A stretch of DNA of 64,000 nt from an uncultured bacterium. GTDB taxonomy: Bacteria; Babelota; Babeliae; Babelales; Babelaceae. Positions 1-64,000 of this stretch are shown here, in pieces. Under the pieces are notes generated by a model that worked only from the letters and a program-made list of their open reading frames with translations, made no database searches and had not been told where the DNA came from. Each line of letters starts with the position of its first letter. Within the stretch, counting starts at the first letter, position 1. The position numbers and the translations under genes are program-made. Where the stretch lies: positions 8,022 through 72,021 of the forward strand of contig CAWKFG010000002.1 in assembly GCA_963848965.1 (NCBI GenBank), given 5' to 3'.

Positions 1-512
1 ATTTCATCTTTTAAAGTCATCCCACAACCTCCTGATAGTATTACTATCGCTTGCGATTCTGGAATAAGAGCACCTAAAAGGCTAGCAAGCATTCCTCCTT
101 CAGAAAAACCTATAAAAATAATACGCCGATCCCAGTAAGATTCAACCTTTCTTAATTGTTCAATAACTAATTTATAATCTTGTATGCGCTGTGTAAGTGT
201 GTTACATGCATAGTATTCATCTATGTTTATATTATTTAAACTATGGATTCCAGGTTTCTCTACTAACAAAAATCCAGCTTTCAGTTTATCGATAAATAAC
301 TCTTTACCTAAAAACCAATCGTAATACTGAAAGCAGCTTGCCGCTTCAGAACCTTGTAGCATTGCTATTATAGGGAAACACTCATCGCTAGATGGTCTTT
401 TAAAATAATAGGTTAAACTAGAACCGTCAGCACGCTGTATGTTAAATTCTGTAGGCAAATCGTTTGCTAGTAAAGAAATAGAGCTCATAAGCAATAAAAT
501 AAACGATAGCAT
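1..512 (-). CDS. Alpha/beta hydrolase, signal peptide; partial, runs off window start
   Basis: Manual translation: MLSFILLLMSSISLLAND...WDRRIIFIGFSEGGMLASLLG...; GxSxG nucleophile elbow. Not in the ORF track. Confidence 0.8.
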   Translation of the reverse strand, partial: MLSFILLLMSSISLLANDLPTEFNIQRADGSSLTYYFKRPSSDECFPIIAMLQGSEAASCFQYYDWFLGKELFIDKLKAGFLLVEKPGIHSLNNINIDEYYACNTLTQRIQDYKLVIEQLRKVESYWDRRIIFIGFSEGGMLASLLGALIPESQAIVILSGGCGMTLKDE

Positions 513-618
513 AAGCTTTACGATTCCTTCTGATTTCAAGCAGCTTAATCAAGATATTTTTAAAAGTTTAACAGAAAAGAGATATCAGTGAAAAAGGTTA
601 AAAAAACCTTAAATTTTC

Positions 619-658
619 TTGTAAGAATGTAACAAAATATGTATACTTATTTGTATAC
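619..658 (+). promoter_or_regulatory. Sigma70 promoter with probable antitoxin operator
   Basis: TTGTAA(619)-N17-TATACT(642); two GTATAC palindromes (641-646, 653-658) overlap and follow the -10. Confidence 0.55.
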
Positions 659-682
659 AAAATCCAAATAAGAGAGGCTTTT

Positions 683-931
683 ATGTCAAAAATGGTAAGA
701 TTATCCCACAATGCAGCTGAAAACCTTGAAAACATATCAAATCTAACAGGTAAGTCTAAACAATCCATTATTGAAAAAGCTCTTAATAAATTATATAGAG
801 AAGAATTCTTAAAAAAAACAAATGAAGAATTCGAAATCTTAATGGCTGACCCTCAACTATGGGAAGAAGAATTAAAAGAGCGTGAATTATGGGATGCCAC
901 ATTAAATGATGGGTTAGAACCCTATGAATGA
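683..931 (+). CDS. Antitoxin (RHH-like) of MazEF-type module
   Basis: 82 aa, acidic C-terminus ending WDATLNDGLE; overlaps the toxin start. Confidence 0.8.
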   Translation: MSKMVRLSHNAAENLENISNLTGKSKQSIIEKALNKLYREEFLKKTNEEFEILMADPQLWEEELKERELWDATLNDGLEPYE

Positions 932-1274
932 TAAAATAATAGTACGGGGAGATGTGTGGCTTGTAGATTTAGATCCTACAGTAGGCCATGAGCAGGCAAA
1001 AAAAAGACCGTGTGTCGTTATTTCTGCAGATTTATTTAATAAAGGCAAGCACGGGTTAGCTGCAATAATGCCCTTAACATCAAAATATAAGCCTTTATCT
1101 TGGTTGGTAAAAATTGAACCACCTGAAGGTGGTTTAAAAGTACTATCTTACGCTATAGGCTATCAAATAAGAGTAGTTTCAGTTGATAGGTTCCTTGGTA
1201 AAAGCCTTGGGCGTTTACAACCTAGAACTATGCAAGAAATTGAGCAAAAGCTCCGTATTTTATTAGCTCTTTAA
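924..1274 (+). CDS. mazF: PemK/MazF family endoribonuclease toxin
   Basis: RGDVWLVDLDPTVGHEQAKKRPCVVIS, PLTS, QIRVVS motifs. Confidence 0.92.
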   Translation: MNDKIIVRGDVWLVDLDPTVGHEQAKKRPCVVISADLFNKGKHGLAAIMPLTSKYKPLSWLVKIEPPEGGLKVLSYAIGYQIRVVSVDRFLGKSLGRLQPRTMQEIEQKLRILLAL

Positions 1275-1572
1275 AAAAAGTATTATGAGTTACATAAAAC
1301 GCTAGAATACGAGTCGGTTAAGCGATCAAATTAAAAAAGAAAAAGCCCAAATTGCAGAGCGTCTGTCAAAAATAGAAACTGACGGTTATTTTGGTGACCA
1401 TAAAGATGTTGCTGAGTATATTTGGGAGCTAAGATGGAAAAATGGTCGAAGGCTTTATTATGCATATTTAGCTGACTTAGGAATATTACTTTTACTTGGG
1501 GGCAATAAAAATGGCCAAAGCAAAGACATCACCAAAGCAGAAAAAATCTTCAGAAAACATACAGAGCGTTAA
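1275..1572 (+). pseudogene. RelE/HigB-type addiction-module toxin, frameshifted, no start codon
   Basis: KYYELHKTLEYE, then a +1 shift near 1315 to LSDQIKKEKAQIAERLSKIETDGYFGDHKDVAEYIWELRWKNGRRLYYAY...LLLLGGNKNGQSKDI...*. Confidence 0.8.
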
Positions 1573-1855
1573 ACTTAAATCCAATACAGGCGTAAAACCT
1601 TATAGCCCTACGAAAGAAATATTACAAGGCGATCTAATTGGCAAAGCCATAGTGGAATGCTTGATGAACAATGACCCTGAAGGTGTTATGGAAGTGATTG
1701 CTATCTATTTAGGTACTTTAAATAGAGTCAAAGCTGCACAGCAAGCAAATCTTTCTCGTTCCACACTCTACCATAGCTTAAGGTATAAAAATCCTACCAT
1801 AAGGACTTTGGCAAAGATAATGTCTGCTGATGGTAACACGCAAGCTAAAAAGTAA
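1511..1855 (+). CDS. Addiction-module antidote (HigA-like HTH antitoxin)
   Basis: AAQQANLSRSTLYHSL..NPTIRTLAKI HTH; follows the toxin pseudogene; ATG at 1511. Confidence 0.82.
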   Translation: MAKAKTSPKQKKSSENIQSVKLKSNTGVKPYSPTKEILQGDLIGKAIVECLMNNDPEGVMEVIAIYLGTLNRVKAAQQANLSRSTLYHSLRYKNPTIRTLAKIMSADGNTQAKK

Positions 1856-2020
1856 CTCTCAATGCTCTACTATAGTATGAGGCAAATTTAGCAATATTCA
1901 TGTTCTACAAACTACCAGCGGCATTTGATGTTCTAGAGATTTTTTTATTGAAGACAAATTCTGCAGACAGCGTCTGCAGTTTTTCCTTATCCTTTGAATA
2001 TAACGCATCCCCAGCAAAAA

Positions 2021-2263
2021 TTACCATAATCGTTTCTTTGCAAACGCCCTACCTGAACCAGACTTTAAATATTTTTCAAAGCTAATTGCAGTAGCTCTCT
2101 CTTTAAAAGCAATACACGTTATTAGTTCCCAAGGCCTGAATGATGAAGTATGTACCGAACCACCAGAATTATGCGTTTGCAGTTGCTCGTTAATATTATC
2201 TGTGTAGCCTATATATGTTTGATCTGGATTATTTATTGATTTGATAAGGTATACGTAATACAT
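2021..2263 (-). CDS. Stand-alone GIY-YIG nuclease
   Basis: MYYVYLIKS...YIGYT...HNSG...HT..RPW...FEKYLKSGSG. Confidence 0.9.
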   Translation of the reverse strand: MYYVYLIKSINNPDQTYIGYTDNINEQLQTHNSGGSVHTSSFRPWELITCIAFKERATAISFEKYLKSGSGRAFAKKRLW

Positions 2264-2296
2264 AATACCTCTTAGTTGCTTGATATTTCAGGGACG

Positions 2297-2419
2297 GTCC
2301 TCCTTCGCTCTTTAGAGCTTCGGCAGAAAACCTTCGCTTAGGCTATCAATATCACCCTTTATTTTAAATCAATCCTTTAAAGAAATGGCCTGCCAACCGA
2401 AGCTTTAGCGAAGGTTGGC
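2297..2419. repeat. Pair of oppositely oriented REP-like palindromes (CCGAAGC-loop-GCGAAGG family)
   Basis: gtcctccttcgctctttagagcttcggc at 2297-2324 and ccaaccgaagctttagcgaaggttgg at about 2393-2418; a third copy lies at 34102-34132. Confidence 0.7.
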
Positions 2420-2469
2420 GTGGCCAGTTATACATGTTTAGGAACTTTGAGCTTGGATTTGGAATTTGT

Positions 2470-2755
2470 TTATGGAAAGTACGCATATTTCACATCCTTA
2501 AGAAACAAAGGTAGTTTTTCTAATTTTTCATTTTGTGCAGTTCATCTAGGACAAGAAGATCAGTCGTTGGAAGCCATGATTGTGCAAACATGCTCTCACG
2601 ACCTAATATTTGATCATAATTAAGGTAACTACTATTGCTAAATTCCTGAGCAATATTTTTAGCAAGCCAAGTTTTACCAGCTTGCCTTGGCCAATCAAAA
2701 GAACTATCTTTTTTTCAAGATCTTTTAAAATTCTATTTTTTTGTACTCTTTGTAT
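2470..2755 (-). pseudogene. AAA_14-family ATPase remnant
   Basis: IQRVQKNRILKDLEKKIVLLIG/frameshift/RQAGKTWLAK...LLVLDELHKMKN* ; Walker A and B present, then stop and truncation. Confidence 0.75.
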
Positions 2756-2995
2756 GGCGACCAAACTGTAATAAAATAGAGAAAAGTCACGACTTTCTTC
2801 CATTGTAATGCATTTAGTTGGAATTTCAATGGGACTTGAATTTTTTGTAAATTAGCCTCCAATAATAAAGCACTAAGGGCCCTTTATCTGAAGACACCTC
2901 TTCAAAAATAAGTTAACCATAGAATTTAGAGCTTAAGAACTATAAGATCTTTCTTATGTAGCTTTCTATTTTAGTACTCTTAGTAAGGAGAGGGC

Positions 2996-3868
2996 ATGCG
3001 ATTTCTGTTTTTACGTGTCGGCAGACCCTTACGATTTTTTAAACGCATTAGAATAGGCTTTCGCTTATTTAAACAAAGTCTTTCAACCATTGTTTTTGAT
3101 CATCATCGCTATTTTTTATTTTGTGCACTTCTTGCTCTTGTACAATTTTCGCGTATTGAGCTTACAAGCCTTATAGATCCACAGTTTTCTATCTCCTATG
3201 CAGTAACTGAGTCACTTATGGGACAAAGCTTTTTTACGATTCTTTTTTCAAGGCCACACCATTTTCGATCATTATATGACATAGGTGATATAGGCTTTAA
3301 AGTCTTATTCTTTTTTATTGAGCTGTTTCTGTCATTTACGATACTGGGCGCAGTAAGTTACTATACCTTCTACTTAAAAAAAGAAAGCTCTTTGCAGAGT
3401 ATTATCTATAGCCTCAGTCAGTGGAAGAAGATAGGTATCTGGGTATCTCTTGAACTTGTCATTCTTTTTTTGACATCGCTTTTAGGAATTATAGGTGATT
3501 TTCTCGAGTTTGTATGGTCACTCAGCACCGCTTTAGTGATACCTCTTATAATGTTTCAACAATCTTCTATGATTATGATTATTAAAAATACCTTCCTCTT
3601 CTTTAAACAGCGATTTGCTAATATTATAGGCATCGAAACAGTTACTGAAAGTCTCTTTATATTCCTGACGTTTCTCTTTTATTATATATATCAAAATCAA
3701 CAGACATTTACGTTCAGTTTTTTGCAATCAACAAAATTGCACGCACTTACTCTTGTCGGACTTTTCTATCTTAATGCGGTAGCAGCTGTTACAGAAGTTA
3801 TTACTCTGACACTGCTTTATAAAGTTATTGTCCCACAAAAATTCTCACTTAAGAACCTCGTTGAGTAA
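2996..3868 (+). CDS. Polytopic membrane protein of unknown function
   Basis: 290 aa, multiple hydrophobic segments, AAGGAG RBS. Confidence 0.7.
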   Translation: MRFLFLRVGRPLRFFKRIRIGFRLFKQSLSTIVFDHHRYFLFCALLALVQFSRIELTSLIDPQFSISYAVTESLMGQSFFTILFSRPHHFRSLYDIGDIGFKVLFFFIELFLSFTILGAVSYYTFYLKKESSLQSIIYSLSQWKKIGIWVSLELVILFLTSLLGIIGDFLEFVWSLSTALVIPLIMFQQSSMIMIIKNTFLFFKQRFANIIGIETVTESLFIFLTFLFYYIYQNQQTFTFSFLQSTKLHALTLVGLFYLNAVAAVTEVITLTLLYKVIVPQKFSLKNLVE

Positions 3869-3892
3869 GAGAGGGCACATATTTACGTGCTC

Positions 3893-5494
3893 TTACCACT
3901 GATTTTCTGATTGCTGCGGAGCCAAAGAGATATAGGTTCTTCTTCCCTTTAAAAACTTTCCATGAATAGCACTTTTTAAAGATGTAATGCAGTCACGAGG
4001 AACCATAATAAAAGTTCTGCGCTTGATAACTCGAACTTTATGAATTTGATCTTGTTGAACGCATCCTGTTTTAATAAAGTACTCAACAACATCAGTTTTA
4101 TTAACGCCGTCATCTGATCCAATGTTAATAAATACTTCTTGTAGCTGATCGGGAAGAACAACTTTGCTAGAAGGAATAAACTGATATTCATCTGCCTCTA
4201 TATGCCCAAGAAATTTTTCTTGAACAAGAGAAGCAGCAAGAACTTTCACCTGCTCTTGCGAAAACGACTGTACTAGTGAAAGCACCCGTGCATCAAAATC
4301 TTTCTTTGGCTCACTAATAATATGTGATGTATAACATTCTGCTTCTTTCAGTCGAGCTTCAATAATGCTTTCACGTGTAGGAATATTAAAAGGTTCAAGA
4401 GTAATAGAAAACTTTTTCTGTACTACAGAAAGCAAAGAAAGCTCACTTTTAGATATAAGCGTTATAGCAGTTCCTTCTTTACCTGCTCTTCCTGTTCTGC
4501 CAATACGATGAATATAGCTTTCATGATCATCAGGTAAAGAAAAATTGATAACATGCGTTAAATCAGGAATATCAATACCACGAGCAGCAACATCGGTTGC
4601 TACGACAAGCGAAATCTCTTTATTCTTAAACTTCTTTACAATAAGGTTTCGTTGTACTTGGCTCATATCACCATGTAATGTGCCTACAGAGTATCCTCGT
4701 TTTACAAGATGCTCTGCAACTTCTGCAGTAAGAATCTTTGTTTGACAAAACACAAAACCATAAAAATCTGGAATACTTTCTATAATACGTTTAAGAACAT
4801 ATATACGTGCTCGAGCAGGAACTAAACAAAAGTACTGTTTTGTTGTCTGCCCTACTATCTCTTCTTTGCTTACACGAACTGATACAGGCTTTGTCATATG
4901 AGTGCGCATTATATCGCTAATACCTGCTTTTACTGTAGCAGAAAAAAGCCATATCTCTCGATTACGTGGTACATACTGTAATATTTCATCTATCTCTTCT
5001 TTAAATCCCATATCAAGCATAATATCAGCTTCATCCAATATCATAGTCTTTACAGAATTCATCACAAGAGTTTTACGTAAAAGATGATCTCGCAATCTAC
5101 CTGGAGTACCTACAACGATGTGTGTCCCTCTTTTTAAAGCTGCTATCTGATCTTCGATTGAAACACCTCCAAAAAGCACTTCTATAGAAACTTTCATAGA
5201 GGACGCAATTTTAACAAGACTTTCTCGTATTTGCACAGCAAGTTCTCGTGTTGGAGCAACAATAAGGGCTTGAGGCATTTTACGAGAAACATCAATACGA
5301 TGGAGTAAAGGAATACCAAATGCAAGAGTTTTTCCCGTACCTGTTTGTGCTTGGCCATGAAAATCAATTTTTTCACAGCCAAGTAATAAAGGAATAGCTT
5401 TGCTTTGAATTTCTGTAGGCTCTTGAAATCCTAATGTTTCAAGAGCAGTTTGAACACACGTTGACAAAGGAAGATCTTTAAATGTTTTTATCAT
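3893..5494 (-). CDS. deaD: DEAD-box RNA helicase (DeaD/CsdA-like, C-terminal DbpA-type domain)
   Basis: AQTGTGKT, PTRELA, DEAD, SAT, HRIGRTGRAG; start placed at MIKTF after a GAAGGGG RBS. Confidence 0.92.
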   Translation of the reverse strand: MIKTFKDLPLSTCVQTALETLGFQEPTEIQSKAIPLLLGCEKIDFHGQAQTGTGKTLAFGIPLLHRIDVSRKMPQALIVAPTRELAVQIRESLVKIASSMKVSIEVLFGGVSIEDQIAALKRGTHIVVGTPGRLRDHLLRKTLVMNSVKTMILDEADIMLDMGFKEEIDEILQYVPRNREIWLFSATVKAGISDIMRTHMTKPVSVRVSKEEIVGQTTKQYFCLVPARARIYVLKRIIESIPDFYGFVFCQTKILTAEVAEHLVKRGYSVGTLHGDMSQVQRNLIVKKFKNKEISLVVATDVAARGIDIPDLTHVINFSLPDDHESYIHRIGRTGRAGKEGTAITLISKSELSLLSVVQKKFSITLEPFNIPTRESIIEARLKEAECYTSHIISEPKKDFDARVLSLVQSFSQEQVKVLAASLVQEKFLGHIEADEYQFIPSSKVVLPDQLQEVFINIGSDDGVNKTDVVEYFIKTGCVQQDQIHKVRVIKRRTFIMVPRDCITSLKSAIHGKFLKGRRTYISLAPQQSENQW

Positions 5495-5879
5495 AGTTGT
5501 CGTTATGTTTCCCCTTCGGTATAGCGTATGCTGACTGAAACACTTCAGCAAGTAATATAATTGTATTAAAGAACATACATTCTTTGCATAAGAACGCTCG
5601 CTTTTGTAGTATTCTTAAATAGACCACTCATGTGTCCACTGGCTGAAGTTATAGCTTTCTTTATACAAGGTCTTTTAAAGAAAGGGGAAGACATATAGAT
5701 AAAGAACCCTTAAAAAACCCTAGAAAGTGAAAATAAGTATAAACAATAGGTTAAAAAGTGCAAGAAAAACTCTTTTATTACCACTTTTTTTTCATGCATA
5801 ATAGTGTATGATGAAAGATGCACAAGATGAAATGCTCATAAGAATTTTAAGGGTAAAAACCAGATATAAAGGAACAAAA

Positions 5880-7031
5880 ATGAATAAAGCACACTCTAAA
5901 AAGAGATTGTGCCTTTTAGGTACTTTTATAGTATTTACAAGTAGCACAATTCGTACTGATGGACTGTTAGAAAGTGCACAAAAAATACTTGGTACTGCGC
6001 TTTCTTTCCCCCTAGGACATAACACTGCTTCACAAGAAACAACGGATTATGTAAATGATATTACAAAACAGCTTAATCCAGATCAAAAAGCAGTACAAGT
6101 CAAAAAGATGAATCGATTTGCTCAATATCTTTTTGGAAGCCAAAATGCTCTCGCATTACCTGGACTCAATACTGTTTTAGTAAACGAAGACTGGTTTAAA
6201 AAACTTCCTGAAGAGCAAAAGAGATTTCTTATCGGCCGTTCACTCGTTCATATGAATAAACCATTAGAATATGCTCTTTATAAGTATGCATTACCTTTAC
6301 TCACAAAATCTTTTATTGAACTTAATGCACCATTTGCACTATCTAGGGTCGCTTCAGCAGAAGAAAAAGCTGACATGGATGATGAAGAACGTACTTACTT
6401 TGATAGTAAGGTTAATCGATGGGCACTCCGCACAGCTCTTAATCTCTTAGCAAGCCTTACGAATCAATACTTTTCTCGACGTCTTGAATATGAAGCAGAT
6501 AAAGAAGCAGCACTCAAACTTAATTGTATTGATGGAGCCGTAGATCTGTTAAAGCGTACAGATAAATTTCCAAGTCAAGATCCTTTAGGTGCTCTTTGCT
6601 CAACAATCCCTCTTTTACATATAGCCACCGGCTCAACAATGCCCCTTTTAGATATACCTACTGGTATAGGTCAAGCTATACATAATAAAAATGTCGCTAA
6701 CAGAGCTTTAAACAATGCAGATATTGAAGGAGAGCCTACAAAGTTGGGCCGCCAAGAAATAATAAATACAGCGCTTGAAGAAGATCATGAAAGACTCACT
6801 GTAAAATTAGGTAGGCTTCCTTTAGGACAGCTCTATCTCTTTAAATTACCAGTAACCTTACGAGATGCTATTCCAGGCAGGTTTAATAATATCTCAACAC
6901 GTCTTGAAAGCTTTTTGCTTAGTTTACCGCTTGTGCGCTATTTCTGGTCATATCCTCGGCCAATTGATCGTATAAAAGCACTTAAAGCTCTTGAGCGTGT
7001 TTTAGAAAAAGAACAAACAAAGTCTGCATAA
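5880..7031 (+). CDS. Secreted M48 peptidase-like protein, HExxH degenerate
   Basis: Signal peptide; NA.ALPG, FLIGRSLVH, SRRLEYEAD, SYPRPIDRI. Confidence 0.7.
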   Translation: MNKAHSKKRLCLLGTFIVFTSSTIRTDGLLESAQKILGTALSFPLGHNTASQETTDYVNDITKQLNPDQKAVQVKKMNRFAQYLFGSQNALALPGLNTVLVNEDWFKKLPEEQKRFLIGRSLVHMNKPLEYALYKYALPLLTKSFIELNAPFALSRVASAEEKADMDDEERTYFDSKVNRWALRTALNLLASLTNQYFSRRLEYEADKEAALKLNCIDGAVDLLKRTDKFPSQDPLGALCSTIPLLHIATGSTMPLLDIPTGIGQAIHNKNVANRALNNADIEGEPTKLGRQEIINTALEEDHERLTVKLGRLPLGQLYLFKLPVTLRDAIPGRFNNISTRLESFLLSLPLVRYFWSYPRPIDRIKALKALERVLEKEQTKSA

Positions 7032-7079
7032 TAACAGGGGGCATATGCCCCCTTAGCCTCTAAAATGGAAAGAGTTTTT

Positions 7080-8240
7080 ATGAATAAATGTATCTTTTTA
7101 ACGTATGCTTTTCTTATTTTTAGCGTCCACGCTCTCTTTTCTATGTCATTTGTTGAAAAAGTCCAAAATGGTATAGGAACTTTCATGAGCTTTCCCTTTG
7201 CAAGTTACAGAAATGTTTCATCAACAACGCAAGAGTATGTACAATCACTCTGCCAAAAGTTGCAGTTGGGTACTACACCAGTGCAAGTTAAGCACATGAA
7301 TTCTGTAGCGCAGTCCTTTTTTGGAAACCAAAATATTATCGCATTGCCTGGACTAAATACCATTTTACTTAATGAAGACTGGTTTAAAAGACTTCCTGAA
7401 GATCAAAAAAGATTCGCTCTCGGGCGTACTCTTGTACATCTTAACAAGCCTGTCGAATATACTCTTTATAAATACATACTACCACTGCTAGCAAATGCAT
7501 TAGTAGAATCTTATTCATCAGGACAGCCATCTCCTGGTTTTCCTGGAACTCGACGTTGGTATAATACTTGTAATACCTCAGAAGGATCTCGACAACTATC
7601 AGGGTGGCTTTCAGATAAAGCCCGCTCACATCTTGCTCATCTTGTAGTACAGTTCTTTTCTCGTGATATGGAATATGAAGCAGATAGAGAAGCAGCAGAG
7701 AAACTTGACTGTGCTCAAGGAGGAATAAACCTTCTTAAAGAGCTTTCTACTTTCAGAAGTAATAAAACGTTCTTAAGCAGTATCTCCTCTCTTATTCCTC
7801 TTTTTGATATTCCGGGATATGCTTTTAATTCATATAAAACAAGCTCGCTTGCAGAACAAGCAACACAAAGAATGATGGATGATGCTCAAGAACGAGCCGA
7901 AAGAACAAGTCATATGGACCCCTATCGCGTATGGGCAAAAGCTGAACCGGATCAACAAGTATTTGAAGCAGAGTATGAACGGTTACTCAGACAAGATAAG
8001 CATAGCCACACGTTACAGTTTAAGGGGATACCATTTGGACATTTCTTTCCTTATTATATTCTCAATTACCTTAAAAAGTACACTCCAGGCAGACTTACTA
8101 ACATTTCTAATCGCTTAGAATCTTTTATCTCTCACTTGCCTGTTGTACACTACTGGTGGTCATATCCACGTACAAACGATCGTATAGAAGCACTTAAAAC
8201 AGTACTACAACAAAAGATACAAGAGGCCGCACAACCATAA
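7080..8240 (+). CDS. Secreted M48 peptidase-like protein, HExxH degenerate (paralog of 5880)
   Basis: ALPGLNT, FALGRTLVH, SRDMEYEAD, SYPRTNDRI. Confidence 0.7.
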   Translation: MNKCIFLTYAFLIFSVHALFSMSFVEKVQNGIGTFMSFPFASYRNVSSTTQEYVQSLCQKLQLGTTPVQVKHMNSVAQSFFGNQNIIALPGLNTILLNEDWFKRLPEDQKRFALGRTLVHLNKPVEYTLYKYILPLLANALVESYSSGQPSPGFPGTRRWYNTCNTSEGSRQLSGWLSDKARSHLAHLVVQFFSRDMEYEADREAAEKLDCAQGGINLLKELSTFRSNKTFLSSISSLIPLFDIPGYAFNSYKTSSLAEQATQRMMDDAQERAERTSHMDPYRVWAKAEPDQQVFEAEYERLLRQDKHSHTLQFKGIPFGHFFPYYILNYLKKYTPGRLTNISNRLESFISHLPVVHYWWSYPRTNDRIEALKTVLQQKIQEAAQP

Positions 8241-8283
8241 GCGGCCCCCTATTCTTATAGCGATTTAATCGAATAGATCAAAG

Positions 8284-8312
8284 TTGTCAAACATACAAAA
8301 GTATGCTATACT
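8284..8312 (+). promoter_or_regulatory. rpsA sigma70 promoter
   Basis: TTGTCA-N17-TATACT with extended -10 TG. Confidence 0.65.
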
Positions 8313-8427
8313 AACACATGTTAGGTTTAGTTGTTGTATATGTTTAACCATTATACCCCCTTCTTTTTAAGGTGGCCCCGCCTTTCAGTCTGGCGGATAC
8401 GGTCACTCGTTTATAGGAGTACATTGA

Positions 8428-10218
8428 ATGTCAAAAGAACTGTTAAAACCTCAGCAGTTCCGCCGAGCGGAACTACGATTTGATGATGAATCATTTCAGC
8501 TGAATGAACAACAAAAAGGAGAGCTCTCTGCGCTGTATGAAGGTACACTCGACAGATTTAAGCCAGGCAGTATCATTAAGGGCACCGTAATTAAGGCAAG
8601 CGCAGAAGGTGTTCTCGTAGATATTGACTATAAATCCGATGGCTTAATTGCTGCATACGAGTTTTCTGAACATGAGCTTAAACGATTAGCTCCAGGATCA
8701 GAAATTGAAGTTATGCTCGATGAGCTTGAAAATAGTGATGGTAATGTCATCTTGTCTTACGAAAAAGCGAAAGCTATGAAGGCATGGGACTCTATCATGA
8801 AGCTCTACGAGGAAAACAAGCCAGTAGAAGGTATTGTTACTCATAAGGTTAAGGGCGGCTTAAGCGTTGATATTGGTATTCCTGCGTTCTTACCAGGATC
8901 CCAAGTAGATATTCAACGAGTTACCGACTTTGATCAGTTTGTAGGACAACCTATTACGGCAAGTATCATAAAGATTAATCCAAAGCGTGGTAATGTTATT
9001 ATTTCACGCCGTAAATTTCTCAATGAACAACGAGCTGAAACTCGTAAAAAGATTCTTGAAACCTTACAACCAGGTTCAGTTATTCAAGGAACCGTTAAAA
9101 ATATCACTAACTACGGTGTATTCATCGATATTGGTGGCGTAGACGGACTCCTGCATATTACTGATATGACCTGGGGTCGTATTGCTCACCCAAGTGAACT
9201 AGTACGTATTGGTGATACTGTTACAGTAAAAGTCCTTTCATTCGATAAGGTTAATGAAAAGATCTCACTTGGTATGAAGCAACTTTCACACAATCCGTGG
9301 GAAGAACTAGATCCTTCAGTACAAATAGGCTCTCGCATAAAAGGTACTATCTCAAGTATTACCGATTATGGTCTCTTTGTAGAAGTGCAAGCAGGCGTTG
9401 AAGGCTTAGTACATATTTCTGAAATATCATGGACCGATCGTATTAACGATCTTCATAAGCACTTTAAGGTAGGTGAAACTATCGAAGCGCTTGTTGTATC
9501 CTTAGATAAAGAAAATAGACGTATGTCACTTAGTATCAAGCAGCTTGAGAAGAACCCATGGGATGCAATTAGTGAACAGTACGAAATTGGGCAAAAGATC
9601 TCCGGTAAAGTAAGTAATGTTACTGAATTTGGTATCTTTGTACAACTTGCTCCTGGTATTGATGGCCTTGTTCATATCTCAGACTTCTCATGGACTGAGC
9701 ATATTGAACATCCAGCAGATCGTTACAAAAAAGGTGACGAAGTTGAAGCTGTCATTATCGGCATTAATAAGCAAAATAAAAAGATTTCACTTGGTATTAA
9801 ACAATTGACTCCTAATCCATGGGAAGAGATTGAAAAGAAATATCCAGTAGGATCTACCATTGAAGGTGAAGTTTCAAAAATCACTAATTTTGGTGCATTT
9901 GTAAAACTTCCAACAGGTATTGAAGGCCTCGTTCACATCTCTGAACTTTCTGGTGATAATGTTGAGAAAGTGGAAGATTTTCTCAAAGTTGGCCAAGTAG
10001 CTACGTTCAAGGTCATCAAAGTAAGTCCAGAAGAGCATAAGCTTGGCTTAAGCTTAAAGACTGAAGATGAAGGTGAAAAGAAAGCTAAGAAAGAAAAAGC
10101 ACCTGCTAAAAAAGAGAAACGATCTGAAATACCTGCACAACCAAAACAGAAATCTCAGTTGCAACTAGAGCTTGAAAAGCTCTCTCGCCAAAAAGAAGAA
10201 GACACAAGCAACGAGTAA
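8428..10218 (+). CDS. rpsA: 30S ribosomal protein S1
   Basis: Six S1 repeats (AFLPGSQ, DGLLHITD, EGLVHISE etc.). Confidence 0.97.
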   Translation: MSKELLKPQQFRRAELRFDDESFQLNEQQKGELSALYEGTLDRFKPGSIIKGTVIKASAEGVLVDIDYKSDGLIAAYEFSEHELKRLAPGSEIEVMLDELENSDGNVILSYEKAKAMKAWDSIMKLYEENKPVEGIVTHKVKGGLSVDIGIPAFLPGSQVDIQRVTDFDQFVGQPITASIIKINPKRGNVIISRRKFLNEQRAETRKKILETLQPGSVIQGTVKNITNYGVFIDIGGVDGLLHITDMTWGRIAHPSELVRIGDTVTVKVLSFDKVNEKISLGMKQLSHNPWEELDPSVQIGSRIKGTISSITDYGLFVEVQAGVEGLVHISEISWTDRINDLHKHFKVGETIEALVVSLDKENRRMSLSIKQLEKNPWDAISEQYEIGQKISGKVSNVTEFGIFVQLAPGIDGLVHISDFSWTEHIEHPADRYKKGDEVEAVIIGINKQNKKISLGIKQLTPNPWEEIEKKYPVGSTIEGEVSKITNFGAFVKLPTGIEGLVHISELSGDNVEKVEDFLKVGQVATFKVIKVSPEEHKLGLSLKTEDEGEKKAKKEKAPAKKEKRSEIPAQPKQKSQLQLELEKLSRQKEEDTSNE

Positions 10219-10233
10219 TAAAGGGATTACGTT

Positions 10234-10644
10234 ATGATGGCTGAAAGAACATTTGCAATAATTAAACCTGACGCAATCGATGCTCGTGTAAGCGGCATGA
10301 TTATTAATCTAATCGAACTTAATAAGTTTCATATTGTACGTATGCAAAAAGTGCATCTTACTAAAGCTCAAGCAGAACAATTCTATGACATTCATAGAGA
10401 ACGGCCATTCTTTGGTGAACTTGTAGAATATATGATTTCAGGTCCCGTTATTATTATGGCGCTTGAAAAAGAGAATGCTATTCAGCAGTGGCGTGATGTT
10501 ATGGGAGCAACAGACCCTAAAAAGGCAGCTCCCGCTACTATACGCTACATGTTTGGCACTTCTATTGGCAATAATGCAACTCATGGATCAGATAGCCCTG
10601 AGAATGCCAAAAAAGAGCTTAAATTCTTTTTTCCAGATTTATAA
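10234..10644 (+). CDS. ndk: Nucleoside diphosphate kinase
   Basis: ERTFAIIKPDA, HGSDS active site. Confidence 0.97.
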   Translation: MMAERTFAIIKPDAIDARVSGMIINLIELNKFHIVRMQKVHLTKAQAEQFYDIHRERPFFGELVEYMISGPVIIMALEKENAIQQWRDVMGATDPKKAAPATIRYMFGTSIGNNATHGSDSPENAKKELKFFFPDL

Positions 10645-10672
10645 AAGAGGGCGACATAAAGTCGCCCTCTTT
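10644..10672. terminator. Bidirectional intrinsic terminator
   Basis: aaagagggcgac-ataaa-gtcgccctcttt between convergent genes. Confidence 0.8.
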
Positions 10673-10687
10673 CACTAGTAAAAAGAT

Positions 10688-12052
10688 TTATCTCACCTTT
10701 CTTTCCGCTAGCATTTCTAGCGCTTGTCTTATATCTTGCTGTTGTAAGCTCGCTATTTTTGCCACTGCATAGAGAGGATAAGAATCTATTTTTTCAAAAC
10801 TAGAATAATTATGCGTAGAGAACCGTATTCCATAATAAGAGTTGGGATGAGTTTCAAGAAACAAATGAATACTTCTTAACGTCTTTCCAGAACCACTTTT
10901 TACTTCAATAGGAACAACAAGCTCTCTTTCTTGGATAAGATAATCTACTTCTGCCTGACTTGCTCGTTCTTTTCGATGCCAATAGTAAAGATGTTTTTTT
11001 CTCATAGGATCACTATAAGCAAGAAGCTCTTGACCGACAAATGCCTCAACAAGCGAACCTTTATTTACAAATTCTGTAATTGGATGTAAAAACCAGCCAG
11101 CAAGGTCTAATCCAAGCACCGCTTGACTAAGACCAACATCAAGAAACATTACCTTATAATCCTGCGGATCTATTTGTGCTCCTAGCGGAACTCCTTGAGC
11201 AGAAGAATAAAATATTTTAGTACTTACTCCAGCTGTAACGAGCAGATCAAGAGCTGGCGCAAGTTCACGTTTACGATAATCCCCTTCTATAAGACTATAC
11301 TTAAACTTTTTACCTAGTTGAAGTGGCATATGTTCAAAAAGCATTTCTACGTATTTAATTTGCAATCTTCTTGCATACTTACCAAAGTCTTGCCGATAAG
11401 CATCAAGAAGCCTATTATGAATTCTTGAACATCGAAGTATATCTTTTGTTTCTTTCCAACACTTTACTACTTGTGGCATACCTCCTAAAGCAAGATATTC
11501 TCCTATAAGAGTAAGGGCTTTCTTATGAATAAGCTCGCTCATTTCCTCATTTAGTTCATGAGCAAGAATTTCTTCTATTAATAGGTTTTCATCAAGCGCC
11601 GCAAGAAATTCTATAAATGATAGAGGATACATATAAAGTGACTGAACTCGACCAACAGGAATACCAACCTTTTCAATAGCAAAATCTAGTAATGATCCTG
11701 CTGCAATAACATGAAGTTCCGGTATCATTTCATAAAAATAACGTAAAGCAAGAAGAGCTTCAGGAACAACTTGTATCTCATCCAAAAATAAAAGAGTCTT
11801 ACCAGGGGTAATAGATTTTCCTGTAAACACTGAAATTTCTCGAAGAATTCTTTCTGGTTGTAGATCTTTTTTAAAGGTAGCATGAAGTTCTATCATAAGC
11901 TCTAGATTAACTTCTACAAAGTCAGAAAATGTACTACCTAAGGTGCGAGCCGCATGCGTTTTACCTACTTGTCGCGCTCCTCTTAAAAGAAGAGGGAGTC
12001 TATCTTTATCATTCTTCCAAGTACCTAGATAATAATCAATGATGCGCTTCAA
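10688..12052 (-). CDS. AAA_14 ATPase with DUF4143/PD-(D/E)xK-like C-terminus
   Basis: GARQVGKT, LFLDEIQ, AAGS, GGMP, EVDYL...PIEVKSG. Confidence 0.9.
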   Translation of the reverse strand: MKRIIDYYLGTWKNDKDRLPLLLRGARQVGKTHAARTLGSTFSDFVEVNLELMIELHATFKKDLQPERILREISVFTGKSITPGKTLLFLDEIQVVPEALLALRYFYEMIPELHVIAAGSLLDFAIEKVGIPVGRVQSLYMYPLSFIEFLAALDENLLIEEILAHELNEEMSELIHKKALTLIGEYLALGGMPQVVKCWKETKDILRCSRIHNRLLDAYRQDFGKYARRLQIKYVEMLFEHMPLQLGKKFKYSLIEGDYRKRELAPALDLLVTAGVSTKIFYSSAQGVPLGAQIDPQDYKVMFLDVGLSQAVLGLDLAGWFLHPITEFVNKGSLVEAFVGQELLAYSDPMRKKHLYYWHRKERASQAEVDYLIQERELVVPIEVKSGSGKTLRSIHLFLETHPNSYYGIRFSTHNYSSFEKIDSYPLYAVAKIASLQQQDIRQALEMLAERKVR

Positions 12053-12090
12053 TAGAGCTCCTTGTACAATACCTCACGATAACTAAGATA

Positions 12091-12175
12091 TTTTTGGTCG
12101 AAAATCAAATATAATTTTACAAATTTTTGGTTGAAAATCAAAGTAATTTTTAGATATTTTTGGTCGAAAATCAAA
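12091..12175. repeat. Three 19-bp direct repeats at exact 33-bp spacing upstream of the AAA ATPase
   Basis: tttttggtYgaaaatcaaa at 12091, 12124 and 12157. Confidence 0.9.
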
Positions 12176-12276
12176 CATATAGTTGCTTTTATGGATCTCA
12201 AAACAAAATACTGCAACAAAAAAAGAGAGGCGATCTCCTGCCGTAGCAGCCCCAAAACATTTGGGCATTCGACTAA

Positions 12277-12296
12277 AGGCGGCATAAGCCGCCTTA
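12277..12296 (-). terminator. Hairpin after nusB
   Basis: aaggcggc-ataa-gccgcctt. Confidence 0.55.
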
Positions 12297-12785
12297 TTCT
12301 ATTATCGTTTCTTGTCTACGCTTTAAAAACTCATCTAAGATACCGTTGACAAATTTATAGGCATCTTTTTCTGCAAAGCATTTAGCAAGTTCTACTGCTT
12401 CGTTAATAATTAAGATGCGGTCTGCTGGAGTATAGAGTATCTCCCAAAGAGCATTACGTAAAATAAGACGAGTTGCTGTTCCTAATCGTTCAAACCGCCA
12501 ATTATCAAGAAGAGGACGGTACATCTCATCAAGTTTAATGCGATCTTCAACAACTCCTGCTACTTGTCTATAAAGAGCACTGTTTCGATCGATAGTAATA
12601 CCAAAACCGCGTGTAAAATTGTCTACAATAGCCTCAAGAGAGCTATCATAATCAAATGAATCAGCAGCATATAAAAGATGAAATATTAAAGACCGTTGGT
12701 CACGGGGCGATAAGGAATCGCTTGAAAGAGTATCCTCGCGCTCATCTATGCCTCTCCATTCTTTCTGCTTTATCTCATCGTCCAT
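12294..12785 (-). CDS. nusB: Transcription antitermination factor NusB
   Basis: INEAVELAK...FVNGILD. Confidence 0.93.
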   Translation of the reverse strand: MDDEIKQKEWRGIDEREDTLSSDSLSPRDQRSLIFHLLYAADSFDYDSSLEAIVDNFTRGFGITIDRNSALYRQVAGVVEDRIKLDEMYRPLLDNWRFERLGTATRLILRNALWEILYTPADRILIINEAVELAKCFAEKDAYKFVNGILDEFLKRRQETIIE

Positions 12786-12801
12786 ATATCGTACCTACAT
12801 A

Positions 12802-13368
12802 TTATTTTTTCACACGTTCTATATATTTTGCTTCTCTGGTATCTACTTTAATAACATCACCTTCATTTACAAAAAGTGGAACTTGTATAACTAAGCCTGA
12901 TTCAAGCGTTGCAGGCTTTGTTCCTCCGCCTTGTGCAGTATCGCCACGTACACCAGGCGGCGTCTCTTTTACCTCAAGCTCCATAAAGAGTGGTGCATTT
13001 ACTGCTATAGGACGATCATTAAAGTATAAAACAGTATAGACTGTTTGTTCCTTTAAAAAATCAAGAACATCCGCAAGCTGTTCAGCAGTAAGCTCTACTT
13101 GATCATACGTTTCTTGCTCAATGAAGTTATAGATGCCATCTTGTCCATAGACATAAAGCATTTCTTTATATTCAAGATCTGGCGTTTCTAATTTTTCTTC
13201 TGCTCTGAATGTTTCTTCATGAACAAGACCGCTAATTAAATTTTTCATTTTTGTGCGCATGTAGGCACCGCCTTTTCCAGGCTTTACATGCTGGTATTCA
13301 AGCACTGTATAGGGCTCCCCCTTATACAGCAGTTTGGTACCACGACGTAAATCTCCAGCTAAAACCAC
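12802..13368 (-). CDS. efp: Elongation factor P
   Basis: HVKPGKGGA, PGVRGDT, KPATLESG, VPLF; GTG start. Confidence 0.97.
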   Translation of the reverse strand: MVLAGDLRRGTKLLYKGEPYTVLEYQHVKPGKGGAYMRTKMKNLISGLVHEETFRAEEKLETPDLEYKEMLYVYGQDGIYNFIEQETYDQVELTAEQLADVLDFLKEQTVYTVLYFNDRPIAVNAPLFMELEVKETPPGVRGDTAQGGGTKPATLESGLVIQVPLFVNEGDVIKVDTREAKYIERVKK

Positions 13369-13471
13369 AGTACATCCTTTGTAACAAAATAATACGTAAA
13401 TCGGTATTTTTAGTATAGAAAATACCCATAAAAAAGCAATAACCCCTAGAACACTCGTGTACTTATCTTAG

Positions 13472-14560
13472 CTATTGCACAACTTTATCTGTAGCCCAAC
13501 GTGCAGATAGTTCTACTAGTTGAGCTTTAAATTCACTATCAATGTCATCATACTGTGTTTGTCTCTCTTTTGTCTTTCTAAAGCTTTTTAAAAAGCTTTG
13601 TTGAACTGCTTTGATACGAGCATGCCAATATTCAAAATAAAGCTTTTTCATTGAATACTGCTTACTCGTAATCTCTTGGTATTTACGCTCAAGAAATTCT
13701 TGAGTTACCTGATTCCAATTACTAACAACAACAATAGGAAGATCTTTATAGAGTATATTAAGCTGTGATGATCGTACTATTGGTATAGATCCTACTAAAA
13801 GTGCTTCCCATGTTCTATAGCAATCAATTCCTGCTCCTCGAGGAGACAACGTAAACTTACAAGTAGCCATCTCAGCTAAGTAATCCATAGTAGGATGAGT
13901 TTCATCAAATTTACAACAAAATGGTTGCGCTTCAAATATGCACTGAACTGTTTTACGTTCTGCATGCGTATGCGCGGCAAAATTCATGGCAAGAAGATTA
14001 TTTTTAGGAACAGCACGAAGTTTCTCAAAATAAGCATCCATATCATCCCGTTTGTCATAAAACGCTTTTAAGCCAATAACTCCGATAGGGATAGGAACAA
14101 ATTTAGGATGATGGTATGTTCCTGGATGAATACCAAACCACGCAAGTACCTTTTTATCGTTTAAATAATGAGCATGTTCGTTTTTATAGGCATCATCAAC
14201 ATCGCCATGCGTAATAAGAATATAGGGACTCTTTATCTTTGAATGTGCATGTTCAAAGAACAATCCGGGTACTCGAGCAAAAATAATATCTCCTGGCTGC
14301 ACAGCAGAAGGATCGAAGTGAACAGGACAAAGCTTTTCTTGCAGCGTCGTAGCCTTACCATCAGGTTCAAAGTAATGTTGAGCACACTCTCGAAATGCCC
14401 AACGAATAATAAAAGTAGAAGAAGGAACACTACGCAAAAACTGTCCTACCTCTGCTTTATATTCGTTATTTCCATTGACACATTTAGCTGGCACAAAAAG
14501 CATGAGCTGCGCAAGAAAACTGTTTGTAAGAACTATCCATACTAGTGAAATTCTCTTCAT
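13472..14560 (-). CDS. Secreted exostosin/GT47-like glycosyltransferase
   Basis: Signal peptide; KFTLSPRGAGIDCYRTWEALLVGSIPIV. Confidence 0.75.
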   Translation of the reverse strand: MKRISLVWIVLTNSFLAQLMLFVPAKCVNGNNEYKAEVGQFLRSVPSSTFIIRWAFRECAQHYFEPDGKATTLQEKLCPVHFDPSAVQPGDIIFARVPGLFFEHAHSKIKSPYILITHGDVDDAYKNEHAHYLNDKKVLAWFGIHPGTYHHPKFVPIPIGVIGLKAFYDKRDDMDAYFEKLRAVPKNNLLAMNFAAHTHAERKTVQCIFEAQPFCCKFDETHPTMDYLAEMATCKFTLSPRGAGIDCYRTWEALLVGSIPIVRSSQLNILYKDLPIVVVSNWNQVTQEFLERKYQEITSKQYSMKKLYFEYWHARIKAVQQSFLKSFRKTKERQTQYDDIDSEFKAQLVELSARWATDKVVQ

Positions 14561-14590
14561 ATAACATCTCTCTTAGTTTTTCATAACTAT

Positions 14591-15553
14591 TTATTTAAGA
14601 AAGTTTTCACGTACTCTCTGAATCTGGTTATTCCAATACTCTATATAAAGCTTTTCTATGTTATATTTTTTTGAAGTAATTTCTTTATATTTTTGGTTAA
14701 GAAACGCTTCGTTCAGCTGTTCCCATTTATCTATAACTACTATTGGTAAATCTCTATAAAGTGTATTAAGTTGTGATGATTTCACAACAGGAACAGATCC
14801 TACTAAAAGAGCCTCCCAGGTTCTATAGCAATCAATACCAATACCTTTAGGAGAAAGCGTAAATTTGCATCGTGCCATTTCAGTCATATAATCAAGCCAC
14901 GGTTTTCTGTCACCTACTAAGCAAAATGGCTTACCAGCAAACATTTTTCTACAGAGCTGTCTATCTTTTCTATGAGGATCAACAAAATTTATGTATACAA
15001 GCTTATCTTTTTTTACTCCTTTCAAGTACGATAAAAATTTATGTGTTTCTTCTTGGTTTTTTCCATATGAATGACTGCGAGCTATAACTCCAAGAGGAAT
15101 AGGAAAAAACTTAGGATGTACAGTTACAGTAGGATGAATCCCAAACCATGCAATTATTTTATTACTAGTAAGATATGGTACATAACTATCTTTAAATGCA
15201 TCGTTTACATCTCCATGAGTGATAAGAATATAAGGATTTTTAATAGACGGATGTATTTTTTCTAAAAATTTACCCGGCGCTCGGGCAAACACAATATCTC
15301 CTGCTTTTACTTCCTTTGGCTCTACCGTTTGCTTTCCTACAACAAGCGATTCCTTTTCTGGATCAAACTGGAAATGCGCTATATCTCTAAACCCAAACTG
15401 AGAAATATAGCGATGAGAAGTTTCTGCATCTAAGAACGAAGGAATTTGTAAGGACTGTAATTGACATAGTTCAGGTATTTGAACAGTATCATCTTGAGCA
15501 TAGACTCCTCTACTAAGCGCTAAAGAAATCACTATACATAAGTTCTTTTTCAT
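14591..15553 (-). CDS. Secreted exostosin/GT47-like glycosyltransferase (paralog)
   Basis: Signal peptide; KFTLSPKGIGIDCYRTWEALLVGSVPVV. Confidence 0.75.
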   Translation of the reverse strand: MKKNLCIVISLALSRGVYAQDDTVQIPELCQLQSLQIPSFLDAETSHRYISQFGFRDIAHFQFDPEKESLVVGKQTVEPKEVKAGDIVFARAPGKFLEKIHPSIKNPYILITHGDVNDAFKDSYVPYLTSNKIIAWFGIHPTVTVHPKFFPIPLGVIARSHSYGKNQEETHKFLSYLKGVKKDKLVYINFVDPHRKDRQLCRKMFAGKPFCLVGDRKPWLDYMTEMARCKFTLSPKGIGIDCYRTWEALLVGSVPVVKSSQLNTLYRDLPIVVIDKWEQLNEAFLNQKYKEITSKKYNIEKLYIEYWNNQIQRVRENFLK

Positions 15554-15770
15554 ATGGCTCTCCCTTTTAAAACATTTTCCAAATTATCCCTAGGCTACCT
15601 TCTCTTTTTTTGAAAATCAACAGAAAAACCCAAAAGAGAGCGATATTTTCGTTAACATCTCTTTTTTATTATGTTATAATTAATAATAGAAAATGATTTA
15701 GAATTTCTTTTGTGCTCTTTTATGGTATACTAGAGCGCAAACGGTGTTAACCCTTCACATGAGTAGTCTT

Positions 15771-16988
15771 ATGAACATACTAAAAATTACTGATCCTGCT
15801 CTTGCCTCGCTTATTGAGCAAGAAGAAACTCGGCAAACTACGGGTATCAACCTTATAGCGTCAGAAAATTATACTCACCCTGCCGTTCTAGAGGTTACAG
15901 GTTCAGTACTCACCAATAAGTATGCTGAAGGTTATCCTGGTAAGCGGTACTATGGAGGGTGCGAATTTGTAGACAAAGTAGAGCTTCTTGCTATTGAACG
16001 CTGCAAAGAGCTCTTTGGTGCCGAGCATGTTAATGTTCAACCTCATGCAGGCTCTCAAGCAAATATGGCAGTATATACAGCTATACTGAAGCCAGGTGAT
16101 ACTATTATGGGAATGAGTCTCGCAGCTGGAGGACATCTTACTCATGGTCATACAGTTAACTTTTCGGGAACACTGTATAATACCATTCAATATAGTGTAG
16201 ATCCACAAACAGAACTCATAGACTATAAGGTAGTAGAGGAACTTGCTTTACATCATAAGCCAAAGCTTATTATAGCTGGGGCATCTGCTTATTCTCGCAT
16301 CATTGATTTTGAACGATTTGCAGCTATTGCTCACAAAGTAGGTGCCTATTTTATGGCAGATATAGCTCATATTGCCGGCCTTATAGCCGTAGGTTTACAT
16401 CCAAGCCCAGTTCCTTATGCAGACTTTGTAACAAGCACTACCCATAAAACACTTCGAGGCCCACGCGGTGGTTTTATTATGTGTAAAGCTGAGTTCAAAG
16501 ATGCTCTTGATAGAGCTATTATGCCAGGTACCCAAGGTGGTCCTGCTATGCATACTATTGCAGCTAAAGCAGTTGCTTTTCATCTTGCACAGCAACCTGA
16601 ATTTAAACAGTACCAACAACAGATTATTGCTAATGCACAAGCAATGGTAGAAACATTTAAAGAGCGTGGGTACCGTATAGTATCCGGTGGCACTGATAAC
16701 CATCTTTTTATTCTTGACTTGCGTTCAAAGCATATAACGGGTAAAGCGGCAGAGACGGCTCTTGAACAAGCGGGCGTGAGCGTAAGCCGCAGCGCTATTC
16801 CCAATGACCCTGAAAAGCCATGGATTACAAGCGGCATTCGTATTGGAACTCCTGCTATTACTACTCGTGGACTCAAAGAAAAAGAAGCTCAAACTATTGC
16901 TTCTTTTATTGATGAAGTGCTTACCTATCATACAGATACACAAAAACTTGCAAGTATCAAAAATCATGTAAGCACACTATTCACATAA
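15771..16988 (+). CDS. glyA: Serine hydroxymethyltransferase
   Basis: [35 protein letters not shown]. Confidence 0.97.
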
Positions 16989-16996
16989 AGGATATT

Positions 16997-17440
16997 ATGG
17001 TACCTGTATGGCACCTCTATGCACTTTTATCTGCAGCTTTTGCTGCATTAGTAGCAATCTTTGGGAAAAAAGGGTTTGGTGATCTTGGAACTCTTGATAG
17101 CACGCTAGCAACAACAGTACGGGCCGTTATTATGGCCCTCTTTTTACTTGTAGTTTCACTGTCACTTGGCAAGTTTAAGCTTTTGTCTACCATACAATCA
17201 CGAGCGCTTCTTTTTATTACACTTTCTGGTATTGCAGGAGCCCTTTCATGGTTATTTTACTTTCTTGCCATACAAATAGCTCCAGCAGATCAGGTACCTG
17301 CAGTTGCTGCTCTTGATAGACTGAGTGTCGTATTTGTTCTGGTATTTGCAGTTCTTTTCTTAGGTGATACACTTACGATATATTCAGCTCTGGGTGCAAC
17401 ACTGCTTACAATCGGCGCAATCTTAATGACGATAAAATAA
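16997..17440 (+). CDS. EamA-family transporter (single domain)
   Basis: ALLSAAFAALVAIFGK...SWLFYF.A...DRLSVV. Confidence 0.85.
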   Translation: MVPVWHLYALLSAAFAALVAIFGKKGFGDLGTLDSTLATTVRAVIMALFLLVVSLSLGKFKLLSTIQSRALLFITLSGIAGALSWLFYFLAIQIAPADQVPAVAALDRLSVVFVLVFAVLFLGDTLTIYSALGATLLTIGAILMTIK

Positions 17441-17441
17441 C

Positions 17442-17933
17442 ATGGAAAAGCTTTATGCGCCTTGGCGCGGTAACTATATAAATAACGGTACATCTGGCAA
17501 ATGCGTGTTCTGCTGTTGTGCTCAAAGTACGAATGACGAAGAAAATTTTATTTTAAAACGGTATCCAACCGGTATGGTTATGTTGAACCTTTACCCTTAC
17601 AATGCTGGTCATATACTTATTGTACCCTTTACCCATACAGCTCATATAACTACCTTAACTGCCAAAGAACGATTTGAGATGGTTGAAATGGCAAGTATAA
17701 GTTCTGCTATCTTAGAACAAACACTCAATTGTGAAGGCATAAACATAGGAGTTAATATAGCAAAGTCAGCTGGAGGAAGCATACCGGAGCATATTCATAT
17801 GCATGTAGTTCCTCGTTGGACAGGAGATACTAATTTCCTTGTCACAACTGCAGATACTAAGGTTGTTCCTTTTGATCTCTGCCACATCTATAAAAAGCTT
17901 CGTGCTGCCCTTCTTATTTCGAAGAATGTTTAA
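17442..17933 (+). CDS. HIT-family nucleotide hydrolase
   Basis: LYAPWR, NLYPYNAGH, HIHMHVVPRW. Confidence 0.92.
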   Translation: MEKLYAPWRGNYINNGTSGKCVFCCCAQSTNDEENFILKRYPTGMVMLNLYPYNAGHILIVPFTHTAHITTLTAKERFEMVEMASISSAILEQTLNCEGINIGVNIAKSAGGSIPEHIHMHVVPRWTGDTNFLVTTADTKVVPFDLCHIYKKLRAALLISKNV

Positions 17934-18759
17934 GTGCTTCTTCTAGTAACCTTACAACCTCTTGAGCATCTTTCTTATGCTCTTCGCTAAATGAAAGATC
18001 TGCTCGTTCTCGAGCATAACTTAAAGCTGTTCTTCCTTCTTTATTTACAATACGAGGATCTGCTCCCTGCGCTAGTAAAAACTGTACCAAATGAAGATCA
18101 GCATTCCATGAAGCAGTCATGAGGGCAGTACTTCCTTGTTCGTTTTGTGTATTAACATCTGCCCCAGCTTGTAACAAAAGATCAACTTTTTCTTTATCTG
18201 AAACCCTTAAATGAGGGGAAGTTACAGGAAGATTAAGCTCAGCCACAAGTTGACCCGCCACCGCCTTACTTTCTGGGTTGCTTTTTATGAGCTCTGTAAG
18301 CCATTTACGAGCAGAGTCTGTTGTTCCTCCTAACAGAGCCATGGTGAGAAGCATTCTGTCTTTCAGCGTATCAAGCAAATTTTTAAAATAACTTCTTTGT
18401 CGTAATTCATTAATTACCATATCGGTAAAAATAGAAGCCACATGAGGCCGCTCTTTAAATTCTTTATCTAAAATAGGCTTCAAGTGACCATGTAAAAATT
18501 TTTCAAAGATTGATTCACCGGCAAATGATGTTGGAGCTACATTGATATTCTTGAGTCGTTCCGCTTCTTGTTTTAAAAGAGTATTTGCTACTTCTTGCGC
18601 TCGAGGAAAAAGACCAAACTTTTCAATCTCTGCAATCAGTTCAGCAGGTAACTGTGCTAAAAAGGTATCTTGAAGAGCTTTTTTTAAAGCTGACTCCATA
18701 GCCCCTAGGAAAGCAGGGTATGCAAGCATTAGTATAATTGTAAAAATTTTTTTATACAT
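17914..18759 (-). CDS. Secreted ankyrin-repeat protein with N-terminal F-box-like motif
   Basis: Signal peptide then AME; LAQLPAELIAEI; GADVNTQNEQGSTALMTA. Confidence 0.85.
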   Translation of the reverse strand: MYKKIFTIILMLAYPAFLGAMESALKKALQDTFLAQLPAELIAEIEKFGLFPRAQEVANTLLKQEAERLKNINVAPTSFAGESIFEKFLHGHLKPILDKEFKERPHVASIFTDMVINELRQRSYFKNLLDTLKDRMLLTMALLGGTTDSARKWLTELIKSNPESKAVAGQLVAELNLPVTSPHLRVSDKEKVDLLLQAGADVNTQNEQGSTALMTASWNADLHLVQFLLAQGADPRIVNKEGRTALSYARERADLSFSEEHKKDAQEVVRLLEEALKHSSK

Positions 18760-18904
18760 TATATAACCCTCTTTTCTTTAATGATTATTTCTATTATAGT
18801 AAAATAATACAGAGAAAATCAAGATAATAGAGATACGTTACGATGCTTAAAAAGAGATCTGAGTGCAAGCACCGAACAATCTGAGCAACAATACTCTCCC
18901 TTTG

Positions 18905-19170
18905 TTAAAAAATATCTGAATGTGTACCTAATCTTGCAAAATAGATATGCGTTTTGGTTTTTTTATAAATTAGTAGCATGTCGTTTTTGACGTGGCAGTC
19001 TCGATAATCAATATAGTTCCCTTTAAATTTATGATCGCGATATTTTGCGGGTAAAGGCTTTCCTGATAGAAGAAGCAATGTTACAGTTTCTAGCTCTTGA
19101 AGATCATGGCCACGTTTTTTATAAGCTCTACGTCTTTTTTAAAACGTCGATCATAAACAGGGATTAGCAT
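18905..19170 (-). pseudogene. yafQ: YafQ-family toxin interrupted by a -1 frameshift in an A tract
   Basis: MLIPVYDRRFKKDVELIK/shift/RGHDLQEL...LPAKYRDHKFKG...RDCHVKND.LLIY...RLGTHSDIF*; span is 266 nt, not a multiple of 3. Confidence 0.85.
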
Positions 19171-19172
19171 AG

Positions 19173-19280
19173 TTATTTAAGACCAATTTTTTTAAAGAAA
19201 TCGTCAGCATCCTTACATGTAATTAAATTTTTTCCTCTTTCTATATTATCTATAGCTTTTAACGTTATTTCATGAGGTAG
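19173..19280 (-). pseudogene. C-terminal remnant of RelB/DinJ-type antitoxin
   Basis: LPHEITLKAIDNIERGKNLITCKDADDFFKKIGLK* directly upstream of yafQ; 5' part replaced by the HIT fragment. Confidence 0.7.
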
Positions 19281-19373
19281 TATACCAGAACACATTCATA
19301 TGCATGTAGTACCTCACTGGACAGGAGATACTAATTTCCTTGTTACAACTGCAGATACTAAGGTTATTCCTTT
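19274..19373 (+). repeat. Diverged ~100-bp duplicate of a 3' segment of the HIT gene (17773-17872)
   Basis: gaggtagtataccagaacacattcatatgcatgtagt...gatactaaggtt aligns ungapped with an offset of 1501. Confidence 0.9.
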
Positions 19374-20731
19374 TTTTCCTTGTCGAGCAATAAGCTTATA
19401 ATGTACTGGTAGCTTTCCTTTTTTGGACCAGTAATACCTGTTTCTCTGATTTGTGCATTAGCAATTGCCAATGCTGTCATGCCATCTACATTCTGGATAT
19501 CAATGTCTGGGCTTAAGCTTCTAGGAATATATATTACAAAACGCTTATCATTAATAACAGTAGCTCCTCTAATAAGCTCTTCTGCTATCTTTGCATAACC
19601 CTTTTTTGCAGCCCACATTAGAGCAGTCATACCATTCTTATCTTGGATATCGATTTCGGCTCCTTTATCTAGAAGATATTCTACTCCATCGTAACAGTTA
19701 TTTTTTACAGCATTTATTAAGGCAGTATTTCCTTCTTTATCTTGAATATTAACATCTGCTCCGGCTTTTATAAGAAGTTTTACCCAACTTTTATTACAAT
19801 CACGATTTTTTACGGCAAGTATTAAGGCAGTCTTTCCTTTTTTATCTTGAATATTAACACCTGCTCCTGCTTTTATAAGAAGTTTTACTAAACTTTTATT
19901 GTAATTACCTTTCATAGCATTCATTAAAGCAGTATAACCATCTTTATTTTTAATATTAACATTAGCACCATGTGTTATAAGTAATTTTCCTATTTCTGCC
20001 AGGTCATTCTGAGTTCCTACGTCTAGTTGATCATTCCCTGCAGCCTCTATTAAAGCGGTATCGCCCAATTCATCTTGTGAATCAATATCTGAGCCTGCAC
20101 TAAGGAGTATTTCTACTATGTCTTTATGCCCGATAATAACAGCCTCCATCAAAGCAGTACAACCATCAATATCTCGAGCATTAACATTAATACCCATAGA
20201 TAAAAATTCTTTTACAACCTTTATAGTTCCCATAGTAGCTGCCCATATAAAATCTAGCTGCCTTAACCATTCTAAAGCACCAGGCGTATTTATTTCTTTT
20301 GCTATATCTTTTGCCATGCTTGAATAGAAAGACCTCTTAGATTCTTTACAGCATTTCCTATCTAATTCACTTATAAGAATTCTATTAAAATCAGGGTTAT
20401 TAAAAAGAAATTGTAAGTCTTTATCTTTAGATAATTCTTTTACTGTAACTAAGGCATTATTATAGTCTGCGCAGTTTATAAGCTCTAATTGTTGCTGAAG
20501 ACTATTAAGAGCTTCAATAAAAGAAGATGAGCTTGAACGCTCTGATACTTCCTTCATTCTTTGCACTAGTTCAACCAATTCATTAACATCTTTAAATTCA
20601 GTAGAAAATCTATCAATTTCCTGCCTCAATTCTTGCGGTAAAATATCTAAATAACTTTCTTGTTTTTGTGCCACTTGCATAGCAAGTGTATAACTAGATA
20701 ATCCTAATGCCATAATGATTATTTTTTTCAT
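19364..20731 (-). CDS. Secreted multi-ankyrin protein with N-terminal F-box-like motif
   Basis: Signal peptide then AMQ; YLDILPQELRQEI; many G.TAL..A / GADVNIQD repeats. Confidence 0.9.
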   Translation of the reverse strand: MKKIIIMALGLSSYTLAMQVAQKQESYLDILPQELRQEIDRFSTEFKDVNELVELVQRMKEVSERSSSSSFIEALNSLQQQLELINCADYNNALVTVKELSKDKDLQFLFNNPDFNRILISELDRKCCKESKRSFYSSMAKDIAKEINTPGALEWLRQLDFIWAATMGTIKVVKEFLSMGINVNARDIDGCTALMEAVIIGHKDIVEILLSAGSDIDSQDELGDTALIEAAGNDQLDVGTQNDLAEIGKLLITHGANVNIKNKDGYTALMNAMKGNYNKSLVKLLIKAGAGVNIQDKKGKTALILAVKNRDCNKSWVKLLIKAGADVNIQDKEGNTALINAVKNNCYDGVEYLLDKGAEIDIQDKNGMTALMWAAKKGYAKIAEELIRGATVINDKRFVIYIPRSLSPDIDIQNVDGMTALAIANAQIRETGITGPKKESYQYIISLLLDKEKKE

Positions 20732-20959
20732 AATAGTATCCTTATTTTATACTTTTTTAATTTTATTAACAATGTATACTTGTTTTCAAAAAATGCAATA
20801 GAGAAACTTGTCTAAGCAGGGCAATCGCATTAAAAAAATCTGCAAAAGTATACTACTCATGAAATAAAAACCCTTTAGTCATGAGGAGTTAAAAAGAGAG
20901 ACAGTGCTCAGAATGTGGCTCTAATTCGATCTTTATGCTTAAACTCATCTTATTTGCTA

Positions 20960-22291
20960 TCATCTTAGAGGACGCTTTTCTGCTTTTCTAACAATTCTTG
21001 TAAAAGTAGAAATAGACGGCTCTTGTAGCTTTACTACAGTATCCATAGTAACCATCTCTTTTACCAGAGGCTTTATAGTCTCATTAAAGTACACACACTT
21101 GAAATTCATCATTCTATTTTTTATGTTCTCTCGGTACTCTTTATTCTCAAGATACTTCTTAAGCACTGTAGGAACTTCCTTAAAGTTGGTAATAACATCA
21201 CCAAAGCCATTGCGTTTAACAAAGTCTATATTAAGTCCTTCCCACCAAAGTGTACCACTTGTTTGATCTACGACTATAGGTAAATGAGAAACAATTGCTT
21301 CAGATATTGAACCTGGACCAGGTTTTGTAATAAGCACATCTGAAACTGCCATTAAATCTGCTATACGATCAGTAAATCCTAAAATTGTAGTAGTAATATG
21401 AGGTGGTAACATAATCTTACTAATGTTCTTTTTGAGTGATTCGTTTCTTCCTAAACATACAATAAGATGCATAGGCGTATCCATCTTTGCAAGAGCTCGA
21501 ACATAGCGATAATTTGCAAGCGAACCAGCTCCTCCCATAAGCACCATAACGATCGGTTTATTATCTGGTAATGTAAAGTCCTTTTTAATACGTTTTCTGT
21601 TTTTCTTTACAAAAAATTCTGGCCTCAATGGAAATCCTACAACACGAACTTGATGAGCAGGAATATTTGCAGGTACTATTTTCTCTCGAATAACTTTGTC
21701 ATCAAACGTTAAGGTATAACAAAATTTAGAATATTTAGGATCTTTAATACCATTAATATAGTTTGTACTATCAAGATCGTTTGTAATTATAAGAAACGGC
21801 ACATTAAGCTTTTGTGCTACATTTAAAAGAGCACCATCAAGCATTGGTATAACCGAAATAATAAGATCCGGCTTCTCATATTTAAAAAACTCTAAGATTA
21901 ACCATTCTATAGTACTTTGGCGTAAATTTACTCCCCACCTTCCTACAACAACAAAGTTGTTAGCAATTGTTGTCCATCTACATTGTAAACAAAAGTTATA
22001 AAAATCTTCCCCTGCCATTTTGCCAAAACTGAGTGTACGCAGTGTATCAAATGGCCCAATAACGTCTTGAAAGATATTCAATGTAGTAACATCATAGTCA
22101 TCTTTTAAATATTCATTAAGCCCTTTAGCTACTGCTATATGTCCTCCGCCTCCCTTACACATAAAAACAACAATTCTTTTCTTTACAGGAGCTATAGTAC
22201 AAACACGAGGACGACGCATATTACGAGGAACAGAAATTATATATGAAGTAGTCCCTACCAACAAACACAAAATAAAATTTTTTATACTCAT
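20960..22291 (-). CDS. MGDG synthase/UgtP-like glycosyltransferase (GT28)
   Basis: GGGGH, GFPLRPEF, MGGAG, DVLITKPGPGSISEA. Confidence 0.88.
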   Translation of the reverse strand: MSIKNFILCLLVGTTSYIISVPRNMRRPRVCTIAPVKKRIVVFMCKGGGGHIAVAKGLNEYLKDDYDVTTLNIFQDVIGPFDTLRTLSFGKMAGEDFYNFCLQCRWTTIANNFVVVGRWGVNLRQSTIEWLILEFFKYEKPDLIISVIPMLDGALLNVAQKLNVPFLIITNDLDSTNYINGIKDPKYSKFCYTLTFDDKVIREKIVPANIPAHQVRVVGFPLRPEFFVKKNRKRIKKDFTLPDNKPIVMVLMGGAGSLANYRYVRALAKMDTPMHLIVCLGRNESLKKNISKIMLPPHITTTILGFTDRIADLMAVSDVLITKPGPGSISEAIVSHLPIVVDQTSGTLWWEGLNIDFVKRNGFGDVITNFKEVPTVLKKYLENKEYRENIKNRMMNFKCVYFNETIKPLVKEMVTMDTVVKLQEPSISTFTRIVRKAEKRPLR

Positions 22292-22517
22292 ACTTATTGT
22301 TAATTCTAGAAGAAGTACTTAAAGATAAGGTTATCCAATTTTACTATACACTTTTTTTCAAGTTTTCCTATCTTAGTATACTTCAACCACAGAAAAAATA
22401 AAAAAGGAGCATCTCTTTCGTAGAAATGATCTCTCATGCTTACAAAATATACCTACGTACCATGTACAAATGTGAGCGTTACTTACAGAAAAAGAGATAA
22501 AAATGCTCTAAGCACTA

Positions 22518-23546
22518 CTAACAAACTACCCAGAATTCAAACAGATAGATAAACACACTGATAACAAATACTTGTAGACCTATGCTCAAAAACTTTTTGT
22601 GCCTTACTGTTAAATAAGGTCCCAAAACATTCATAAAAAACATGAACGTTGATGTTCCTAAAAATAAAAAGAAAAAATAATCTGCTAATGTTGAATATCC
22701 TACTTTAGGTACAATCGTTTCAATAACAAAGCGATATGCCAAAAGACCTGTAATGTTGGTCGTAGAAAGCTGAATAAGCGTCGATTGATTTTCTTTATGA
22801 TCCAAACACAAAGAAAAGAGCTCTATAAAAAATATTATAAGTAAGGGAAGAATAATCATAATGATATAGCGAACACTATAATGGTAGTAATCCATCTCAA
22901 AAAGTACCTGAGGAAATTGTAAATCTTTCACATCTTTACCCATATGCAAAGTCCCATATCCTGCTACTACACTTTTATCTTGAAACTGCCATCCAGAAAC
23001 AAAAGCTTCATCCGAAATTATAAAATCTTGTTCAGATACTTCAAAGATAATTTCATGAGGTGAAACCGAAATATTAGCAAGAGAAAGAAAAATGCGGTGA
23101 TCTTCAAAAGGAAAATACCCATAATATAAATTTGTTTTAAACGAAATACGTATTGTATAACGAGCTATAACATGGTCGCCTACTAAATAGGTAGAAGGCT
23201 CGCCTTTTTCTTCAATATCACCTTTTATAAAAATAAACTTGCTTATAGTATCAAGGGTAATAAGGCTTGGATCGAACTTAAACCATACTACACCAGACAC
23301 TTTAAACTTGTTATTAATGGTATCAAATTCAATAAAGTTATAAATGGAAAAACCAACTTGAACTTTAACAGATGCAGAACCAAACTTACTAAGCTCAGCG
23401 GGAGTCATAAGCGTTATAGATGGCTGTCTATCAAGAGAGCAGAAACGATGAAATAAAGAAAATACCAAAAAAACAATAATACAGGCAGTGATGCTTATAG
23501 TTACTGCTTGAAAGCGGGGACTTAATTCATTAACTTCTGCTGACAT
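22518..23546 (-). CDS. Pentameric ligand-gated ion channel-like protein
   Basis: VQVGFSI...EFD...F.VSG.VWF, Pro-loop YFPFEDH, ILPL in M1, PKVGYSTLAD M2-M3 loop, four C-terminal TMs. Confidence 0.75.
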   Translation of the reverse strand: MSAEVNELSPRFQAVTISITACIIVFLVFSLFHRFCSLDRQPSITLMTPAELSKFGSASVKVQVGFSIYNFIEFDTINNKFKVSGVVWFKFDPSLITLDTISKFIFIKGDIEEKGEPSTYLVGDHVIARYTIRISFKTNLYYGYFPFEDHRIFLSLANISVSPHEIIFEVSEQDFIISDEAFVSGWQFQDKSVVAGYGTLHMGKDVKDLQFPQVLFEMDYYHYSVRYIIMIILPLLIIFFIELFSLCLDHKENQSTLIQLSTTNITGLLAYRFVIETIVPKVGYSTLADYFFFLFLGTSTFMFFMNVLGPYLTVRHKKFLSIGLQVFVISVFIYLFEFWVVC

Positions 23547-23557
23547 AAAAGAGCTCC

Positions 23558-24904
23558 CTAAAAGATATAATAAAGAGCTGCCAATATTCGTACGTTGTTA
23601 ACAGGATCTGTATTTCTTACTCGACCGCAACTATCTGGTGTTCCATAAGCAGCTCGAGCGAATTCTATTTCTAATCCAAAACGTATAGGATCCTTTCTAA
23701 ATACATAACGTGGAAATACTTGTAATGAATAATCTATTTTTTCAGATACATTACCAAGCGTAAAGGCAATTGGTTGTCCGGTTGTTGGATCAAGAAACAA
23801 TCTATGCCGTGTACCAAGATTCTTAATACCCCCCACAAAAAGACCAAGCTCCATGCTATCACAACAGAATATATAAGACATATCAATCCAGCCACCTGCT
23901 ACATTAATATTCGTATACGTACGAAAATCAGTAACAGGATCAATAGTACTTACTGCATAGCCACCAAGTACAAGCTGGTCAGCTGCATTTTGAGCATATA
24001 AGCCTTTCATTCGAACAGAAAAAGGAGCTCGAGTATATGCAGCAAATGCTTCAAATATAAAGCTATTAATATGTTCATCTACTTTTACGTTTTTATCAGT
24101 TACAACGCGGGGTACAAGCCGCTTAAAATCCCCTGCAACACCTACAAGATTGTCACCTTCACCAAAATATCTGCGAAATTGTAAGTGAAAATTAGGCGTA
24201 AGAGAGTTACGTATATAGACAGTATTAGGTCCAATAGGGCCAGGACTTGCAAAATCGCGCTGACTTAAAGCTGCAAATATTACTTCATAATCATGACCAA
24301 ATCTTTGAGTAACTCGAAATTGAGGATCTCGTGCTTGAGGCTCTATGCCAGCACCAACAGCAAACGTAACTGTATGGGGAAAAGATTCAACAATAAAGAG
24401 AGGATGCCAGAATTGACCAAAAATAAATGAGCCTGTAGGCCACTCAACTTTTCCATAAGCATGCCGTACCCGAAAAGCGCCAATAGAATCCTCGGTAATT
24501 CCTCTAAAATCTGCCTCAATAATACCGCTTGTTTTAATACAGCCCCAGTCAGGACCTGTTATTTTTAATCCAACACGAGATTCAATCATAGTTATATGAT
24601 ATGATCCATGTGCATTAATATCGCGGCCAAAGATATCCGGTCTTCGTGGAGCAGGAAAAATCACAATATGCTCTTCTCGTGAAGCAATAATGTCGCGAGT
24701 ATCATAAAAGATTTCACAATTTATATACCCATAAGGAGTAACTCCAACCTTTGCATCCTCAAGTGGACGCCACATAATTGGTCTTCCTGAAGAAGGTTTA
24801 CATGAAGAGCTTCCTATAGCAGGTACTTGATCAACCTCTTGGCCATACACATATCCTGCTCCTGCAATAAGCATGAGCAAATAGTATACTCTTCCCTTCT
24901 TCAT
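23558..24904 (-). CDS. Outer-membrane beta-barrel porin (DcaP-like)
   Basis: Signal peptide; YGYI, SRVG, IEADF, FRVRHAY, GQFW; C-terminal Phe. Confidence 0.75.
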   Translation of the reverse strand: MKKGRVYYLLMLIAGAGYVYGQEVDQVPAIGSSSCKPSSGRPIMWRPLEDAKVGVTPYGYINCEIFYDTRDIIASREEHIVIFPAPRRPDIFGRDINAHGSYHITMIESRVGLKITGPDWGCIKTSGIIEADFRGITEDSIGAFRVRHAYGKVEWPTGSFIFGQFWHPLFIVESFPHTVTFAVGAGIEPQARDPQFRVTQRFGHDYEVIFAALSQRDFASPGPIGPNTVYIRNSLTPNFHLQFRRYFGEGDNLVGVAGDFKRLVPRVVTDKNVKVDEHINSFIFEAFAAYTRAPFSVRMKGLYAQNAADQLVLGGYAVSTIDPVTDFRTYTNINVAGGWIDMSYIFCCDSMELGLFVGGIKNLGTRHRLFLDPTTGQPIAFTLGNVSEKIDYSLQVFPRYVFRKDPIRFGLEIEFARAAYGTPDSCGRVRNTDPVNNVRILAALYYIF

Positions 24905-25150
24905 TCCTATCCCTTTTTATAATGCTTCTATAAACTGTTTTCGGCAGATTACTATAAAATTACAAGAGATGCAACTTGAGACCGGACAATTAAGAAGGCT
25001 ATTTACAAATCTGCCGGGTTTTTAGGTAATAGACTTGGGTAATTCTTAAGATCTAACTTTAAAGTTGCACACGATCCCATCTTCTCGTTTTACTGGGAAT
25101 GTGCTATTATTAAATTACAAGGATAATTTTTAAGTATGACAGGTAAGGCT

Positions 25151-27745
25151 ATGGATTCACTGAAAGTTCGACAAAAATTTTTTCACTATTTTACTGAGCG
25201 AGGACACACGCAGGTACCAAGCTCTTCACTTATACCTGCACAAGACCCAACGTTGCTTTTTACTAATGCAGGAATGAATCAATTTAAAGATCTTTTTTTA
25301 GGCAAAGAGACACGCAGTTATAAACGAGCTGTCTCTATTCAAAAATGTATTCGTGCTGGCGGAAAGCATAATGACCTAGAAAATGTAGGGTTCACCAAAC
25401 GCCATCTCACATTCTTTGAAATGATGGGCAACTTCTCTTTTGGAGACTATTTTAAGCGCGAAGCAATACAGTACGCGTGGGAATTTCTTACCAAAGAGAT
25501 AGGATTACCTGCAGATAAACTTTATGCAAGTATTTACTATAAAGATGATGAAGCCTATACCATATGGCATAAGGAGATTGGTCTACCAGAAAACCGCATC
25601 GTACGACTTGGTGAACAAGATAACTTCTGGCAGATGGGTGATACCGGACCATGCGGTCCTTGTTCAGAAATTTATATCGATCGCGGTATAGGATATTCGT
25701 GTGAAGGAAAAGAATGTGCACCTGGCTGTTCTTGTGATAGATTCTTAGAGATCTGGAATCTCGTATTTATGCAATATGATAGACAATCAGATGGTACTGA
25801 TAAACCTCTCAAGCAAACGGGTGTTGATACTGGTATGGGTCTTGAACGGCTGTGTGCTATCATACAAGAGAAAGATTCCGTCTACGATACTGATCTTTTT
25901 GCTCCACTTATACAAGCAGTTGAGCAGCTTACGGGCATCATCTATTGCTCTGCATCTGGTGAAATACAAGCTGCATTTCGAGTTCTTGCAGATCATATTC
26001 GTTCATCTGCTTTTGCTATTGCCGATGGCTGTACCCCTTCAAATGAAGGACGCGGCTATGTGCTCAGAAAGATTATAAGAAGAGCTGCGCTCTTTGCTCA
26101 AAAACTTCATAAAAAGAATATATTTCCTGATTTAGCACCAGCTCTCATTAAAGCAATGAGCCCTCTATACCCCGAGCTTCAAACACATGCGATGGTGATT
26201 TCTTCTATTCTTAAAAGTGAAGTAGAAAAATTCTCTGCAAACCTTATTAATGGACAACAGATTCTTGCAAAATATTTTGAAGAAAATCACACATCAAAAA
26301 CGATAGCAGGAGCTCAGGCATTTAAACTTTATGATACGTATGGTTTTCCTCTTGAACTCACAAAAGTTATTGCCTATGAGCATGGGTTTACCGTTGATAC
26401 AGAGGGATTTGAAGATCTTATGGAACAGCAACGGATACAATCTGGTAAAAAGCAAGCACAAGAAGAATGCTCTCTTGACGAGTCCGTATATACACACTTT
26501 ACGGGATACGATGAACATGTTACACAGACTGTTATCACTGCACTTCTTGTCAATAATAAGCCTATCGATAAAGTGGAACCTGGTACGCTTGTCTCTGTTG
26601 TCACAGAAAAGTCTCCCTTCTATGTTGAATGTGGTGGACAAATAAGTGACCAAGGATTTATAAAAGTTCATGATAAAGAAGCAAAACTCTTAGGCCTTAA
26701 AAAGATTCATAAAGCAATTGCAGCTGACATTGAAGCACCAAGCACATTGCATGTAGGTGATACCGCTACGTTAGTAGTTGACAGTCCTAGCCGTATCAAT
26801 ACTATGAAAAACCACACAGCAACACACCTATTACAGGCTGCTTTAATTGCTATTGTTGGCAAAGGAGTAAAGCAATCAGGATCTGTTGTTACACCTGATT
26901 ATCTACGATTTGACTTTACATACCATGAAAATTTAACCCCTGAGCAAATAACCTCTATTGAGAACCTTGTTAATGATAAAATAATGCACAATATCCCAGT
27001 GCGAGTAACAGAGACAACGCTCAAAGACGCTCAAGAGCGTGGTGTTATCGCATTCTTTGGTGAAAAGTATAATCCTGAAAAAGTTCGTGTCGTTGAAGTT
27101 CCTAGTTTTTCAGCAGAGCTTTGCGGTGGTACCCATGTACGAGCTACCGGTGATATAGGTGCTTTTAAAATTACCGAGGTATCTTCTCTTTCAGCAGGTA
27201 ACAGAAGAATTGTTGCACTTACAGGACCTGGTGCTCTTGCACTGTTCCAGCAAACATTCAGTTTAGCCAAAAGCCTTAGTCAAGAATTTAAAGTACCTCT
27301 TGAGAGCGTGGCTGACGCTGTACAAAAACAGAAAGAGCAGCTAAAATCTGCAAAAACCTATGCAAGAGATCTTAAAAAGCAACTGTATAAACTTCAAATG
27401 CCTGAGTGGGCTACCAAAATTCAAAACTTTGGCTCAGTTCCCTTTCTTTATCTAGCAATTAAAGATGCATCTGCAGAAGATCTTAAAGAGATTGCACAAG
27501 AATTTATGCGAGTACAACCGGGACTCTATTTCTTAGTTGGCCAAGAAGGAGCACGAGTACATTATTTTGCATCGCTTGCTCCGCAGCTTGCACAAAAAGT
27601 AAATCTTCAAGCATTTAATACCTGGCTCAAAGAGCATGGTCTACGAGGAGGAGTAAGCGGAACAACTCTTCAGGGAGGTGCACCCACTTTAGATCTTGAT
27701 CTTGAATATGGTATTAAAAAATGGTTACATGATCATATACAATAA
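25151..27745 (+). CDS. alaS: Alanine--tRNA ligase
   Basis: DPTLLFTNAGM, FEMMGNFSFGDYFK, DTGMGLER, HTATHLL, ELCGGTH. Confidence 0.98.
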   Translation: MDSLKVRQKFFHYFTERGHTQVPSSSLIPAQDPTLLFTNAGMNQFKDLFLGKETRSYKRAVSIQKCIRAGGKHNDLENVGFTKRHLTFFEMMGNFSFGDYFKREAIQYAWEFLTKEIGLPADKLYASIYYKDDEAYTIWHKEIGLPENRIVRLGEQDNFWQMGDTGPCGPCSEIYIDRGIGYSCEGKECAPGCSCDRFLEIWNLVFMQYDRQSDGTDKPLKQTGVDTGMGLERLCAIIQEKDSVYDTDLFAPLIQAVEQLTGIIYCSASGEIQAAFRVLADHIRSSAFAIADGCTPSNEGRGYVLRKIIRRAALFAQKLHKKNIFPDLAPALIKAMSPLYPELQTHAMVISSILKSEVEKFSANLINGQQILAKYFEENHTSKTIAGAQAFKLYDTYGFPLELTKVIAYEHGFTVDTEGFEDLMEQQRIQSGKKQAQEECSLDESVYTHFTGYDEHVTQTVITALLVNNKPIDKVEPGTLVSVVTEKSPFYVECGGQISDQGFIKVHDKEAKLLGLKKIHKAIAADIEAPSTLHVGDTATLVVDSPSRINTMKNHTATHLLQAALIAIVGKGVKQSGSVVTPDYLRFDFTYHENLTPEQITSIENLVNDKIMHNIPVRVTETTLKDAQERGVIAFFGEKYNPEKVRVVEVPSFSAELCGGTHVRATGDIGAFKITEVSSLSAGNRRIVALTGPGALALFQQTFSLAKSLSQEFKVPLESVADAVQKQKEQLKSAKTYARDLKKQLYKLQMPEWATKIQNFGSVPFLYLAIKDASAEDLKEIAQEFMRVQPGLYFLVGQEGARVHYFASLAPQLAQKVNLQAFNTWLKEHGLRGGVSGTTLQGGAPTLDLDLEYGIKKWLHDHIQ

Positions 27746-27748
27746 AAA

Positions 27749-27771
27749 TAAGGCCGTTTTATGCGGCCTTA
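27749..27771. terminator. Hairpin between convergent alaS and pth
   Basis: taaggccg...cggcctta. Confidence 0.6.
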
Positions 27772-27781
27772 GAGAACACTG

Positions 27782-28315
27782 TTACTCATACAGTTTTTCG
27801 ATCATATCAGCTGCAGTCTCTATAAGACGCTCTACTTCCTCTGGCCGTTCTTTAAAGTTTTGAAGTACATACTGAGGAACTTCTTCTTTAACTGCCGGAC
27901 GGCCTATACCAAACCTTAGGCGTGTAAATTGATCTGAGAGATAAGAGATAAGTGATTTAAGGCCATTATGTCCTCGGGCACTTCCTCCTTTGCGCAAAGC
28001 CATTTTACCAAAAGGAAATTCCAGTTCGTCATGCACTACTAAAATATTATCCGCACGTATACCAGTCTTTGCAAAATAGGGAATCACTGCTCCTGAATTA
28101 TTCATAAATGTCTGCGGCTTTACCAAAGTAATAGAAACAGTTCCAATCTGTATCTGAGCGAGCTCCATTTTATCTTTAGAGCGCCATTGGCCACCAAAAC
28201 GCTGTGCAAGAGCATCTACAACAAGAAAGCCAATATTATGTCTTGTAAACTTATAAGCAGGCCCTGGGTTACCAAGGCCTATAATAACTTTAGGAGGTGT
28301 AATAGGTGTTTCCAT
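27782..28315 (-). CDS. pth: Peptidyl-tRNA hydrolase
   Basis: GLGNPG, TRHNIGF, KPQTFMN, HDEL, GHNGLKS. Confidence 0.97.
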   Translation of the reverse strand: METPITPPKVIIGLGNPGPAYKFTRHNIGFLVVDALAQRFGGQWRSKDKMELAQIQIGTVSITLVKPQTFMNNSGAVIPYFAKTGIRADNILVVHDELEFPFGKMALRKGGSARGHNGLKSLISYLSDQFTRLRFGIGRPAVKEEVPQYVLQNFKERPEEVERLIETAADMIEKLYE

Positions 28316-28359
28316 ACATTTATACTAAAAATGGCTGGAAAGTTCCAGCCATTATTCTT

Positions 28360-28989
28360 TTATACAGTCTTAGTTTTCTTTACAGGCTCTTTTTCTTTTT
28401 CTTTTGCTTTCTTAGCTTTTTCTTCTATATAGCCTTTGTTAAGAGCTGTAAGCACATCATCTGTGATATCAAATTGGTCAGCTCCTGCAAGAACTGCTTC
28501 TCCACGCAATACAAGGTCCCACCCTTGAGCAATTCGGATATCGTTAATAACTTTATCGAGCTTAGGGCCAACCTGCCCTTGGGCTTTTTTAACTTCATTC
28601 TGTGCGTATGATTCAATCTCTTGCATACGCATGCTCAGTTCATACTCAACACGAGCTACTTCTTCGTATTTACGCTTAAGAGCTTCTTGTGAAACTGCCC
28701 CACTTGATTGTAATCCTTGAAAATCTTTTTTACCTTTTTCATATTTATCACGAAGATCTGCTATCTCTTTTTGTGCAGGCTCAAGAATTTCTTGTATCTT
28801 GCCATAGAGATCACGCCACTCTGCTGATACTTGACCAAGCGCTTGTGGATCGAGAGAGATAATTTTTTGAATATTTACGAATGCAATCTTAGGAGCTGTT
28901 GCTACACGAGCTACTTTTGGAACTGCCTGCGAATTGCTAAAAAAACCAAGAACTGCCATAATACTTAATCCTAAAAATAAACGAGTCAT
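28360..28989 (-). CDS. skp: OmpH/Skp periplasmic chaperone
   Basis: Signal peptide, KIAFVNIQKI, coiled coil, DITDDVL; start at MTRLF. Confidence 0.8.
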   Translation of the reverse strand: MTRLFLGLSIMAVLGFFSNSQAVPKVARVATAPKIAFVNIQKIISLDPQALGQVSAEWRDLYGKIQEILEPAQKEIADLRDKYEKGKKDFQGLQSSGAVSQEALKRKYEEVARVEYELSMRMQEIESYAQNEVKKAQGQVGPKLDKVINDIRIAQGWDLVLRGEAVLAGADQFDITDDVLTALNKGYIEEKAKKAKEKEKEPVKKTKTV

Positions 28990-29060
28990 ACTAAACCTTT
29001 CTCTAAATAACACGGTGCATAGAAACCCTGTCAAAAGAGTAACGCTTTTAAAATAATTCG

Positions 29061-31724
29061 TCAATTGGACTCATGTCTTCGTTTACGTACAAAATATTTG
29101 CGCATCTCTTCTAATAAAATAATAGAAGAAGCAACAGCAAGCGAAAGAAGCCAATCATAACCATCTAAAGGCACTGTTTTTAGAATATGCTCTAAAAATG
29201 GTACATAAAGTGCAGCTACTTGTAAAAGAATAACGAGCATTGTTGCACCAACAAGCCATTTATTTGATAGTAATGGGATAGTAAACAGAGAAAGGATTTC
29301 AGAGCGGCAGTTCCAAGCATTAAACCACTGAAATGCGGCCATAGTTACCAGTGCTACTGTTCGAGCTTTCTCCAAAGAATAATGAGTTACATAAAAAGAA
29401 AAAAGGAGCAGTGTACCACAAGCCATTATAAGAGCACCATAGCTCATTTTGATTACCATACCTCTATCAATGAGATTACCCTTTTGCATCCGTCTTAATG
29501 CACTACGCTCAGATTTTTCTGTTCCTAAAGCAATATCTAAAAATCCGTCCGTTACTAAATTAAGCCAAAGAATTTGTGCAGGTAAAAGAGGAAATGGCAT
29601 TGAAAGTAAAAAAGCACTACTTATGGTGAGTATCTCACCTAGATTAGTAGTAAAAAGATACAGAATAACTCGTCGTAAAGTATAAAAAATATGACGACCT
29701 TCTTCAATAGCCTTTATAATACTACCAAATGAATCATCAAGCAATACCATATCAGCTGCTTGTTGTGCTACTTCAGTTCCTTTTATACCCATAGCAATTC
29801 CTAAGTCTGCTGCAACTAAAGAGGGTACATCATTAACTCCATCTCCTGTCATTGCAACAAGCTTATCCTTTTTATGAAATAATTCTATGAGTCTCATTTT
29901 ATCATGTGGTAAAAATCGAGCATAGACACGAATGCGTTCTATGTTTTTTAACAGTTGTTTATCAGAAAGCTGTTCAAATTCTTTTCCTGTAAGTACTTCA
30001 TCGTCAGGCTTTAAGAGCCCTATTTCATGTGCTACAAAAAGGGCTGTTTTTGCATGATCTCCTGTTGCCATAATAACTTCAAGGCCAAGTTTACGAGCAA
30101 CAGATACCATCTCTTTTGCATCTGGTCTAATTGCATCCTGAATACCAAGTAATGCCAAAAAGTTTAAAGTACCTCTCAATTTTTCAAGAAAGAATGTTCT
30201 AAAATCTTCTTGGATCTCATTGGAGGATAACTCTTTATAGGCAAGACCAATAACTCGTAGCCCTTGATTAAGAAAAGCATCAAGTGCATCTAAAACTTCT
30301 TGAGAAACTGCATGTGATGCTTGTATAATAGCCTCAGGTGCACCTGAAACAAATACTAGAACCTTTTCATCTGCTTTATAAGCAGCTACATGCATACGCA
30401 ACGTTGCATCAAACGGTATTTCATAAAGAAGCTGATATCTATTAGAAAGCTCTCTTTTATAACCACCTAATTTTCGTGCAAAAATATCCATCCCCGCTTC
30501 TAAAGGGTCACCCTTAATCTTAAAAAGTTTCGTTTGTAGATCATATCGTATCTCTGCATTACTGAGTAGAGCTGCTGCATCTCGCGCTAAAAAAAGGTCT
30601 TTATGCTCAGCAGTTTCTGGCACTGAGCTACCGTTAAAAAGTACAGCCCCTTCTTCAAAGTATCCTGTGCCTGTTACATCATAGACATAACCAGGTGTAG
30701 AGACTTTAAGTACCATCATCTCATTACGAGTAAGCGTTCCTGTTTTATCAACAACCAATAGTTGAGCTCGCCCTAATCCTTCTACAGCCTGTAGTCTTTT
30801 TACTAGTACATGCTTTTGAGCCATACGATAAGCACCTGCTGCAAGAACTAATGTAACAACAATAGGAAGTCCTTCGGGAATAACAGAAACACCAAGTGCT
30901 ACCAATAATAAGAGTACTTCTAAAATGTTTCTGCCCATACTTATTCCGATAATAAAGAGACTAGTACAAAGCACCAGTAATCCTATAAGTAACAAGCGTG
31001 AGAGCCTTTCTATTTGCTTTCGCAAAGGAGTTCGTGTATCTACTCGCTCAATACTCTTTTGAAGTTGTCCAAGCACTGTATCAAGACCTGTTGCCACTAC
31101 AATGGCAGATGCATTACCAGTAAGCACATAGGTACCGCTAAAGAGCATATTTGTTTGCTCATACAAAGCACGAGGCCCTTCAAGCGTGTTTAACTGCTTT
31201 TCTACAGGATTTGATTCTCCTGTAAGCATTGATTCATCTATTTTAAGATCAGATGATGCAATAATACGTGCGTCTACAGGAACACGTTCGCCTTCTTGCA
31301 CAATAATAATATCACCCGGTACAAGCTCTTTTGTAGGAATAATATGCTTTTTGCCTTCCCGAACGACAGTACAGGTAGATGAAATAAATTTTTTTAAACT
31401 TAACAATAACGTAGCTGCTCGCCCTTCTTGAATAGTGCCTACCAAAGCATTAAAAAGAAGAACACTCCCTATAATAGCAGCATCAAGAACGTCTCCTAAA
31501 AAGAATACGAGCACTGCAGAAAATGCTAAAATATAAACAAGTGGGCTCGTAAACTGAGAAAGAAAAAGCTGTATCCATGAAGGAGCTTTTGCCTCTGGCA
31601 AACTATTTGGTCCGTATTTTTGTAAGCGCGCCTCTGCTTCCTGTTGAGAAAGGCCCTCAGTAAGTGAAGTTTTATATTCTGTAGCAAGAGCTTCAGCAGA
31701 TTGTGCATAGGGCTTTAATTTCAT
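29061..31724 (-). CDS. Cation-transporting P-type ATPase (P2A, Ca2+-type)
   Basis: TGES, PEGL, DKTGTLT, TGDGVND, ILWLNLVTD. Confidence 0.93.
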   Translation of the reverse strand: MKLKPYAQSAEALATEYKTSLTEGLSQQEAEARLQKYGPNSLPEAKAPSWIQLFLSQFTSPLVYILAFSAVLVFFLGDVLDAAIIGSVLLFNALVGTIQEGRAATLLLSLKKFISSTCTVVREGKKHIIPTKELVPGDIIIVQEGERVPVDARIIASSDLKIDESMLTGESNPVEKQLNTLEGPRALYEQTNMLFSGTYVLTGNASAIVVATGLDTVLGQLQKSIERVDTRTPLRKQIERLSRLLLIGLLVLCTSLFIIGISMGRNILEVLLLLVALGVSVIPEGLPIVVTLVLAAGAYRMAQKHVLVKRLQAVEGLGRAQLLVVDKTGTLTRNEMMVLKVSTPGYVYDVTGTGYFEEGAVLFNGSSVPETAEHKDLFLARDAAALLSNAEIRYDLQTKLFKIKGDPLEAGMDIFARKLGGYKRELSNRYQLLYEIPFDATLRMHVAAYKADEKVLVFVSGAPEAIIQASHAVSQEVLDALDAFLNQGLRVIGLAYKELSSNEIQEDFRTFFLEKLRGTLNFLALLGIQDAIRPDAKEMVSVARKLGLEVIMATGDHAKTALFVAHEIGLLKPDDEVLTGKEFEQLSDKQLLKNIERIRVYARFLPHDKMRLIELFHKKDKLVAMTGDGVNDVPSLVAADLGIAMGIKGTEVAQQAADMVLLDDSFGSIIKAIEEGRHIFYTLRRVILYLFTTNLGEILTISSAFLLSMPFPLLPAQILWLNLVTDGFLDIALGTEKSERSALRRMQKGNLIDRGMVIKMSYGALIMACGTLLLFSFYVTHYSLEKARTVALVTMAAFQWFNAWNCRSEILSLFTIPLLSNKWLVGATMLVILLQVAALYVPFLEHILKTVPLDGYDWLLSLAVASSIILLEEMRKYFVRKRRHESN

Positions 31725-31755
31725 GAAAAACTCCGCGCTAGAAGTACTCTACCAT

Positions 31756-32514
31756 TCATTTATGATTTGCTGCAAATTTGTGCCTTAAAAATTGCAAAAT
31801 TTTTCCTTCAATAGCTTCATCTGTACGACTAGGTAAACTGAACTTAAACTTTTGCTGTACTGGTTTGAGGTTATTCATAAATCGTTGTGATACAATAGTT
31901 GCTGTTTGGCGTAATATACCTTCTTTTATATCAGTAGGCAGTTCATTAAAACTTTTTTTGTCATACTCAGCTTTTTCAATAAATGGTAAGGCAACTAGCA
32001 TAGCCTCTGAAGTTAAAAACCGTAGCGCCCAGTCTTGTAGCGTAGTACCAACTGGTGTTTTATGCTCTTTTAAATGAGTAATTAAAGTGTCATAAGCAGT
32101 CTCCAATTCAGGTGTTAAAGTATCTACAGGAACCTGAAAGACGCTTTCTGGATTTATTACTTCAACAATAAGATTGCGAAGTTCAATAAGATCCTTGTCT
32201 TGAGCACCAGCTTTTGCAAATTTTTTTATAAAGCCGTTTGCTACCTCATCAGCTTTGGTTTTAAGCTCAGAATCAGAAAGTACTCTACTAAAAGGCATCT
32301 GCGATTCATCTACAATATACTTTATACTCGCTGGTGTAAGCAAGTTACGCAAATGTTCTGAAAACTCTGGGTGTGGTGTCCTTTTTTTCCACTCTAAAAA
32401 AGCAGTATCTGCTTCTTTGTTTTTCTCTTCAATAGTAAGCACCCCTGGCTGTGCATATGCAAGCACAGGAACTATACTTATTATAAAAAACATATATCTT
32501 CTTAAATTAATCAT
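31756..32514 (-). CDS. Secreted hypothetical protein
   Basis: Signal peptide ending AYA-Q; 252 aa. Confidence 0.65.
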   Translation of the reverse strand: MINLRRYMFFIISIVPVLAYAQPGVLTIEEKNKEADTAFLEWKKRTPHPEFSEHLRNLLTPASIKYIVDESQMPFSRVLSDSELKTKADEVANGFIKKFAKAGAQDKDLIELRNLIVEVINPESVFQVPVDTLTPELETAYDTLITHLKEHKTPVGTTLQDWALRFLTSEAMLVALPFIEKAEYDKKSFNELPTDIKEGILRQTATIVSQRFMNNLKPVQQKFKFSLPSRTDEAIEGKILQFLRHKFAANHK

Positions 32515-32660
32515 AGGTATCCCCCCTTAAAAATTATTTCTATTAATAATTTATCAAAATGGCTTGTGCTTATTCAATAAAATGCTTAATAAAATGTTGG
32601 AACCTACGAAAATGTTCGGAATGGAAAAGAATTAAAAAGAAGGCAAACTACGCTCGATGA

Positions 32661-32972
32661 TCATTTTTTGCTCTTAAAAATTTCTTGGGGCTCTTTTTCA
32701 AGAGTTGCGAGAAGATGCGCTAAGCTAGATAAAGTTAAGTTAGCTTCACCACGTCTAATCTTAGCAACTTGGACTGGAGTTGAATCTAACCGTCTTACAA
32801 GTTCATTAAAGCCAATATTATGCTTACTCATATAATCTTCCATAGCAGATGAGATTGATTCTTGTAATAAGGACAAGAATCTAATTTCACGTTCTGCTCG
32901 TTCTTCAATTTCAGCAATTTCATTTTTGCTTAATCTCTTTTCAAGATATTCTTGAAAACTTTTTGTTTTCAT
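32661..32972 (-). CDS. HigA-like XRE HTH antitoxin
   Basis: ELVRRLDSTPVQVAKIRRGEANLTLSSL; downstream of the toxin. Confidence 0.82.
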   Translation of the reverse strand: MKTKSFQEYLEKRLSKNEIAEIEERAEREIRFLSLLQESISSAMEDYMSKHNIGFNELVRRLDSTPVQVAKIRRGEANLTLSSLAHLLATLEKEPQEIFKSKK

Positions 32973-32984
32973 AAATGTCCTTTT

Positions 32985-33305
32985 CTATAACTGTGAAAGC
33001 CGCTTACGTGCAATCCTTATATCCCTTTCTTGTTCTGATTTATTACCTGCAGCAAGCAAAATAATTATATCACCACCAGAAAATGAATAATAAATTCTAT
33101 AACCATACTTAAGTTCTCGTAATTCAAAAAGACCCTTCTTTAAAGGTCTACTATGTGGAAGTTTTAACGCATTGCCAGATTTTTCCAAGATTTTTATTAC
33201 AGCAGCAACCTCCTTAAACTGTTCATCCGTTAGCGAGTTAAACCATTTTTCAATAGGATTGTTCTTTTTTGCCCCATCCCAGTACTCAATTTTCCATCTC
33301 TTCAT
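32985..33305 (-). CDS. RelE/HigB (Gp49-like) toxin
   Basis: PHSRPLKKGLFELRE...YRIYY...IILLAAG.K..Q.RDI..AR. Confidence 0.88.
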   Translation of the reverse strand: MKRWKIEYWDGAKKNNPIEKWFNSLTDEQFKEVAAVIKILEKSGNALKLPHSRPLKKGLFELRELKYGYRIYYSFSGGDIIILLAAGNKSEQERDIRIARKRLSQL

Positions 33306-33339
33306 AAATGATAAGGCCTTCCCTACGAAAGACTTAATA

Positions 33340-33379
33340 TGCTATATTTTAATATAGTACATTAAAATATAGCAGTCAA
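33340..33379 (-). promoter_or_regulatory. TA promoter covered by a palindromic operator with 14-bp arms
   Basis: tgctatattttaat-N7-attaaaatatagca; TTGACT-N17-TATATT on the minus strand. Confidence 0.75.
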
Positions 33380-33503
33380 CTCATCCTTTTAAAACGTTTG
33401 AGTTTTATGAAAATGTTTGGAACGGAAAAGAATTGAAAAAGTGTGATAGCTAAAGTTTAAGAAAATCTATGAAAGGAGAAAAAGAAACATATAAAAAAAT
33501 TTA

Positions 33504-33868
33504 GGAGGCGCCTGAATTACAAACTCATCTTGCCGAACCACCGTACTTAAACCACTCCAAGTATAGTCTTTGTGCTTGCACTCTAGTGTAGTCGCAAAGA
33601 CTCGATTCATACTAGAGACTAGGTTTATGATCCCTCAAGTTATACACCTAAAAATTCACTTGAGGTCCTCTTGATACCTTATGAGCATACAGGCCAAGAG
33701 AATGCCTTCGAGCTCATAAGTGCAGCGACCGCTTTGTGCCGATGCCCGTGGAGTCACAGCTTCCACGCGTTACTTGACCCATGTATTACGAGCGCAGGGG
33801 TCATCTTACTCGACTTGCGTTTTAAGTATGCGCGGCAGCCTTAAGCCCTATGGCTTATGAGCGCCTCC
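33504..33868 (-). ncRNA. Divergent tmRNA paralog (tmRNA-like RNA with remodelled tRNA-like and mRNA-like domains)
   Basis: Closing stem GGAGGCGC/GCGCCUCC, helix 2, pk1 (CGAG/CUCG plus UGACCC/GGGUCA) and three tandem H-type pseudoknots; local similarity to the adjacent ssrA; 365 nt. Confidence 0.85.
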
Positions 33869-33913
33869 GCTTTTTTCTTTATATGTCAAAGACAAACTTA
33901 TCTTACTATTCTT

Positions 33914-33943
33914 ACTATAATTTATTTTAAATCAAATTGTCAA
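33914..33943 (-). promoter_or_regulatory. Promoter of the tmRNA-like RNA
   Basis: TTGACA-N18-TATAGT. Confidence 0.7.
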
Positions 33944-34101
33944 TTATTTTTTGAAAAAGAAAAAGAATTTGAAGAAACTATAAGAAAGAAATGAATTTTT
34001 AAGAAGTTTTTTGCATTGAGTTATCAATGCTTTTAGAATTTTTAACTAATCCTTGCTTTCAGCTACACCGGGTTACAGCATAGCTCCTTTAAGAGCGACC
34101 G

Positions 34102-34132
34102 TGTCCGCCGAAGCTCGCAGAGCGAAGGAGGA
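34102..34132. repeat. REP-like palindrome abutting the tmRNA 3' end
   Basis: gtccgccgaagctcgcagagcgaaggagga; its reverse complement closely matches 2297-2324. Confidence 0.75.
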
Positions 34133-34136
34133 AGGT

Positions 34137-34497
34137 TGGTGGAGGCGATGGGAATCGAACCCATGTCCGCACTACAATCGACTTAAAGCGCTACATGCTT
34201 AGTCTTTATCAATTCTTATAAAAATACTTAAAGACAGGTATTTTTTATAAGCTTGGTTTGTGTTCATTCAAGCTACAGACCAAGGTAACCTTGCTTGACG
34301 TCCTATAAAGGGTAATACGAGCCTTATCGATCTATAGGCATATCAATGAGACAAGTGTGTTGCCGCTATTAAGCGAAAGCAACAGCAGATTGTGCTGTAT
34401 TTGCACTTATTGTTTGACCATTTATTTTACGAGTACTCAGTCAAAGCTCGGCATGCTCTTCAAGCGTCTTATAACACGTCGAAGCCAGTACGCCCCC
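34137..34497 (-). ncRNA. ssrA: Transfer-messenger RNA; tag (A)ANTAQSAVAFA**
   Basis: 5' GGGGGCG...UUCGAC; 3' GGGUUCGAUUCCCAUCGCCUCCACCA; G3.U pair; UAAGU|GCA resume site. Confidence 0.97.
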
Positions 34498-34521
34498 GAA
34501 TCTTTCAAAGAATTCATTATA

Positions 34522-34550
34522 AGAATACCACAGTAAACTATCTTTGTCAA
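34522..34550 (-). promoter_or_regulatory. ssrA promoter
   Basis: TTGACA-N17-TATTCT with extended -10 TG. Confidence 0.75.
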
Positions 34551-34769
34551 TTTAAAACCCTGTACCAAAAGCACGTATTTTACCTTCTAACGCTCGAATA
34601 AGGTTTCCTATAAACTATTATTAATGCCTTATAGTCAAAGAAGGGCTCTTCATTAAAAAGACTCTTGACTGAATTATTCTTTTCAGTATACTAATATTTG
34701 AAATTAAATTGTTTTTATAGAACTTTCTTAGTTTTTTATTTATATTTATCATTATATAATGAGATTGTC

Positions 34770-36053
34770 ATGAAAAAATTACTTTTCTATGCCCTTATCT
34801 ATGCAGTTGGAAGCTGCTCTTTCTTTATGTATTCTATGGAAAACCCTTTTGATGACTTTAATGTAGACCTTATAGACTTTGGATACATTGATAACGTTGA
34901 TAATTTTTCTCTAGAAAGTTTTATTGACCTTAGTCCTTCAGAAGATCTTTCGCACAAAAAAAGGCCATATAATGCCGAAATTATTCAACAAGATGCTCTT
35001 GTTCAAGAAAGTCCTCAAAAAAAGTTAAAAATCGATGGTTCAGTTGCTCTTCTTTTAAAAGAATTACAAATGCTTGAAGAGAAGCATAGAGCAGTACGTG
35101 CAAATCTTATAGAAGAGGCAAAAAAGCTTGCATTACGATGCCAGGTTAACTTTGATTTGATACGTCCTTTAGATTTAAACTATAACAACCTTCCCTTATA
35201 CGAAGGCGTATCAAAACTTTCACAAGATCTTCTTTTAAAAAGTAAAGATGCTCCTTTTCTTTTAACATTACAACCAAAGGCTCGTGCAGAACTTCTTACT
35301 GCACTCACAGTAAAAACAGAGATTATTATAAAAGAAGTGACTGTTCTAGAAAAAGTCCTTGAATGTATTAGCACTGGATCTACATTCACACATACAGTTT
35401 ATCCGCAGCCCGAAACAGAGCTTCTTGATGTTATTCAGCTTGATCAGCTTCTTAAAGAATCATTACGGTGCTCTCGAGATTCAGAACGATCAAGAGACTC
35501 TTGGCTTACAAAATTGAAGTGGTTAATCTCTTTATATTCATTTAATATCTCTAAAAAATTTGCTCGCCAATTAGGTGAAGAATCTCATAATCCATTACAC
35601 GAAGTGTTTCAAAAGACTCTCGGTAATGCACTTATTGTACATGCAAAACATCATAGCATTACTTATAAAGACTTTTGCACGCTTTTAAAATTTATTATGC
35701 AAGATAGTCCTTTAGCTGCACCATTTATTGCTCGTGTAGGAGAATTTTTAGCATCAATACATGCAACACACACGAAACTTGGACTTATTAAAAGTCTTAT
35801 TAGCCAAACGTTAAAAGCAAGCATTAATGCAGCTGAAACTAAAGAGGTATTTACCTGTGCTATTTGTTATGAAGCACTTTCAGTATCTTCTAAACAATCT
35901 CTTTCTCAAGATGATTTCCAAGGTATTGTTACTCCTGCCTGCGCTTGTCAAAATTATTACCATAAAGCCTGTCTTGAAAAATGGATAGCAAACGGCTGCC
36001 CTATTTGCAAACGAAAAGTTGGTATTCAACCTATTATTAATCCTCAATCATAG
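34770..36053 (+). CDS. Secreted protein with C-terminal RING finger (putative E3 ubiquitin ligase effector)
   Basis: Signal peptide; CAIC...CAC..YYHKAC...W...CPIC. Confidence 0.82.
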   Translation: MKKLLFYALIYAVGSCSFFMYSMENPFDDFNVDLIDFGYIDNVDNFSLESFIDLSPSEDLSHKKRPYNAEIIQQDALVQESPQKKLKIDGSVALLLKELQMLEEKHRAVRANLIEEAKKLALRCQVNFDLIRPLDLNYNNLPLYEGVSKLSQDLLLKSKDAPFLLTLQPKARAELLTALTVKTEIIIKEVTVLEKVLECISTGSTFTHTVYPQPETELLDVIQLDQLLKESLRCSRDSERSRDSWLTKLKWLISLYSFNISKKFARQLGEESHNPLHEVFQKTLGNALIVHAKHHSITYKDFCTLLKFIMQDSPLAAPFIARVGEFLASIHATHTKLGLIKSLISQTLKASINAAETKEVFTCAICYEALSVSSKQSLSQDDFQGIVTPACACQNYYHKACLEKWIANGCPICKRKVGIQPIINPQS

Positions 36054-36062
36054 AAAGTTTAT

Positions 36063-36602
36063 ATGAATACATATATCTTAGCTCTCCTTCTTACAACGAG
36101 TACCTTTTTATGTGCTATGGAAGTACCTACAAAAGCTCTTGAAGCTCATATTACAGCACTTATTGAGCGCAAAAAAAGACAACTTGATACTGATCAAGAG
36201 CAGCTTGCAGCTATTAAAAGTCGCCTTGAGGTCTATTCTACTCTTGACAATGATGCACATAGAATTCGTCTAAGACAAGCAGAGCTTGCAAAAGAACTTG
36301 ATGAAACGCAAAAGCAAAAACTGCAAGAAATGAGAACTCTTGTTGATGAATTTCAACAAAAAAAAGCTCGCATTGAACAAAAGTATGCAGCTTTAGCCCA
36401 AGAAGCTCGTGCTCAAAAAGATTTTGTTGGCCAACAACAAGAGCTCGCAGTACGCGAGACTAGACGCTTGGCACAAACAGATATTCAATTTCTCTTAAAT
36501 CTTAACAAAGTACCTGTTTTGCCTGAAAGACCAAATACACCTATTAGTTCTCCTAAAGCACCACCAGCTTTCCCTTTTCAAGGATACTCACCAAAAAAGT
36601 GA
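36063..36602 (+). CDS. Secreted coiled-coil protein with Pro-rich tail
   Basis: Signal peptide then AME; heptad-rich. Confidence 0.65.
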   Translation: MNTYILALLLTTSTFLCAMEVPTKALEAHITALIERKKRQLDTDQEQLAAIKSRLEVYSTLDNDAHRIRLRQAELAKELDETQKQKLQEMRTLVDEFQQKKARIEQKYAALAQEARAQKDFVGQQQELAVRETRRLAQTDIQFLLNLNKVPVLPERPNTPISSPKAPPAFPFQGYSPKK

Positions 36603-37103
36603 TTATGCAATCTCTATAAGCTCTATATCAAAAATAAGATGAGCATTTGCAGGTATTACTGGAGGATATCCATAGGTTCCATAGCCAAGTTGTGGTGGAA
36701 TAAAGAATCGTACTTTATCTCCTAAATGCATTTCGAGCAGCCCTTCATCCCATCCTTGGATAACATTACCACTTCCTACAATAAACGAAAAGGACCTGCC
36801 ATGATCATAGCTGCTATCAAACTTTCTTCCTGGTCTATCATTACCATCATTCAACCATCCAGTATAGTGTACGGTAACACGCTGTCCTGGTTTCGGTGTT
36901 GTTTGTCCATTCCCATCATGTAATATCTGGTACTTTAATCCAGAGGGAAGAGTAATTTCATCACTAGGTAAAGGTTTGTCTTGCATAGCAGATTCCTTAT
37001 CTTTTTGAGCATGAACATGTTTTTTACTATCAAGTTGAGCAATAAGAATGTAACATCCTACCACTCCCCCTAATAACAGACTAACTACTATATTTTTTCT
37101 CAT
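36603..37103 (-). CDS. FKBP-type peptidyl-prolyl isomerase
   Basis: VTVHYTG, KFDSSYD, VIQGWDEGL, IPPQLGYG. Confidence 0.95.
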   Translation of the reverse strand: MRKNIVVSLLLGGVVGCYILIAQLDSKKHVHAQKDKESAMQDKPLPSDEITLPSGLKYQILHDGNGQTTPKPGQRVTVHYTGWLNDGNDRPGRKFDSSYDHGRSFSFIVGSGNVIQGWDEGLLEMHLGDKVRFFIPPQLGYGTYGYPPVIPANAHLIFDIELIEIA

Positions 37104-37250
37104 AGAACTCTCCTTATTCAGATCTCAGCACACACTATACTATAGACTGAAAGAAGAATCAAAAATAATATACCAATTAACAAAATGCAATAACATTCGT
37201 ATACTGGAAAAGTATCTTTAAAAAGCATCTTTTGTAAGAAAGGCACTTTC

Positions 37251-38156
37251 ATGAATACTATTGCCCTTTCGCGAAAGCTTCTTATTGGCATTGCTCTTAA
37301 TAGCGGCTTTACTCTTTTTGAGTTTTTAATGGGCTATTTCTCTGGGAGCCTTTCCTTAATTTCTGACGCTTCTCATAATCTTGCAGATGTTCTTAGTCTT
37401 TGTATAACACTGTTTGCTTACAAAGTTGCCCAAAGAAAACCATCTGCATATAAAACATATGGCTATGGAAAAATAACTATTTTTAGTGCATTGCTCAATG
37501 GCCTCATACTTATAGTCCTTGCAGGCTCCTTGTTTTATGAAGCATATGAACGATTTTGGCAGCCCCATACAATTGAAGGGAATCTTGTTGTGGTAGTAGG
37601 GTTGTTAGGTATCCTCGTAAATGGGAGTATCGCACTCTTATTTCTCAATGAACGCCATGATCTTGCAATTCAGAGTGCATTTCTTAATATGCTGTTTGAT
37701 ACTCTCGCTTCTGCAGGAGCAGTATGTGCTGGACTTATTATTGCACTCACAGGATATATGGCTATTGATACTCTTATGAGCGGCCTCATTGGTACATTAC
37801 TTATCATAAGCAGTTACGGGCTTCTTAAAGAGGCATTTCATCTGCTTCTGGGAGGAACACCACGTCATATTAATACTCAAAAGATAACGTCTTTGATAAA
37901 AGAAACAACAGCAGTTGTTGCTGTCAATGATCTGCATATATGGGCACTTTCTTCAGAATATACTGCTTTAAGCTGCTCTCTTACACTTGAATGCCACAAC
38001 CTTTTTACGTGTGCTCAAATAATTAAAGAGCTTAAAGCAAAAATTGGAGAACAACACAATATTCATCATATAACAATTGAGGTACAACCTGCTACATTAC
38101 TGGTCTTGAATAAGGAGCTCAACTGCTGCTTGATTAATGAGGTCAAAAAGATTTGA
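37251..38156 (+). CDS. Cation diffusion facilitator (CzcD/ZitB-like)
   Basis: SDASHNLAD, TYGY, DLHIWALS, HITIEV. Confidence 0.9.
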   Translation: MNTIALSRKLLIGIALNSGFTLFEFLMGYFSGSLSLISDASHNLADVLSLCITLFAYKVAQRKPSAYKTYGYGKITIFSALLNGLILIVLAGSLFYEAYERFWQPHTIEGNLVVVVGLLGILVNGSIALLFLNERHDLAIQSAFLNMLFDTLASAGAVCAGLIIALTGYMAIDTLMSGLIGTLLIISSYGLLKEAFHLLLGGTPRHINTQKITSLIKETTAVVAVNDLHIWALSSEYTALSCSLTLECHNLFTCAQIIKELKAKIGEQHNIHHITIEVQPATLLVLNKELNCCLINEVKKI

Positions 38157-38954
38157 TGCTGGCATCAACATTCCTGGTGACGCCATTACACAAGGAGCTT
38201 CAAGTGCGTCTTCTTGATCATAAAGTGCTCCTAGAGCAGCCAAAGATCTTTCAAGAGAGCTTCTTAAACTTTGAGCCAGTTGTTGGTAGGCAGGATTACT
38301 TTTAAATGCCTTTATTTGATTGCGCAACTGCACCATTTTTGGATGTGTTTGAAGTATGGATCGTATTTTAATACTCAGTGCATTAATTTGCTGTGTATAG
38401 TTCCGTAATCGCTGAGCTATTTGAGCATTTATTTTTTGTAACTCTTGCTGCAATGGAGCAAGATTTGTAGCTGATAATGTTTTAATTTGCTCTTCAAGAG
38501 ACTCGGCCTGCTGACCTTGCTCATACGTCAAAACAGGTGTTTCATAGATAATACTCACTGTTTTTTGTAATTGCTGAATTTTCTGAAATTCCGGAGTTTT
38601 TTGATAGTCTGCAATCTGCTTATTAACCTCATCTGCACGTGTACCTAATTGTTGAATAATTGGATCAGAGTCCATAAGAGTACATTCTTGGTCAATGATT
38701 GAAGATAATTGGTTAAAAAGAGGAGCAATTCCCAACTCGCCGCTTAAAATACTAAACTGCAACTTAATATTTTTTAAAGCATGCAAAAACTCAGATCCTC
38801 CTTCAACAGCAAGAATAGCATTACCCAACTTCTTTTTTTCTTGTTTAATTTGTACATCAAGAGCCTGTAGCTGAGCTTCTTGAGTCTGCTGTGCATACAC
38901 AAAACTACCTAAGAATACGATAATTATTAGAGATTTTTTCATTATTTTACCCAT
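38097..38954 (-). CDS. Secreted Gln-rich coiled-coil hypothetical protein
   Basis: Signal peptide ending VYA-Q; helical composition. Confidence 0.6.
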   Translation of the reverse strand: MGKIMKKSLIIIVFLGSFVYAQQTQEAQLQALDVQIKQEKKKLGNAILAVEGGSEFLHALKNIKLQFSILSGELGIAPLFNQLSSIIDQECTLMDSDPIIQQLGTRADEVNKQIADYQKTPEFQKIQQLQKTVSIIYETPVLTYEQGQQAESLEEQIKTLSATNLAPLQQELQKINAQIAQRLRNYTQQINALSIKIRSILQTHPKMVQLRNQIKAFKSNPAYQQLAQSLRSSLERSLAALGALYDQEDALEAPCVMASPGMLMPASNLFDLINQAAVELLIQDQ

Positions 38955-39090
38955 ACTTTTTATTTAATAATATAAAATATAATTATAGATAAAAGAAAGA
39001 TTTTTAATGAGATTTACACATACAGAAAAGATTTCAAGATTTGGATTTATTTTACAAAAGTATCTTTGTATTCTTTTGAACTATGCCCCA

Positions 39091-39543
39091 CTAAAACTTT
39101 CCACGAAGTTCTCTGCGAGTTTCTCGTGCAATATCCCGTTCTCTAAGCTCTTCCTTCTTTGCATGAGCTTTTTTATGTTTGCATAATCCAAGCTCTACTT
39201 TAACTTTTCCTTTATCATTAAAATACAGCTTTAAAGGAACAAGTGTCACTCCTTTACGAGAGATATCTCCTACAATTCTCGTAAGCTCTCGTCGATGCAC
39301 TAAGAGTTTGCGAGTACGACGAGCTAGTTCTTCACTCTTAGAATAGGCATGAGAGTACGGTGGAATATAACAGTTAATGAGATTAAGCTCATTCTGATGA
39401 ATAGTAGCAAATGAACCAGGAAGTGAAACCTGGTTTGCTCGTAAAGACTTTACTTCATCGCCAGTAAGTACAATACCAGTTTCAATGCGGTCTAAAATTT
39501 CATAATCATGAAAAGCTTTTTTATTTTGAGCAATAATTTTCAT
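39091..39543 (-). CDS. smpB: SsrA-binding protein
   Basis: NKKAFHDYEI, GIVLTGDEVKSLR, RKLLVH, TLVPLKLY. Confidence 0.96.
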   Translation of the reverse strand: MKIIAQNKKAFHDYEILDRIETGIVLTGDEVKSLRANQVSLPGSFATIHQNELNLINCYIPPYSHAYSKSEELARRTRKLLVHRRELTRIVGDISRKGVTLVPLKLYFNDKGKVKVELGLCKHKKAHAKKEELRERDIARETRRELRGKF

Positions 39544-39752
39544 ACAACCTTTAAACAAAAAACTCTGAGCACTTTCTAAAAGCAGTAGCTAGATTATAAC
39601 AAAACAATATTACAGATAAAAGCCGTTTTTTTATTAGTATAACAGAGATTCAGTAGGAAATAAACTAACGCCCATTTCTATTTATTGACAAATAAGAACT
39701 TATTAATATATAATTTGTATAAAAACAAGTTTATTTTAAAATGAGAAACGTT

Positions 39753-40415
39753 ATGAATAAGAGATACATTCTTGCTGTTCTTATGACAGCTTCATCACTT
39801 AAAGCAATGGAACGGGAAGAGGGGCTACCTTATCTTCAAGTACTATCAAAACTCAAAACAGATCAACCATCCTATCTTGGCCGTGTACCTAAAGAGCTCC
39901 ATGAAGAGCTTTTAAATTTTACGATTCCTCATCTTGTCGAACAATATGCAAAAAGCTATTCAAATCTTTATGACGTTTACGATCAATGGTCTATAATACC
40001 TGCCATACTAAATAAAGTAAAAACAGATCTAAAAAAAGAAGGTCATACAGAAGAGATTATGAAAGATCCTGCATTTATTCCTGTTCTTATTGGAAGTATA
40101 GCACGCTCTTTATATCGTGCTCCTTTCCAAGTCGCTGTAGCACTAGAAGATGAAGCTGCTCAAAAGTGGCTTAAAAATGCCCTTGCAAATCCGCAAATAA
40201 AACGACAAGCTATTGATTTGTTCTTTCAAATCGTAGCAAATCAAGATATGGATATAAAGCAAAGAGCAAACATAATAACTAAGCTCCTTAATGCAGGCAT
40301 TGATGTCAATACTAAAAGCAAGCAGGGTAATACACCGTATACAGTAGCATTAACAAAGCAAGATGCAGCTATGACACGCTTTTTAAAATCAAAAGGCGGT
40401 AAATTGCAAGATTAA
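39753..40415 (+). CDS. Secreted ankyrin protein with F-box-like motif
   Basis: Signal peptide then AME; YLGRVPKELHEELLNF; AGIDVNTKSKQGNTP. Confidence 0.75.
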   Translation: MNKRYILAVLMTASSLKAMEREEGLPYLQVLSKLKTDQPSYLGRVPKELHEELLNFTIPHLVEQYAKSYSNLYDVYDQWSIIPAILNKVKTDLKKEGHTEEIMKDPAFIPVLIGSIARSLYRAPFQVAVALEDEAAQKWLKNALANPQIKRQAIDLFFQIVANQDMDIKQRANIITKLLNAGIDVNTKSKQGNTPYTVALTKQDAAMTRFLKSKGGKLQD

Positions 40416-40927
40416 TGCTTGTCCTTTGATTCAGCCTTTCTTTTATTCAGCTCAGCAATAAGCCGTGTGAATATCCGTTTCATTATCGGGTATAATGCTG
40501 CACTTATAAGAAATGCTAAAAGAAGTCCGCCAAGCAATAAGCACCAAAAGCAAAATTCGCCCCCTCCTAAATACTTTTTCATATCTACATAGCGCGAAAG
40601 AAATGCATTAAATTTCTCGATCCATGAAGGATTGTACGGCGCTAAATTCATCCCTAATAACTTATGAAAAAAGAAGACACCAAATGCATAATCTATTGCA
40701 TATAAAGGGACCATAGTTAGCGGATTATTAATAATATAGACAGTAGTAAACGTAACTGCAGAGTTACAGCGCAACAGCCAGCTCAAAATAAAAATTAACG
40801 GTGTTTGCAAAGGAATCGTAGGTGACCATGCAATAAAGTTACCAAGGCAAAACGAAAGCGCAAGCTTATGAGGTGACCGTTCAGCAAGTACTAATTTGTC
40901 TAATACCCTTTTTATATATGCTTTCAT
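40412..40927 (-). CDS. DUF2062-family membrane protein
   Basis: SPHKLALSFCLG.FIA..P, INNPLT..PLY. Confidence 0.8.
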   Translation of the reverse strand: MKAYIKRVLDKLVLAERSPHKLALSFCLGNFIAWSPTIPLQTPLIFILSWLLRCNSAVTFTTVYIINNPLTMVPLYAIDYAFGVFFFHKLLGMNLAPYNPSWIEKFNAFLSRYVDMKKYLGGGEFCFWCLLLGGLLLAFLISAALYPIMKRIFTRLIAELNKRKAESKDKH

Positions 40928-41024
40928 AAAACCACCTTTTGAAAAATATCTTTTTTTACAGTACTCTAAGAGTGTAGTATAGGCAGATTTCAGTTCCTCT
41001 TTAAAGGATTTATTAGGAGATACA

Positions 41025-41765
41025 ATGAAACAGTTTACGCTTTTACCTTATACTATAGCGATAGTAGGGCTTTTTTCAACACCTTATCTAGGAGCTACTC
41101 TTTCAAATACTCCTACCTTTGATTTTGGTATCTTTGAAGCAAAATCTGAATCACAAGAACCTGAAAAAAAACAGGAATATAGTTCCTATATTTTAAGAGT
41201 ACAGTTTCCTGTAAGCTTAAAGAAAACCCCTCCGGTCTGTGCTTATTATAAAGGCTATAATTTAGAATTTAATACAGACTTTTGCATTATCCAAGAGACT
41301 CGTTCATGTGACAGATTCACTATTGCTATTACCGAACAGGTACATCGTGAATTTGATAGCACACAAGTACAGTATCTCGAACGCTTACGGAACAAAAAAT
41401 GCCGTCTTTTTTATCTGACACGAAGCTCTGATCAAACAGCACCATGGACTATAGAGGAAGAAGAAGAAAAAAATATTCCTCTTAAACTTCCACGTAATGC
41501 TGTTGTCCTCTTTTTAGATCCTTCCCATGTTGAGGGTCTCCAGTGCGACAAAGAAAACTTTAAAGCTACTGGCATCATTACCGATCCTGTTGTATCGTTG
41601 CCCTATGTTACCATTAAAGCTTCAATATCTGCTCAAGAACTTGAAAAAACATCAGTAAGTACCTTACTTGCTTCTTTAGATTCACGCGGAATTCATCCCC
41701 ATGTTCCTAAAGAGGTAAAAATTGACAGTACTGCTATCGTTTCTATGCGGACTTTTGTGCGATAA
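41025..41765 (+). CDS. Secreted hypothetical protein
   Basis: AGGAG RBS, signal peptide. Confidence 0.65.
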   Translation: MKQFTLLPYTIAIVGLFSTPYLGATLSNTPTFDFGIFEAKSESQEPEKKQEYSSYILRVQFPVSLKKTPPVCAYYKGYNLEFNTDFCIIQETRSCDRFTIAITEQVHREFDSTQVQYLERLRNKKCRLFYLTRSSDQTAPWTIEEEEEKNIPLKLPRNAVVLFLDPSHVEGLQCDKENFKATGIITDPVVSLPYVTIKASISAQELEKTSVSTLLASLDSRGIHPHVPKEVKIDSTAIVSMRTFVR

Positions 41766-41771
41766 CTACGT

Positions 41772-42791
41772 ATGCAGATAACCGTTTTAGCAATAGAAAC
41801 TTCATGTGATGAAACAGCAGCTTCTGTCTACCAAACAGAAAAAGGAGTCCTTTCTAATGTGCTATTCTCTCAAATTGAGCTACACAAAAAGTATGGCGGG
41901 GTTGTCCCTGAAATTGCTTCTCGATCACATTTAGAAAAGATAGCACCCATTGTACAAAAAGCACTTAAAGATGCTCAGCTCTCTTTAGATTCTATTGATG
42001 TTATAGGAATAACTTATACTCCTGGACTTCCTGGTTCACTCCTTGTAGGACTCAGCTTTGCAAAAACAATAGCCTGGGCTGCTCACAAAAAGCTTATAGG
42101 GGTTAATCATCTAGAAGGTCATGCATTTTCTGCCTCTATTGAGCATACAATACCATTTCCCTATCTTTGTTTAACCGCATCAGGAGGCCATACTGCACTG
42201 TATCTTATTGAAAACTTTGGTATCTACACTCTTCTCGGTCAGACGATGGATGATGCTGCTGGAGAAGCCTTTGATAAAGTATCTAAGCTTATTGGTCTTG
42301 GGTACCCTGGTGGCCCCATTATTGAAAAGCTTGCAGAAAAAGTTTATTTTAAAGACTTTTTCCACTATCCTCGTGCAACTCCCTCTTCTCTTGACTTTAG
42401 TTTTTCGGGAGTAAAGACAGCAGTACTCTATGACCTAGTAAAACGAGGAGCCTATGACTTACAAACAAAACAGTTTTTAAGACCGGATGACCAACGTTTA
42501 CAAGAGGAGGTTGCAAGCTCGTTACTCGTCTGTATAACTGATATTTTCAAGCAAAAGATCGCTCTTGCACTTAAAAAACATCCAGAAGTTCAAGCAGTTG
42601 CCTTTGTAGGAGGCGTAGCATGCAACAAATATATGCGTCATCAATTAACACAGTTTTGCTTAGAACATGGCAAACAGCTGTATTACCCTTCACCGCAGTA
42701 CTGTACCGATAATGCAGCAATGATTGCTTTTGTTGCTCACTATAAAGCACAAAAGCAGGAATGGTCAGACTTTACGCTTGATATTCGCTAA
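41772..42791 (+). CDS. tsaD: tRNA threonylcarbamoyltransferase TsaD
   Basis: [47 protein letters not shown]. Confidence 0.97.
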
Positions 42792-44071
42792 ACAGCAGGA
42801 CCAGAACTACCATTCTTTTTATTCATAGCTTCGATAAATTCTTCGTTGGTCTTAAATTTCCTAATTTTATCAATAAGAAACTCCATACCCTCTATCGTAT
42901 TCATAGTTGCTAAGAATTTGCGCAGTACCCATACTTTATTGAGCTCTGCTTCACTTAAAAGAAGCTCTTCACGACGAGTACCTGAAACAAGTAAATCAAA
43001 TGCAGGGAACGTACGACGATTTGCAAGCTTACGGCTCATATGCATTTCCATGTTACCAGTACCCTTAAACTCTTCGTATATTACTTCGTCCATACGAGAG
43101 CCTGTTTCAATAAGAGCAGTTCCTATAATAGTAAGAGAACCAGCTTCTTCGGTATTACGTGCTGCACCAAAAAATCTCTTTGGGCGCTGTAATGCATTAG
43201 CATCAATACCACCGGTTAATATCTTACCAGAAGAAGGAGCAGTTGTGTTGTAAGCACGTGCAAGACGAGTAATAGCATCTAAAAGAATAACAACGTCATG
43301 ACCTACTTCTACTAATCGTTTCGCTTTTTCAAGTACAATCTCTGCAACTTGAACATGTCGGTCTGCAGATTCATCAAATGTAGAGCTAATAACTTCAGCA
43401 TTCTTGCTTCGTACTGTACGTCTCATATCAGTTACTTCTTCTGGACGTTCGTCGATAAGAAGAATGATAAGAAATACTTCAGGATGGTTGTGTACTATAG
43501 TTTGAGCAATTTCCTTTAGAAGAATCGTTTTTCCTACTTTTGGAGGAGCAACGATAAGACCTCTCTGCCCTTTTCCTATAGGAGTAAACAGATCCATAAT
43601 ACGAGTAGATATGAATGATGGATCATACTCTAAGTTAAACTTCTTATCTGGATGCAATGCTGACAGACGATCAAAATGAGTACGGTCTGCAAGTGTTGCT
43701 GGATCTTGAAAGTTAACTTTATTGATCTTTAAAAGAGCAAAATATTTCTCTCCATCTTTTGGTTTGCGAATAACACCTGAAACAGTATCTCCTGTACGCA
43801 AATTAAAGCGCCTTATTTGAGAGGGAGATACGTAAATATCGTCAGGTCCAGAAACATAATCAAATTTTGGAGATCGCAAAAATCCAAAACCATCAGGAAG
43901 CTTTTCAAGTACCCCTTCAACTTCTAATTCACGCTCTGGATGTTGTTCTACATCAACAATGCTTTTAATAAGTTGATCTTTTGTCATTAATGTAGAACCT
44001 ACAATGCCTAACCGACGAGCATGCATCTGAAGGTCAGTTAAACCTAGTTCCTGTAATTCTTGCTCTCTCAT
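42788..44071 (-). CDS. rho: Transcription termination factor Rho
   Basis: [39 protein letters not shown]. Confidence 0.98.
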
Positions 44072-44180
44072 GCATACATCTCCTTAAAAATAATATATAA
44101 AATTGGCATAAAACACCCCATTATGGTGCTTTTACTATAAAAGCAAAGAAAAAATGTGTAAAAATTTTTAAACGGTTAAT

Positions 44181-45140
44181 TTACTTATGAGCTACTCGTG
44201 TTCTGTTATCCTTATATAACATGTATAATACTGGAGTTGCAATAAAAATAGTTGAATAGATACCAAAAACAATACCAACTAAAAGAGCCAGCGATAAATC
44301 ACGAAGAGTCTCTCCACCAAAAATAAGCAATGCTACCACAACGAGCGTTGTCGCAAATGTTGTTAAAATAGTACGGCTCAGCGTTTCAGTGATACTGATG
44401 TTGATAATATCATAAAATGACGTAGTTGGCATCTGCTTTACATTTTCACGAATACGAGAAAAAATCACCATAGTATCGTTGATAGAATACCCTAGTACTG
44501 CTAATATTGCTCCAATAACGTTAATAGAAACTTCTTTATCAAACAAAAGAAAGGCAAGAAGAACAATAAGAGCATCGTGAAATAAGGAGATAACTGCTCC
44601 CATAGCATATGAATACGACCAAAACCTAAATGCGATATAAGCAAGCATTAAAAGAAGACTCACTATCACTGCATATAAAGAATTTGTTCGTAGTGTTGAT
44701 CCACTTGCTACACCTACACTATCAGTTTGTTTAATAGTAACAGTATACTCTTCATCAAGTCCCTTTTGCAAAGCAGCTCGAATACTCTCAGCTTCTTGGG
44801 AAACATCTTTTGCCTCTTTTTTTACACGAACTAAATGTTCTTGTGGTGAAAACTCTCTGGTTACTGATCCTGGCCACCCTGCATTATCAAGAATGTGCAC
44901 AAGCTTTTCACCACCGACTGGCTTATTAAATTGCATAAGTGTTTGGATACCACCAGTAAAATCCACACTATAGTTAAACGTATGACCATCGTGCGTTGTA
45001 TACCGTTTATAAAAGTATCCTCCTATAAAAGAGGCAATTAAAACAAGTGACAATGCTGCTGATACATAACGGTATTTTAAAAAATCTATTGCATGCGTTC
45101 TAGCATATCCATGCTGACGAACTCTGAGCAAGCTGATCAT
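44181..45140 (-). CDS. secF: Protein translocase subunit SecF
   Basis: VDFTGG, FHD, GYSINDT.VIF.RIRE, TLSRTILT. Confidence 0.94.
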   Translation of the reverse strand: MISLLRVRQHGYARTHAIDFLKYRYVSAALSLVLIASFIGGYFYKRYTTHDGHTFNYSVDFTGGIQTLMQFNKPVGGEKLVHILDNAGWPGSVTREFSPQEHLVRVKKEAKDVSQEAESIRAALQKGLDEEYTVTIKQTDSVGVASGSTLRTNSLYAVIVSLLLMLAYIAFRFWSYSYAMGAVISLFHDALIVLLAFLLFDKEVSINVIGAILAVLGYSINDTMVIFSRIRENVKQMPTTSFYDIINISITETLSRTILTTFATTLVVVALLIFGGETLRDLSLALLVGIVFGIYSTIFIATPVLYMLYKDNRTRVAHK

Positions 45141-45239
45141 AATAATCTCTCTGCTTTATATATTAAAGGATAATGTAGGTAATGAATAAGAAGGGAAGAT
45201 AAGGAAAATAAGGAGCACTGTTTAGCACAGTGTTCCTTA

Positions 45240-45494
45240 TTACCGTGCAAGTATCGAAACGTACTTACGTCCTTTTGGGCCATAATGAAATTTGATAACA
45301 CCTGCAGTTACAGCAAAGATAGTATAATCTTTACCGCACTTTACTCCGTTACCAGGATGAATACGAGTACCACGCTGACGAACAATAATATCGCCTCCAT
45401 GTACTTGCTCTCCATCATATAATTTCACGCCCAGTCGCTTACTTCTACTATCGCGACCATTCGAGGTCGACCCACCCGATTTACTCGTTGCCAT
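45240..45494 (-). CDS. rpmA: 50S ribosomal protein L27
   Basis: [25 protein letters not shown]. Confidence 0.97.
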
Positions 45495-45537
45495 GTTTAT
45501 CCCCTGTCAATTAATAAAATGTGATCTAAATCAAGAA

Positions 45538-46335
45538 CTAGCCTTTATTATTAGTATGCCCTGAATTTTCATGAATGTCAAAAATTTCGTATTTCTTTTT
45601 CCAAGCTTCTAAAGAGACAGGAAAATGGGGCAAAGCAAGTTCTAGAAGCCCTTTAGCATATTGCCGGATCTCAAACTGGGCATTAGGATTAAGCCGAAGC
45701 TTTAAAAAATGCATAAGAGAATGCAAATTGCAAGTATAAATAAATTCAGAGTAGGTGCAGAGTGGTAATACTCCTCGAGCCTGTTCTCTACAGATACCTT
45801 TTTCTAAAAGCTTCTCATTTACTCTAAAAGCAGCCTCTATAGCCTCTTTATAAAGCTCTTCAAGCTCTTTATCCTTAAATGCTCCTTGAGAGCTCTGTTT
45901 ATTTTTAGCATCTGGGTTACGCCAATAGGCAGGAATATAGAATTCCATAGGAGCTTTAACGTACCGGTAGCTAATTTCGTTATACGAGCTCATACGGTGG
46001 CGCATCCATTGCCGAACAATGTAAATAGGTGCTTTTACACGAAAAGAAAGCTGATTATGTTCAAAAGGGCTTGTATGCTCATGCTCCATAAGATAGCCAA
46101 TAAGGTTCTTATCCCGTTCAGAAAGCTCCTTACTAAATTTGCCATAAGAGACACGAGCAGCATTTACGATATCAACATCTGAGCCAGAAACCCGTACAAG
46201 CTCCAATGAGCTTCGGCCATCACCTAAAGGATCAAGTTTTACTGAGACTGCAATTTCCTGATATTCAGGCTGCTTATTAAGCTCACTCTCCATAATTAAG
46301 GTAAAATTCGAAGTTTCTAACGTTTCTTGAGCCAT
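45538..46335 (-). CDS. thyX: FAD-dependent thymidylate synthase
   Basis: AARVSY, HTSPFEH, RQWMRHR..SYNEISYRY, AQFEIR. Confidence 0.96.
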   Translation of the reverse strand: MAQETLETSNFTLIMESELNKQPEYQEIAVSVKLDPLGDGRSSLELVRVSGSDVDIVNAARVSYGKFSKELSERDKNLIGYLMEHEHTSPFEHNQLSFRVKAPIYIVRQWMRHRMSSYNEISYRYVKAPMEFYIPAYWRNPDAKNKQSSQGAFKDKELEELYKEAIEAAFRVNEKLLEKGICREQARGVLPLCTYSEFIYTCNLHSLMHFLKLRLNPNAQFEIRQYAKGLLELALPHFPVSLEAWKKKYEIFDIHENSGHTNNKG

Positions 46336-46465
46336 AATGTCTCCTGCCTAAGATTGTGATAATTTTATGCCTTAGTGTACCCAAAAATTGAAAAAATCAA
46401 AACATTGTTTTTAGCCCAAAAACTGTTATTCTAATATCGTTTATACATACCTCTAGGAGAGCTTT

Positions 46466-47920
46466 ATGCACTACGTATTGCTGGTATTTACCCCTCTATT
46501 TTTGTTCACAATATATTCACAGCCTCTTCAAGCAAGAGCTAAACCTCCTAAAAAGCATGATCCTCTTCTTGCTATTGTACTTATGGCAAAAAATGAAGAA
46601 TCAGTTATGGTACGAACTTTAAAGCCTTTTGTAGAAGCGCAAAAAGTAAATCCTGATGGAACTGTAACAAAACTCATTGATTCGTATCTTATTCTTGATA
46701 CTCAATCTGGAGATAAAACAGCTCAAGTTACCAAAAATTACTTTAAAGAGCAGAAAGTCAAACGTGGCTATGTAGTCACGGAACCTTTTAAAGCAGTTTC
46801 AGATGCTCCTACCATTGACTATGCAGCAACACGTAACCGATCACTGGAGCTTGCAGAACAAAAGTTTCCTCATGCAGCTTTCTTCCTTATAGTCGATGCA
46901 GAATGGTATTTCCATGGAGTTGAAGAGCTCATTGCATTTTGCCAAAAGCATGCAAATCTCTCTCTTGATGATCCTGCATATGCATCTTCATATCTTATTA
47001 CTGTGCGTCATACCGGGGGTGGCCATTATTATCCATCTCCTCGACTTTTTAGAGCATCCTGCAAATTACGTTATAAAGATGATATTCACGAACAGCCAGT
47101 TGAGCCAACAAATAAAAAACTGCCAAAAACCATCTATTTTGAGCAAAGTCCTGAAAGGTATGGAGACAAGAAATCTCAAGAACGATGGGAACGTACAGAT
47201 AAAGAACGTTTACTCAAAAGGTATAAAGATAATCCACAAGATAAACGGTCACTCTTCCTTCTTGCTCGAACTCATTTTGGCCTAGCTTGCACTACGTATA
47301 AGCTTGAAGACTTAGAACTCGCTTATAAATACTATAAAGAGCGACTCAAGCTTGTTATAGAAGATATCTCTGAGCATGATAAAAAGCGCACTGAAGCTGA
47401 ACTGTTTGAGCTGTATGGCATTACGCAAAAAAAGACGTTTCCTAAGTATAAAAACTGTACTGAAGAAGATTTTATGGCTATGTACGAACTTGCACAAACA
47501 ACGGAACGACGAGCAAAACGTCAACGTTCATTTAGCTGGATTGAAGCACTAAGCTATTACTTGCAAGCATATGCTATGCGGCCTCACAGAATAGAGCCTC
47601 TTATACGTATTGCACAGTATTATCTTCAGGTAGGTATGAGCAACCAGGCTTTGCTCTGTGCCCGTAAAGCATTTGACGTACCCTTTCCAGACAATGAACT
47701 CCTATGGGTAGAAGAAGATATGTATACGTTCCATCGCTATGACATGTTAAGTCAATGTGCATGGTTTGAAAAAGACTATGAATTAGGAGAAAAAGCAGTA
47801 CTTAAAGCACTTGAGATTAATTCTGATAACAAACATTTTCAAAGCCATTTAGAATTATATAAAGAACGCAAAGCTGAACAAAAAGAGCAGTCTCAAAAGA
47901 AAGCAGCCATTACATCCTAA
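46466..47920 (+). CDS. Secreted GT-A (GT2-like) glycosyltransferase with TPR-like C-terminus
   Basis: Signal peptide; MAKNEE, ILDT.S.D.T, RNRSL, VDAEW, IHE. Confidence 0.78.
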   Translation: MHYVLLVFTPLFLFTIYSQPLQARAKPPKKHDPLLAIVLMAKNEESVMVRTLKPFVEAQKVNPDGTVTKLIDSYLILDTQSGDKTAQVTKNYFKEQKVKRGYVVTEPFKAVSDAPTIDYAATRNRSLELAEQKFPHAAFFLIVDAEWYFHGVEELIAFCQKHANLSLDDPAYASSYLITVRHTGGGHYYPSPRLFRASCKLRYKDDIHEQPVEPTNKKLPKTIYFEQSPERYGDKKSQERWERTDKERLLKRYKDNPQDKRSLFLLARTHFGLACTTYKLEDLELAYKYYKERLKLVIEDISEHDKKRTEAELFELYGITQKKTFPKYKNCTEEDFMAMYELAQTTERRAKRQRSFSWIEALSYYLQAYAMRPHRIEPLIRIAQYYLQVGMSNQALLCARKAFDVPFPDNELLWVEEDMYTFHRYDMLSQCAWFEKDYELGEKAVLKALEINSDNKHFQSHLELYKERKAEQKEQSQKKAAITS

Positions 47921-47954
47921 AAAGCCGAATTTCCGCGCTTACTTGAGGTAAACA

Positions 47955-48923
47955 ATGATAAAGTATATTTTCCTAGTTCTTATCGGTATCTGCACCTATT
48001 CAATAGCTACTAATAAGGTAGATTTTGATGCTTCTTTAGGCAAAAATGACTCTTATTTTGGCACATATTATACGCAATGCATGAGTGCGTTTAATAAAGT
48101 AGGAAGCCAATGGGCATATCTAGGAACCTGCCCTGAACCTATTGGACCTTTAGTAACACTATGCCGTTCTCTTTACTATAAAAATCCATTGCCAACAACC
48201 TTACGTACGCCTGCACAACCTAAAATCCCTTTAAAAATTCACCAAATATGGCTTGGCAGTCCTTTTCCTGATAAATACAAAGCATGGCAAAAGACATGGC
48301 AATCAATGCCAGGGTTTGAGTATAAACTATGGACAGATGCTGACGTAGAAAAAATGGATTTTGATGTAAAAGATATCTATCTAAAGTCCAAAAACTATGG
48401 GCAACGCTCTGATATACTTCGAATGGTTATCTTAGAAAGAGAAGGTGGTATGTATATAGATACCGATTTTGAATGTATCTCACCAGAGTTTTTTAAGCTT
48501 CTGCACTGCACCTATGACTTTTACACAGGTTTACACCCTTTAGATGCAGAAACATTTGCCTTAGAAAATGCGCTTATAGGCTCTATTCCTCATCATCCTA
48601 TAGTCAAAGCATATCTTAAGCAGTTAAAAGATATATGGAACAAAACTTCAATTAACGATTACGACGAAGTGGTCATAAAAACGGGTCCCGGTCTTTTTAC
48701 ACGAGCATTTTCTCAAGAAGCAGGTAAAAAGTATAAAGATATAGCATTGCCTCCTACATTCTTTTATCCTCTTGGGCTTCATCAATGGGACTTTTTAAAG
48801 CGCTTTAGCTATGAGAGTATTAAAGCTAAAGTTTTAAAACCAGAGTCTGCTGCCATACATTGGTGGCATGGAACATGGAAAGCTCCTCAATCTAAAGTTA
48901 AAGGAAGCTCAAAGAGACGCTAG
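47955..48923 (+). CDS. Secreted GT32 (DXD sugar-binding) glycosyltransferase
   Basis: IPLKIHQIWLG, RSDILR, GGMYIDTD, TGP; the translation given reads from the plus strand. Confidence 0.85.
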   Translation: MIKYIFLVLIGICTYSIATNKVDFDASLGKNDSYFGTYYTQCMSAFNKVGSQWAYLGTCPEPIGPLVTLCRSLYYKNPLPTTLRTPAQPKIPLKIHQIWLGSPFPDKYKAWQKTWQSMPGFEYKLWTDADVEKMDFDVKDIYLKSKNYGQRSDILRMVILEREGGMYIDTDFECISPEFFKLLHCTYDFYTGLHPLDAETFALENALIGSIPHHPIVKAYLKQLKDIWNKTSINDYDEVVIKTGPGLFTRAFSQEAGKKYKDIALPPTFFYPLGLHQWDFLKRFSYESIKAKVLKPESAAIHWWHGTWKAPQSKVKGSSKRR

Positions 48924-48957
48924 AGCTCCCTTTAATCTCGAGTTTGCTTTTTCCTCT

Positions 48958-50118
48958 TTATTTCTTTTTTCTTGTACGTTTAATCAGCAAATAGCCTTCA
49001 TCTTGTTTCTTAAAGACCTTTAGATGTGCTTTTATAATATTGTTATAGTTCAATTCATGATAGCAAAGTTCTAACTCAGTTCTTAATTTTCTTCTTAAGG
49101 AAGTATCTTTTATTGTTTGCTCTATTGTTGCAACAAAAATTTCAGGATCTTTAGGTGTCCTAATTGTACCTGCTACAAGATCCATATAATGAGTAGAATC
49201 AGTAACTACTGTTGGTAATCGAGCAGCTATGAATTGAGCTGCTGCTCCCGATACCGATCTTGTATCCATACCAGCCCACAAATAGCCTAAATCAGAAATA
49301 TAGAGCCTTCTACTCAATTCTTTTTGATCTAAAAACTTAGTTATATGTATTACCTGAGCTTTTAGTTGATATTTTTCCACCACGTCCCTTACTTTAGCAT
49401 GCTCAACCGCACATAATTCTGGAGTAAACGTATTATAAGAGGTTAAAAGTTGAACTTTATGGTTTGGATTAGATTTTAACCAAGGAACTAAAAACTCCAA
49501 AATAGGACCAAATTGCTTCCAATTAGCCATAAAACCTGTAGTAGTTAATATAATATCATTTGTATTAAAGCCATACTTTACTCGTAATCGCTTTCTAAAT
49601 TCTTGCGTTCTTATCAAAGGAGGCTCAAAAACAGGAACACCGTGATGCACCATATTGATCTTACCTGTTTCCTCAAAAAATAAAGAAGGCTTATGATAAA
49701 TGCATTGATCAAAAAGATGAATCAAACGATGCATATCATTTGATTCATAATGAACAATAGCTACTACTTTGATACCATTAACACGAAGATTTTGAATTAA
49801 TGGCAATAAAACTTCAGTAGAGGGAAGTATCCCTGGTTCATATTGAATATTCAATACCTGTATTCCGTCTTGCTTTACTTGTTCTAATAACTCATTTGGG
49901 CTTAAAGTGTGTGGATAAACAAATACTGAATGTCCTGCCTTTTTAAGGGCTACGTATAAATTCTTTGTGTAGATAGCAATTCCACATTTAATGTTCCAAG
50001 AACTCCAATAGCCAACTCTTAGATTCGAGTTATCTACTAGAAAATTTCTTTTATGGTTTTCTCCATTCAAGCAAAAACTTACTAATATTGTTAAAATATA
50101 ACGTGCTATAATTCTCAT
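48958..50118 (-). CDS. GT-B (GT4-like) glycosyltransferase with signal peptide
   Basis: SWNIKCGIAIYT, HGVP, TTGF, SVSGAA. Confidence 0.75.
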   Translation of the reverse strand: MRIIARYILTILVSFCLNGENHKRNFLVDNSNLRVGYWSSWNIKCGIAIYTKNLYVALKKAGHSVFVYPHTLSPNELLEQVKQDGIQVLNIQYEPGILPSTEVLLPLIQNLRVNGIKVVAIVHYESNDMHRLIHLFDQCIYHKPSLFFEETGKINMVHHGVPVFEPPLIRTQEFRKRLRVKYGFNTNDIILTTTGFMANWKQFGPILEFLVPWLKSNPNHKVQLLTSYNTFTPELCAVEHAKVRDVVEKYQLKAQVIHITKFLDQKELSRRLYISDLGYLWAGMDTRSVSGAAAQFIAARLPTVVTDSTHYMDLVAGTIRTPKDPEIFVATIEQTIKDTSLRRKLRTELELCYHELNYNNIIKAHLKVFKKQDEGYLLIKRTRKKK

Positions 50119-50263
50119 TTTGCTCCTTTAAACTAGCAATTACAGTGACCCCTTCAATGTTTTACCTTAAACAAACATTTAAAGTAGTGTCAACAGATTA
50201 GATGCCAATTCTTTGTCGGTTAGCAGAATTTGAATTAAACTCTAAAAATTAAAACTAGCAGTC

Positions 50264-51238
50264 CTATAAAGAAGGTAAAACTTGGCTTTGTGATTTCTGT
50301 GAGTTTTCTATTTTATAGTGTGCTATTACTTCTTTAGCACTTGCTTGGAAATGGAGAGCTTTAAACTTTATTTGCATATCAAGACCTTTATTATAACAAA
50401 CAGGATAGCCATCAAAAAACTTGATATCTTTTATCTCTATCTTAGAGCCATCTTTTAATCTTACTGTCTTCATTTCATAACTTCGGTAAATCTCTCCCGT
50501 CCATTGGGGAGCAAATATAGAAGAGTCAAAAGTAGATTGATCTATAATCTGTGTTAAACTACAAATCTTCAATTTACTTTGGTATCTTTTTACAAAAATT
50601 GGAAAAAGAGGAATATCGTCTATAATATGAGTCCATGATTTAGATAGGTCATATTGCTTGGCAAGCATACTTATTGTTTGCTTATCATTATAAAAATCAA
50701 TAAGAAAGGTATTCAGCTCTTGAATAGAACTTAAATTCCAAAAGGAAATCATACCTACTTCTCCATTTACTAAAGCTATATCAAAATCTTTGTAATTTTT
50801 ATAATATTCTTCTGTAGCATTACAATAAAGCATTACATCTGACTCAATATAAAGAGCTACCGGTATAGAATTTTTTCTTATAAATTCCCCTAAAATAAAC
50901 CAGCGCTGAAAGACCGTTATACCCCACTCATAACTACAGGAGGTAAGGTGAGTATATAATGAAGCAAAGTAGCTAGCAGACGTATAGTAATCTGCTATAT
51001 TATAATGCTCAATTCCTAAATGTGAGTAATGACTATTGCTTGCGTCTCCAATCAAGATAACTCGATCATTAAATTGTTTGGCCTGATACAATGTATGCTC
51101 CAAATAATGAGGATCATTTTTATGTACGAAAATAACTGGAATACTAGTATTTAAATTATCTTTACTATCTACAGCATATAGAGAAGTTTCGATTCCTGTT
51201 ATTAATAAGTACAATACTAGATATCTCTTTAAAAGCAT
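50264..51238 (-). CDS. Secreted glycosyltransferase-like protein
   Basis: YLEHTLYQA, ILIGD, FQRWF.L, YIESDVMLY, LHFQ. Confidence 0.6.
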   Translation of the reverse strand: MLLKRYLVLYLLITGIETSLYAVDSKDNLNTSIPVIFVHKNDPHYLEHTLYQAKQFNDRVILIGDASNSHYSHLGIEHYNIADYYTSASYFASLYTHLTSCSYEWGITVFQRWFILGEFIRKNSIPVALYIESDVMLYCNATEEYYKNYKDFDIALVNGEVGMISFWNLSSIQELNTFLIDFYNDKQTISMLAKQYDLSKSWTHIIDDIPLFPIFVKRYQSKLKICSLTQIIDQSTFDSSIFAPQWTGEIYRSYEMKTVRLKDGSKIEIKDIKFFDGYPVCYNKGLDMQIKFKALHFQASAKEVIAHYKIENSQKSQSQVLPSL

Positions 51239-51379
51239 GCATCTTCTCCTCAATTTTAACAAAAACCAACAAAATCCCTTATTTTTCATTTAAGAGCTCT
51301 TGACCACTACTTCGCGCAGCTATTCGATTTTACTTCTGTATAAAATAAGATAAACACTTATCTATGTCTAATAAATTAC

Positions 51380-52561
51380 TTAAGGCTTAAAAGTAAATAA
51401 GTATTTATCTTGATCAAAAACATCTAACTTCATTCTATCAAGCCCAAGCTGTTGTACCAGCCCAGGATGCATACTAATACCTTCGTCATTTCCAACATGT
51501 ATGGCTCTATTGACAACAGTTTCTATCTTTACATAATCCGCCATCCAAAGAATAAGTGCCATCATATTATCTAATTCAATCCAACATTCCTTAGAAGTAT
51601 AAAGTCCTTCAATAGCTTTATATGTATGAGGGCAAGAGAAAGCTTTCTTATCTTTCTCTCTTAACCGCAGTAGCTCAGGAAAATTAGTAGTTCCTTGTGT
51701 TCGAGCAACTAATTTTTGTTGTACAAGACTCTTTATCCACGCTTTTATTTTCCAAGCATCTTTCCAGCTCTCCACTTTAGATCGAGCTCTGGCAAACTCT
51801 TCAGTATGTGGGATTTCATCAAGAAAGCTTTCGTATTCATAGAGAATATGTTTTGTACCATCCCAGAATTTTTTATCTAAACAGTAAGTTACGAAACTCC
51901 ACCAATGCAAGGGTTCCCGTACCCAATCAAGTCTCTTAGCTTTTATTTCTCTATCTAAAAAGCAATAAGACCAACAAGATACCATTCCTACATTATGGTA
52001 ATTATCTGTTGCCCACTTATGTAAATTAAGAGTTAGTTCAATGTAAGAGGGACTTACCATTAAATCCTCCTCAAAGAGGATAGTTTTGCTATATCCACAC
52101 CAATCAAACATAAAACGCAATGCATCAATTTGGTTTTTAGGACATCCATAGTTTCTTGGCCTAAAAATAATATTTTTATGCTTAATTGATGATTTCTGTA
52201 TGAGGTCTGCATTCTCCGTCTGCTTTGCACGAGGACCACCATCTAAAAAGAAATAGAAGGGGAGTGTTTGAGCCTCTGGATTCTGTTCTAATGATTTAAC
52301 AAGCTGCGCTAGATAATGAGGCCTATTATAACATATAATAGCAATGCCTACTGGCTCACTCATACGGTTTGAAGTGTCCCTATATAAAGAGTCATAACCA
52401 TAAGACTCTAAAGAAGGGATTGTATTATTATTGCTATTCTCTGTTTGACAAATCGAGTGAGACATCGAGAGTAAAGTTATAAGAAAGAGAAAAATAGTTT
52501 TCTCTTTTCTAAAAATAAAGCTTAATTTTTGACAATTAAGAGGCTTATAATTTTCCATCAT
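51380..52561 (-). CDS. GT-A glycosyltransferase, GnT-I/GT13-like paralog 1
   Basis: ICYNRPHYL, LDGG, FEEDL..SP, HVG..G. Confidence 0.75.
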   Translation of the reverse strand: MMENYKPLNCQKLSFIFRKEKTIFLFLITLLSMSHSICQTENSNNNTIPSLESYGYDSLYRDTSNRMSEPVGIAIICYNRPHYLAQLVKSLEQNPEAQTLPFYFFLDGGPRAKQTENADLIQKSSIKHKNIIFRPRNYGCPKNQIDALRFMFDWCGYSKTILFEEDLMVSPSYIELTLNLHKWATDNYHNVGMVSCWSYCFLDREIKAKRLDWVREPLHWWSFVTYCLDKKFWDGTKHILYEYESFLDEIPHTEEFARARSKVESWKDAWKIKAWIKSLVQQKLVARTQGTTNFPELLRLREKDKKAFSCPHTYKAIEGLYTSKECWIELDNMMALILWMADYVKIETVVNRAIHVGNDEGISMHPGLVQQLGLDRMKLDVFDQDKYLFTFKP

Positions 52562-52889
52562 TTAGTTTCCTATGGTAAATTTTAGTTCTACATTTTTATC
52601 AAAAGTCTTAATTTTAGCTTAAATCCATTAATAGGATTATAATTGAAAGCTAACCTCTCTCCTTACTTAGCTATTATTCACTTCAAAATTACTTAAATTT
52701 TAATTCAATAGAAAGGGAAAAAACAAGAATTGGTAACAGAAGATAAAAATATATTCAGGAGGTATCAATACAGCCTACAAGTGCATAAATAGTAACTCTA
52801 GAAAATATAGAGCTATATATCAGTAAATAAAGGCACAGGAACCTAGAAAAAATGAACTGATACATCTAAAAGATCAAGCCCTACTGAGC

Positions 52890-52919
52890 ACTAAGGAGCT
52901 TGCGTTCAAGCTCCTTAGT
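52890..52919. terminator. Strong hairpin downstream of ugd
   Basis: actaaggagcttg-cgtt-caagctccttagt. Confidence 0.6.
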
Positions 52920-53070
52920 AAGCCCGCTTACCATAACTAAGATAAAATTCGAAGTTCCCAGAGAGCCCTGCCTAACTTCTCTTTACCCTAAAGATACTAA
53001 TAATTTTAAGCTTCAATGTACCAAAAACATCATAGAATTATGTCTTCTACAAACGGCTAACCATCTATGT

Positions 53071-54483
53071 TTATATGACGTAAGCATTTCCTATATTTTT
53101 ATAGATGAATCCTAAATTTTTTAATTGCTTCACATTTATTATATTGCGCGCATCAAACATCACAGGAGCATGCATCAGTGCATGTACTTTGTTAAGATCC
53201 ATAACCTTAAATTCTTCCCATTCAGTAAGTACTATAGCAGCATCTGCATTTTCTACAGCATCCCAAATCGATTCGCAGTATGTAATCTTAGGGATGAGCT
53301 TTTTCATGCTATTCATTGCCATAGGATCATATGCTTTAACACGTGCACCTGCATTTTGCAAAAGCTCTATAATAGCAATTGCAGGTGAAGACCGAACGTC
53401 GTCAGTGTTTGCTTTAAACGCTAACCCTAATATTGCTATCGTTTTATCGCGAATAGAACCGCCTAATAAAGATATAAGTTTATGAAATATCTTGCTTTTG
53501 TGTTCTTCATTTGCAATAAGTACAGATTCTAATATTTTAAGCTCATTTTTTAGGGCTTTGCCCTTGTAAACAAGTTCATGAGAGTCTTTAGGAAAACAGG
53601 AACCTCCAAAACCTGGCCCTGGCTTTAAAAATTGTGACCCAATACGGGGGTCCATTCCTATTCCCTTTACTACTTCAATTATATCTGCTCCAACACCTTC
53701 ACAAAGGTCTGCAAGCTCATTTACAAAGGCTACTTTTGTTGCTAAAAATGCATTTGATCCATATTTAATCATCTCTGCACTTACAATACCTGTATACAGA
53801 AAAGGCACTTTGCGCTTGTGAAAGTCCTGGTAAATCTCATCCATGATATGACGAGCTCTCTTTGATTGCACACCTAAGACAATACGATATGGATAAAGAA
53901 AGTCTTGAATAGCACTTCCTTCTTTTAAGAATTCAGGATTTGAGACTATATCAAAAGAATGCTTTCCCTGCAAAGAAGTTTTTATAAGCATTTCAACTTT
54001 ATGTGTCGTTCCTATAGGAACCGTACTTTTAGTGCAAATAACTTTATATTCGGTTAGATTCTGTCCTATGAGCCTTGCAACACTTTTAACTGCAGAAGTA
54101 TCTGCTTTCCCATTTGGCTTCATTGGAGTACTTACAGCAATAAAAATTACTTCACTCTTTTTAATAGCTTCTGCAGGATTATCAGTAAAAGAGATATTTC
54201 TTTTTGTGATTACTTCAGAAAGCATCTCATCTAGGCCCTGCTCATAAATAGGCGATTTTCCCTCTCTTAAAGTGCTTATTTTTTGCTTATCTGTGTCGGC
54301 ACATATAACATAATGACCTTGATGAGCAAAGCATACTCCTGTTACAAGTCCAACATATCCTGTGCCTATAATTGCTATGTGCTTAGGGTTCGATTTAGTT
54401 GGGCAAAACGATAATAAAGCTACAATGAAAAAAGTAAAAAAAGTTAATTTAATCTGCTTAACAAGCATCTTTATACTACTCAT
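53071..54483 (-). CDS. ugd: UDP-glucose/GDP-mannose dehydrogenase with hydrophobic N-terminal extension
   Basis: IGTGYVGL, KSTVPIGT, NPEFLKEG, GFGGSCFPKD, FKANTDDVR. Confidence 0.93.
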   Translation of the reverse strand: MSSIKMLVKQIKLTFFTFFIVALLSFCPTKSNPKHIAIIGTGYVGLVTGVCFAHQGHYVICADTDKQKISTLREGKSPIYEQGLDEMLSEVITKRNISFTDNPAEAIKKSEVIFIAVSTPMKPNGKADTSAVKSVARLIGQNLTEYKVICTKSTVPIGTTHKVEMLIKTSLQGKHSFDIVSNPEFLKEGSAIQDFLYPYRIVLGVQSKRARHIMDEIYQDFHKRKVPFLYTGIVSAEMIKYGSNAFLATKVAFVNELADLCEGVGADIIEVVKGIGMDPRIGSQFLKPGPGFGGSCFPKDSHELVYKGKALKNELKILESVLIANEEHKSKIFHKLISLLGGSIRDKTIAILGLAFKANTDDVRSSPAIAIIELLQNAGARVKAYDPMAMNSMKKLIPKITYCESIWDAVENADAAIVLTEWEEFKVMDLNKVHALMHAPVMFDARNIINVKQLKNLGFIYKNIGNAYVI

Positions 54484-54761
54484 CTAATTCTCCTAATAAA
54501 ATTTTGCTTTTCTAAAACTGTTTCAGCCAACTTACTACAGTGTCGTAAAAAAGATCAAGATCACTCTTACGCATAACAGCATAATATCAGTAATTGGTTT
54601 TAAAGAGACTGATTACAAATTGCTCTCTAGTAAGCAATAGATAACAGAAACACCTTAAGTATAACAATTCGTTATCACTTTTATCAGTGTAAAGTATAAT
54701 AAAATAAATCTGAATAATTAAGAGAGGAGACAATTTTAGAACGCTTTAAAGGCTTATTAGT

Positions 54762-54788
54762 AAAGGAGAGCAAGGCTGCTCTCCTTTT
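54762..54788. terminator. Intrinsic terminator-like hairpin
   Basis: aaaggagagca-aggc-tgctctccttt. Confidence 0.6.
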
Positions 54789-54832
54789 TGATAATTCCTA
54801 GACCTCTTAAGCACATTGATTACTACTTTATA

Positions 54833-55657
54833 TTATTCCAAACTATCAAGGGGAGCATATGGTTTCTTGGTCCTTACGCTTGCTTCTAACTTAAGCTGGA
54901 GAGTTCTATCTATATGATGGTTACTAATAGGATTCCCAACATTATAGAGATAAATTATATCTGGAATGAATTTAATATGACCTTTAGATGCCATCTCCAA
55001 TAGAGGAAACATCATGGCCAGATCAGATGCCATCCGATAGAATTTACCTTCTTCGTCAAGTAAGTCTTCTCTTTTTATTTTTTTAAAGAGCTTTGCTCTA
55101 TATGTTTTCAGATGACTGGTTACCCAAGGATACTTTCTAAAAGCATTTTCCTGTATTACCCATTGAGGAAGTTTTGCACAACAGCCCCGAGCTCCACTTG
55201 GATAATCCTTGAAAGAGCCATAAGTAAGCCATGTATTTTTATCTTTATATTCTTTTTCCACTCGAGCAAAAGCACCTGGCACTAGATAATCATCCCCATC
55301 TACTTGGACAACTATCTTATGATCAGGACATCCATGCACTACATTATAAATGTTTTCTAATGAACGGCCTACCCGTACTTTGTTATCAATAATTTTAACT
55401 TTAGGTTTAATATCATGCTCATCACGATACTTATTAATGAGATGTAGTGTTTTATCAGTAGAATCATCATTAACGATAATGACTTCAAAGGGAGACTCAA
55501 GCTCTTGGGTTACTACTGTCTCTAAATTTTTTTCACAATACTTTTCATTGTTATAGGTCGTTATAATTACAACAAACTCAAGAGGCTCTTCGTTTGTAGA
55601 ATATATACATACAAAGTTAGTAACTAAAAGAATGCTAAAAAATATTTTTTGGTTCAT
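54833..55657 (-). CDS. Secreted GT2 glycosyltransferase
   Basis: IITTYNNE, VNDDSTD, VDGDD. Confidence 0.88.
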   Translation of the reverse strand: MNQKIFFSILLVTNFVCIYSTNEEPLEFVVIITTYNNEKYCEKNLETVVTQELESPFEVIIVNDDSTDKTLHLINKYRDEHDIKPKVKIIDNKVRVGRSLENIYNVVHGCPDHKIVVQVDGDDYLVPGAFARVEKEYKDKNTWLTYGSFKDYPSGARGCCAKLPQWVIQENAFRKYPWVTSHLKTYRAKLFKKIKREDLLDEEGKFYRMASDLAMMFPLLEMASKGHIKFIPDIIYLYNVGNPISNHHIDRTLQLKLEASVRTKKPYAPLDSLE

Positions 55658-56137
55658 AGTCGCTCTTTCGATAAAACTAGGATCAATTTTATTAATAAAG
55701 AATTACTCAATTTTCTTCCGTATAGCTTTTTAGTATTTCTTTTGTGATTTATTACACCCTAGTACTTATACTCATAATTTGTCAAGTAACTATAGGACAT
55801 GGTTGAATTGTGAAATTAGATCTAATAATTTAAAGCAAAGAAATTGTTAAAGATCGGTCAATAGAGCTAGAGAGTCACTGCACAGCTTTAAGCCTATTAT
55901 AACTTTCAATAACTTGCCTTCCTCTTAACAACGCTCTACTTCGAATCAATGCCTCTCGCTCCACGTCTGATACGGATAATCATTTCATTCTAGCTTTCAA
56001 AAGCATGGGGTTTTCTGGTCATAGTAATAAAGTCTTTACTTCAATCCCTAGCCTATCCTAGTATTATCCAAAGGTTTATAGCTTTTAAAGTTAATAGACG
56101 CCTTCGTTAAACAATTTTATTTTAAAAGGAGAAATGT

Positions 56138-57502
56138 ATGTTACTCTTATATTTTGCTACCTTTGTTGTAGTAACCTCTGGCTCTACAAGGTCATTTGCT
56201 AATACAGAAGAACCTCTTGCTCTTATAAAATCAACTGAAATTACAAAAAATAAGCTCAAGGTTATTGTTAATCAGGAGTTTAAAAATAGGTACCTAAGAG
56301 AAGATTTCTTTATAAAATATAATGACAATGACATTGACCTAACCAAACTTGATTACTCTATAGTTATTATGCCTTTTTTGTTAAACGTTATCTCAATGGT
56401 TTGGAATTCAGGCAAAAAATACACGATAGCTTCTCTAGATAGCGATCTCTATACATCCTTAGAGACTATCAAAAAAATTTACGTAAAAATGTATCCTAAC
56501 CTCAAATGGGCTGGAGAACTTATACCAGAAAAATTAGTAAAAAATATAATAAACTTTGATTCTTCTCATTCAAATATCAACAAATCTGTAGCTCTTACCT
56601 TTAGCGGAGGAGTAGATTCAACTTTCTCTTTCTTTACTCATCTTGATGAGAATATACATCTAATTTCTGCAGGAGGACATCCCGATCAACCATTAAGCTC
56701 AAAAAGTATGTGGGAAGAAAGACAAAAGCAACTTCTTTCTTTTGCTCAAAAGTACAATCGGCCTCTCTTCTTTCTTGAGTCAAATTATATTACTTTTATT
56801 AATTGGGGTAGACTTAACAGCTTATCTCCTGCAATAACAGATTGGCGCTTAGGAACACTTGAAGGATTAAGTTTAACAGGTTTAGTTGCTCCTATACTTG
56901 TAAGTAAAAGGATTTCCCGACTCTATATCGCATCCTCCTATAGCTGGAGCTATCCTTATGCTACTGCAGCAAACCCGTTTGTAGATAACAACATCTGTTT
57001 TGCCAGAGATATAAGAGTTATTCACGATAGTTTTGACTTTTCACGATACGATAAGATTCGCTATATTGTCAACGCCTGTAAAGATAAAAATTTAAAGCCT
57101 TTTTTAAAAGCATGCGATAAACCTTCGCTTAGTAATTGCTGTGGAAGTTGGGATAGATGTAAAAAGTGCTTAGGTACCATTATGGCTCTTATGGTACTTA
57201 ATGAAGACTGGAAAGCGTATGGTTTTAATATAGAAAGAAACGAGGCTATCAACCGTAGTCAAACATTACTTTCAAAAGAGTCTTTACCTGAAACGGTAAT
57301 GCGAAAGTTTATTGAAGCGCAAAATGCTCTTAAAAGCAAGTCTGCACAAGGGGAAGAAATACCTTCAGATCTTCAGTGGTTCCTCTCAATCGACTTTACC
57401 AAAAAGAAAATATCTGATAAAAAAGATCATATTATAGTAAACTGGTTAACAGATTTCCAAGAGTTTATTCCTGAAAACTTAGTGTTGCCAAAAACACTAT
57501 AG
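56138..57502 (+). CDS. Signal-peptide protein with PP-loop-like motif (polysaccharide-locus associated)
   Basis: FSGGVDS; C...NCC....RCKKC cysteine cluster. Confidence 0.6.
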   Translation: MLLLYFATFVVVTSGSTRSFANTEEPLALIKSTEITKNKLKVIVNQEFKNRYLREDFFIKYNDNDIDLTKLDYSIVIMPFLLNVISMVWNSGKKYTIASLDSDLYTSLETIKKIYVKMYPNLKWAGELIPEKLVKNIINFDSSHSNINKSVALTFSGGVDSTFSFFTHLDENIHLISAGGHPDQPLSSKSMWEERQKQLLSFAQKYNRPLFFLESNYITFINWGRLNSLSPAITDWRLGTLEGLSLTGLVAPILVSKRISRLYIASSYSWSYPYATAANPFVDNNICFARDIRVIHDSFDFSRYDKIRYIVNACKDKNLKPFLKACDKPSLSNCCGSWDRCKKCLGTIMALMVLNEDWKAYGFNIERNEAINRSQTLLSKESLPETVMRKFIEAQNALKSKSAQGEEIPSDLQWFLSIDFTKKKISDKKDHIIVNWLTDFQEFIPENLVLPKTL

Positions 57503-57646
57503 AAATTGAATCAACTACAAACAAAAAGATAGAAGTAGAAAGCCTAGCCTCTTACTTCTATCTTTTACAAGCTTAATCCGAACTTTGTACAATCTTTAAC
57601 AAAAGACAGCATGAAGTCTCCTAGCCTCCTAAACTATTTCAAACTT

Positions 57647-58771
57647 TCAATGTGCTAGCAATGAAGAAACCTTTAAACTATTAGCGTTGAATAAAATAAT
57701 AAAATCCTGCAACTCTTTATCTTCATGAAAGATATCAAGACTTGGCCGAAGAGATATATTATGAGCGCCAGTTATACCTATCTCTCCGATGTGCTTCAAT
57801 CTGTTAACAACGGTTTCTATTTTTAAATACCCCTTCATCCAAAGGCTAAATGCCGTCATACAATCTTCATTAATACTAAATGGTCTTCCTACTAAATAGT
57901 AATAGTCTCGTATAGTTTTATACGTACCAAAACTAGGAAAAATTGCCTTTCCTGGTTCAATACGATAATGAAAGAGCGGAAAGTGTGAATCAGACTGAGC
58001 CTTCATAGAGCATAAAGTTCTCATCCATGAACGTACTTTTGAGGCATCTTTCCAGAATCCTGGTTTGGAACGCGCCTTATCAAACTCTGGCGAATGTGGG
58101 ATCATATCGATAAATTTTTCATAGTCATAAAGTATAGGCTTTATATCATTCCAAACATTACTATCAAGACAATAGGTTACAAAGCTCCACCAATACATTG
58201 GCTCCTTCACCAATGCCAATCTCTCTTTTTTTTTATCCTTGTTTAGATTACAGTAGGACCAACCTGATACCATTCCTACATTACTATAATTGCTTGTTGC
58301 CCACTTATGTAAGTTTAAAAGAAGTTTAAAGTAATAAGGACTAAGAACTAAGTCTTCTTGTATATAAATAATTTTTTGAAAGCCACACCAATCAAACATA
58401 AATCTATGGGCATCAATAACCGTTTTTGCGCATCCAAAATTTCTTGGCCTTAAAATGACTTCTTTATACTTAATTGATGATCTTTCTATTACTTCTCTAT
58501 TTTCTTTTTGTTTTGCACGAGGTCCCCCGTCTAACACGAAATAGAAAGGTAATGTTTGCGATTCTAGATTATTTTCAATAGACTTAACAAGCTTCTCAAG
58601 ATAATGCGGCCTGTTGAAAGCAATTATCACAATACCAACAGGCTGATTCATACGACTTGAAATATTCATATATGCTTTATCATAACCATAAGCTTTTAAA
58701 GCACTTAAATCATTTTCTTCACCTACAGCAAAAGAAAACACTGACATTAAGCTTACTAAAAATAGAAACAT
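57647..58771 (-). CDS. GT-A glycosyltransferase, GnT-I/GT13-like paralog 2
   Basis: IAFNRPHYL, LDGGPRA, IQEDL.LSP, HIG. Confidence 0.75.
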   Translation of the reverse strand: MFLFLVSLMSVFSFAVGEENDLSALKAYGYDKAYMNISSRMNQPVGIVIIAFNRPHYLEKLVKSIENNLESQTLPFYFVLDGGPRAKQKENREVIERSSIKYKEVILRPRNFGCAKTVIDAHRFMFDWCGFQKIIYIQEDLVLSPYYFKLLLNLHKWATSNYSNVGMVSGWSYCNLNKDKKKERLALVKEPMYWWSFVTYCLDSNVWNDIKPILYDYEKFIDMIPHSPEFDKARSKPGFWKDASKVRSWMRTLCSMKAQSDSHFPLFHYRIEPGKAIFPSFGTYKTIRDYYYLVGRPFSINEDCMTAFSLWMKGYLKIETVVNRLKHIGEIGITGAHNISLRPSLDIFHEDKELQDFIILFNANSLKVSSLLAH

Positions 58772-59027
58772 TTTCTTCCTCCAGAACCACTAGTTAACAA
58801 TTCTGCAAAGTATCATATAGGCTTAGGAAAGAGATTGTAAAGATTTTAGCTTGTGGTTTGCTTCTGTTAAAGTAATGCAACTTTCTCTTTATCGGCACAG
58901 CGTACTTCAATGTCCTGAGCCCAAGGAAATTTTTCTCTTATTTTAAACACCCCCTATTAGAAGGGGGTGTACTTAATAGTTTATGCAATGTAGAAAGTAA
59001 TATTTGCTTTCTAACGTGTTCTTCTGC

Positions 59028-59981
59028 TCATGTTGGCGCTTGACCTAACCAGCTTCCATCCCACCAATGTATAGCCAGTGACTCAGGCTTCAGAACTTTC
59101 TGTTTTATCGCTTCATAGCTTAAGCCCTTACTAAAAAAGAGCCTTGCGTTAGTAAATCCTAGTGGATAAAGAAAACTTGGAGGAAACACTATGTCTCTTG
59201 TTTCCTTACCCAAATGAGGAATAACTAATTTAGAAAGGTATGCAGGCCCGACATAATCCCACAAACGACTGCCTTTAAAATCAGCATAACTCGCTGGAAG
59301 CCCTTCCAAGTATCCTTTAAAGTATGGATGACCTTTAATAGAGCCAATAATTGCATGGTTTGCATAAAGTACGCTTTCGTCAAGAGAGGTAATACCTATA
59401 AAGAAATCATAACAATGATTGAGTAAAACAAACATCTCAGGTTGTAAACATTCAAAATCGATATCAACATAAATCCCCCCAAACTGATACAAGATCTCAG
59501 AGGTTAACACATCTGCCTTCTGACCATAATTTTTTATTTGATCATAAATGTCTCTGTTAACAAGGTTAAGCCCTTTTACATCTTCATCTGTCCATAATTT
59601 ATAAGTAAAACCGGGTATTGATTGCCATGTCTTTTGCCACGCTTTGTATTTGTCTGGCAAAGGACTACCTAGCCATATTTGATGAATAATTAACGGAATT
59701 CTTGGTGATTTATCAGGAACAACTTCTAGTAAGTTATTTTTTTTGTATAGTGATTGAGACAAATCAAGAAACTGTGGTAGCATCTTCCCTGGCAAAAACT
59801 TATACCAGCTTGTATTAGGCTTATTGAGAGATGCTACAAATCTTTCATAGTAATGTTTAACATAAGGATCATTTTTACCCATAGATTTATCAAAATCAAC
59901 ACCATAATAGCTAGCTAAGGGTACAGGTTCCGTCATTTGAAAAAAGCACATAATAAATGCTAAAATATAGTATTTCATCAT
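59028..59981 (-). CDS. Secreted GT32 glycosyltransferase (paralog of 47955)
   Basis: IPLIIHQIWLG, GGIYVDID, IHWWDGSW. Confidence 0.85.
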   Translation of the reverse strand: MMKYYILAFIMCFFQMTEPVPLASYYGVDFDKSMGKNDPYVKHYYERFVASLNKPNTSWYKFLPGKMLPQFLDLSQSLYKKNNLLEVVPDKSPRIPLIIHQIWLGSPLPDKYKAWQKTWQSIPGFTYKLWTDEDVKGLNLVNRDIYDQIKNYGQKADVLTSEILYQFGGIYVDIDFECLQPEMFVLLNHCYDFFIGITSLDESVLYANHAIIGSIKGHPYFKGYLEGLPASYADFKGSRLWDYVGPAYLSKLVIPHLGKETRDIVFPPSFLYPLGFTNARLFFSKGLSYEAIKQKVLKPESLAIHWWDGSWLGQAPT

Positions 59982-60473
59982 TTCTCCATAACCGTAATTA
60001 GTTTTTGTAAGAATAAACACAAAAGTACTTTACTTGTAAAAAATAAAAAGAATGATAAAACAGTGTCAAGAATTTTTCTAGCTAATTGATGGTAAAAATA
60101 CTGCGGTAAAATTTGTAAGAGCTAAAGAATAAAAATGCCCTTTGAGCTTTTCACGAACAGATAGCCACAAAAATTTTATTTTCTTGAGCTTTAAAAGCTC
60201 AGCTTTATCACATTACTATAAAATTCTTTACGTATTATCTCCCGTTCCTATATAGTATAAAGAAATTTTTGCTATGTAGGAGTAGGGAAAAGAGAATATG
60301 TAAGAAAAAAGCAAGTGATAAACAAAGCTTACATACTTTTTCAGTAAGCTAAAGATTATCAAAGTTAAAATGATAAAAATTAGCTCTACTTTGTTATACG
60401 CTAGTAAAATAGAAGTGATGAACATTATTTATACCATAATAAATTGTTAATGGTAACCTAAAAGGGAGAAAGT

Positions 60474-61583
60474 ATGGTTATTATATTCTTAGTATTGTTT
60501 ATGTCATTGGTTTCAACTACTTTTAATACCGTAAGCGAAGGTACGGATGTGCTTTTAGAGGCTTATGACTATAGTCTTGCACATAAAGATAGCTCCATAC
60601 AGACGAACCAACCAGTAGGTGTTGCAGTAATTGCTTTTAACAGACCTCAATACTTTAAAAGGCTTCTTGAATCCCTTGAAAAAAATGCTGAATCTCAAAC
60701 TTTACCTTTTTATTTTTTTTTAGATGGTGGACCTCGTGCAACCCAGCAAGAGAACGTTAAGCTTATCAATCAATCATTGATTAAACATAAAGAAATAATT
60801 TTGAGACCAAGAAATTTTGGATGCGTTAAAACTATCATTGACGCACATCGATTTATGTTTGATTGGTGTGGATATAAAAAAATTATTTATCTACAAGAAG
60901 ATCTCCTTGTTAGTCCCTATTATATCACTGCTTCGCTCAATTTACATGAATGGGCAACAAAGAACTATAGTAATGTAGGTATAGCATCTTGTTATAGTTA
61001 TTGTTTTGGAAAAAAAGAGACAAAAAAAACTAGACTTACGTGGGTACGAGAACCGCCAGCAAATTATTGGTGGAGTTTTGTAACATATTGTTTAGATAAT
61101 AAGGTATGGGATGATATAAAACCTATTCTCTATAAATATGAAAAATTTATCGATGAAATTCCTCATACAGAGGAGTTTGCTAAGGCACGTTCCAAACCTT
61201 ACTATTGGATTGATGCGCCTAAAATACGTACTTGGCTTAGATCCTTATGCGCAGAAAAAATTCAATCGGATAAAAATTCTCCTTGGCTTAAATTTCGTAC
61301 AGAACCGGACAAGCAAGTTTTTCCTGCCTCAAATGTATATAAAGCTATAGGTGATGAGTTTTCTTCTACAGAACCCTATCACATTAATGAGGATAGTTTA
61401 ACTGCGTTTAGTCTTTGGCTAAAGGGATATATGAAGATAGAAACAATTGTTAACAGAGTGATACATATTGGTGACGAAGGAATAACAGTGGATCCTAAAC
61501 TTATTCAGCAAATAGGTATACATCATGTTAAGCTTGACATCTTCGAAGAAGATGCGCAATTAAAGAACTTTATTGTTAAATAA
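60474..61583 (+). CDS. GT-A glycosyltransferase, GnT-I/GT13-like paralog 3
   Basis: IAFNRPQY, LQEDLLVSP, HIGDEG. Confidence 0.75.
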   Translation: MVIIFLVLFMSLVSTTFNTVSEGTDVLLEAYDYSLAHKDSSIQTNQPVGVAVIAFNRPQYFKRLLESLEKNAESQTLPFYFFLDGGPRATQQENVKLINQSLIKHKEIILRPRNFGCVKTIIDAHRFMFDWCGYKKIIYLQEDLLVSPYYITASLNLHEWATKNYSNVGIASCYSYCFGKKETKKTRLTWVREPPANYWWSFVTYCLDNKVWDDIKPILYKYEKFIDEIPHTEEFAKARSKPYYWIDAPKIRTWLRSLCAEKIQSDKNSPWLKFRTEPDKQVFPASNVYKAIGDEFSSTEPYHINEDSLTAFSLWLKGYMKIETIVNRVIHIGDEGITVDPKLIQQIGIHHVKLDIFEEDAQLKNFIVK

Positions 61584-61611
61584 ATAGCCCTCTACTTCCA
61601 AAAGGAAAGAT

Positions 61612-62541
61612 ATGAAAAAGGTAATAATAGGAATCTTATTTTTAAAATTCAGTGCCATATTGGAAGCAAGCGCAATAACATATGTCGTAGGCAAGGAGCG
61701 TTTAGGAGATCACTTAATAGCCTATAGTCACGCTCGATGGGGATCATATAAACATAAGTGCCCCTTTGTTTATAAAGCTTTTCCTCACTCTTCCAAGTTA
61801 GCTTTGGATCAAATACATACTCTTAAAGATGCTGACATAAAAAAGTTTTCTAAAGTTGTACATTTAACAAAGCCTTCAGATCTTTTAAACATACGCAATG
61901 ACCAAAACATTCTGTATGTTCTTCCTGAATTTTTCATCGAAGTTTTTCATTCTAAAGTATGGCAGACTTTTGACATAGACTGGAATGACCCACAGTTTTT
62001 AAATCTTCTTAAAAGCGAAATATGCCCTAAAGAACCTTTAAATCTTACTCCTATACCGACTAATTGCGTAAGCGTAGCAGTACACATACGTACAGGTAAA
62101 GGCTATGATAAACTTCTTTTTGCTCAGCGAACAGGCCCTTATGCAGATGTAGTATCGCCTTTAAGATTTCCTCCAAATGATTATTATGTTACATGCATTA
62201 AAAAAATTTCTGATTTACTAAAAAATACACCTTTATATGTACATATATTTACAGATGATCCAAATCCTGATGTGCTTGTAAAACAGATCAAAGAGCAAGT
62301 TAATAATGACGTTATCCGGTTTGGTTTTAGGAAAGAAGGTAACCATCATTCAAAAAACGTACTCGAAGACTTTTTTTCGATGCTTAAATTTGATTGCTTA
62401 ATACGACCTCAATCAAACTATTCATTTCTTGTCTCTAAATTAGGAGATTTTAAAATTGTTATCAGCCCTTTAAACTATGAACGCAAACAGGGAAAGCTTA
62501 TTATAAAAGATGTGGTAATTGATCAAAAACAAGGAGCGTAA
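61612..62541 (+). CDS. Secreted fucosyltransferase-like (GT11-like) protein
   Basis: RLGD, VAVHIRTG, IFTDD, S.YS motifs. Confidence 0.65.
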   Translation: MKKVIIGILFLKFSAILEASAITYVVGKERLGDHLIAYSHARWGSYKHKCPFVYKAFPHSSKLALDQIHTLKDADIKKFSKVVHLTKPSDLLNIRNDQNILYVLPEFFIEVFHSKVWQTFDIDWNDPQFLNLLKSEICPKEPLNLTPIPTNCVSVAVHIRTGKGYDKLLFAQRTGPYADVVSPLRFPPNDYYVTCIKKISDLLKNTPLYVHIFTDDPNPDVLVKQIKEQVNNDVIRFGFRKEGNHHSKNVLEDFFSMLKFDCLIRPQSNYSFLVSKLGDFKIVISPLNYERKQGKLIIKDVVIDQKQGA

Positions 62542-62542
62542 G

Positions 62543-63655
62543 ATGATTTTTTTAGTAAGTTCTTTCATATTTCTAATGAGCCTACATGGGTTAGCTCAAG
62601 GTAATTTTTCACTACCTTCCCTGGAAAGTTACCAATATAACAGCAAATATAAAGACATCTCACTACATACTAATCAGCCTGTAGGAGTTGCGATTATTGC
62701 TTTTAACAGACCACATTACCTTAAGCAACTCATTGCATCTCTAGAAAAAAATCCTGAATCACAAACACTACCCTTTTATTTTTTTTTAGATGGCGGACCT
62801 CGTGCAAAACAAAAAGAAATTATAGAAGTGATAGAACAATCACTTATTAAACATAAAGAAATCATTTGTAGACCGAGAAACGTTGGATGCTCAAAGAATG
62901 GGATCGATTCTATGAGATTTATGCTTGATTGGTGTGGCTTTAATAAAATAATCTACTTTGAGGATGATCTTCTTGTAAGCCCCTTCTATATTACAGTAAC
63001 CCTTAATCTACATAAATGGGCTCTAGAAAACTACCGTAACGTAGGAGCTGTATCTTGTTGGTCGTATTGTTTTCTAGACAGAGACACAAAAGAAGCTCAA
63101 CGTGAATGGGTACAGGAACCGCCTTCAAAGTATTTTTTTAGCTTTGTAACATATTGTTTAGATAAGTCCGTATGGGATAAAATAAAACCTATTTTATATG
63201 AATACGAAACACAATTTGTTGATAGAATCCCTCATTCAGAAAAGTTTGCTGGGCCACGATCATTACCAACAAAATGGGCAGATGCTCAAAAAATAAGAGC
63301 ATGGATGATACAACTTCGTACAATTAAGGATCAACAAGAAGCCAATGCAATCGTTTCATTGCAGATGCAAGATGGAAAAAAGGATTTTCCCGCTTCTCGC
63401 GTAAATAAAGATATAAGCAATCACTTTTCTCCAACAAATAAATTTAACGTTAATTTTGATGATCTACTTACATTTAGTATGTGGATGAATGGATACTTAA
63501 AAATAGAAACCGTCGTTAATAGAGTGATACATATTGGTGACGAAGGGATATCAATGAATCCATACTTAATCAATTACCTTGAGATCAACAAGGTTAAGTT
63601 AGATATTTTTAATGAGGATATTAATTTAACAGTATTTAAAGAAGTGCCTAAATAA
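62543..63655 (+). CDS. GT-A glycosyltransferase, GnT-I/GT13-like paralog 4
   Basis: IAFNRPHYL, YFEDDLLVSP, GAVSCW, HIGDEG. Confidence 0.75.
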   Translation: MIFLVSSFIFLMSLHGLAQGNFSLPSLESYQYNSKYKDISLHTNQPVGVAIIAFNRPHYLKQLIASLEKNPESQTLPFYFFLDGGPRAKQKEIIEVIEQSLIKHKEIICRPRNVGCSKNGIDSMRFMLDWCGFNKIIYFEDDLLVSPFYITVTLNLHKWALENYRNVGAVSCWSYCFLDRDTKEAQREWVQEPPSKYFFSFVTYCLDKSVWDKIKPILYEYETQFVDRIPHSEKFAGPRSLPTKWADAQKIRAWMIQLRTIKDQQEANAIVSLQMQDGKKDFPASRVNKDISNHFSPTNKFNVNFDDLLTFSMWMNGYLKIETVVNRVIHIGDEGISMNPYLINYLEINKVKLDIFNEDINLTVFKEVPK

Positions 63656-63669
63656 ATAGGAAACTCTGC

Positions 63670-63701
63670 AACACCTAACAGCGTTAACGCTGTTAGGTGT
63701 T
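63670..63701. terminator. Perfect 32-bp palindrome, probable bidirectional terminator
   Basis: aacacctaacagcgttaacgctgttaggtgtt followed by a T run, between convergent genes. Confidence 0.7.
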
Positions 63702-63717
63702 TTTCAATAGTTGTAGC

Positions 63718-64000
63718 TTATTGTTTACGAAATACCATAATAGTTCTTTTAAAGTGAACAAGTTTCGCTTGTTTTCTTAACTCTTTTTCAACAGTCACAT
63801 CATTAGTAAAGCCGTATTTATCAACAAAAATTGATTTAATATAGTTATTATTTTGCTCATTAAAGTGTCCATGACCACCTTGGCCTTTTACAGCCCAGCT
63901 TAATATAATACCTTTTGAACAGTGGCGTATTAAATTTTCAATAAAAACTGTCTCAAACTGTGGCGGTAAGTGCTCCCCTACTTCTAAACTTACTACCCAA
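63718..64000 (-). CDS. Class I SAM methyltransferase-like protein, C-terminal part (runs off window end)
   Basis: Manual translation WVVSLEVGEHLPPQFE...SWAVKGQGGHGHFNEQ...FRKQ*. Confidence 0.75.
   Translation of the reverse strand, partial: WVVSLEVGEHLPPQFETVFIENLIRHCSKGIILSWAVKGQGGHGHFNEQNNNYIKSIFVDKYGFTNDVTVEKELRKQAKLVHFKRTIMVFRKQ

Follow-up and report, generated by a model that had tools for sequence, protein, structure and literature searches.

The window, the whole stretch of 64,000 nucleotides that was analysed, carries two tmRNA-like genes in tandem on the minus strand. One is a genuine ssrA, called by ARAGORN and by the Rfam tmRNA model, with acceptor strands GGGGGCG...CGCCUCCACCA and a predicted tag of ANTAQSAVAFA. 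The other is a 365-nt structured RNA gene derived from tmRNA, which we designated X and which lies 268 nt downstream of ssrA, in the tandem position that an earlier note on this DNA had reported. X is richer in GC (48.5%) than ssrA (41.6%), the spacer between them (31.3%) or the window as a whole (35.9%), again in line with that note. Its description as free of open reading frames held for frames of at least 60 aa but not for shorter ones, as three frames of 46-57 aa overlap X; none of the three is conserved among orthologs. The genes around X include a toxin-antitoxin pair and a P-type ATPase, among others, and no integrase or repeat structure was found among the neighbours scanned. The genome has a single smpB gene, 4.6 kb from X and on the same strand. 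The features of the locus are as follows, all on the minus strand.

34137..34497, minus strand: genuine ssrA, the parent gene of X (ARAGORN; Rfam 182.5 bits)
33914..33943, minus strand: promoter-like site TTGACA-18-TATAGT for X (11 of 12 consensus positions)
33504..33868, minus strand: X, whole element (Rfam tmRNA match; covariance model R1, 383.5 bits; orthologs in 10 genomes)
33862..33868, minus strand: P1 5' strand GGAGGCG, homolog of the acceptor stem, with A3 replacing G3 of ssrA (pairs with 33504-33510)
33843..33856, minus strand: D-arm-like hairpin AAGCC/GGCUU, in the place of the tmRNA D-loop (fold and located strands)
33813..33837, minus strand: helix 2, 5' strands P2a, P2b and P2c (pair with 33531-33562)
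33775..33812, minus strand: PK1, CGAG/CUCG and UGACCC/GGGUCA (ortholog alignment)
33747..33767, minus strand: hairpin HA, CGUGGA/UCCACG, in place of the tag reading frame (covariation)
33722..33745, minus strand: hairpin HB, GCA.CGGC/GUCG.UGC, at the position of tmRNA helix 5 (100% paired in 10 of 10 orthologs)
33668..33720, minus strand: PK2, CUUAUGAGC/GCUCAUAAG and CUCUUG/CAAGAG (ortholog alignment A7)
33620..33665, minus strand: PK3, CCUCAAGU/ACUUGAGG and UAGGU/ACCUA (ortholog alignments)
33565..33617, minus strand: PK4, CUCUAGU/ACUAGAG and AGUCUUUG/CAAAGACU (ortholog alignments)
33531..33562, minus strand: helix 2, 3' strands (located strands and ortholog pairing)
33513..33527, minus strand: remnant T-arm hairpin UGAGUU/AAUUCA, without the T-loop consensus (98-100% paired)
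33504..33511, minus strand: P1 3' strand (G)CGCCUCC, with no CCA after it (flank comparison, 10 orthologs)

X folded with a minimum free energy of -126.6 kcal/mol (z = -3.41), and 1 of 100 shuffled sequences folded equally well. All 16 strand pairs that the earlier note had quoted, comprising the closing stem, three helix 2 pairings, PK1 and three further pseudoknots, were located within the 365 nt, and the junction that it had aligned between X and ssrA was visible on re-alignment. Helix 2 and PK1-PK4 occur in the canonical tmRNA order, the second stem of PK3 being weakly supported. The claim of a full tmRNA architecture stands for helix 2 and the four pseudoknots but needs correcting elsewhere: what is left of the tRNA-like domain is disabled, and X no longer has an mRNA-like domain. 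The stem that closes X is homologous to the acceptor stem of tmRNA but carries A in place of G3, and the tag region is replaced by the two hairpins HA and HB.

The Rfam tmRNA model (RF00023) matched X at 33542-33830 on the minus strand with 38.0 bits (local E-value 1.5e-13), over model positions 33-332 of 374 and under the gathering score of 47 bits; a weak or partial second match of this kind had been predicted. Apart from tmRNA, no Rfam family matched X better than an E-value of about 1, and hits in or near X to Clostridium-PBP, CRISPR-DR50, SNORD67, JUMPstart and others (E-values of at least 1.2) were set aside as chance matches. Among the other nine copies of X, the ortholog in genome G049 scored 57.6 bits on the tmRNA model, above the gathering score, and the remaining eight gave no match at E<=0.01. 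A covariance model built from three X sequences (R1) matched 27 genuine ssrA genes end to end, over positions 1-362, with 25-64 bits. Of the positions conserved in at least 90% of these 27 ssrA genes, X retains 11 of 11 in PK1 and 9 of 10 at the PK4/helix-2 junction. In a tree, all X sequences fell into a single clade (support 97/87), nested in a larger group with weak support (92/85) whose members are mostly ssrA genes of family f1. Sequence comparison indicates that X shares common descent with ssrA and is homologous to it end to end. RNAduplex returned whole-length duplexes between X and ssrA, as expected because both are homologous hairpin sets.

Orthologs of X were found with R1 in this genome and in 9 of the 10 genomes of genus g11 (192-384 bits), in a search of 41 genomes of the family; the tenth g11 genome is 67% complete and is also without ssrA. 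A blastn search of 261 species-representative genomes of the order returned X in 10, and it was not found in that set beyond this genome and the g11 carriers. R1 detected genuine ssrA in 13 of 151 genomes, a sensitivity at which very divergent X-like RNAs could escape. One divergent relative of X was found in genus g14; it lies apart from ssrA, and neither an acceptor stem nor a T stem is left in it. The earlier note had named absence from relatives as evidence against its proposal; X was instead present in 10 of 10 assembled loci, in each case 101-592 nt downstream of a co-oriented ssrA that ARAGORN confirmed. A gapped IUPAC pattern for the 3' part of X, too loose to be specific for it, matched at least 120 and at least 118 loci of unrelated organisms in public genome and metagenome contigs, respectively. 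An nhmmer profile of X found nothing real at those fetched loci (sole match L263, 17 bits), and a stricter pattern had 0 matches in viral contigs.

The pairing of X is maintained by compensatory change. In a structure-blind MAFFT alignment of the orthologs (A7), 96 base pairs, including those of the second stems of pseudoknots, were paired in 86.8% of cells compared with 32-46% in slid controls; double changes were seen in 42 of the 96 pairs, and 0 of 500 shuffles reached the observed values. In a model-fitted alignment (A4), 91.7% of cells paired and 41 of 71 pairs showed double changes, although these covariation counts are not independent events, as the ten sequences are kin from two genera. 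P1 was 100% paired in all ten orthologs, with an invariant A3-U pair and one G-C to A-U double change. Most pairs of helix 2 covary. Stem 1 of PK1 is invariant and stem 2 is 98% paired with double changes, while HA shows double changes in 5 of 6 pairs (A4) and no conserved reading frame was found across it. Both stems of PK2 are 100% paired, with double changes in 4 and 2 pairs respectively (A7). Stem 1 of PK3 covaries in 8 of 8 pairs; all ten sequences can form its stem 2 over 5-9 complementary nt, each such run being individually weak against shuffles. Stem 1 of PK4 covaries in 7 of 7 pairs (A4) and stem 2 is 94% paired (A7). At the D-arm-like position the orthologs have, by eye, a hairpin of differing sequence. 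Identity among orthologs was 66% for X, 77% for ssrA and 50% for the spacer. The selection on structure that the earlier note had proposed is therefore borne out by compensatory changes in most variable helices, in ten orthologs from two genera. Together with the intermediate identity of X and the single clade of orthologs nested among the ssrA genes of the family, these changes support its view of a tmRNA paralog that selection has preserved and that has ceased to be a tmRNA.

The tRNA-like end of X differs from that of ssrA at the positions on which charging depends. All ten copies of X have A3-U70, compared with G3.U70 (GGGGGCG/CGCCUCC) in all ten neighbouring ssrA genes. CCA is encoded in 0 of 10 X copies versus 34 of 34 tRNA and tmRNA genes of this genome, and the discriminator base, read from the 3' flank, is variable (A in 6, U in 2, G in 1 and C in 1). 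PMC3968760 describes G3.U70 and the A-CCA end as the keys to alanylation, conserved in all ssrA. Because it has A3-U70 and no CCA, X cannot be a substrate of alanyl-tRNA synthetase. An extra synthetase or SmpB serving X was considered and rejected, as the genome contains one full AlaRS gene, with one weak 18-bit fragment besides, and one SmpB gene. The D region retains 1 of 7 ssrA-conserved positions and the T arm 9 of 16; X has no UUCGA-type T-loop, and its acceptor strand is followed by a newly inserted hairpin. ARAGORN made a standard tmRNA call for none of the ten copies. P1 and the T hairpin hardly vary, perhaps because an enzyme of the tRNA type still acts on X; CCA could also be added to X after processing.

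Tagging appears to have been lost along with charging. The spacer between PK1 and PK2 is 53-58 nt long, its length modulo 3 varies and it has stop codons in all frames. No conserved peptide was found in any of its three frames among the ten orthologs, and no alanine-rich tag end is conserved; the resume codon, tag frame and stop codon are absent from X. Where the tag reading frame would lie, X has the two stable hairpins HA and HB instead.

A TTGAC(A/T) box resembling a -35 element lies upstream of X in 10 of 10 orthologs, judged by eye; hairpin terminators were seen 3' of X in 4 of 10 loci and a U-run directly 3' of P1 in 3 of 10, likewise by eye. The promoter and terminator sites are consensus matches only, and the RNA ends are predicted from sequence. 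In one metatranscriptome run, a 200-nt contig from a relative covered 33539-33738 with 15 differences (92.5% identity) at a depth of 11.7, and the ssrA contig of the same run had a depth of 7.9; such contigs show presence only, and RNA libraries may also contain DNA. In stem 1 of PK4, this relative has replaced a C-G pair by A-U, a compensatory change. An X contig was present in 1 of 3 RNA libraries, the other two holding ssrA contigs and none of X, and no contig in the three crossed the spacer or the flanks of X.

Taken together, X is very probably a separate, expressed and vertically inherited RNA gene that has kept the tmRNA scaffold and lost charging and tagging, and its best reading is that of a neofunctionalised, non-tagging tmRNA paralog. 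It would have arisen by tandem duplication of ssrA in an ancestor shared by two or perhaps three genera within a single family, after which an acceptor-like stem, a T-like hairpin, helix 2 and PK1-PK4 would have been retained as both tmRNA activities were lost. X would be transcribed from its own promoter-like site, and a leader of roughly 30-40 nt would then be removed by RNase P at G1. We propose that P1 and the T hairpin are almost invariant because a tRNA-like acceptor/T stack is needed for RNase P, which makes the 5' end of tmRNA according to PMC3968760. The processed RNA may act as a stable, non-tagging mimic that occupies the partners of the pseudoknot ring, PK1 and helix 2, a role we put forward tentatively and consider possible. 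Its candidate partners include the 30S subunit, S1 or RNase R-type factors, and X might thereby modulate or compete with trans-translation; the data single out neither the ribosome nor S1 nor RNase R as the partner.

It is also conceivable, if on balance unlikely, that X does a job unrelated to trans-translation, as a scaffold RNA for which the tmRNA fold is a convenient stable framework. Such a job would fit the conservation that is particular to X, as 26 of 54 columns of HA/HB and 40 of 53 columns of PK2 are at least 90% conserved in X and none are in ssrA, and it would fit the g14 relative, which stands away from ssrA without acceptor and T stems. However, the ssrA-conserved positions kept in PK1 and at the PK4/helix-2 junction suggest a partner or fold common to X and tmRNA, and X adjoins ssrA in all ten loci.

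SmpB binds tmRNA at the region of the acceptor stem, T arm and helix 2a, as seen in structures of complexes between the tRNA-like domain and SmpB. X, with its acceptor-like stem, T-like hairpin and helix 2a and with the single smpB gene close by on the same strand, might on this basis be an uncharged SmpB binder, a decoy or "anti-tmRNA" that throttles trans-translation. We consider this improbable. It counts against a decoy that most of the D-loop and T-loop positions conserved in ssrA have not survived in X; the elbow is remodelled by that loss, by the missing T-loop and by the extra hairpin, and the g14 relative lacks the whole tRNA-like part.

A second ssrA-like sequence beside ssrA is usually a pseudogene or island fragment in the cases that Hudson, Lau & Williams (2014, PMC4131195) describe, and both tmRNA activities are lost in X, so that a decaying pseudogene or a scar of duplication or integration has to be weighed. 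It is very improbable here. X is full length with both ends in all ten assembled loci of two genera, its pairing is compensated at 41-42 pairs in the two alignments, its sequence is better conserved than the spacer, its promoter box is conserved, and the scanned neighbours held neither integrase nor repeat structure.

A role for X in cis, as a leader or regulatory element of the gene downstream, is less probable still. In 5 of 9 g11 loci a similar gene for a secreted protein of about 250 aa follows 4-70 nt after X on the same strand, but the other five loci differ downstream (toxin-antitoxin here, OmpH, ATPase and others), and hairpin terminators lie between X and the next gene in 4 of 10 loci. 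We give practically no credence to X as a further functional tmRNA, whether whole or as one half of a two-piece molecule, that is charged and tags: the G049 ortholog exceeds the Rfam gathering score and ARAGORN called a permuted tmRNA across the 3' part of ssrA and X in 1 of 10 loci, but that call has an atypical 31-aa "tag" and is absent from the other nine loci, the charging determinants and a conserved frame are missing throughout, and every carrier has an intact one-piece ssrA.

X shares with tmRNA (RF00023) a 7-bp acceptor-type stem, helix 2, PK1, a helix at the helix 5 position, PK2-PK4 and a T-type hairpin, in the same order; it differs in its A3-U70 pair, variable discriminator and extra D-like hairpin and in the missing CCA, D-loop and T-loop consensus, resume codon, tag frame and stop codon. 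Known ssrA pseudogenes and island fragments resemble X in being second ssrA-like sequences near a working ssrA, but those treated in PMC4131195 lack one gene end or consist of the 3' end only, whereas X has both ends, covariation, its own promoter box, a distribution over two genera and no nearby integrase. The two-piece permuted tmRNAs (Rfam alpha, beta and cyano families, RF04321) are likewise products of lineage-specific remodelling of the tmRNA gene. They are still chargeable and encode a tag, and unlike them X is not permuted. RF04321 gave 28.6 bits over the ssrA/X junction at one locus, which we attribute to chance (gathering score 47), and no permuted tmRNA family of Rfam reached its gathering score in the X loci searched.

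Organellar tmRNAs have kept a chargeable tRNA-like domain and lost pseudoknots or the tag, and reduced tmRNAs are found in jakobid mitochondria. Oomycete mitochondria also have a reduced tmRNA, as noted in PMC4131195. These mitochondrial RNAs, like X, are tmRNA derivatives with a part shed, and X is their mirror image, with pseudoknots and helix 2 kept and the tRNA-like domain disabled. The proposed mode of action of X may be compared by analogy with 6S RNA, a stable structured RNA that imitates a natural ligand and has no relation to X in sequence or structure. 6S RNA is a mimic that occupies its machine without being a substrate. The earlier note knew of no description of such an RNA, and a literature search, with subscription journals outside its scope, likewise found none of a conserved tmRNA paralog.

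tmRNA is regarded as a single-copy, single-purpose RNA, and extra copies are dismissed as pseudogenes or integration scars; X is a duplicate kept under structural selection after the loss of both tmRNA activities. For annotation, Rfam can call a second "tmRNA" in some carriers, as in the one ortholog above the gathering score, and such calls should not be taken for functional tmRNAs. The pseudoknots of E. coli tmRNA are replaceable, and their role has been debated since, in the account that PMC3968760 gives of them. X, in which charging and tagging have dropped away while the pseudoknot ring, helix 2 and PK1 persist, is in effect a natural experiment on what these elements of tmRNA do by themselves. 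That X is the first neofunctionalised tmRNA, binding ribosomes or tmRNA protein partners as a non-tagging regulator, is a plausible proposal that we rate at somewhat short of an even chance. If it is true, X could be a trans-translation antagonist or a ribosome-parking RNA in a host-dependent intracellular life cycle, and the acceptor-less relative in g14 would indicate that the new function resides in the pseudoknot ring by itself.

Two RNA genes lie in tandem in the window, as the earlier note had claimed:

34137-34497, minus strand: ssrA, the genuine tmRNA gene
33504-33868, minus strand: X, a 365-nt tmRNA-like RNA, 268 nt downstream of ssrA on the same strand

ssrA is the single tmRNA of the window by both ARAGORN and Rfam (182.5 bits), and ARAGORN reads its tag as ANTAQSAVAFA. 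All 16 of the 16 helix-strand pairs quoted in that note were located at the expected places in X, and X is GC-richer, as described (48.5% GC vs 41.6% for ssrA, 31.3% for the spacer and 35.9% for the window). X had also been called ORF-free; taken literally this does not hold, as overlapping ORFs exist, but all are short (46-57 aa). Folded as a single sequence, X had an MFE of -126.6 kcal/mol (z = -3.41), and 1 of 100 shuffles was equally stable. The weak or partial Rfam tmRNA match that had been predicted was obtained from 800 bases around X under an E-value threshold (33542-33830, minus strand; 38.0 bits; E 1.5e-13; model positions 33-332 of 374), a score below the gathering score of 47. A strong match to another Rfam family had been considered contrary evidence; none was found, all other matches having E values of at least 1.2.

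X is a tmRNA-derived RNA gene. When X was aligned with ssrA, its previously described closing stem proved to be the acceptor stem (GGGGGCG...CGCCUCCACCA in ssrA vs GGAGGCG...CGCCUCC in X), and the T-arm position was occupied by a hairpin immediately 5' of the acceptor 3' strand. The elements of X run in the order acceptor stem, helix 2, pseudoknot PK1, a helix at the helix 5 position, PK2, PK3, PK4, helix 2, T hairpin and acceptor stem, which is the element order of tmRNA. R1, a covariance model based on three X sequences, could be aligned over its whole length with 27 genuine ssrA genes from the order (25-64 bits). Positions 7-15 of the window X (33854-33862, minus strand) repeat the 9-nt 3' strand of PK2 stem 1; this repeat in the 5' part of X could serve the PK2 5' strand as an alternative partner, and it is restricted to the genome carrying the window (G000), not being conserved in X orthologs.

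By eye, X orthologs share a new hairpin after the acceptor 5' strand. Retention of tmRNA sequence was counted over positions at least 90% conserved in the 27 ssrA genes. X retained 11/11 of these positions in PK1, 9/10 in PK4, 13/15 in the acceptor stem, 9/16 in the T arm and 1/7 in the D region. This pattern points to a function residing in the pseudoknot ring, PK1 and helix 2, and therefore, if tentatively, to a non-tagging mimic of that part of tmRNA, which would occupy its partners; the 30S subunit, S1 and RNase R-type factors are candidates. A function unrelated to trans-translation is almost as probable. That X is an SmpB decoy is improbable, and the retention pattern, in the D region and T arm, speaks against a simple decoy.

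The first two relatives with X were found by blastn, and in these X again lies just after ssrA. Among 41 family genomes searched with R1, X-level matches (192-384 bits) were returned by G000 (genus g1) and 9 of 10 genomes of the related genus g11, a result repeated with laxer filters. The tenth g11 genome, 67% complete, also gave no tmRNA match above the cut-off, so its X locus is probably unassembled. Across 261 genomes of the order, blastn recovered X from these 10 carriers and from no other genome. R1 matched 13 of 151 genomes of the order; three were X carriers, and the remaining ten gave one weak match each, of which nine were ARAGORN-confirmed ssrA genes and one was an element in another related genus, g14. 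Each of the 10 carriers has an ARAGORN-confirmed ssrA that encodes a tag, and X follows it on the same strand after 101-592 nt. Compared to its close relative G010, the carrier G048 has lost 2 nt at each of two places in the tag frame of its genuine ssrA (L014:977-1354, plus strand), because of which ARAGORN reads an atypical 30-aa tag running past the usual stop; the losses may reflect a misassembly or a true shift of the tag frame.

A maximum-likelihood tree was generated from the 10 X sequences, the g14 element and the 27 ssrA genes (358 columns). The X sequences formed one clade (support 97/87), in which the G000 copy splits first and the g11 copies group together (87/78), and this clade was nested, weakly, within a group consisting largely of family-f1 ssrA genes (92/85), f1 being the family of G000. 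The topology fits a single event of tandem ssrA duplication that predates the g1/g11 split, with vertical inheritance afterwards. The g14 element grouped with X (100/98) on a long branch:

L021:1501-1839, minus strand: g14 element of genome G013, 339 nt, 59 bits with R1

It lies on a contig other than that of the real ssrA of G013, and gave no tmRNA call by ARAGORN, no Rfam match at E<=0.001 and no blastn relatives within the order. Its fold (z = -4.9) comprises a long closing helix, PK1 and compact PK2-PK4, without an acceptor or T stem. This single sequence may belong to the X family as a more derived form. Immediately upstream, L021:1876-2104 (minus strand) has a TTGACA-17-TACACT promoter-like site, after which some 190 nt are GC-richer and close with a terminator-like hairpin; this segment had no Rfam match at E<=0.001 and may be another small RNA.

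Selection on the structure of X, proposed in the earlier note, was borne out by pairing and double changes across the 10 orthologs. The main test combined A7, a MAFFT alignment of the 10 sequences made without regard to structure, with the structure of the window X, which has 96 pairs including the second stems of four pseudoknots. Standard pairs were present in 86.8% of A7 cells, compared to 32-46% with partners slid 1-3 columns, and all five measures exceeded 500/500 shuffles. Both sides had changed in 42 of the 96 pairs in A7 and in 41 of 71 pairs in a model-fitted alignment that leans towards structure (A4; 91.7% of cells paired), counts that overstate independent events as the ten sequences are kin. 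Compensated variation was found in the helix 2 segments P2a/b, hairpin HA between PK1 and PK2, PK3 stem 1 and PK4 stem 1, and sequence was near-invariant in the acceptor-stem homolog P1, PK1 stem 1, the second PK1-PK2 hairpin HB, PK2 stem 1, PK4 stem 2 and the T hairpin. For PK3 stem 2, each X sequence has a complementary run of 5-9 nt that is weak compared to shuffles. Mean pairwise identity was higher for X (66%) than for the spacer (50%) and lower than for ssrA (77%). X is conserved with compensatory change; that it is a decaying pseudogene is very unlikely.

The genes downstream of X vary among carriers. In the window they are a toxin-antitoxin pair, an unknown ORF and a P-type ATPase. Neighbouring features include:

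32661-33305, minus strand: Gp49/HigB-type toxin (106 aa) and HTH_26 antitoxin (103 aa), 198 nt downstream of X
25163-26785, plus strand: alaS, one full gene in the window, by Pfam domain match
39103-39534, minus strand: smpB, single-copy, 4.6 kb upstream

The toxin-antitoxin pair follows X in G000 only, of the 10 carriers. Five of the nine g11 loci have a signal-peptide (secreted) protein of about 240-260 aa after X (L012:1926-2666, L013:540-1322, L015:1874-2659, L018:725-1492 and L020:1881-2603); the two of these scanned against Pfam, L012 and L013, had no match. The other carriers have OmpH, ATPase and other genes. No integrase was seen among the genes surrounding X. A region of about 14 kb holds alaS, X, ssrA and the single smpB. 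Adjoining ssrA is a 451-aa ORF (34698-36053, plus strand) with a weakly RING-finger-like C-terminus (23 bits, below Pfam cut-offs), which could be a eukaryote-like effector.

Expression signals were found on both sides of X, including:

33943-33914, minus strand: promoter-like site TTGACA-18-TATAGT, 11/12 consensus positions

Inspected by eye, all 10 orthologs have, at a similar distance upstream, a TTGAC(A/T) box with a TAnnnT-like hexamer after it, and these boxes would leave a leader of ~30-40 nt before G1 of X. Hairpin-plus-U terminators follow X at 4/10 loci, and a U-run stands immediately after P1 at 3/10. We infer that X is transcribed on its own; that it is instead a cis-regulatory leader of the downstream gene is highly improbable. 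Bacterial RNase P accepts acceptor/T-stem minihelices, and the leader of X would be cut off by this enzyme at the tRNA-like acceptor/T stack. One account of tmRNA processing describes its 5' end as made by RNase P (PMC3968760).

Positions 33450-34550 of the window were compared with contigs from three metatranscriptomic runs and one DNA run. One RNA run gave a 200-nt contig at 33539-33738, wholly within X (15 differences, depth 11.7), together with a 171-nt ssrA contig (3 differences, depth 7.9), and the two other RNA runs gave ssrA contigs only. Among the 14 differences listed for the X contig, the X254/X286 pair converts PK4 stem 1 C-G to A-U, one further difference gives a G.U pair, and the rest lie in loops or linkers by our own mapping. 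The X contig weakly supports transcription in a close relative. DNA can be present in RNA libraries, and the ends of an RNA are not visible from contigs.

X fails every test for charging and tagging. Acceptor position 3 is A, paired with U, in all 10 copies. The G3.U70 wobble is described as the AlaRS identity element, conserved in all ssrA genes, in the account of PMC3968760, and the ssrA genes of the X carriers have GGGGGCG...CGCCUCCACCA in 10/10. CCA follows X in 0/10 copies (the next base is A in six, U in two, G in one and C in one); it is encoded in 34/34 tRNA and tmRNA genes of G000 called by ARAGORN. Between PK1 and PK2, two conserved hairpins replace the tag frame, and this stretch of 53-58 nt varies in length modulo 3, has stops in every frame and holds no conserved peptide. 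ARAGORN made a standard tmRNA call for none of the 10 copies, and a working second tmRNA has almost no probability. A permuted tmRNA joining the 3' part of ssrA to X, called by ARAGORN at one of 10 loci with an atypical 31-aa "tag", was not reproduced elsewhere and was rejected.

A full-text literature search, thin on subscription journals, returned no description of an X-like conserved tmRNA paralog, and Rfam 15 holds no family for X. The only duplicates mentioned by Hudson, Lau and Williams in their survey of tmRNA (PMC4131195) are rejected ones, either pseudogenes missing one end or island fragments, whereas X is full length with both ends. X is derived from tmRNA but by definition is no longer one. 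With the Rfam tmRNA model, the X ortholog of G049 (L015:1528-1835, plus strand) reaches 57.6 bits and so passes the gathering score; annotation pipelines that rely on Rfam may therefore report two "tmRNA" genes in some carrier genomes.

Follow-up and report, generated by a model that had tools for sequence, protein, structure and literature searches.

A second RNA gene derived from tmRNA lies beside the canonical tmRNA gene of this bacterium, and comparison of its orthologs suggests, on balance, that it is a separate and vertically inherited gene whose product is not alanylated, encodes no tag and acts through its pseudoknot ring. The gene occupies positions 33504-33868 on the reverse strand of the window (the entire 64,000-nucleotide stretch of DNA that was analysed), is full length at 365 nt, and follows ssrA (34137-34497, 361 nt), read in the same direction, at a distance of 268 nt. 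tmRNA is treated as a near-universal gene that is usually single-copy. The second gene is best explained by ssrA having been duplicated in tandem in an ancestor shared by two genera of Dependentiae, the clade here consisting of obligate intracellular parasites of protists, and the present paralog is best explained as an RNA in which the two halves of tmRNA function have been lost but the tmRNA scaffold is kept.

The canonical gene scored 182.5 bits with Rfam and was called by ARAGORN with the tag ANTAQSAVAFA. The paralog matched the Rfam tmRNA model RF00023 with 38 bits over 33542-33830 (E 1.5e-13 in a search of 801 bases), a match that spans model positions 33-332 only and falls below the gathering score of 47 bits; in annotation the gene is therefore missed by Rfam at the gathering threshold, as it is by ARAGORN, which did not call it. 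A profile built from the paralogs matched the canonical tmRNAs of the same loci with E values from 6.6e-14 to 1.7e-4. These sequence comparisons indicate that the homology of the paralog to tmRNA exceeds chance. The predicted minimum free energy of the paralog is -126.6 kcal/mol (z -3.41 against shuffles). A sigma-70-type promoter of its own (TTGACA, 18 nt, TATAGT; 33914..33943, reverse strand) ends 45 nt upstream of G1, and the pattern TTGAC[AT]-18/19-TAnnnT was found 24-45 nt upstream of G1 in all 13 of the full-length paralogs compared, which derive from the two genera and from metagenomes. The layout of promoter and leader resembles that of ssrA.

The acceptor-like stem P1 is formed by the strands GGAGGCG (33862..33868) and CGCCUCC (33504..33510), both read on the reverse strand, the latter identical to that of the neighbouring ssrA. 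The original prediction that pair 3 is A-U was borne out, A3 being opposite U70, whereas the stem of the neighbouring ssrA (GGGGGCG...CGCCUCC-ACCA) has G3.U70, as it does in 12 of 12 loci. GGAG[G/A]CG and the A3-U70 pair were found in 13/13 paralogs. P1 is 100% paired and almost invariant (majority fraction 0.99), with one compensatory pair, a change of G5-C68 to A5-U68 in a single ortholog by which the stem is preserved. G3.U70 is the identity element of AlaRS and is also present in the tRNA-Ala of this genome. PMC3968760 describes it as conserved throughout the ssrA sequences; it is absent from every paralog.

P1 is followed in this genome by UAAA and a U-run in place of the ACCA of ssrA, as had been read from this locus beforehand; the trailer UAAAUUUUUUUAUAUGUU (33486..33503, reverse strand) contains no CCA, and its U-run may terminate transcription. 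A tmRNA ends in a discriminator A and CCA, features not shared by the paralogs, none of which (0/13) encodes CCA and whose discriminator is U, A, G or C; the 13 tails read UAAA, AUAA, AGCA, AUCU, GAAA, AUCG, AACA, ACAA, UUCU, CACA, AGAG, ACUA and AACA. CCA is encoded by 33 of 33 tRNA genes and by ssrA in this genome. The predicted differences in the arms of the tRNA-like domain were also found. The T-arm reads AUGAGUUUGUAAUUCAGG versus AUGGGUUCGAUUCCCAU in ssrA and forms a plain hairpin, UGAGUU-UGU-AAUUCA (33513..33527, reverse strand), from which the T-loop motif is absent. Such an element, with a stem of 6-9 bp (mostly 6-8 bp) and a loop of 3-5 nt, occurs in all 13 copies, and its helix (helix 14) is 92.3% paired with both sides changed in three pairs. 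On the D side, the motif UACUGGCUUCGACG of ssrA is replaced by the hairpin UAAGCC-AUAG-GGCUUA (33842..33857, reverse strand; RNA positions 12-27). The motif UA[C/A]UGGCUUCGACG was found in 12/12 ssrA genes, compared with a hairpin in the paralogs whose sequence and length differ from ortholog to ortholog (majority fraction 0.33). The paralogs accordingly have no tRNA-like elbow in the sense of a T-arm with T-loop together with a D-loop motif.

The region that carries the resume codon and tag frame in tmRNA is also remodelled. Pseudoknot 1 is followed by a linker, AAGUAACG (33768..33775, reverse strand), which is conserved and single-stranded, takes the position of the tmRNA stretch that precedes the resume codon, and reads AGUUAUG in most orthologs (majority fraction 0.91, alignment columns 113-119). 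The would-be resume and tag region itself is covered by hairpin A, CGUGGA-loop-UCCACG (33747..33767, reverse strand; RNA positions 102-122), which was located after pseudoknot 1 as anticipated and which covaries in the orthologs, both sides being changed in five of its six pairs (helices 7 and 8). Hairpin B, GCAUCGG...CGCUGC (33722..33745, reverse strand), stands at the place of the remaining tag frame and helix 5 of tmRNA; its nine pairs (helix 9 of the paralog) are 99.1% paired, with a majority fraction of 0.82. The two frames proposed earlier, NAWKL and RGSCDSTGIGTKRSLHL, each followed by a stop, were reproduced exactly. No reading frame is conserved among the orthologs, in which indels are not multiples of three and one copy has an in-frame stop, and the single-stranded resume codon and conserved tag frame ending in helix 5 that are typical of tmRNA are lacking.

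By the identity rules, the paralog would not be charged by AlaRS. SmpB binds the tRNA-like elbow, and handling of the paralog by SmpB or by EF-Tu appears unlikely. Since such an RNA would be uncharged and probably ignored by both factors, it is not expected to enter the ribosomal A site or to tag proteins. On the main reading, A3-U70 would have been kept because a chargeable copy with no tag frame would be harmful. It is very improbable that the paralog is still a rescue RNA that is trimmed, receives CCA, is charged by a relaxed AlaRS or by another synthetase, and releases ribosomes with no canonical tag. Recognition by human mitochondrial AlaRS is independent of G3.U70, as stated in PMC6451123, but the tRNA-Ala of this genome keeps G3.U70 and only one full AlaRS gene was found (25136..27745, forward strand). 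One PolyA_pol match (PF01743) is encoded, and because this family includes CCA-adding enzymes a CCA end might still arise after transcription; RNase P RNA is present and the leader is built like that of ssrA. Against these points stand the discriminator that varies over the 13 copies, the missing T-loop/D-loop elbow, the pairing of the would-be resume region and the unconserved frames.

The P1 end is joined to the pseudoknot ring by the long helix P2 (5' strand, 33813..33839; 3' strand, 33532..33562; helices 2-4), in which both sides changed in 20 of 23 pairs. This helix and the pseudoknots that follow are all on the reverse strand. Pseudoknot 1 (PK1; 33776..33812; helices 5 and 6) is composed of CGAG...CUCG crossed with GACCC...GGGUC and is 98.5-98.7% paired, with a majority fraction of 0.83. 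PK2 (33666..33720; helices 10 and 11) has the stem CUUAUGAGC/GCUCAUAAG and a loop, UCUCUUG, that pairs with the downstream CAAGAGG; both sides changed in eight of its 18 pairs at a majority fraction of 0.88. PK3 (33619..33665), in which CCUCAAGU/ACUUGAGG is crossed with UUAGGU/ACCUAG, shows changes on both sides in seven of seven pairs of helix 12 at a majority fraction of 0.56. PK4 (33566..33617; helix 13) is composed of CUCUAGU/ACUAGAG crossed with GUCUUUG/CAAAGAC. The helices of PK3 and PK4 are kept in each ortholog despite unrelated sequences. The P2 helix, PK1 and the PK2-PK4 ring of tmRNA are thus all present, and the predicted retention of the ring is confirmed by conservation with many compensatory changes. 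The paralog is colinear with canonical tmRNA (RF00023): a 7-bp P1 and a long P2 are followed by PK1, then the central region and finally PK2-PK4. It differs in the A3-U70 pair, the variable discriminator, the lack of an encoded CCA and of T-loop/D-loop motifs, and in having two hairpins where tmRNA has its resume codon, tag frame and helix 5.

The whole fold comprises 95 pairs, two pseudoknot stems included, and 93.3% of cells are paired versus 33-44% when the partners are slid. Both sides changed in 52 of the 95 pairs, and none of 500 shuffles matched any of the five fold measures. Conservation is highest in PK1, the single-stranded linker that follows it, hairpin B and PK2. Judged from these substitutions, the fold is under strong purifying selection, including P1, P2, PK1-PK4, the two new hairpins and the four-way junction at the P1 end. 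Orthologs with G3.U and CCA had been named as the finding that would make this copy a lineage-specific decay, and the opposite was found; the A3-U70 pair in 13/13 copies, the absence of encoded CCA, the covarying hairpin and the conserved ring together indicate that the rewiring is ancestral and maintained. A pairing of leader with trailer that would extend P1 (z -2.6) was significant in this genome only, is not kept in the other 12, and was rejected as a general feature. The RNAduplex output for the paralog against ssrA just mirrored the stems that are homologous between the two, and carries no meaning.

The paralog was found with BLAST and a covariance model (R1) in this genome (G000) and in nine of 10 genomes of the sister genus g11. 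The tenth (G047) is 67% complete and its assembly is without ssrA itself, such that the paralog is present in 9/9 g11 genomes with an assembled ssrA locus. In all 10 genomes it follows ssrA in the same orientation, with a spacer of 101-755 nt in the 12 loci that contain both genes. Four further copies are on metagenome contigs, with ssrA upstream in two. In the genomes searched, R1 identified no copy outside genera g1 and g11: there was no match in 30 other genomes of the family or in 146 other genomes of a phylum sample (made up of 16 additional family f1 genomes and 130 from 17 other families) searched with strict filters and 19 candidates scored per genome. An Rfam search (E 0.001) of 28 ssrA loci, each from a different genome elsewhere in the order, listed no paralog, but it carries no weight, as the control paralog of G010 (locus L012) was missed too. 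This search was replaced by nhmmer --max with the 13-sequence paralog profile, which matched the control at E 4e-97. Over 30 other loci (the 28 plus those of G014 and G015), all nhmmer matches with E ≤0.3 were on canonical tmRNA, and a second copy within ~1.5 kb was absent. A species-wide pattern scan of public genome contigs returned 12 stretches, nine of them from known g11 genomes and the other three with no R1 match (among five loci given to R1). The same scan returned 25 stretches on metagenome contigs, four of which are real and 21 without an R1 match, and none on viral contigs. Supplements aside, the literature searched yielded no account of a conserved tmRNA paralog that cannot be alanylated.

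These results make it extremely unlikely that the locus is a non-functional relic, either a slowly decaying duplicate of ssrA or the scar of a mobile element. The paralog does evolve faster than ssrA, as that explanation would have it, with a mean pairwise identity of 0.667 versus 0.770 and the paralog ahead of ssrA in conservation in just one of 66 pairs. Nevertheless, both P1 strands are present and the gene is full length, 13/13 copies have the promoter, each of the 10 informative genomes from the two genera carries the gene, and the covariation described above contradicts decay; an integrase domain is absent among the 11 neighbouring ORFs scanned. Truncation, an unselected fold and patchy distribution, the marks of a pseudogene or island scar, were not found. 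Extra ssrA alleles (second or third), tmRNA pseudogenes and fragments of ssrA generated by islands are reported in a survey whose authors discarded certain duplicate calls because their AlaRS features were poor (PMC4131195). As described there, these resemble the paralog as extra tmRNA-related sequences near ssrA, but they are working alleles or truncated or decaying pieces, unlike a full-length gene with heavy covariation in two genera. The two tmRNAs reported in Hydrogenivirga were put down to a mixed assembly by the authors themselves (PMC4227106). The two-piece, circularly permuted tmRNAs also exemplify an architecture remodelled over evolution (PMC3968760). Two-piece forms keep alanylation and the tag frame and replace the standard gene, whereas the colinear paralog exists alongside a standard ssrA and lacks the features required for either function.

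The position of the paralog relative to its downstream gene bears on a different explanation, which is rather unlikely: that the fold makes up a structured 5' segment of that gene's mRNA, serving as a processing, stability or regulatory element in the manner of tRNAs co-transcribed with mRNAs. An orthologous secreted protein (~250 aa, with signal peptide) is encoded downstream in 11 of 13 loci. In six of the 13, 14-30 nt separate P1 from the start of the downstream gene and no terminator is visible when the trailers are read by eye, and there the paralog could belong to the transcript of that gene; by the same reading, a stem-loop and U-run lie between the genes, within ~10-15 nt of the paralog, in four orthologs (G010, G049, G052 and G051). 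In the window, a toxin-antitoxin pair separates the two genes. In a search of the family, the downstream protein was found in this genome and in seven of 10 g11 genomes, with a weak match in a single further genus, which is largely the distribution of the paralog. However, shared descent alone predicts such co-distribution inside one clade, and G048 and G046 have the paralog with no match to the downstream protein with the query used.

In ribosome structures the tmRNA body wraps the 30S head, and ribosomal protein S1 is the sole reported protein partner of that body. PK2-PK4 are regarded mainly as folding aids. Since the ring is kept under selection across two genera in an RNA stripped of its tRNA and mRNA parts, it would appear able to function by itself. 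Action in trans through the kept parts, in which the paralog would mimic the tmRNA body or stand in as its decoy, is tentatively proposed from the literature and from which parts are conserved: PK1, the linker, hairpin B and PK2 would correspond to the body, through which the paralog may bind S1 or the 30S subunit and so tune the availability of either, or ribosome rescue, without performing rescue itself. S1 is encoded in the genome by a six-domain gene at about 8557-10059. RNB-domain RNase R or RNase II was not found in this 88.7% complete genome, which weakens the idea of a decoy for RNase R. It is likewise conceivable, if speculative, that the paralog is a neofunctionalised tmRNA, a stable 'ring RNA' selected out of the alanylation/SmpB/EF-Tu pathway whose ring and linker bind S1 or the 30S head. 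If true, an obligate intracellular parasite would have a ribosome-directed regulator of a new class, which might for instance tune rescue or park ribosomes, and this would be the first known case of a function for the tmRNA body on its own. The paralog would also offer a naturally occurring separation-of-function variant for finding out what the tmRNA body binds.

A titrator role, in which the paralog would still bind SmpB (or a further factor of the tRNA-like domain) and thereby damp trans-translation, is quite unlikely. P1 is nearly the same as in ssrA and almost invariant, and SmpB is encoded by a single gene 4.6 kb away (39091..39558, reverse strand; one PF01668 match at C2:47124-47555, positions 39103-39534 of the window), with no second SmpB or second full AlaRS found in the genome. 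The elements lost are nonetheless exactly those of the elbow, the D-loop having become a variable hairpin and the T-loop a plain one in 13/13 copies. A precedent is the tmRNA-like RNA of mycobacteriophage DS6A, which consists of the tRNA-like domain only and is proposed to damp trans-translation in Hudson, Lau and Williams 2014, where such domain-only inhibitors are discussed (PMC4131195). Like it, the paralog is a tmRNA derivative that would be incapable of full trans-translation and may titrate a partner. The arrangement is reversed, however: the DS6A RNA keeps an intact tRNA-like domain with no pseudoknot body, whereas the paralog keeps the body with the tRNA-like domain dismantled and, unlike the phage RNA as described, is chromosomal, in tandem with ssrA and vertically inherited.

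Transcription of the paralog was sought in RNA runs, all of which were available as assembled contigs, such that missing cover proves nothing; in runs X3 and X4, ssrA was covered and the paralog was not. One metatranscriptome run contained a 200-nt contig, from a relative, that covers part of the paralog (33539-33738) with 15 differences (92.5% identical) at a depth of 11.7, with the caveat that RNA libraries can contain DNA. No contig of that run was on the flanks of the paralog, and a 171-nt contig with three differences and a depth of 7.9 was on ssrA.

The tmRNA paralog (33504-33868, minus strand, 365 nt) is colinear with the canonical tmRNA gene ssrA (34137-34497, minus strand), which lies 268 nt upstream, scored 182.5 bits against Rfam and yielded the ARAGORN tag ANTAQSAVAFA. 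The two genes are 53% identical. The Rfam tmRNA model matched 33542-33830 of the paralog (model positions 33-332) with 38 bits, falling under the gathering score of 47, and an E value of 1.5e-13 in a small search; no other Rfam family was significant on the paralog. Folded alone, it gave a predicted energy of -126.6 kcal/mol (z -3.41). The departures from ssrA listed in the original prediction were all present in the sequence: an acceptor-like terminal stem P1 (GGAGGCG/CGCCUCC) with an A3-U70 pair, UAAA at the site of the ACCA of ssrA, an altered T-arm, a D-side hairpin UAAGCC-AUAG-GGCUUA, a hairpin CGUGGA/UCCACG immediately 3' of the first pseudoknot (PK1), and two short frames, NAWKL and RGSCDSTGIGTKRSLHL, each closed by a stop.

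A BLAST search with the paralog (E up to 0.01) matched 11 of the 41 genomes of the GTDB family, namely the genome of the window (G000), nine of the ten genomes of the sister genus g11, and G015 with a match of only 24 nt. A covariance model of the paralog core (R1, 159 positions) found it in ten of the 41, G000 and the same nine of g11, with 143-185 bits; the G015 match was not confirmed by the model. The sole g11 genome with no match (G047) is 67% complete and ssrA is also missing from its assembly; it is therefore uninformative, and the paralog is present in 9/9 informative g11 genomes. In all ten genomes the paralog is downstream of ssrA on the same strand, with a spacer of 101-755 nt in the 12 loci holding both genes. 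Under strict filters, a phylum-wide sample contained the paralog in 5 of 151 genomes, all of genus g1 or g11, and in none of 130 genomes of 17 other families. A conserved-pattern scan of one genome per species (∼185,000 species) returned the nine g11 genomes and three further stretches that did not match R1. The same pattern occurred in 25 stretches of metagenome contigs, four of which matched the model (143-178 bits), two of these with ssrA upstream, and was not matched in viral contigs. An nhmmer search of the ssrA loci of 30 other Dependentiae genomes with a 13-sequence profile (positive control, E 4e-97) recovered canonical genes only; an Rfam scan of 28 of these loci missed even its positive-control paralog and carries no weight.

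RNAalifold predicted 79 pairs from ten sequences, 39 with compensatory changes. A hand-written structure, which also includes the PK1 and PK2 crossing stems, was counted over 13 sequences and comprised 95 pairs in 14 helices. Standard pairs were formed in 93.3% of cells versus 33-44% with the 3' partners slid by 1-3 columns, 52 pairs had changed on both sides, and none of 500 shuffles reached any of five measures; these controls are somewhat overstated since the sequences are related and gave rise to the structure itself, although the margin is still very large. Alignment was poor in PK3 and in the first PK4 stem because sequences there are entirely unlike between species, but both crossing helices could be drawn sequence by sequence in most of the 13 copies, indicating that P1, the long helix P2 and all four pseudoknots are maintained. 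The region that holds the resume codon, tag frame and helix 5 of tmRNA is occupied in the paralog by two covarying hairpins. By majority fraction the best-kept parts were P1 (0.99), the conserved single-stranded linker between PK1 and these hairpins (0.91), PK2 (0.88), PK1 (0.83) and the second hairpin, B (0.82). The paralog is evidently under selection, and its covariation contradicts the view that it is a dead relic. No conserved reading frame was found among the paralogs: differences in hairpin-loop length are not multiples of three, the G024 copy has an in-frame stop, and the only common part of the peptides is their ending, which is dictated by the PK2 stem. With neither a single-stranded resume region nor a frame, the paralog would be unable to tag proteins.

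As a refuting outcome the original prediction named orthologs that keep G3.U and CCA, which would make this copy a lineage-specific decay. The opposite was found in the alignment of 13 full-length copies, where A3-U70 is present in 13/13 and CCA is encoded in 0/13, ruling out such decay. All copies have the 5' strand GGAG[G/A]CG and the 3' strand CG[C/T]CUCC, and the sole change in P1 is compensatory (G5-C68 to A5-U68 in G024). Almost every paralog has its own four bases 3' of P1, and any of A, U, G and C can occupy the discriminator position. On the T side every copy forms a simple hairpin (6-9 bp, mostly 6-8, with a loop of 3-5 nt) of covarying sequence; conservation is lowest in the D-side hairpin (majority fraction 0.33). 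An extra insertion of ∼20 nt in the G052 paralog (locus L024, 1444-1826) forms a second D-side hairpin, and this region evidently tolerates expansion. In ssrA the ends GGGGGCG...CGCCUCC-ACCA are kept at 12/12 loci, as is the D-loop motif UA[C/A]UGGCUUCGACG. Since CCA is encoded by ssrA and all 33 ARAGORN-found tRNA genes of G000, and its tRNA-Ala(GGC) has G3.U70, the paralog departs from the rules of its own host both in its A-U pair and in its lack of CCA.

From these sequence features we infer that the paralog would not be alanylated. SmpB binds the elbow of the tRNA-like domain, and the loss of this elbow would make SmpB binding and EF-Tu delivery unlikely; a role as an SmpB titrator of the DS6A kind is unlikely because of the same loss. 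Continued rescue by way of post-transcriptional CCA addition is also unlikely given the variable discriminator and paired resume region, but keeps some probability because G000 encodes an enzyme of the CCA-adding family as well as RNase P RNA. G000 has only one SmpB and only one full AlaRS. The comparative evidence supports the original interpretation of an RNA that is probably neither alanylated nor a source of proteolysis tags.

The pattern TTGAC[AT], 18 or 19 nt, TAnnnT was present in 13/13 paralogs, ending 24-45 nt upstream of G1, and in the same layout 22-43 nt upstream of 11/11 canonical ssrA genes; the paralog, like ssrA, therefore has its own promoter and a short leader. In metatranscriptome run X2, contigs assembled from a relative and possibly reflecting DNA carry-over were placed on 33539-33738 (200 nt, 15 differences, depth 11.7) and on ssrA (171 nt, 3 differences, depth 7.9), with none on the flanks, a hint and not proof of paralog expression at about the level of ssrA. 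Two other RNA runs covered ssrA and not the paralog. In the trailers, read by eye, a stem-loop and U-run follow within ∼10-15 nt in G010, G049, G052 and G051, a U-run follows directly in the window, and the next gene begins after 14-30 nt in six other loci. The 35 nt on either side of the paralog (33469-33503 and 33869-33903) can form an A/U-rich helix of ∼14 bp extending P1 (-12.3 kcal/mol, z -2.6), seen in G000 and in none of the other 12 copies. Approximately 10 of the 33 tRNA genes of G000 are directly followed by a similar trailer (e.g., gtcttcgc, accttcgc, gcctacgc), as is ssrA by accttcct (34129-34136); this trailer, absent from the paralog, may signal 3' processing or termination.

The paralog could alternatively be a cis-acting module that makes up a structured 5' portion of the mRNA of the conserved downstream gene, orthologs of which directly follow the paralog at 11/13 loci. 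In the window this gene (31756-32514, minus strand) encodes a protein of 252 aa that has no Pfam match and whose N-terminus resembles a signal peptide; within the family its product was found in G000, 7/10 g11 genomes and, weakly, G014. However, in four species a terminator-like hairpin lies between the two, two genomes with the paralog gave no match to the protein, and a toxin-antitoxin insertion intervenes in the window. The latter comprises a Gp49/HigB-like toxin ORF (PF05973; 32985-33305, minus strand) and a Cro/C1-type HTH ORF (32661-32972, minus strand); the pair is absent directly downstream in the trailers of the other 12 loci and thus looks like an insertion in G000. The available part of one report describes tmRNA cleavage on HigB expression in M. 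tuberculosis (PMC3912914).

The data show that the paralog is an RNA gene that derives from ssrA, is inherited vertically and is constrained in structure. It lacks what defines a working tmRNA, yet evidently descends from one. As a tentative best guess at a mechanism, it may imitate the body of tmRNA and bind S1 or the 30S subunit, a possibility in line with PK1, the linker, hairpin B and PK2 being the best-kept parts of the body. G000 encodes a six-domain S1; an RNB-type RNase R was not found in this 88.7% complete genome. The near-invariance of P1, with a 3' strand identical to that of ssrA, argues for selection on this helix. Selection may act specifically against G at position 3, since without it one would expect this base to return now and then by gene conversion from ssrA; A3-U70 would be kept because a chargeable copy with no frame would poison rescue.

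The available sections of a tmRNA survey by Hudson, Lau and Williams describe second and third ssrA alleles, pseudogenes missing an end, island-generated fragments, duplicate calls rejected over poor AlaRS features, and a phage DS6A RNA with the tRNA-like domain only (PMC4131195). In contrast to the paralog, no case in those sections is full-length, conserved and covarying while lacking both tRNA and mRNA functions. A single tmRNA is listed for the cultured Chromulinavorax of the Dependentiae in the accessible part of its description (PMC6561590). Full-text searches of main texts found no account of such an RNA; a full-length, conserved tmRNA copy devoid of both functions is new relative to the literature found, and of real interest for the study of ribosome rescue and RNA evolution.

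Several translation quality control genes share the 64-kb window with ssrA and the paralog: S1 (8557-10059), AlaRS and peptidyl-tRNA hydrolase (25136-28315) and SmpB (39091-39558). Just upstream of ssrA, a 451-aa ORF (34698-36053, plus strand) with RING-finger matches below cut-off (23 bits versus curated 27-31) may encode a eukaryote-like effector. The ARAGORN tag of the G048 ssrA (locus L022, 949-1326) has 30 residues, ANLDTGCCTYAARQLTLKSLSNLFVECANW, without the usual Ala-rich end, and that of the closely related G010 ends in SAAAFA; the oddity could be an assembly indel or a real frame change.
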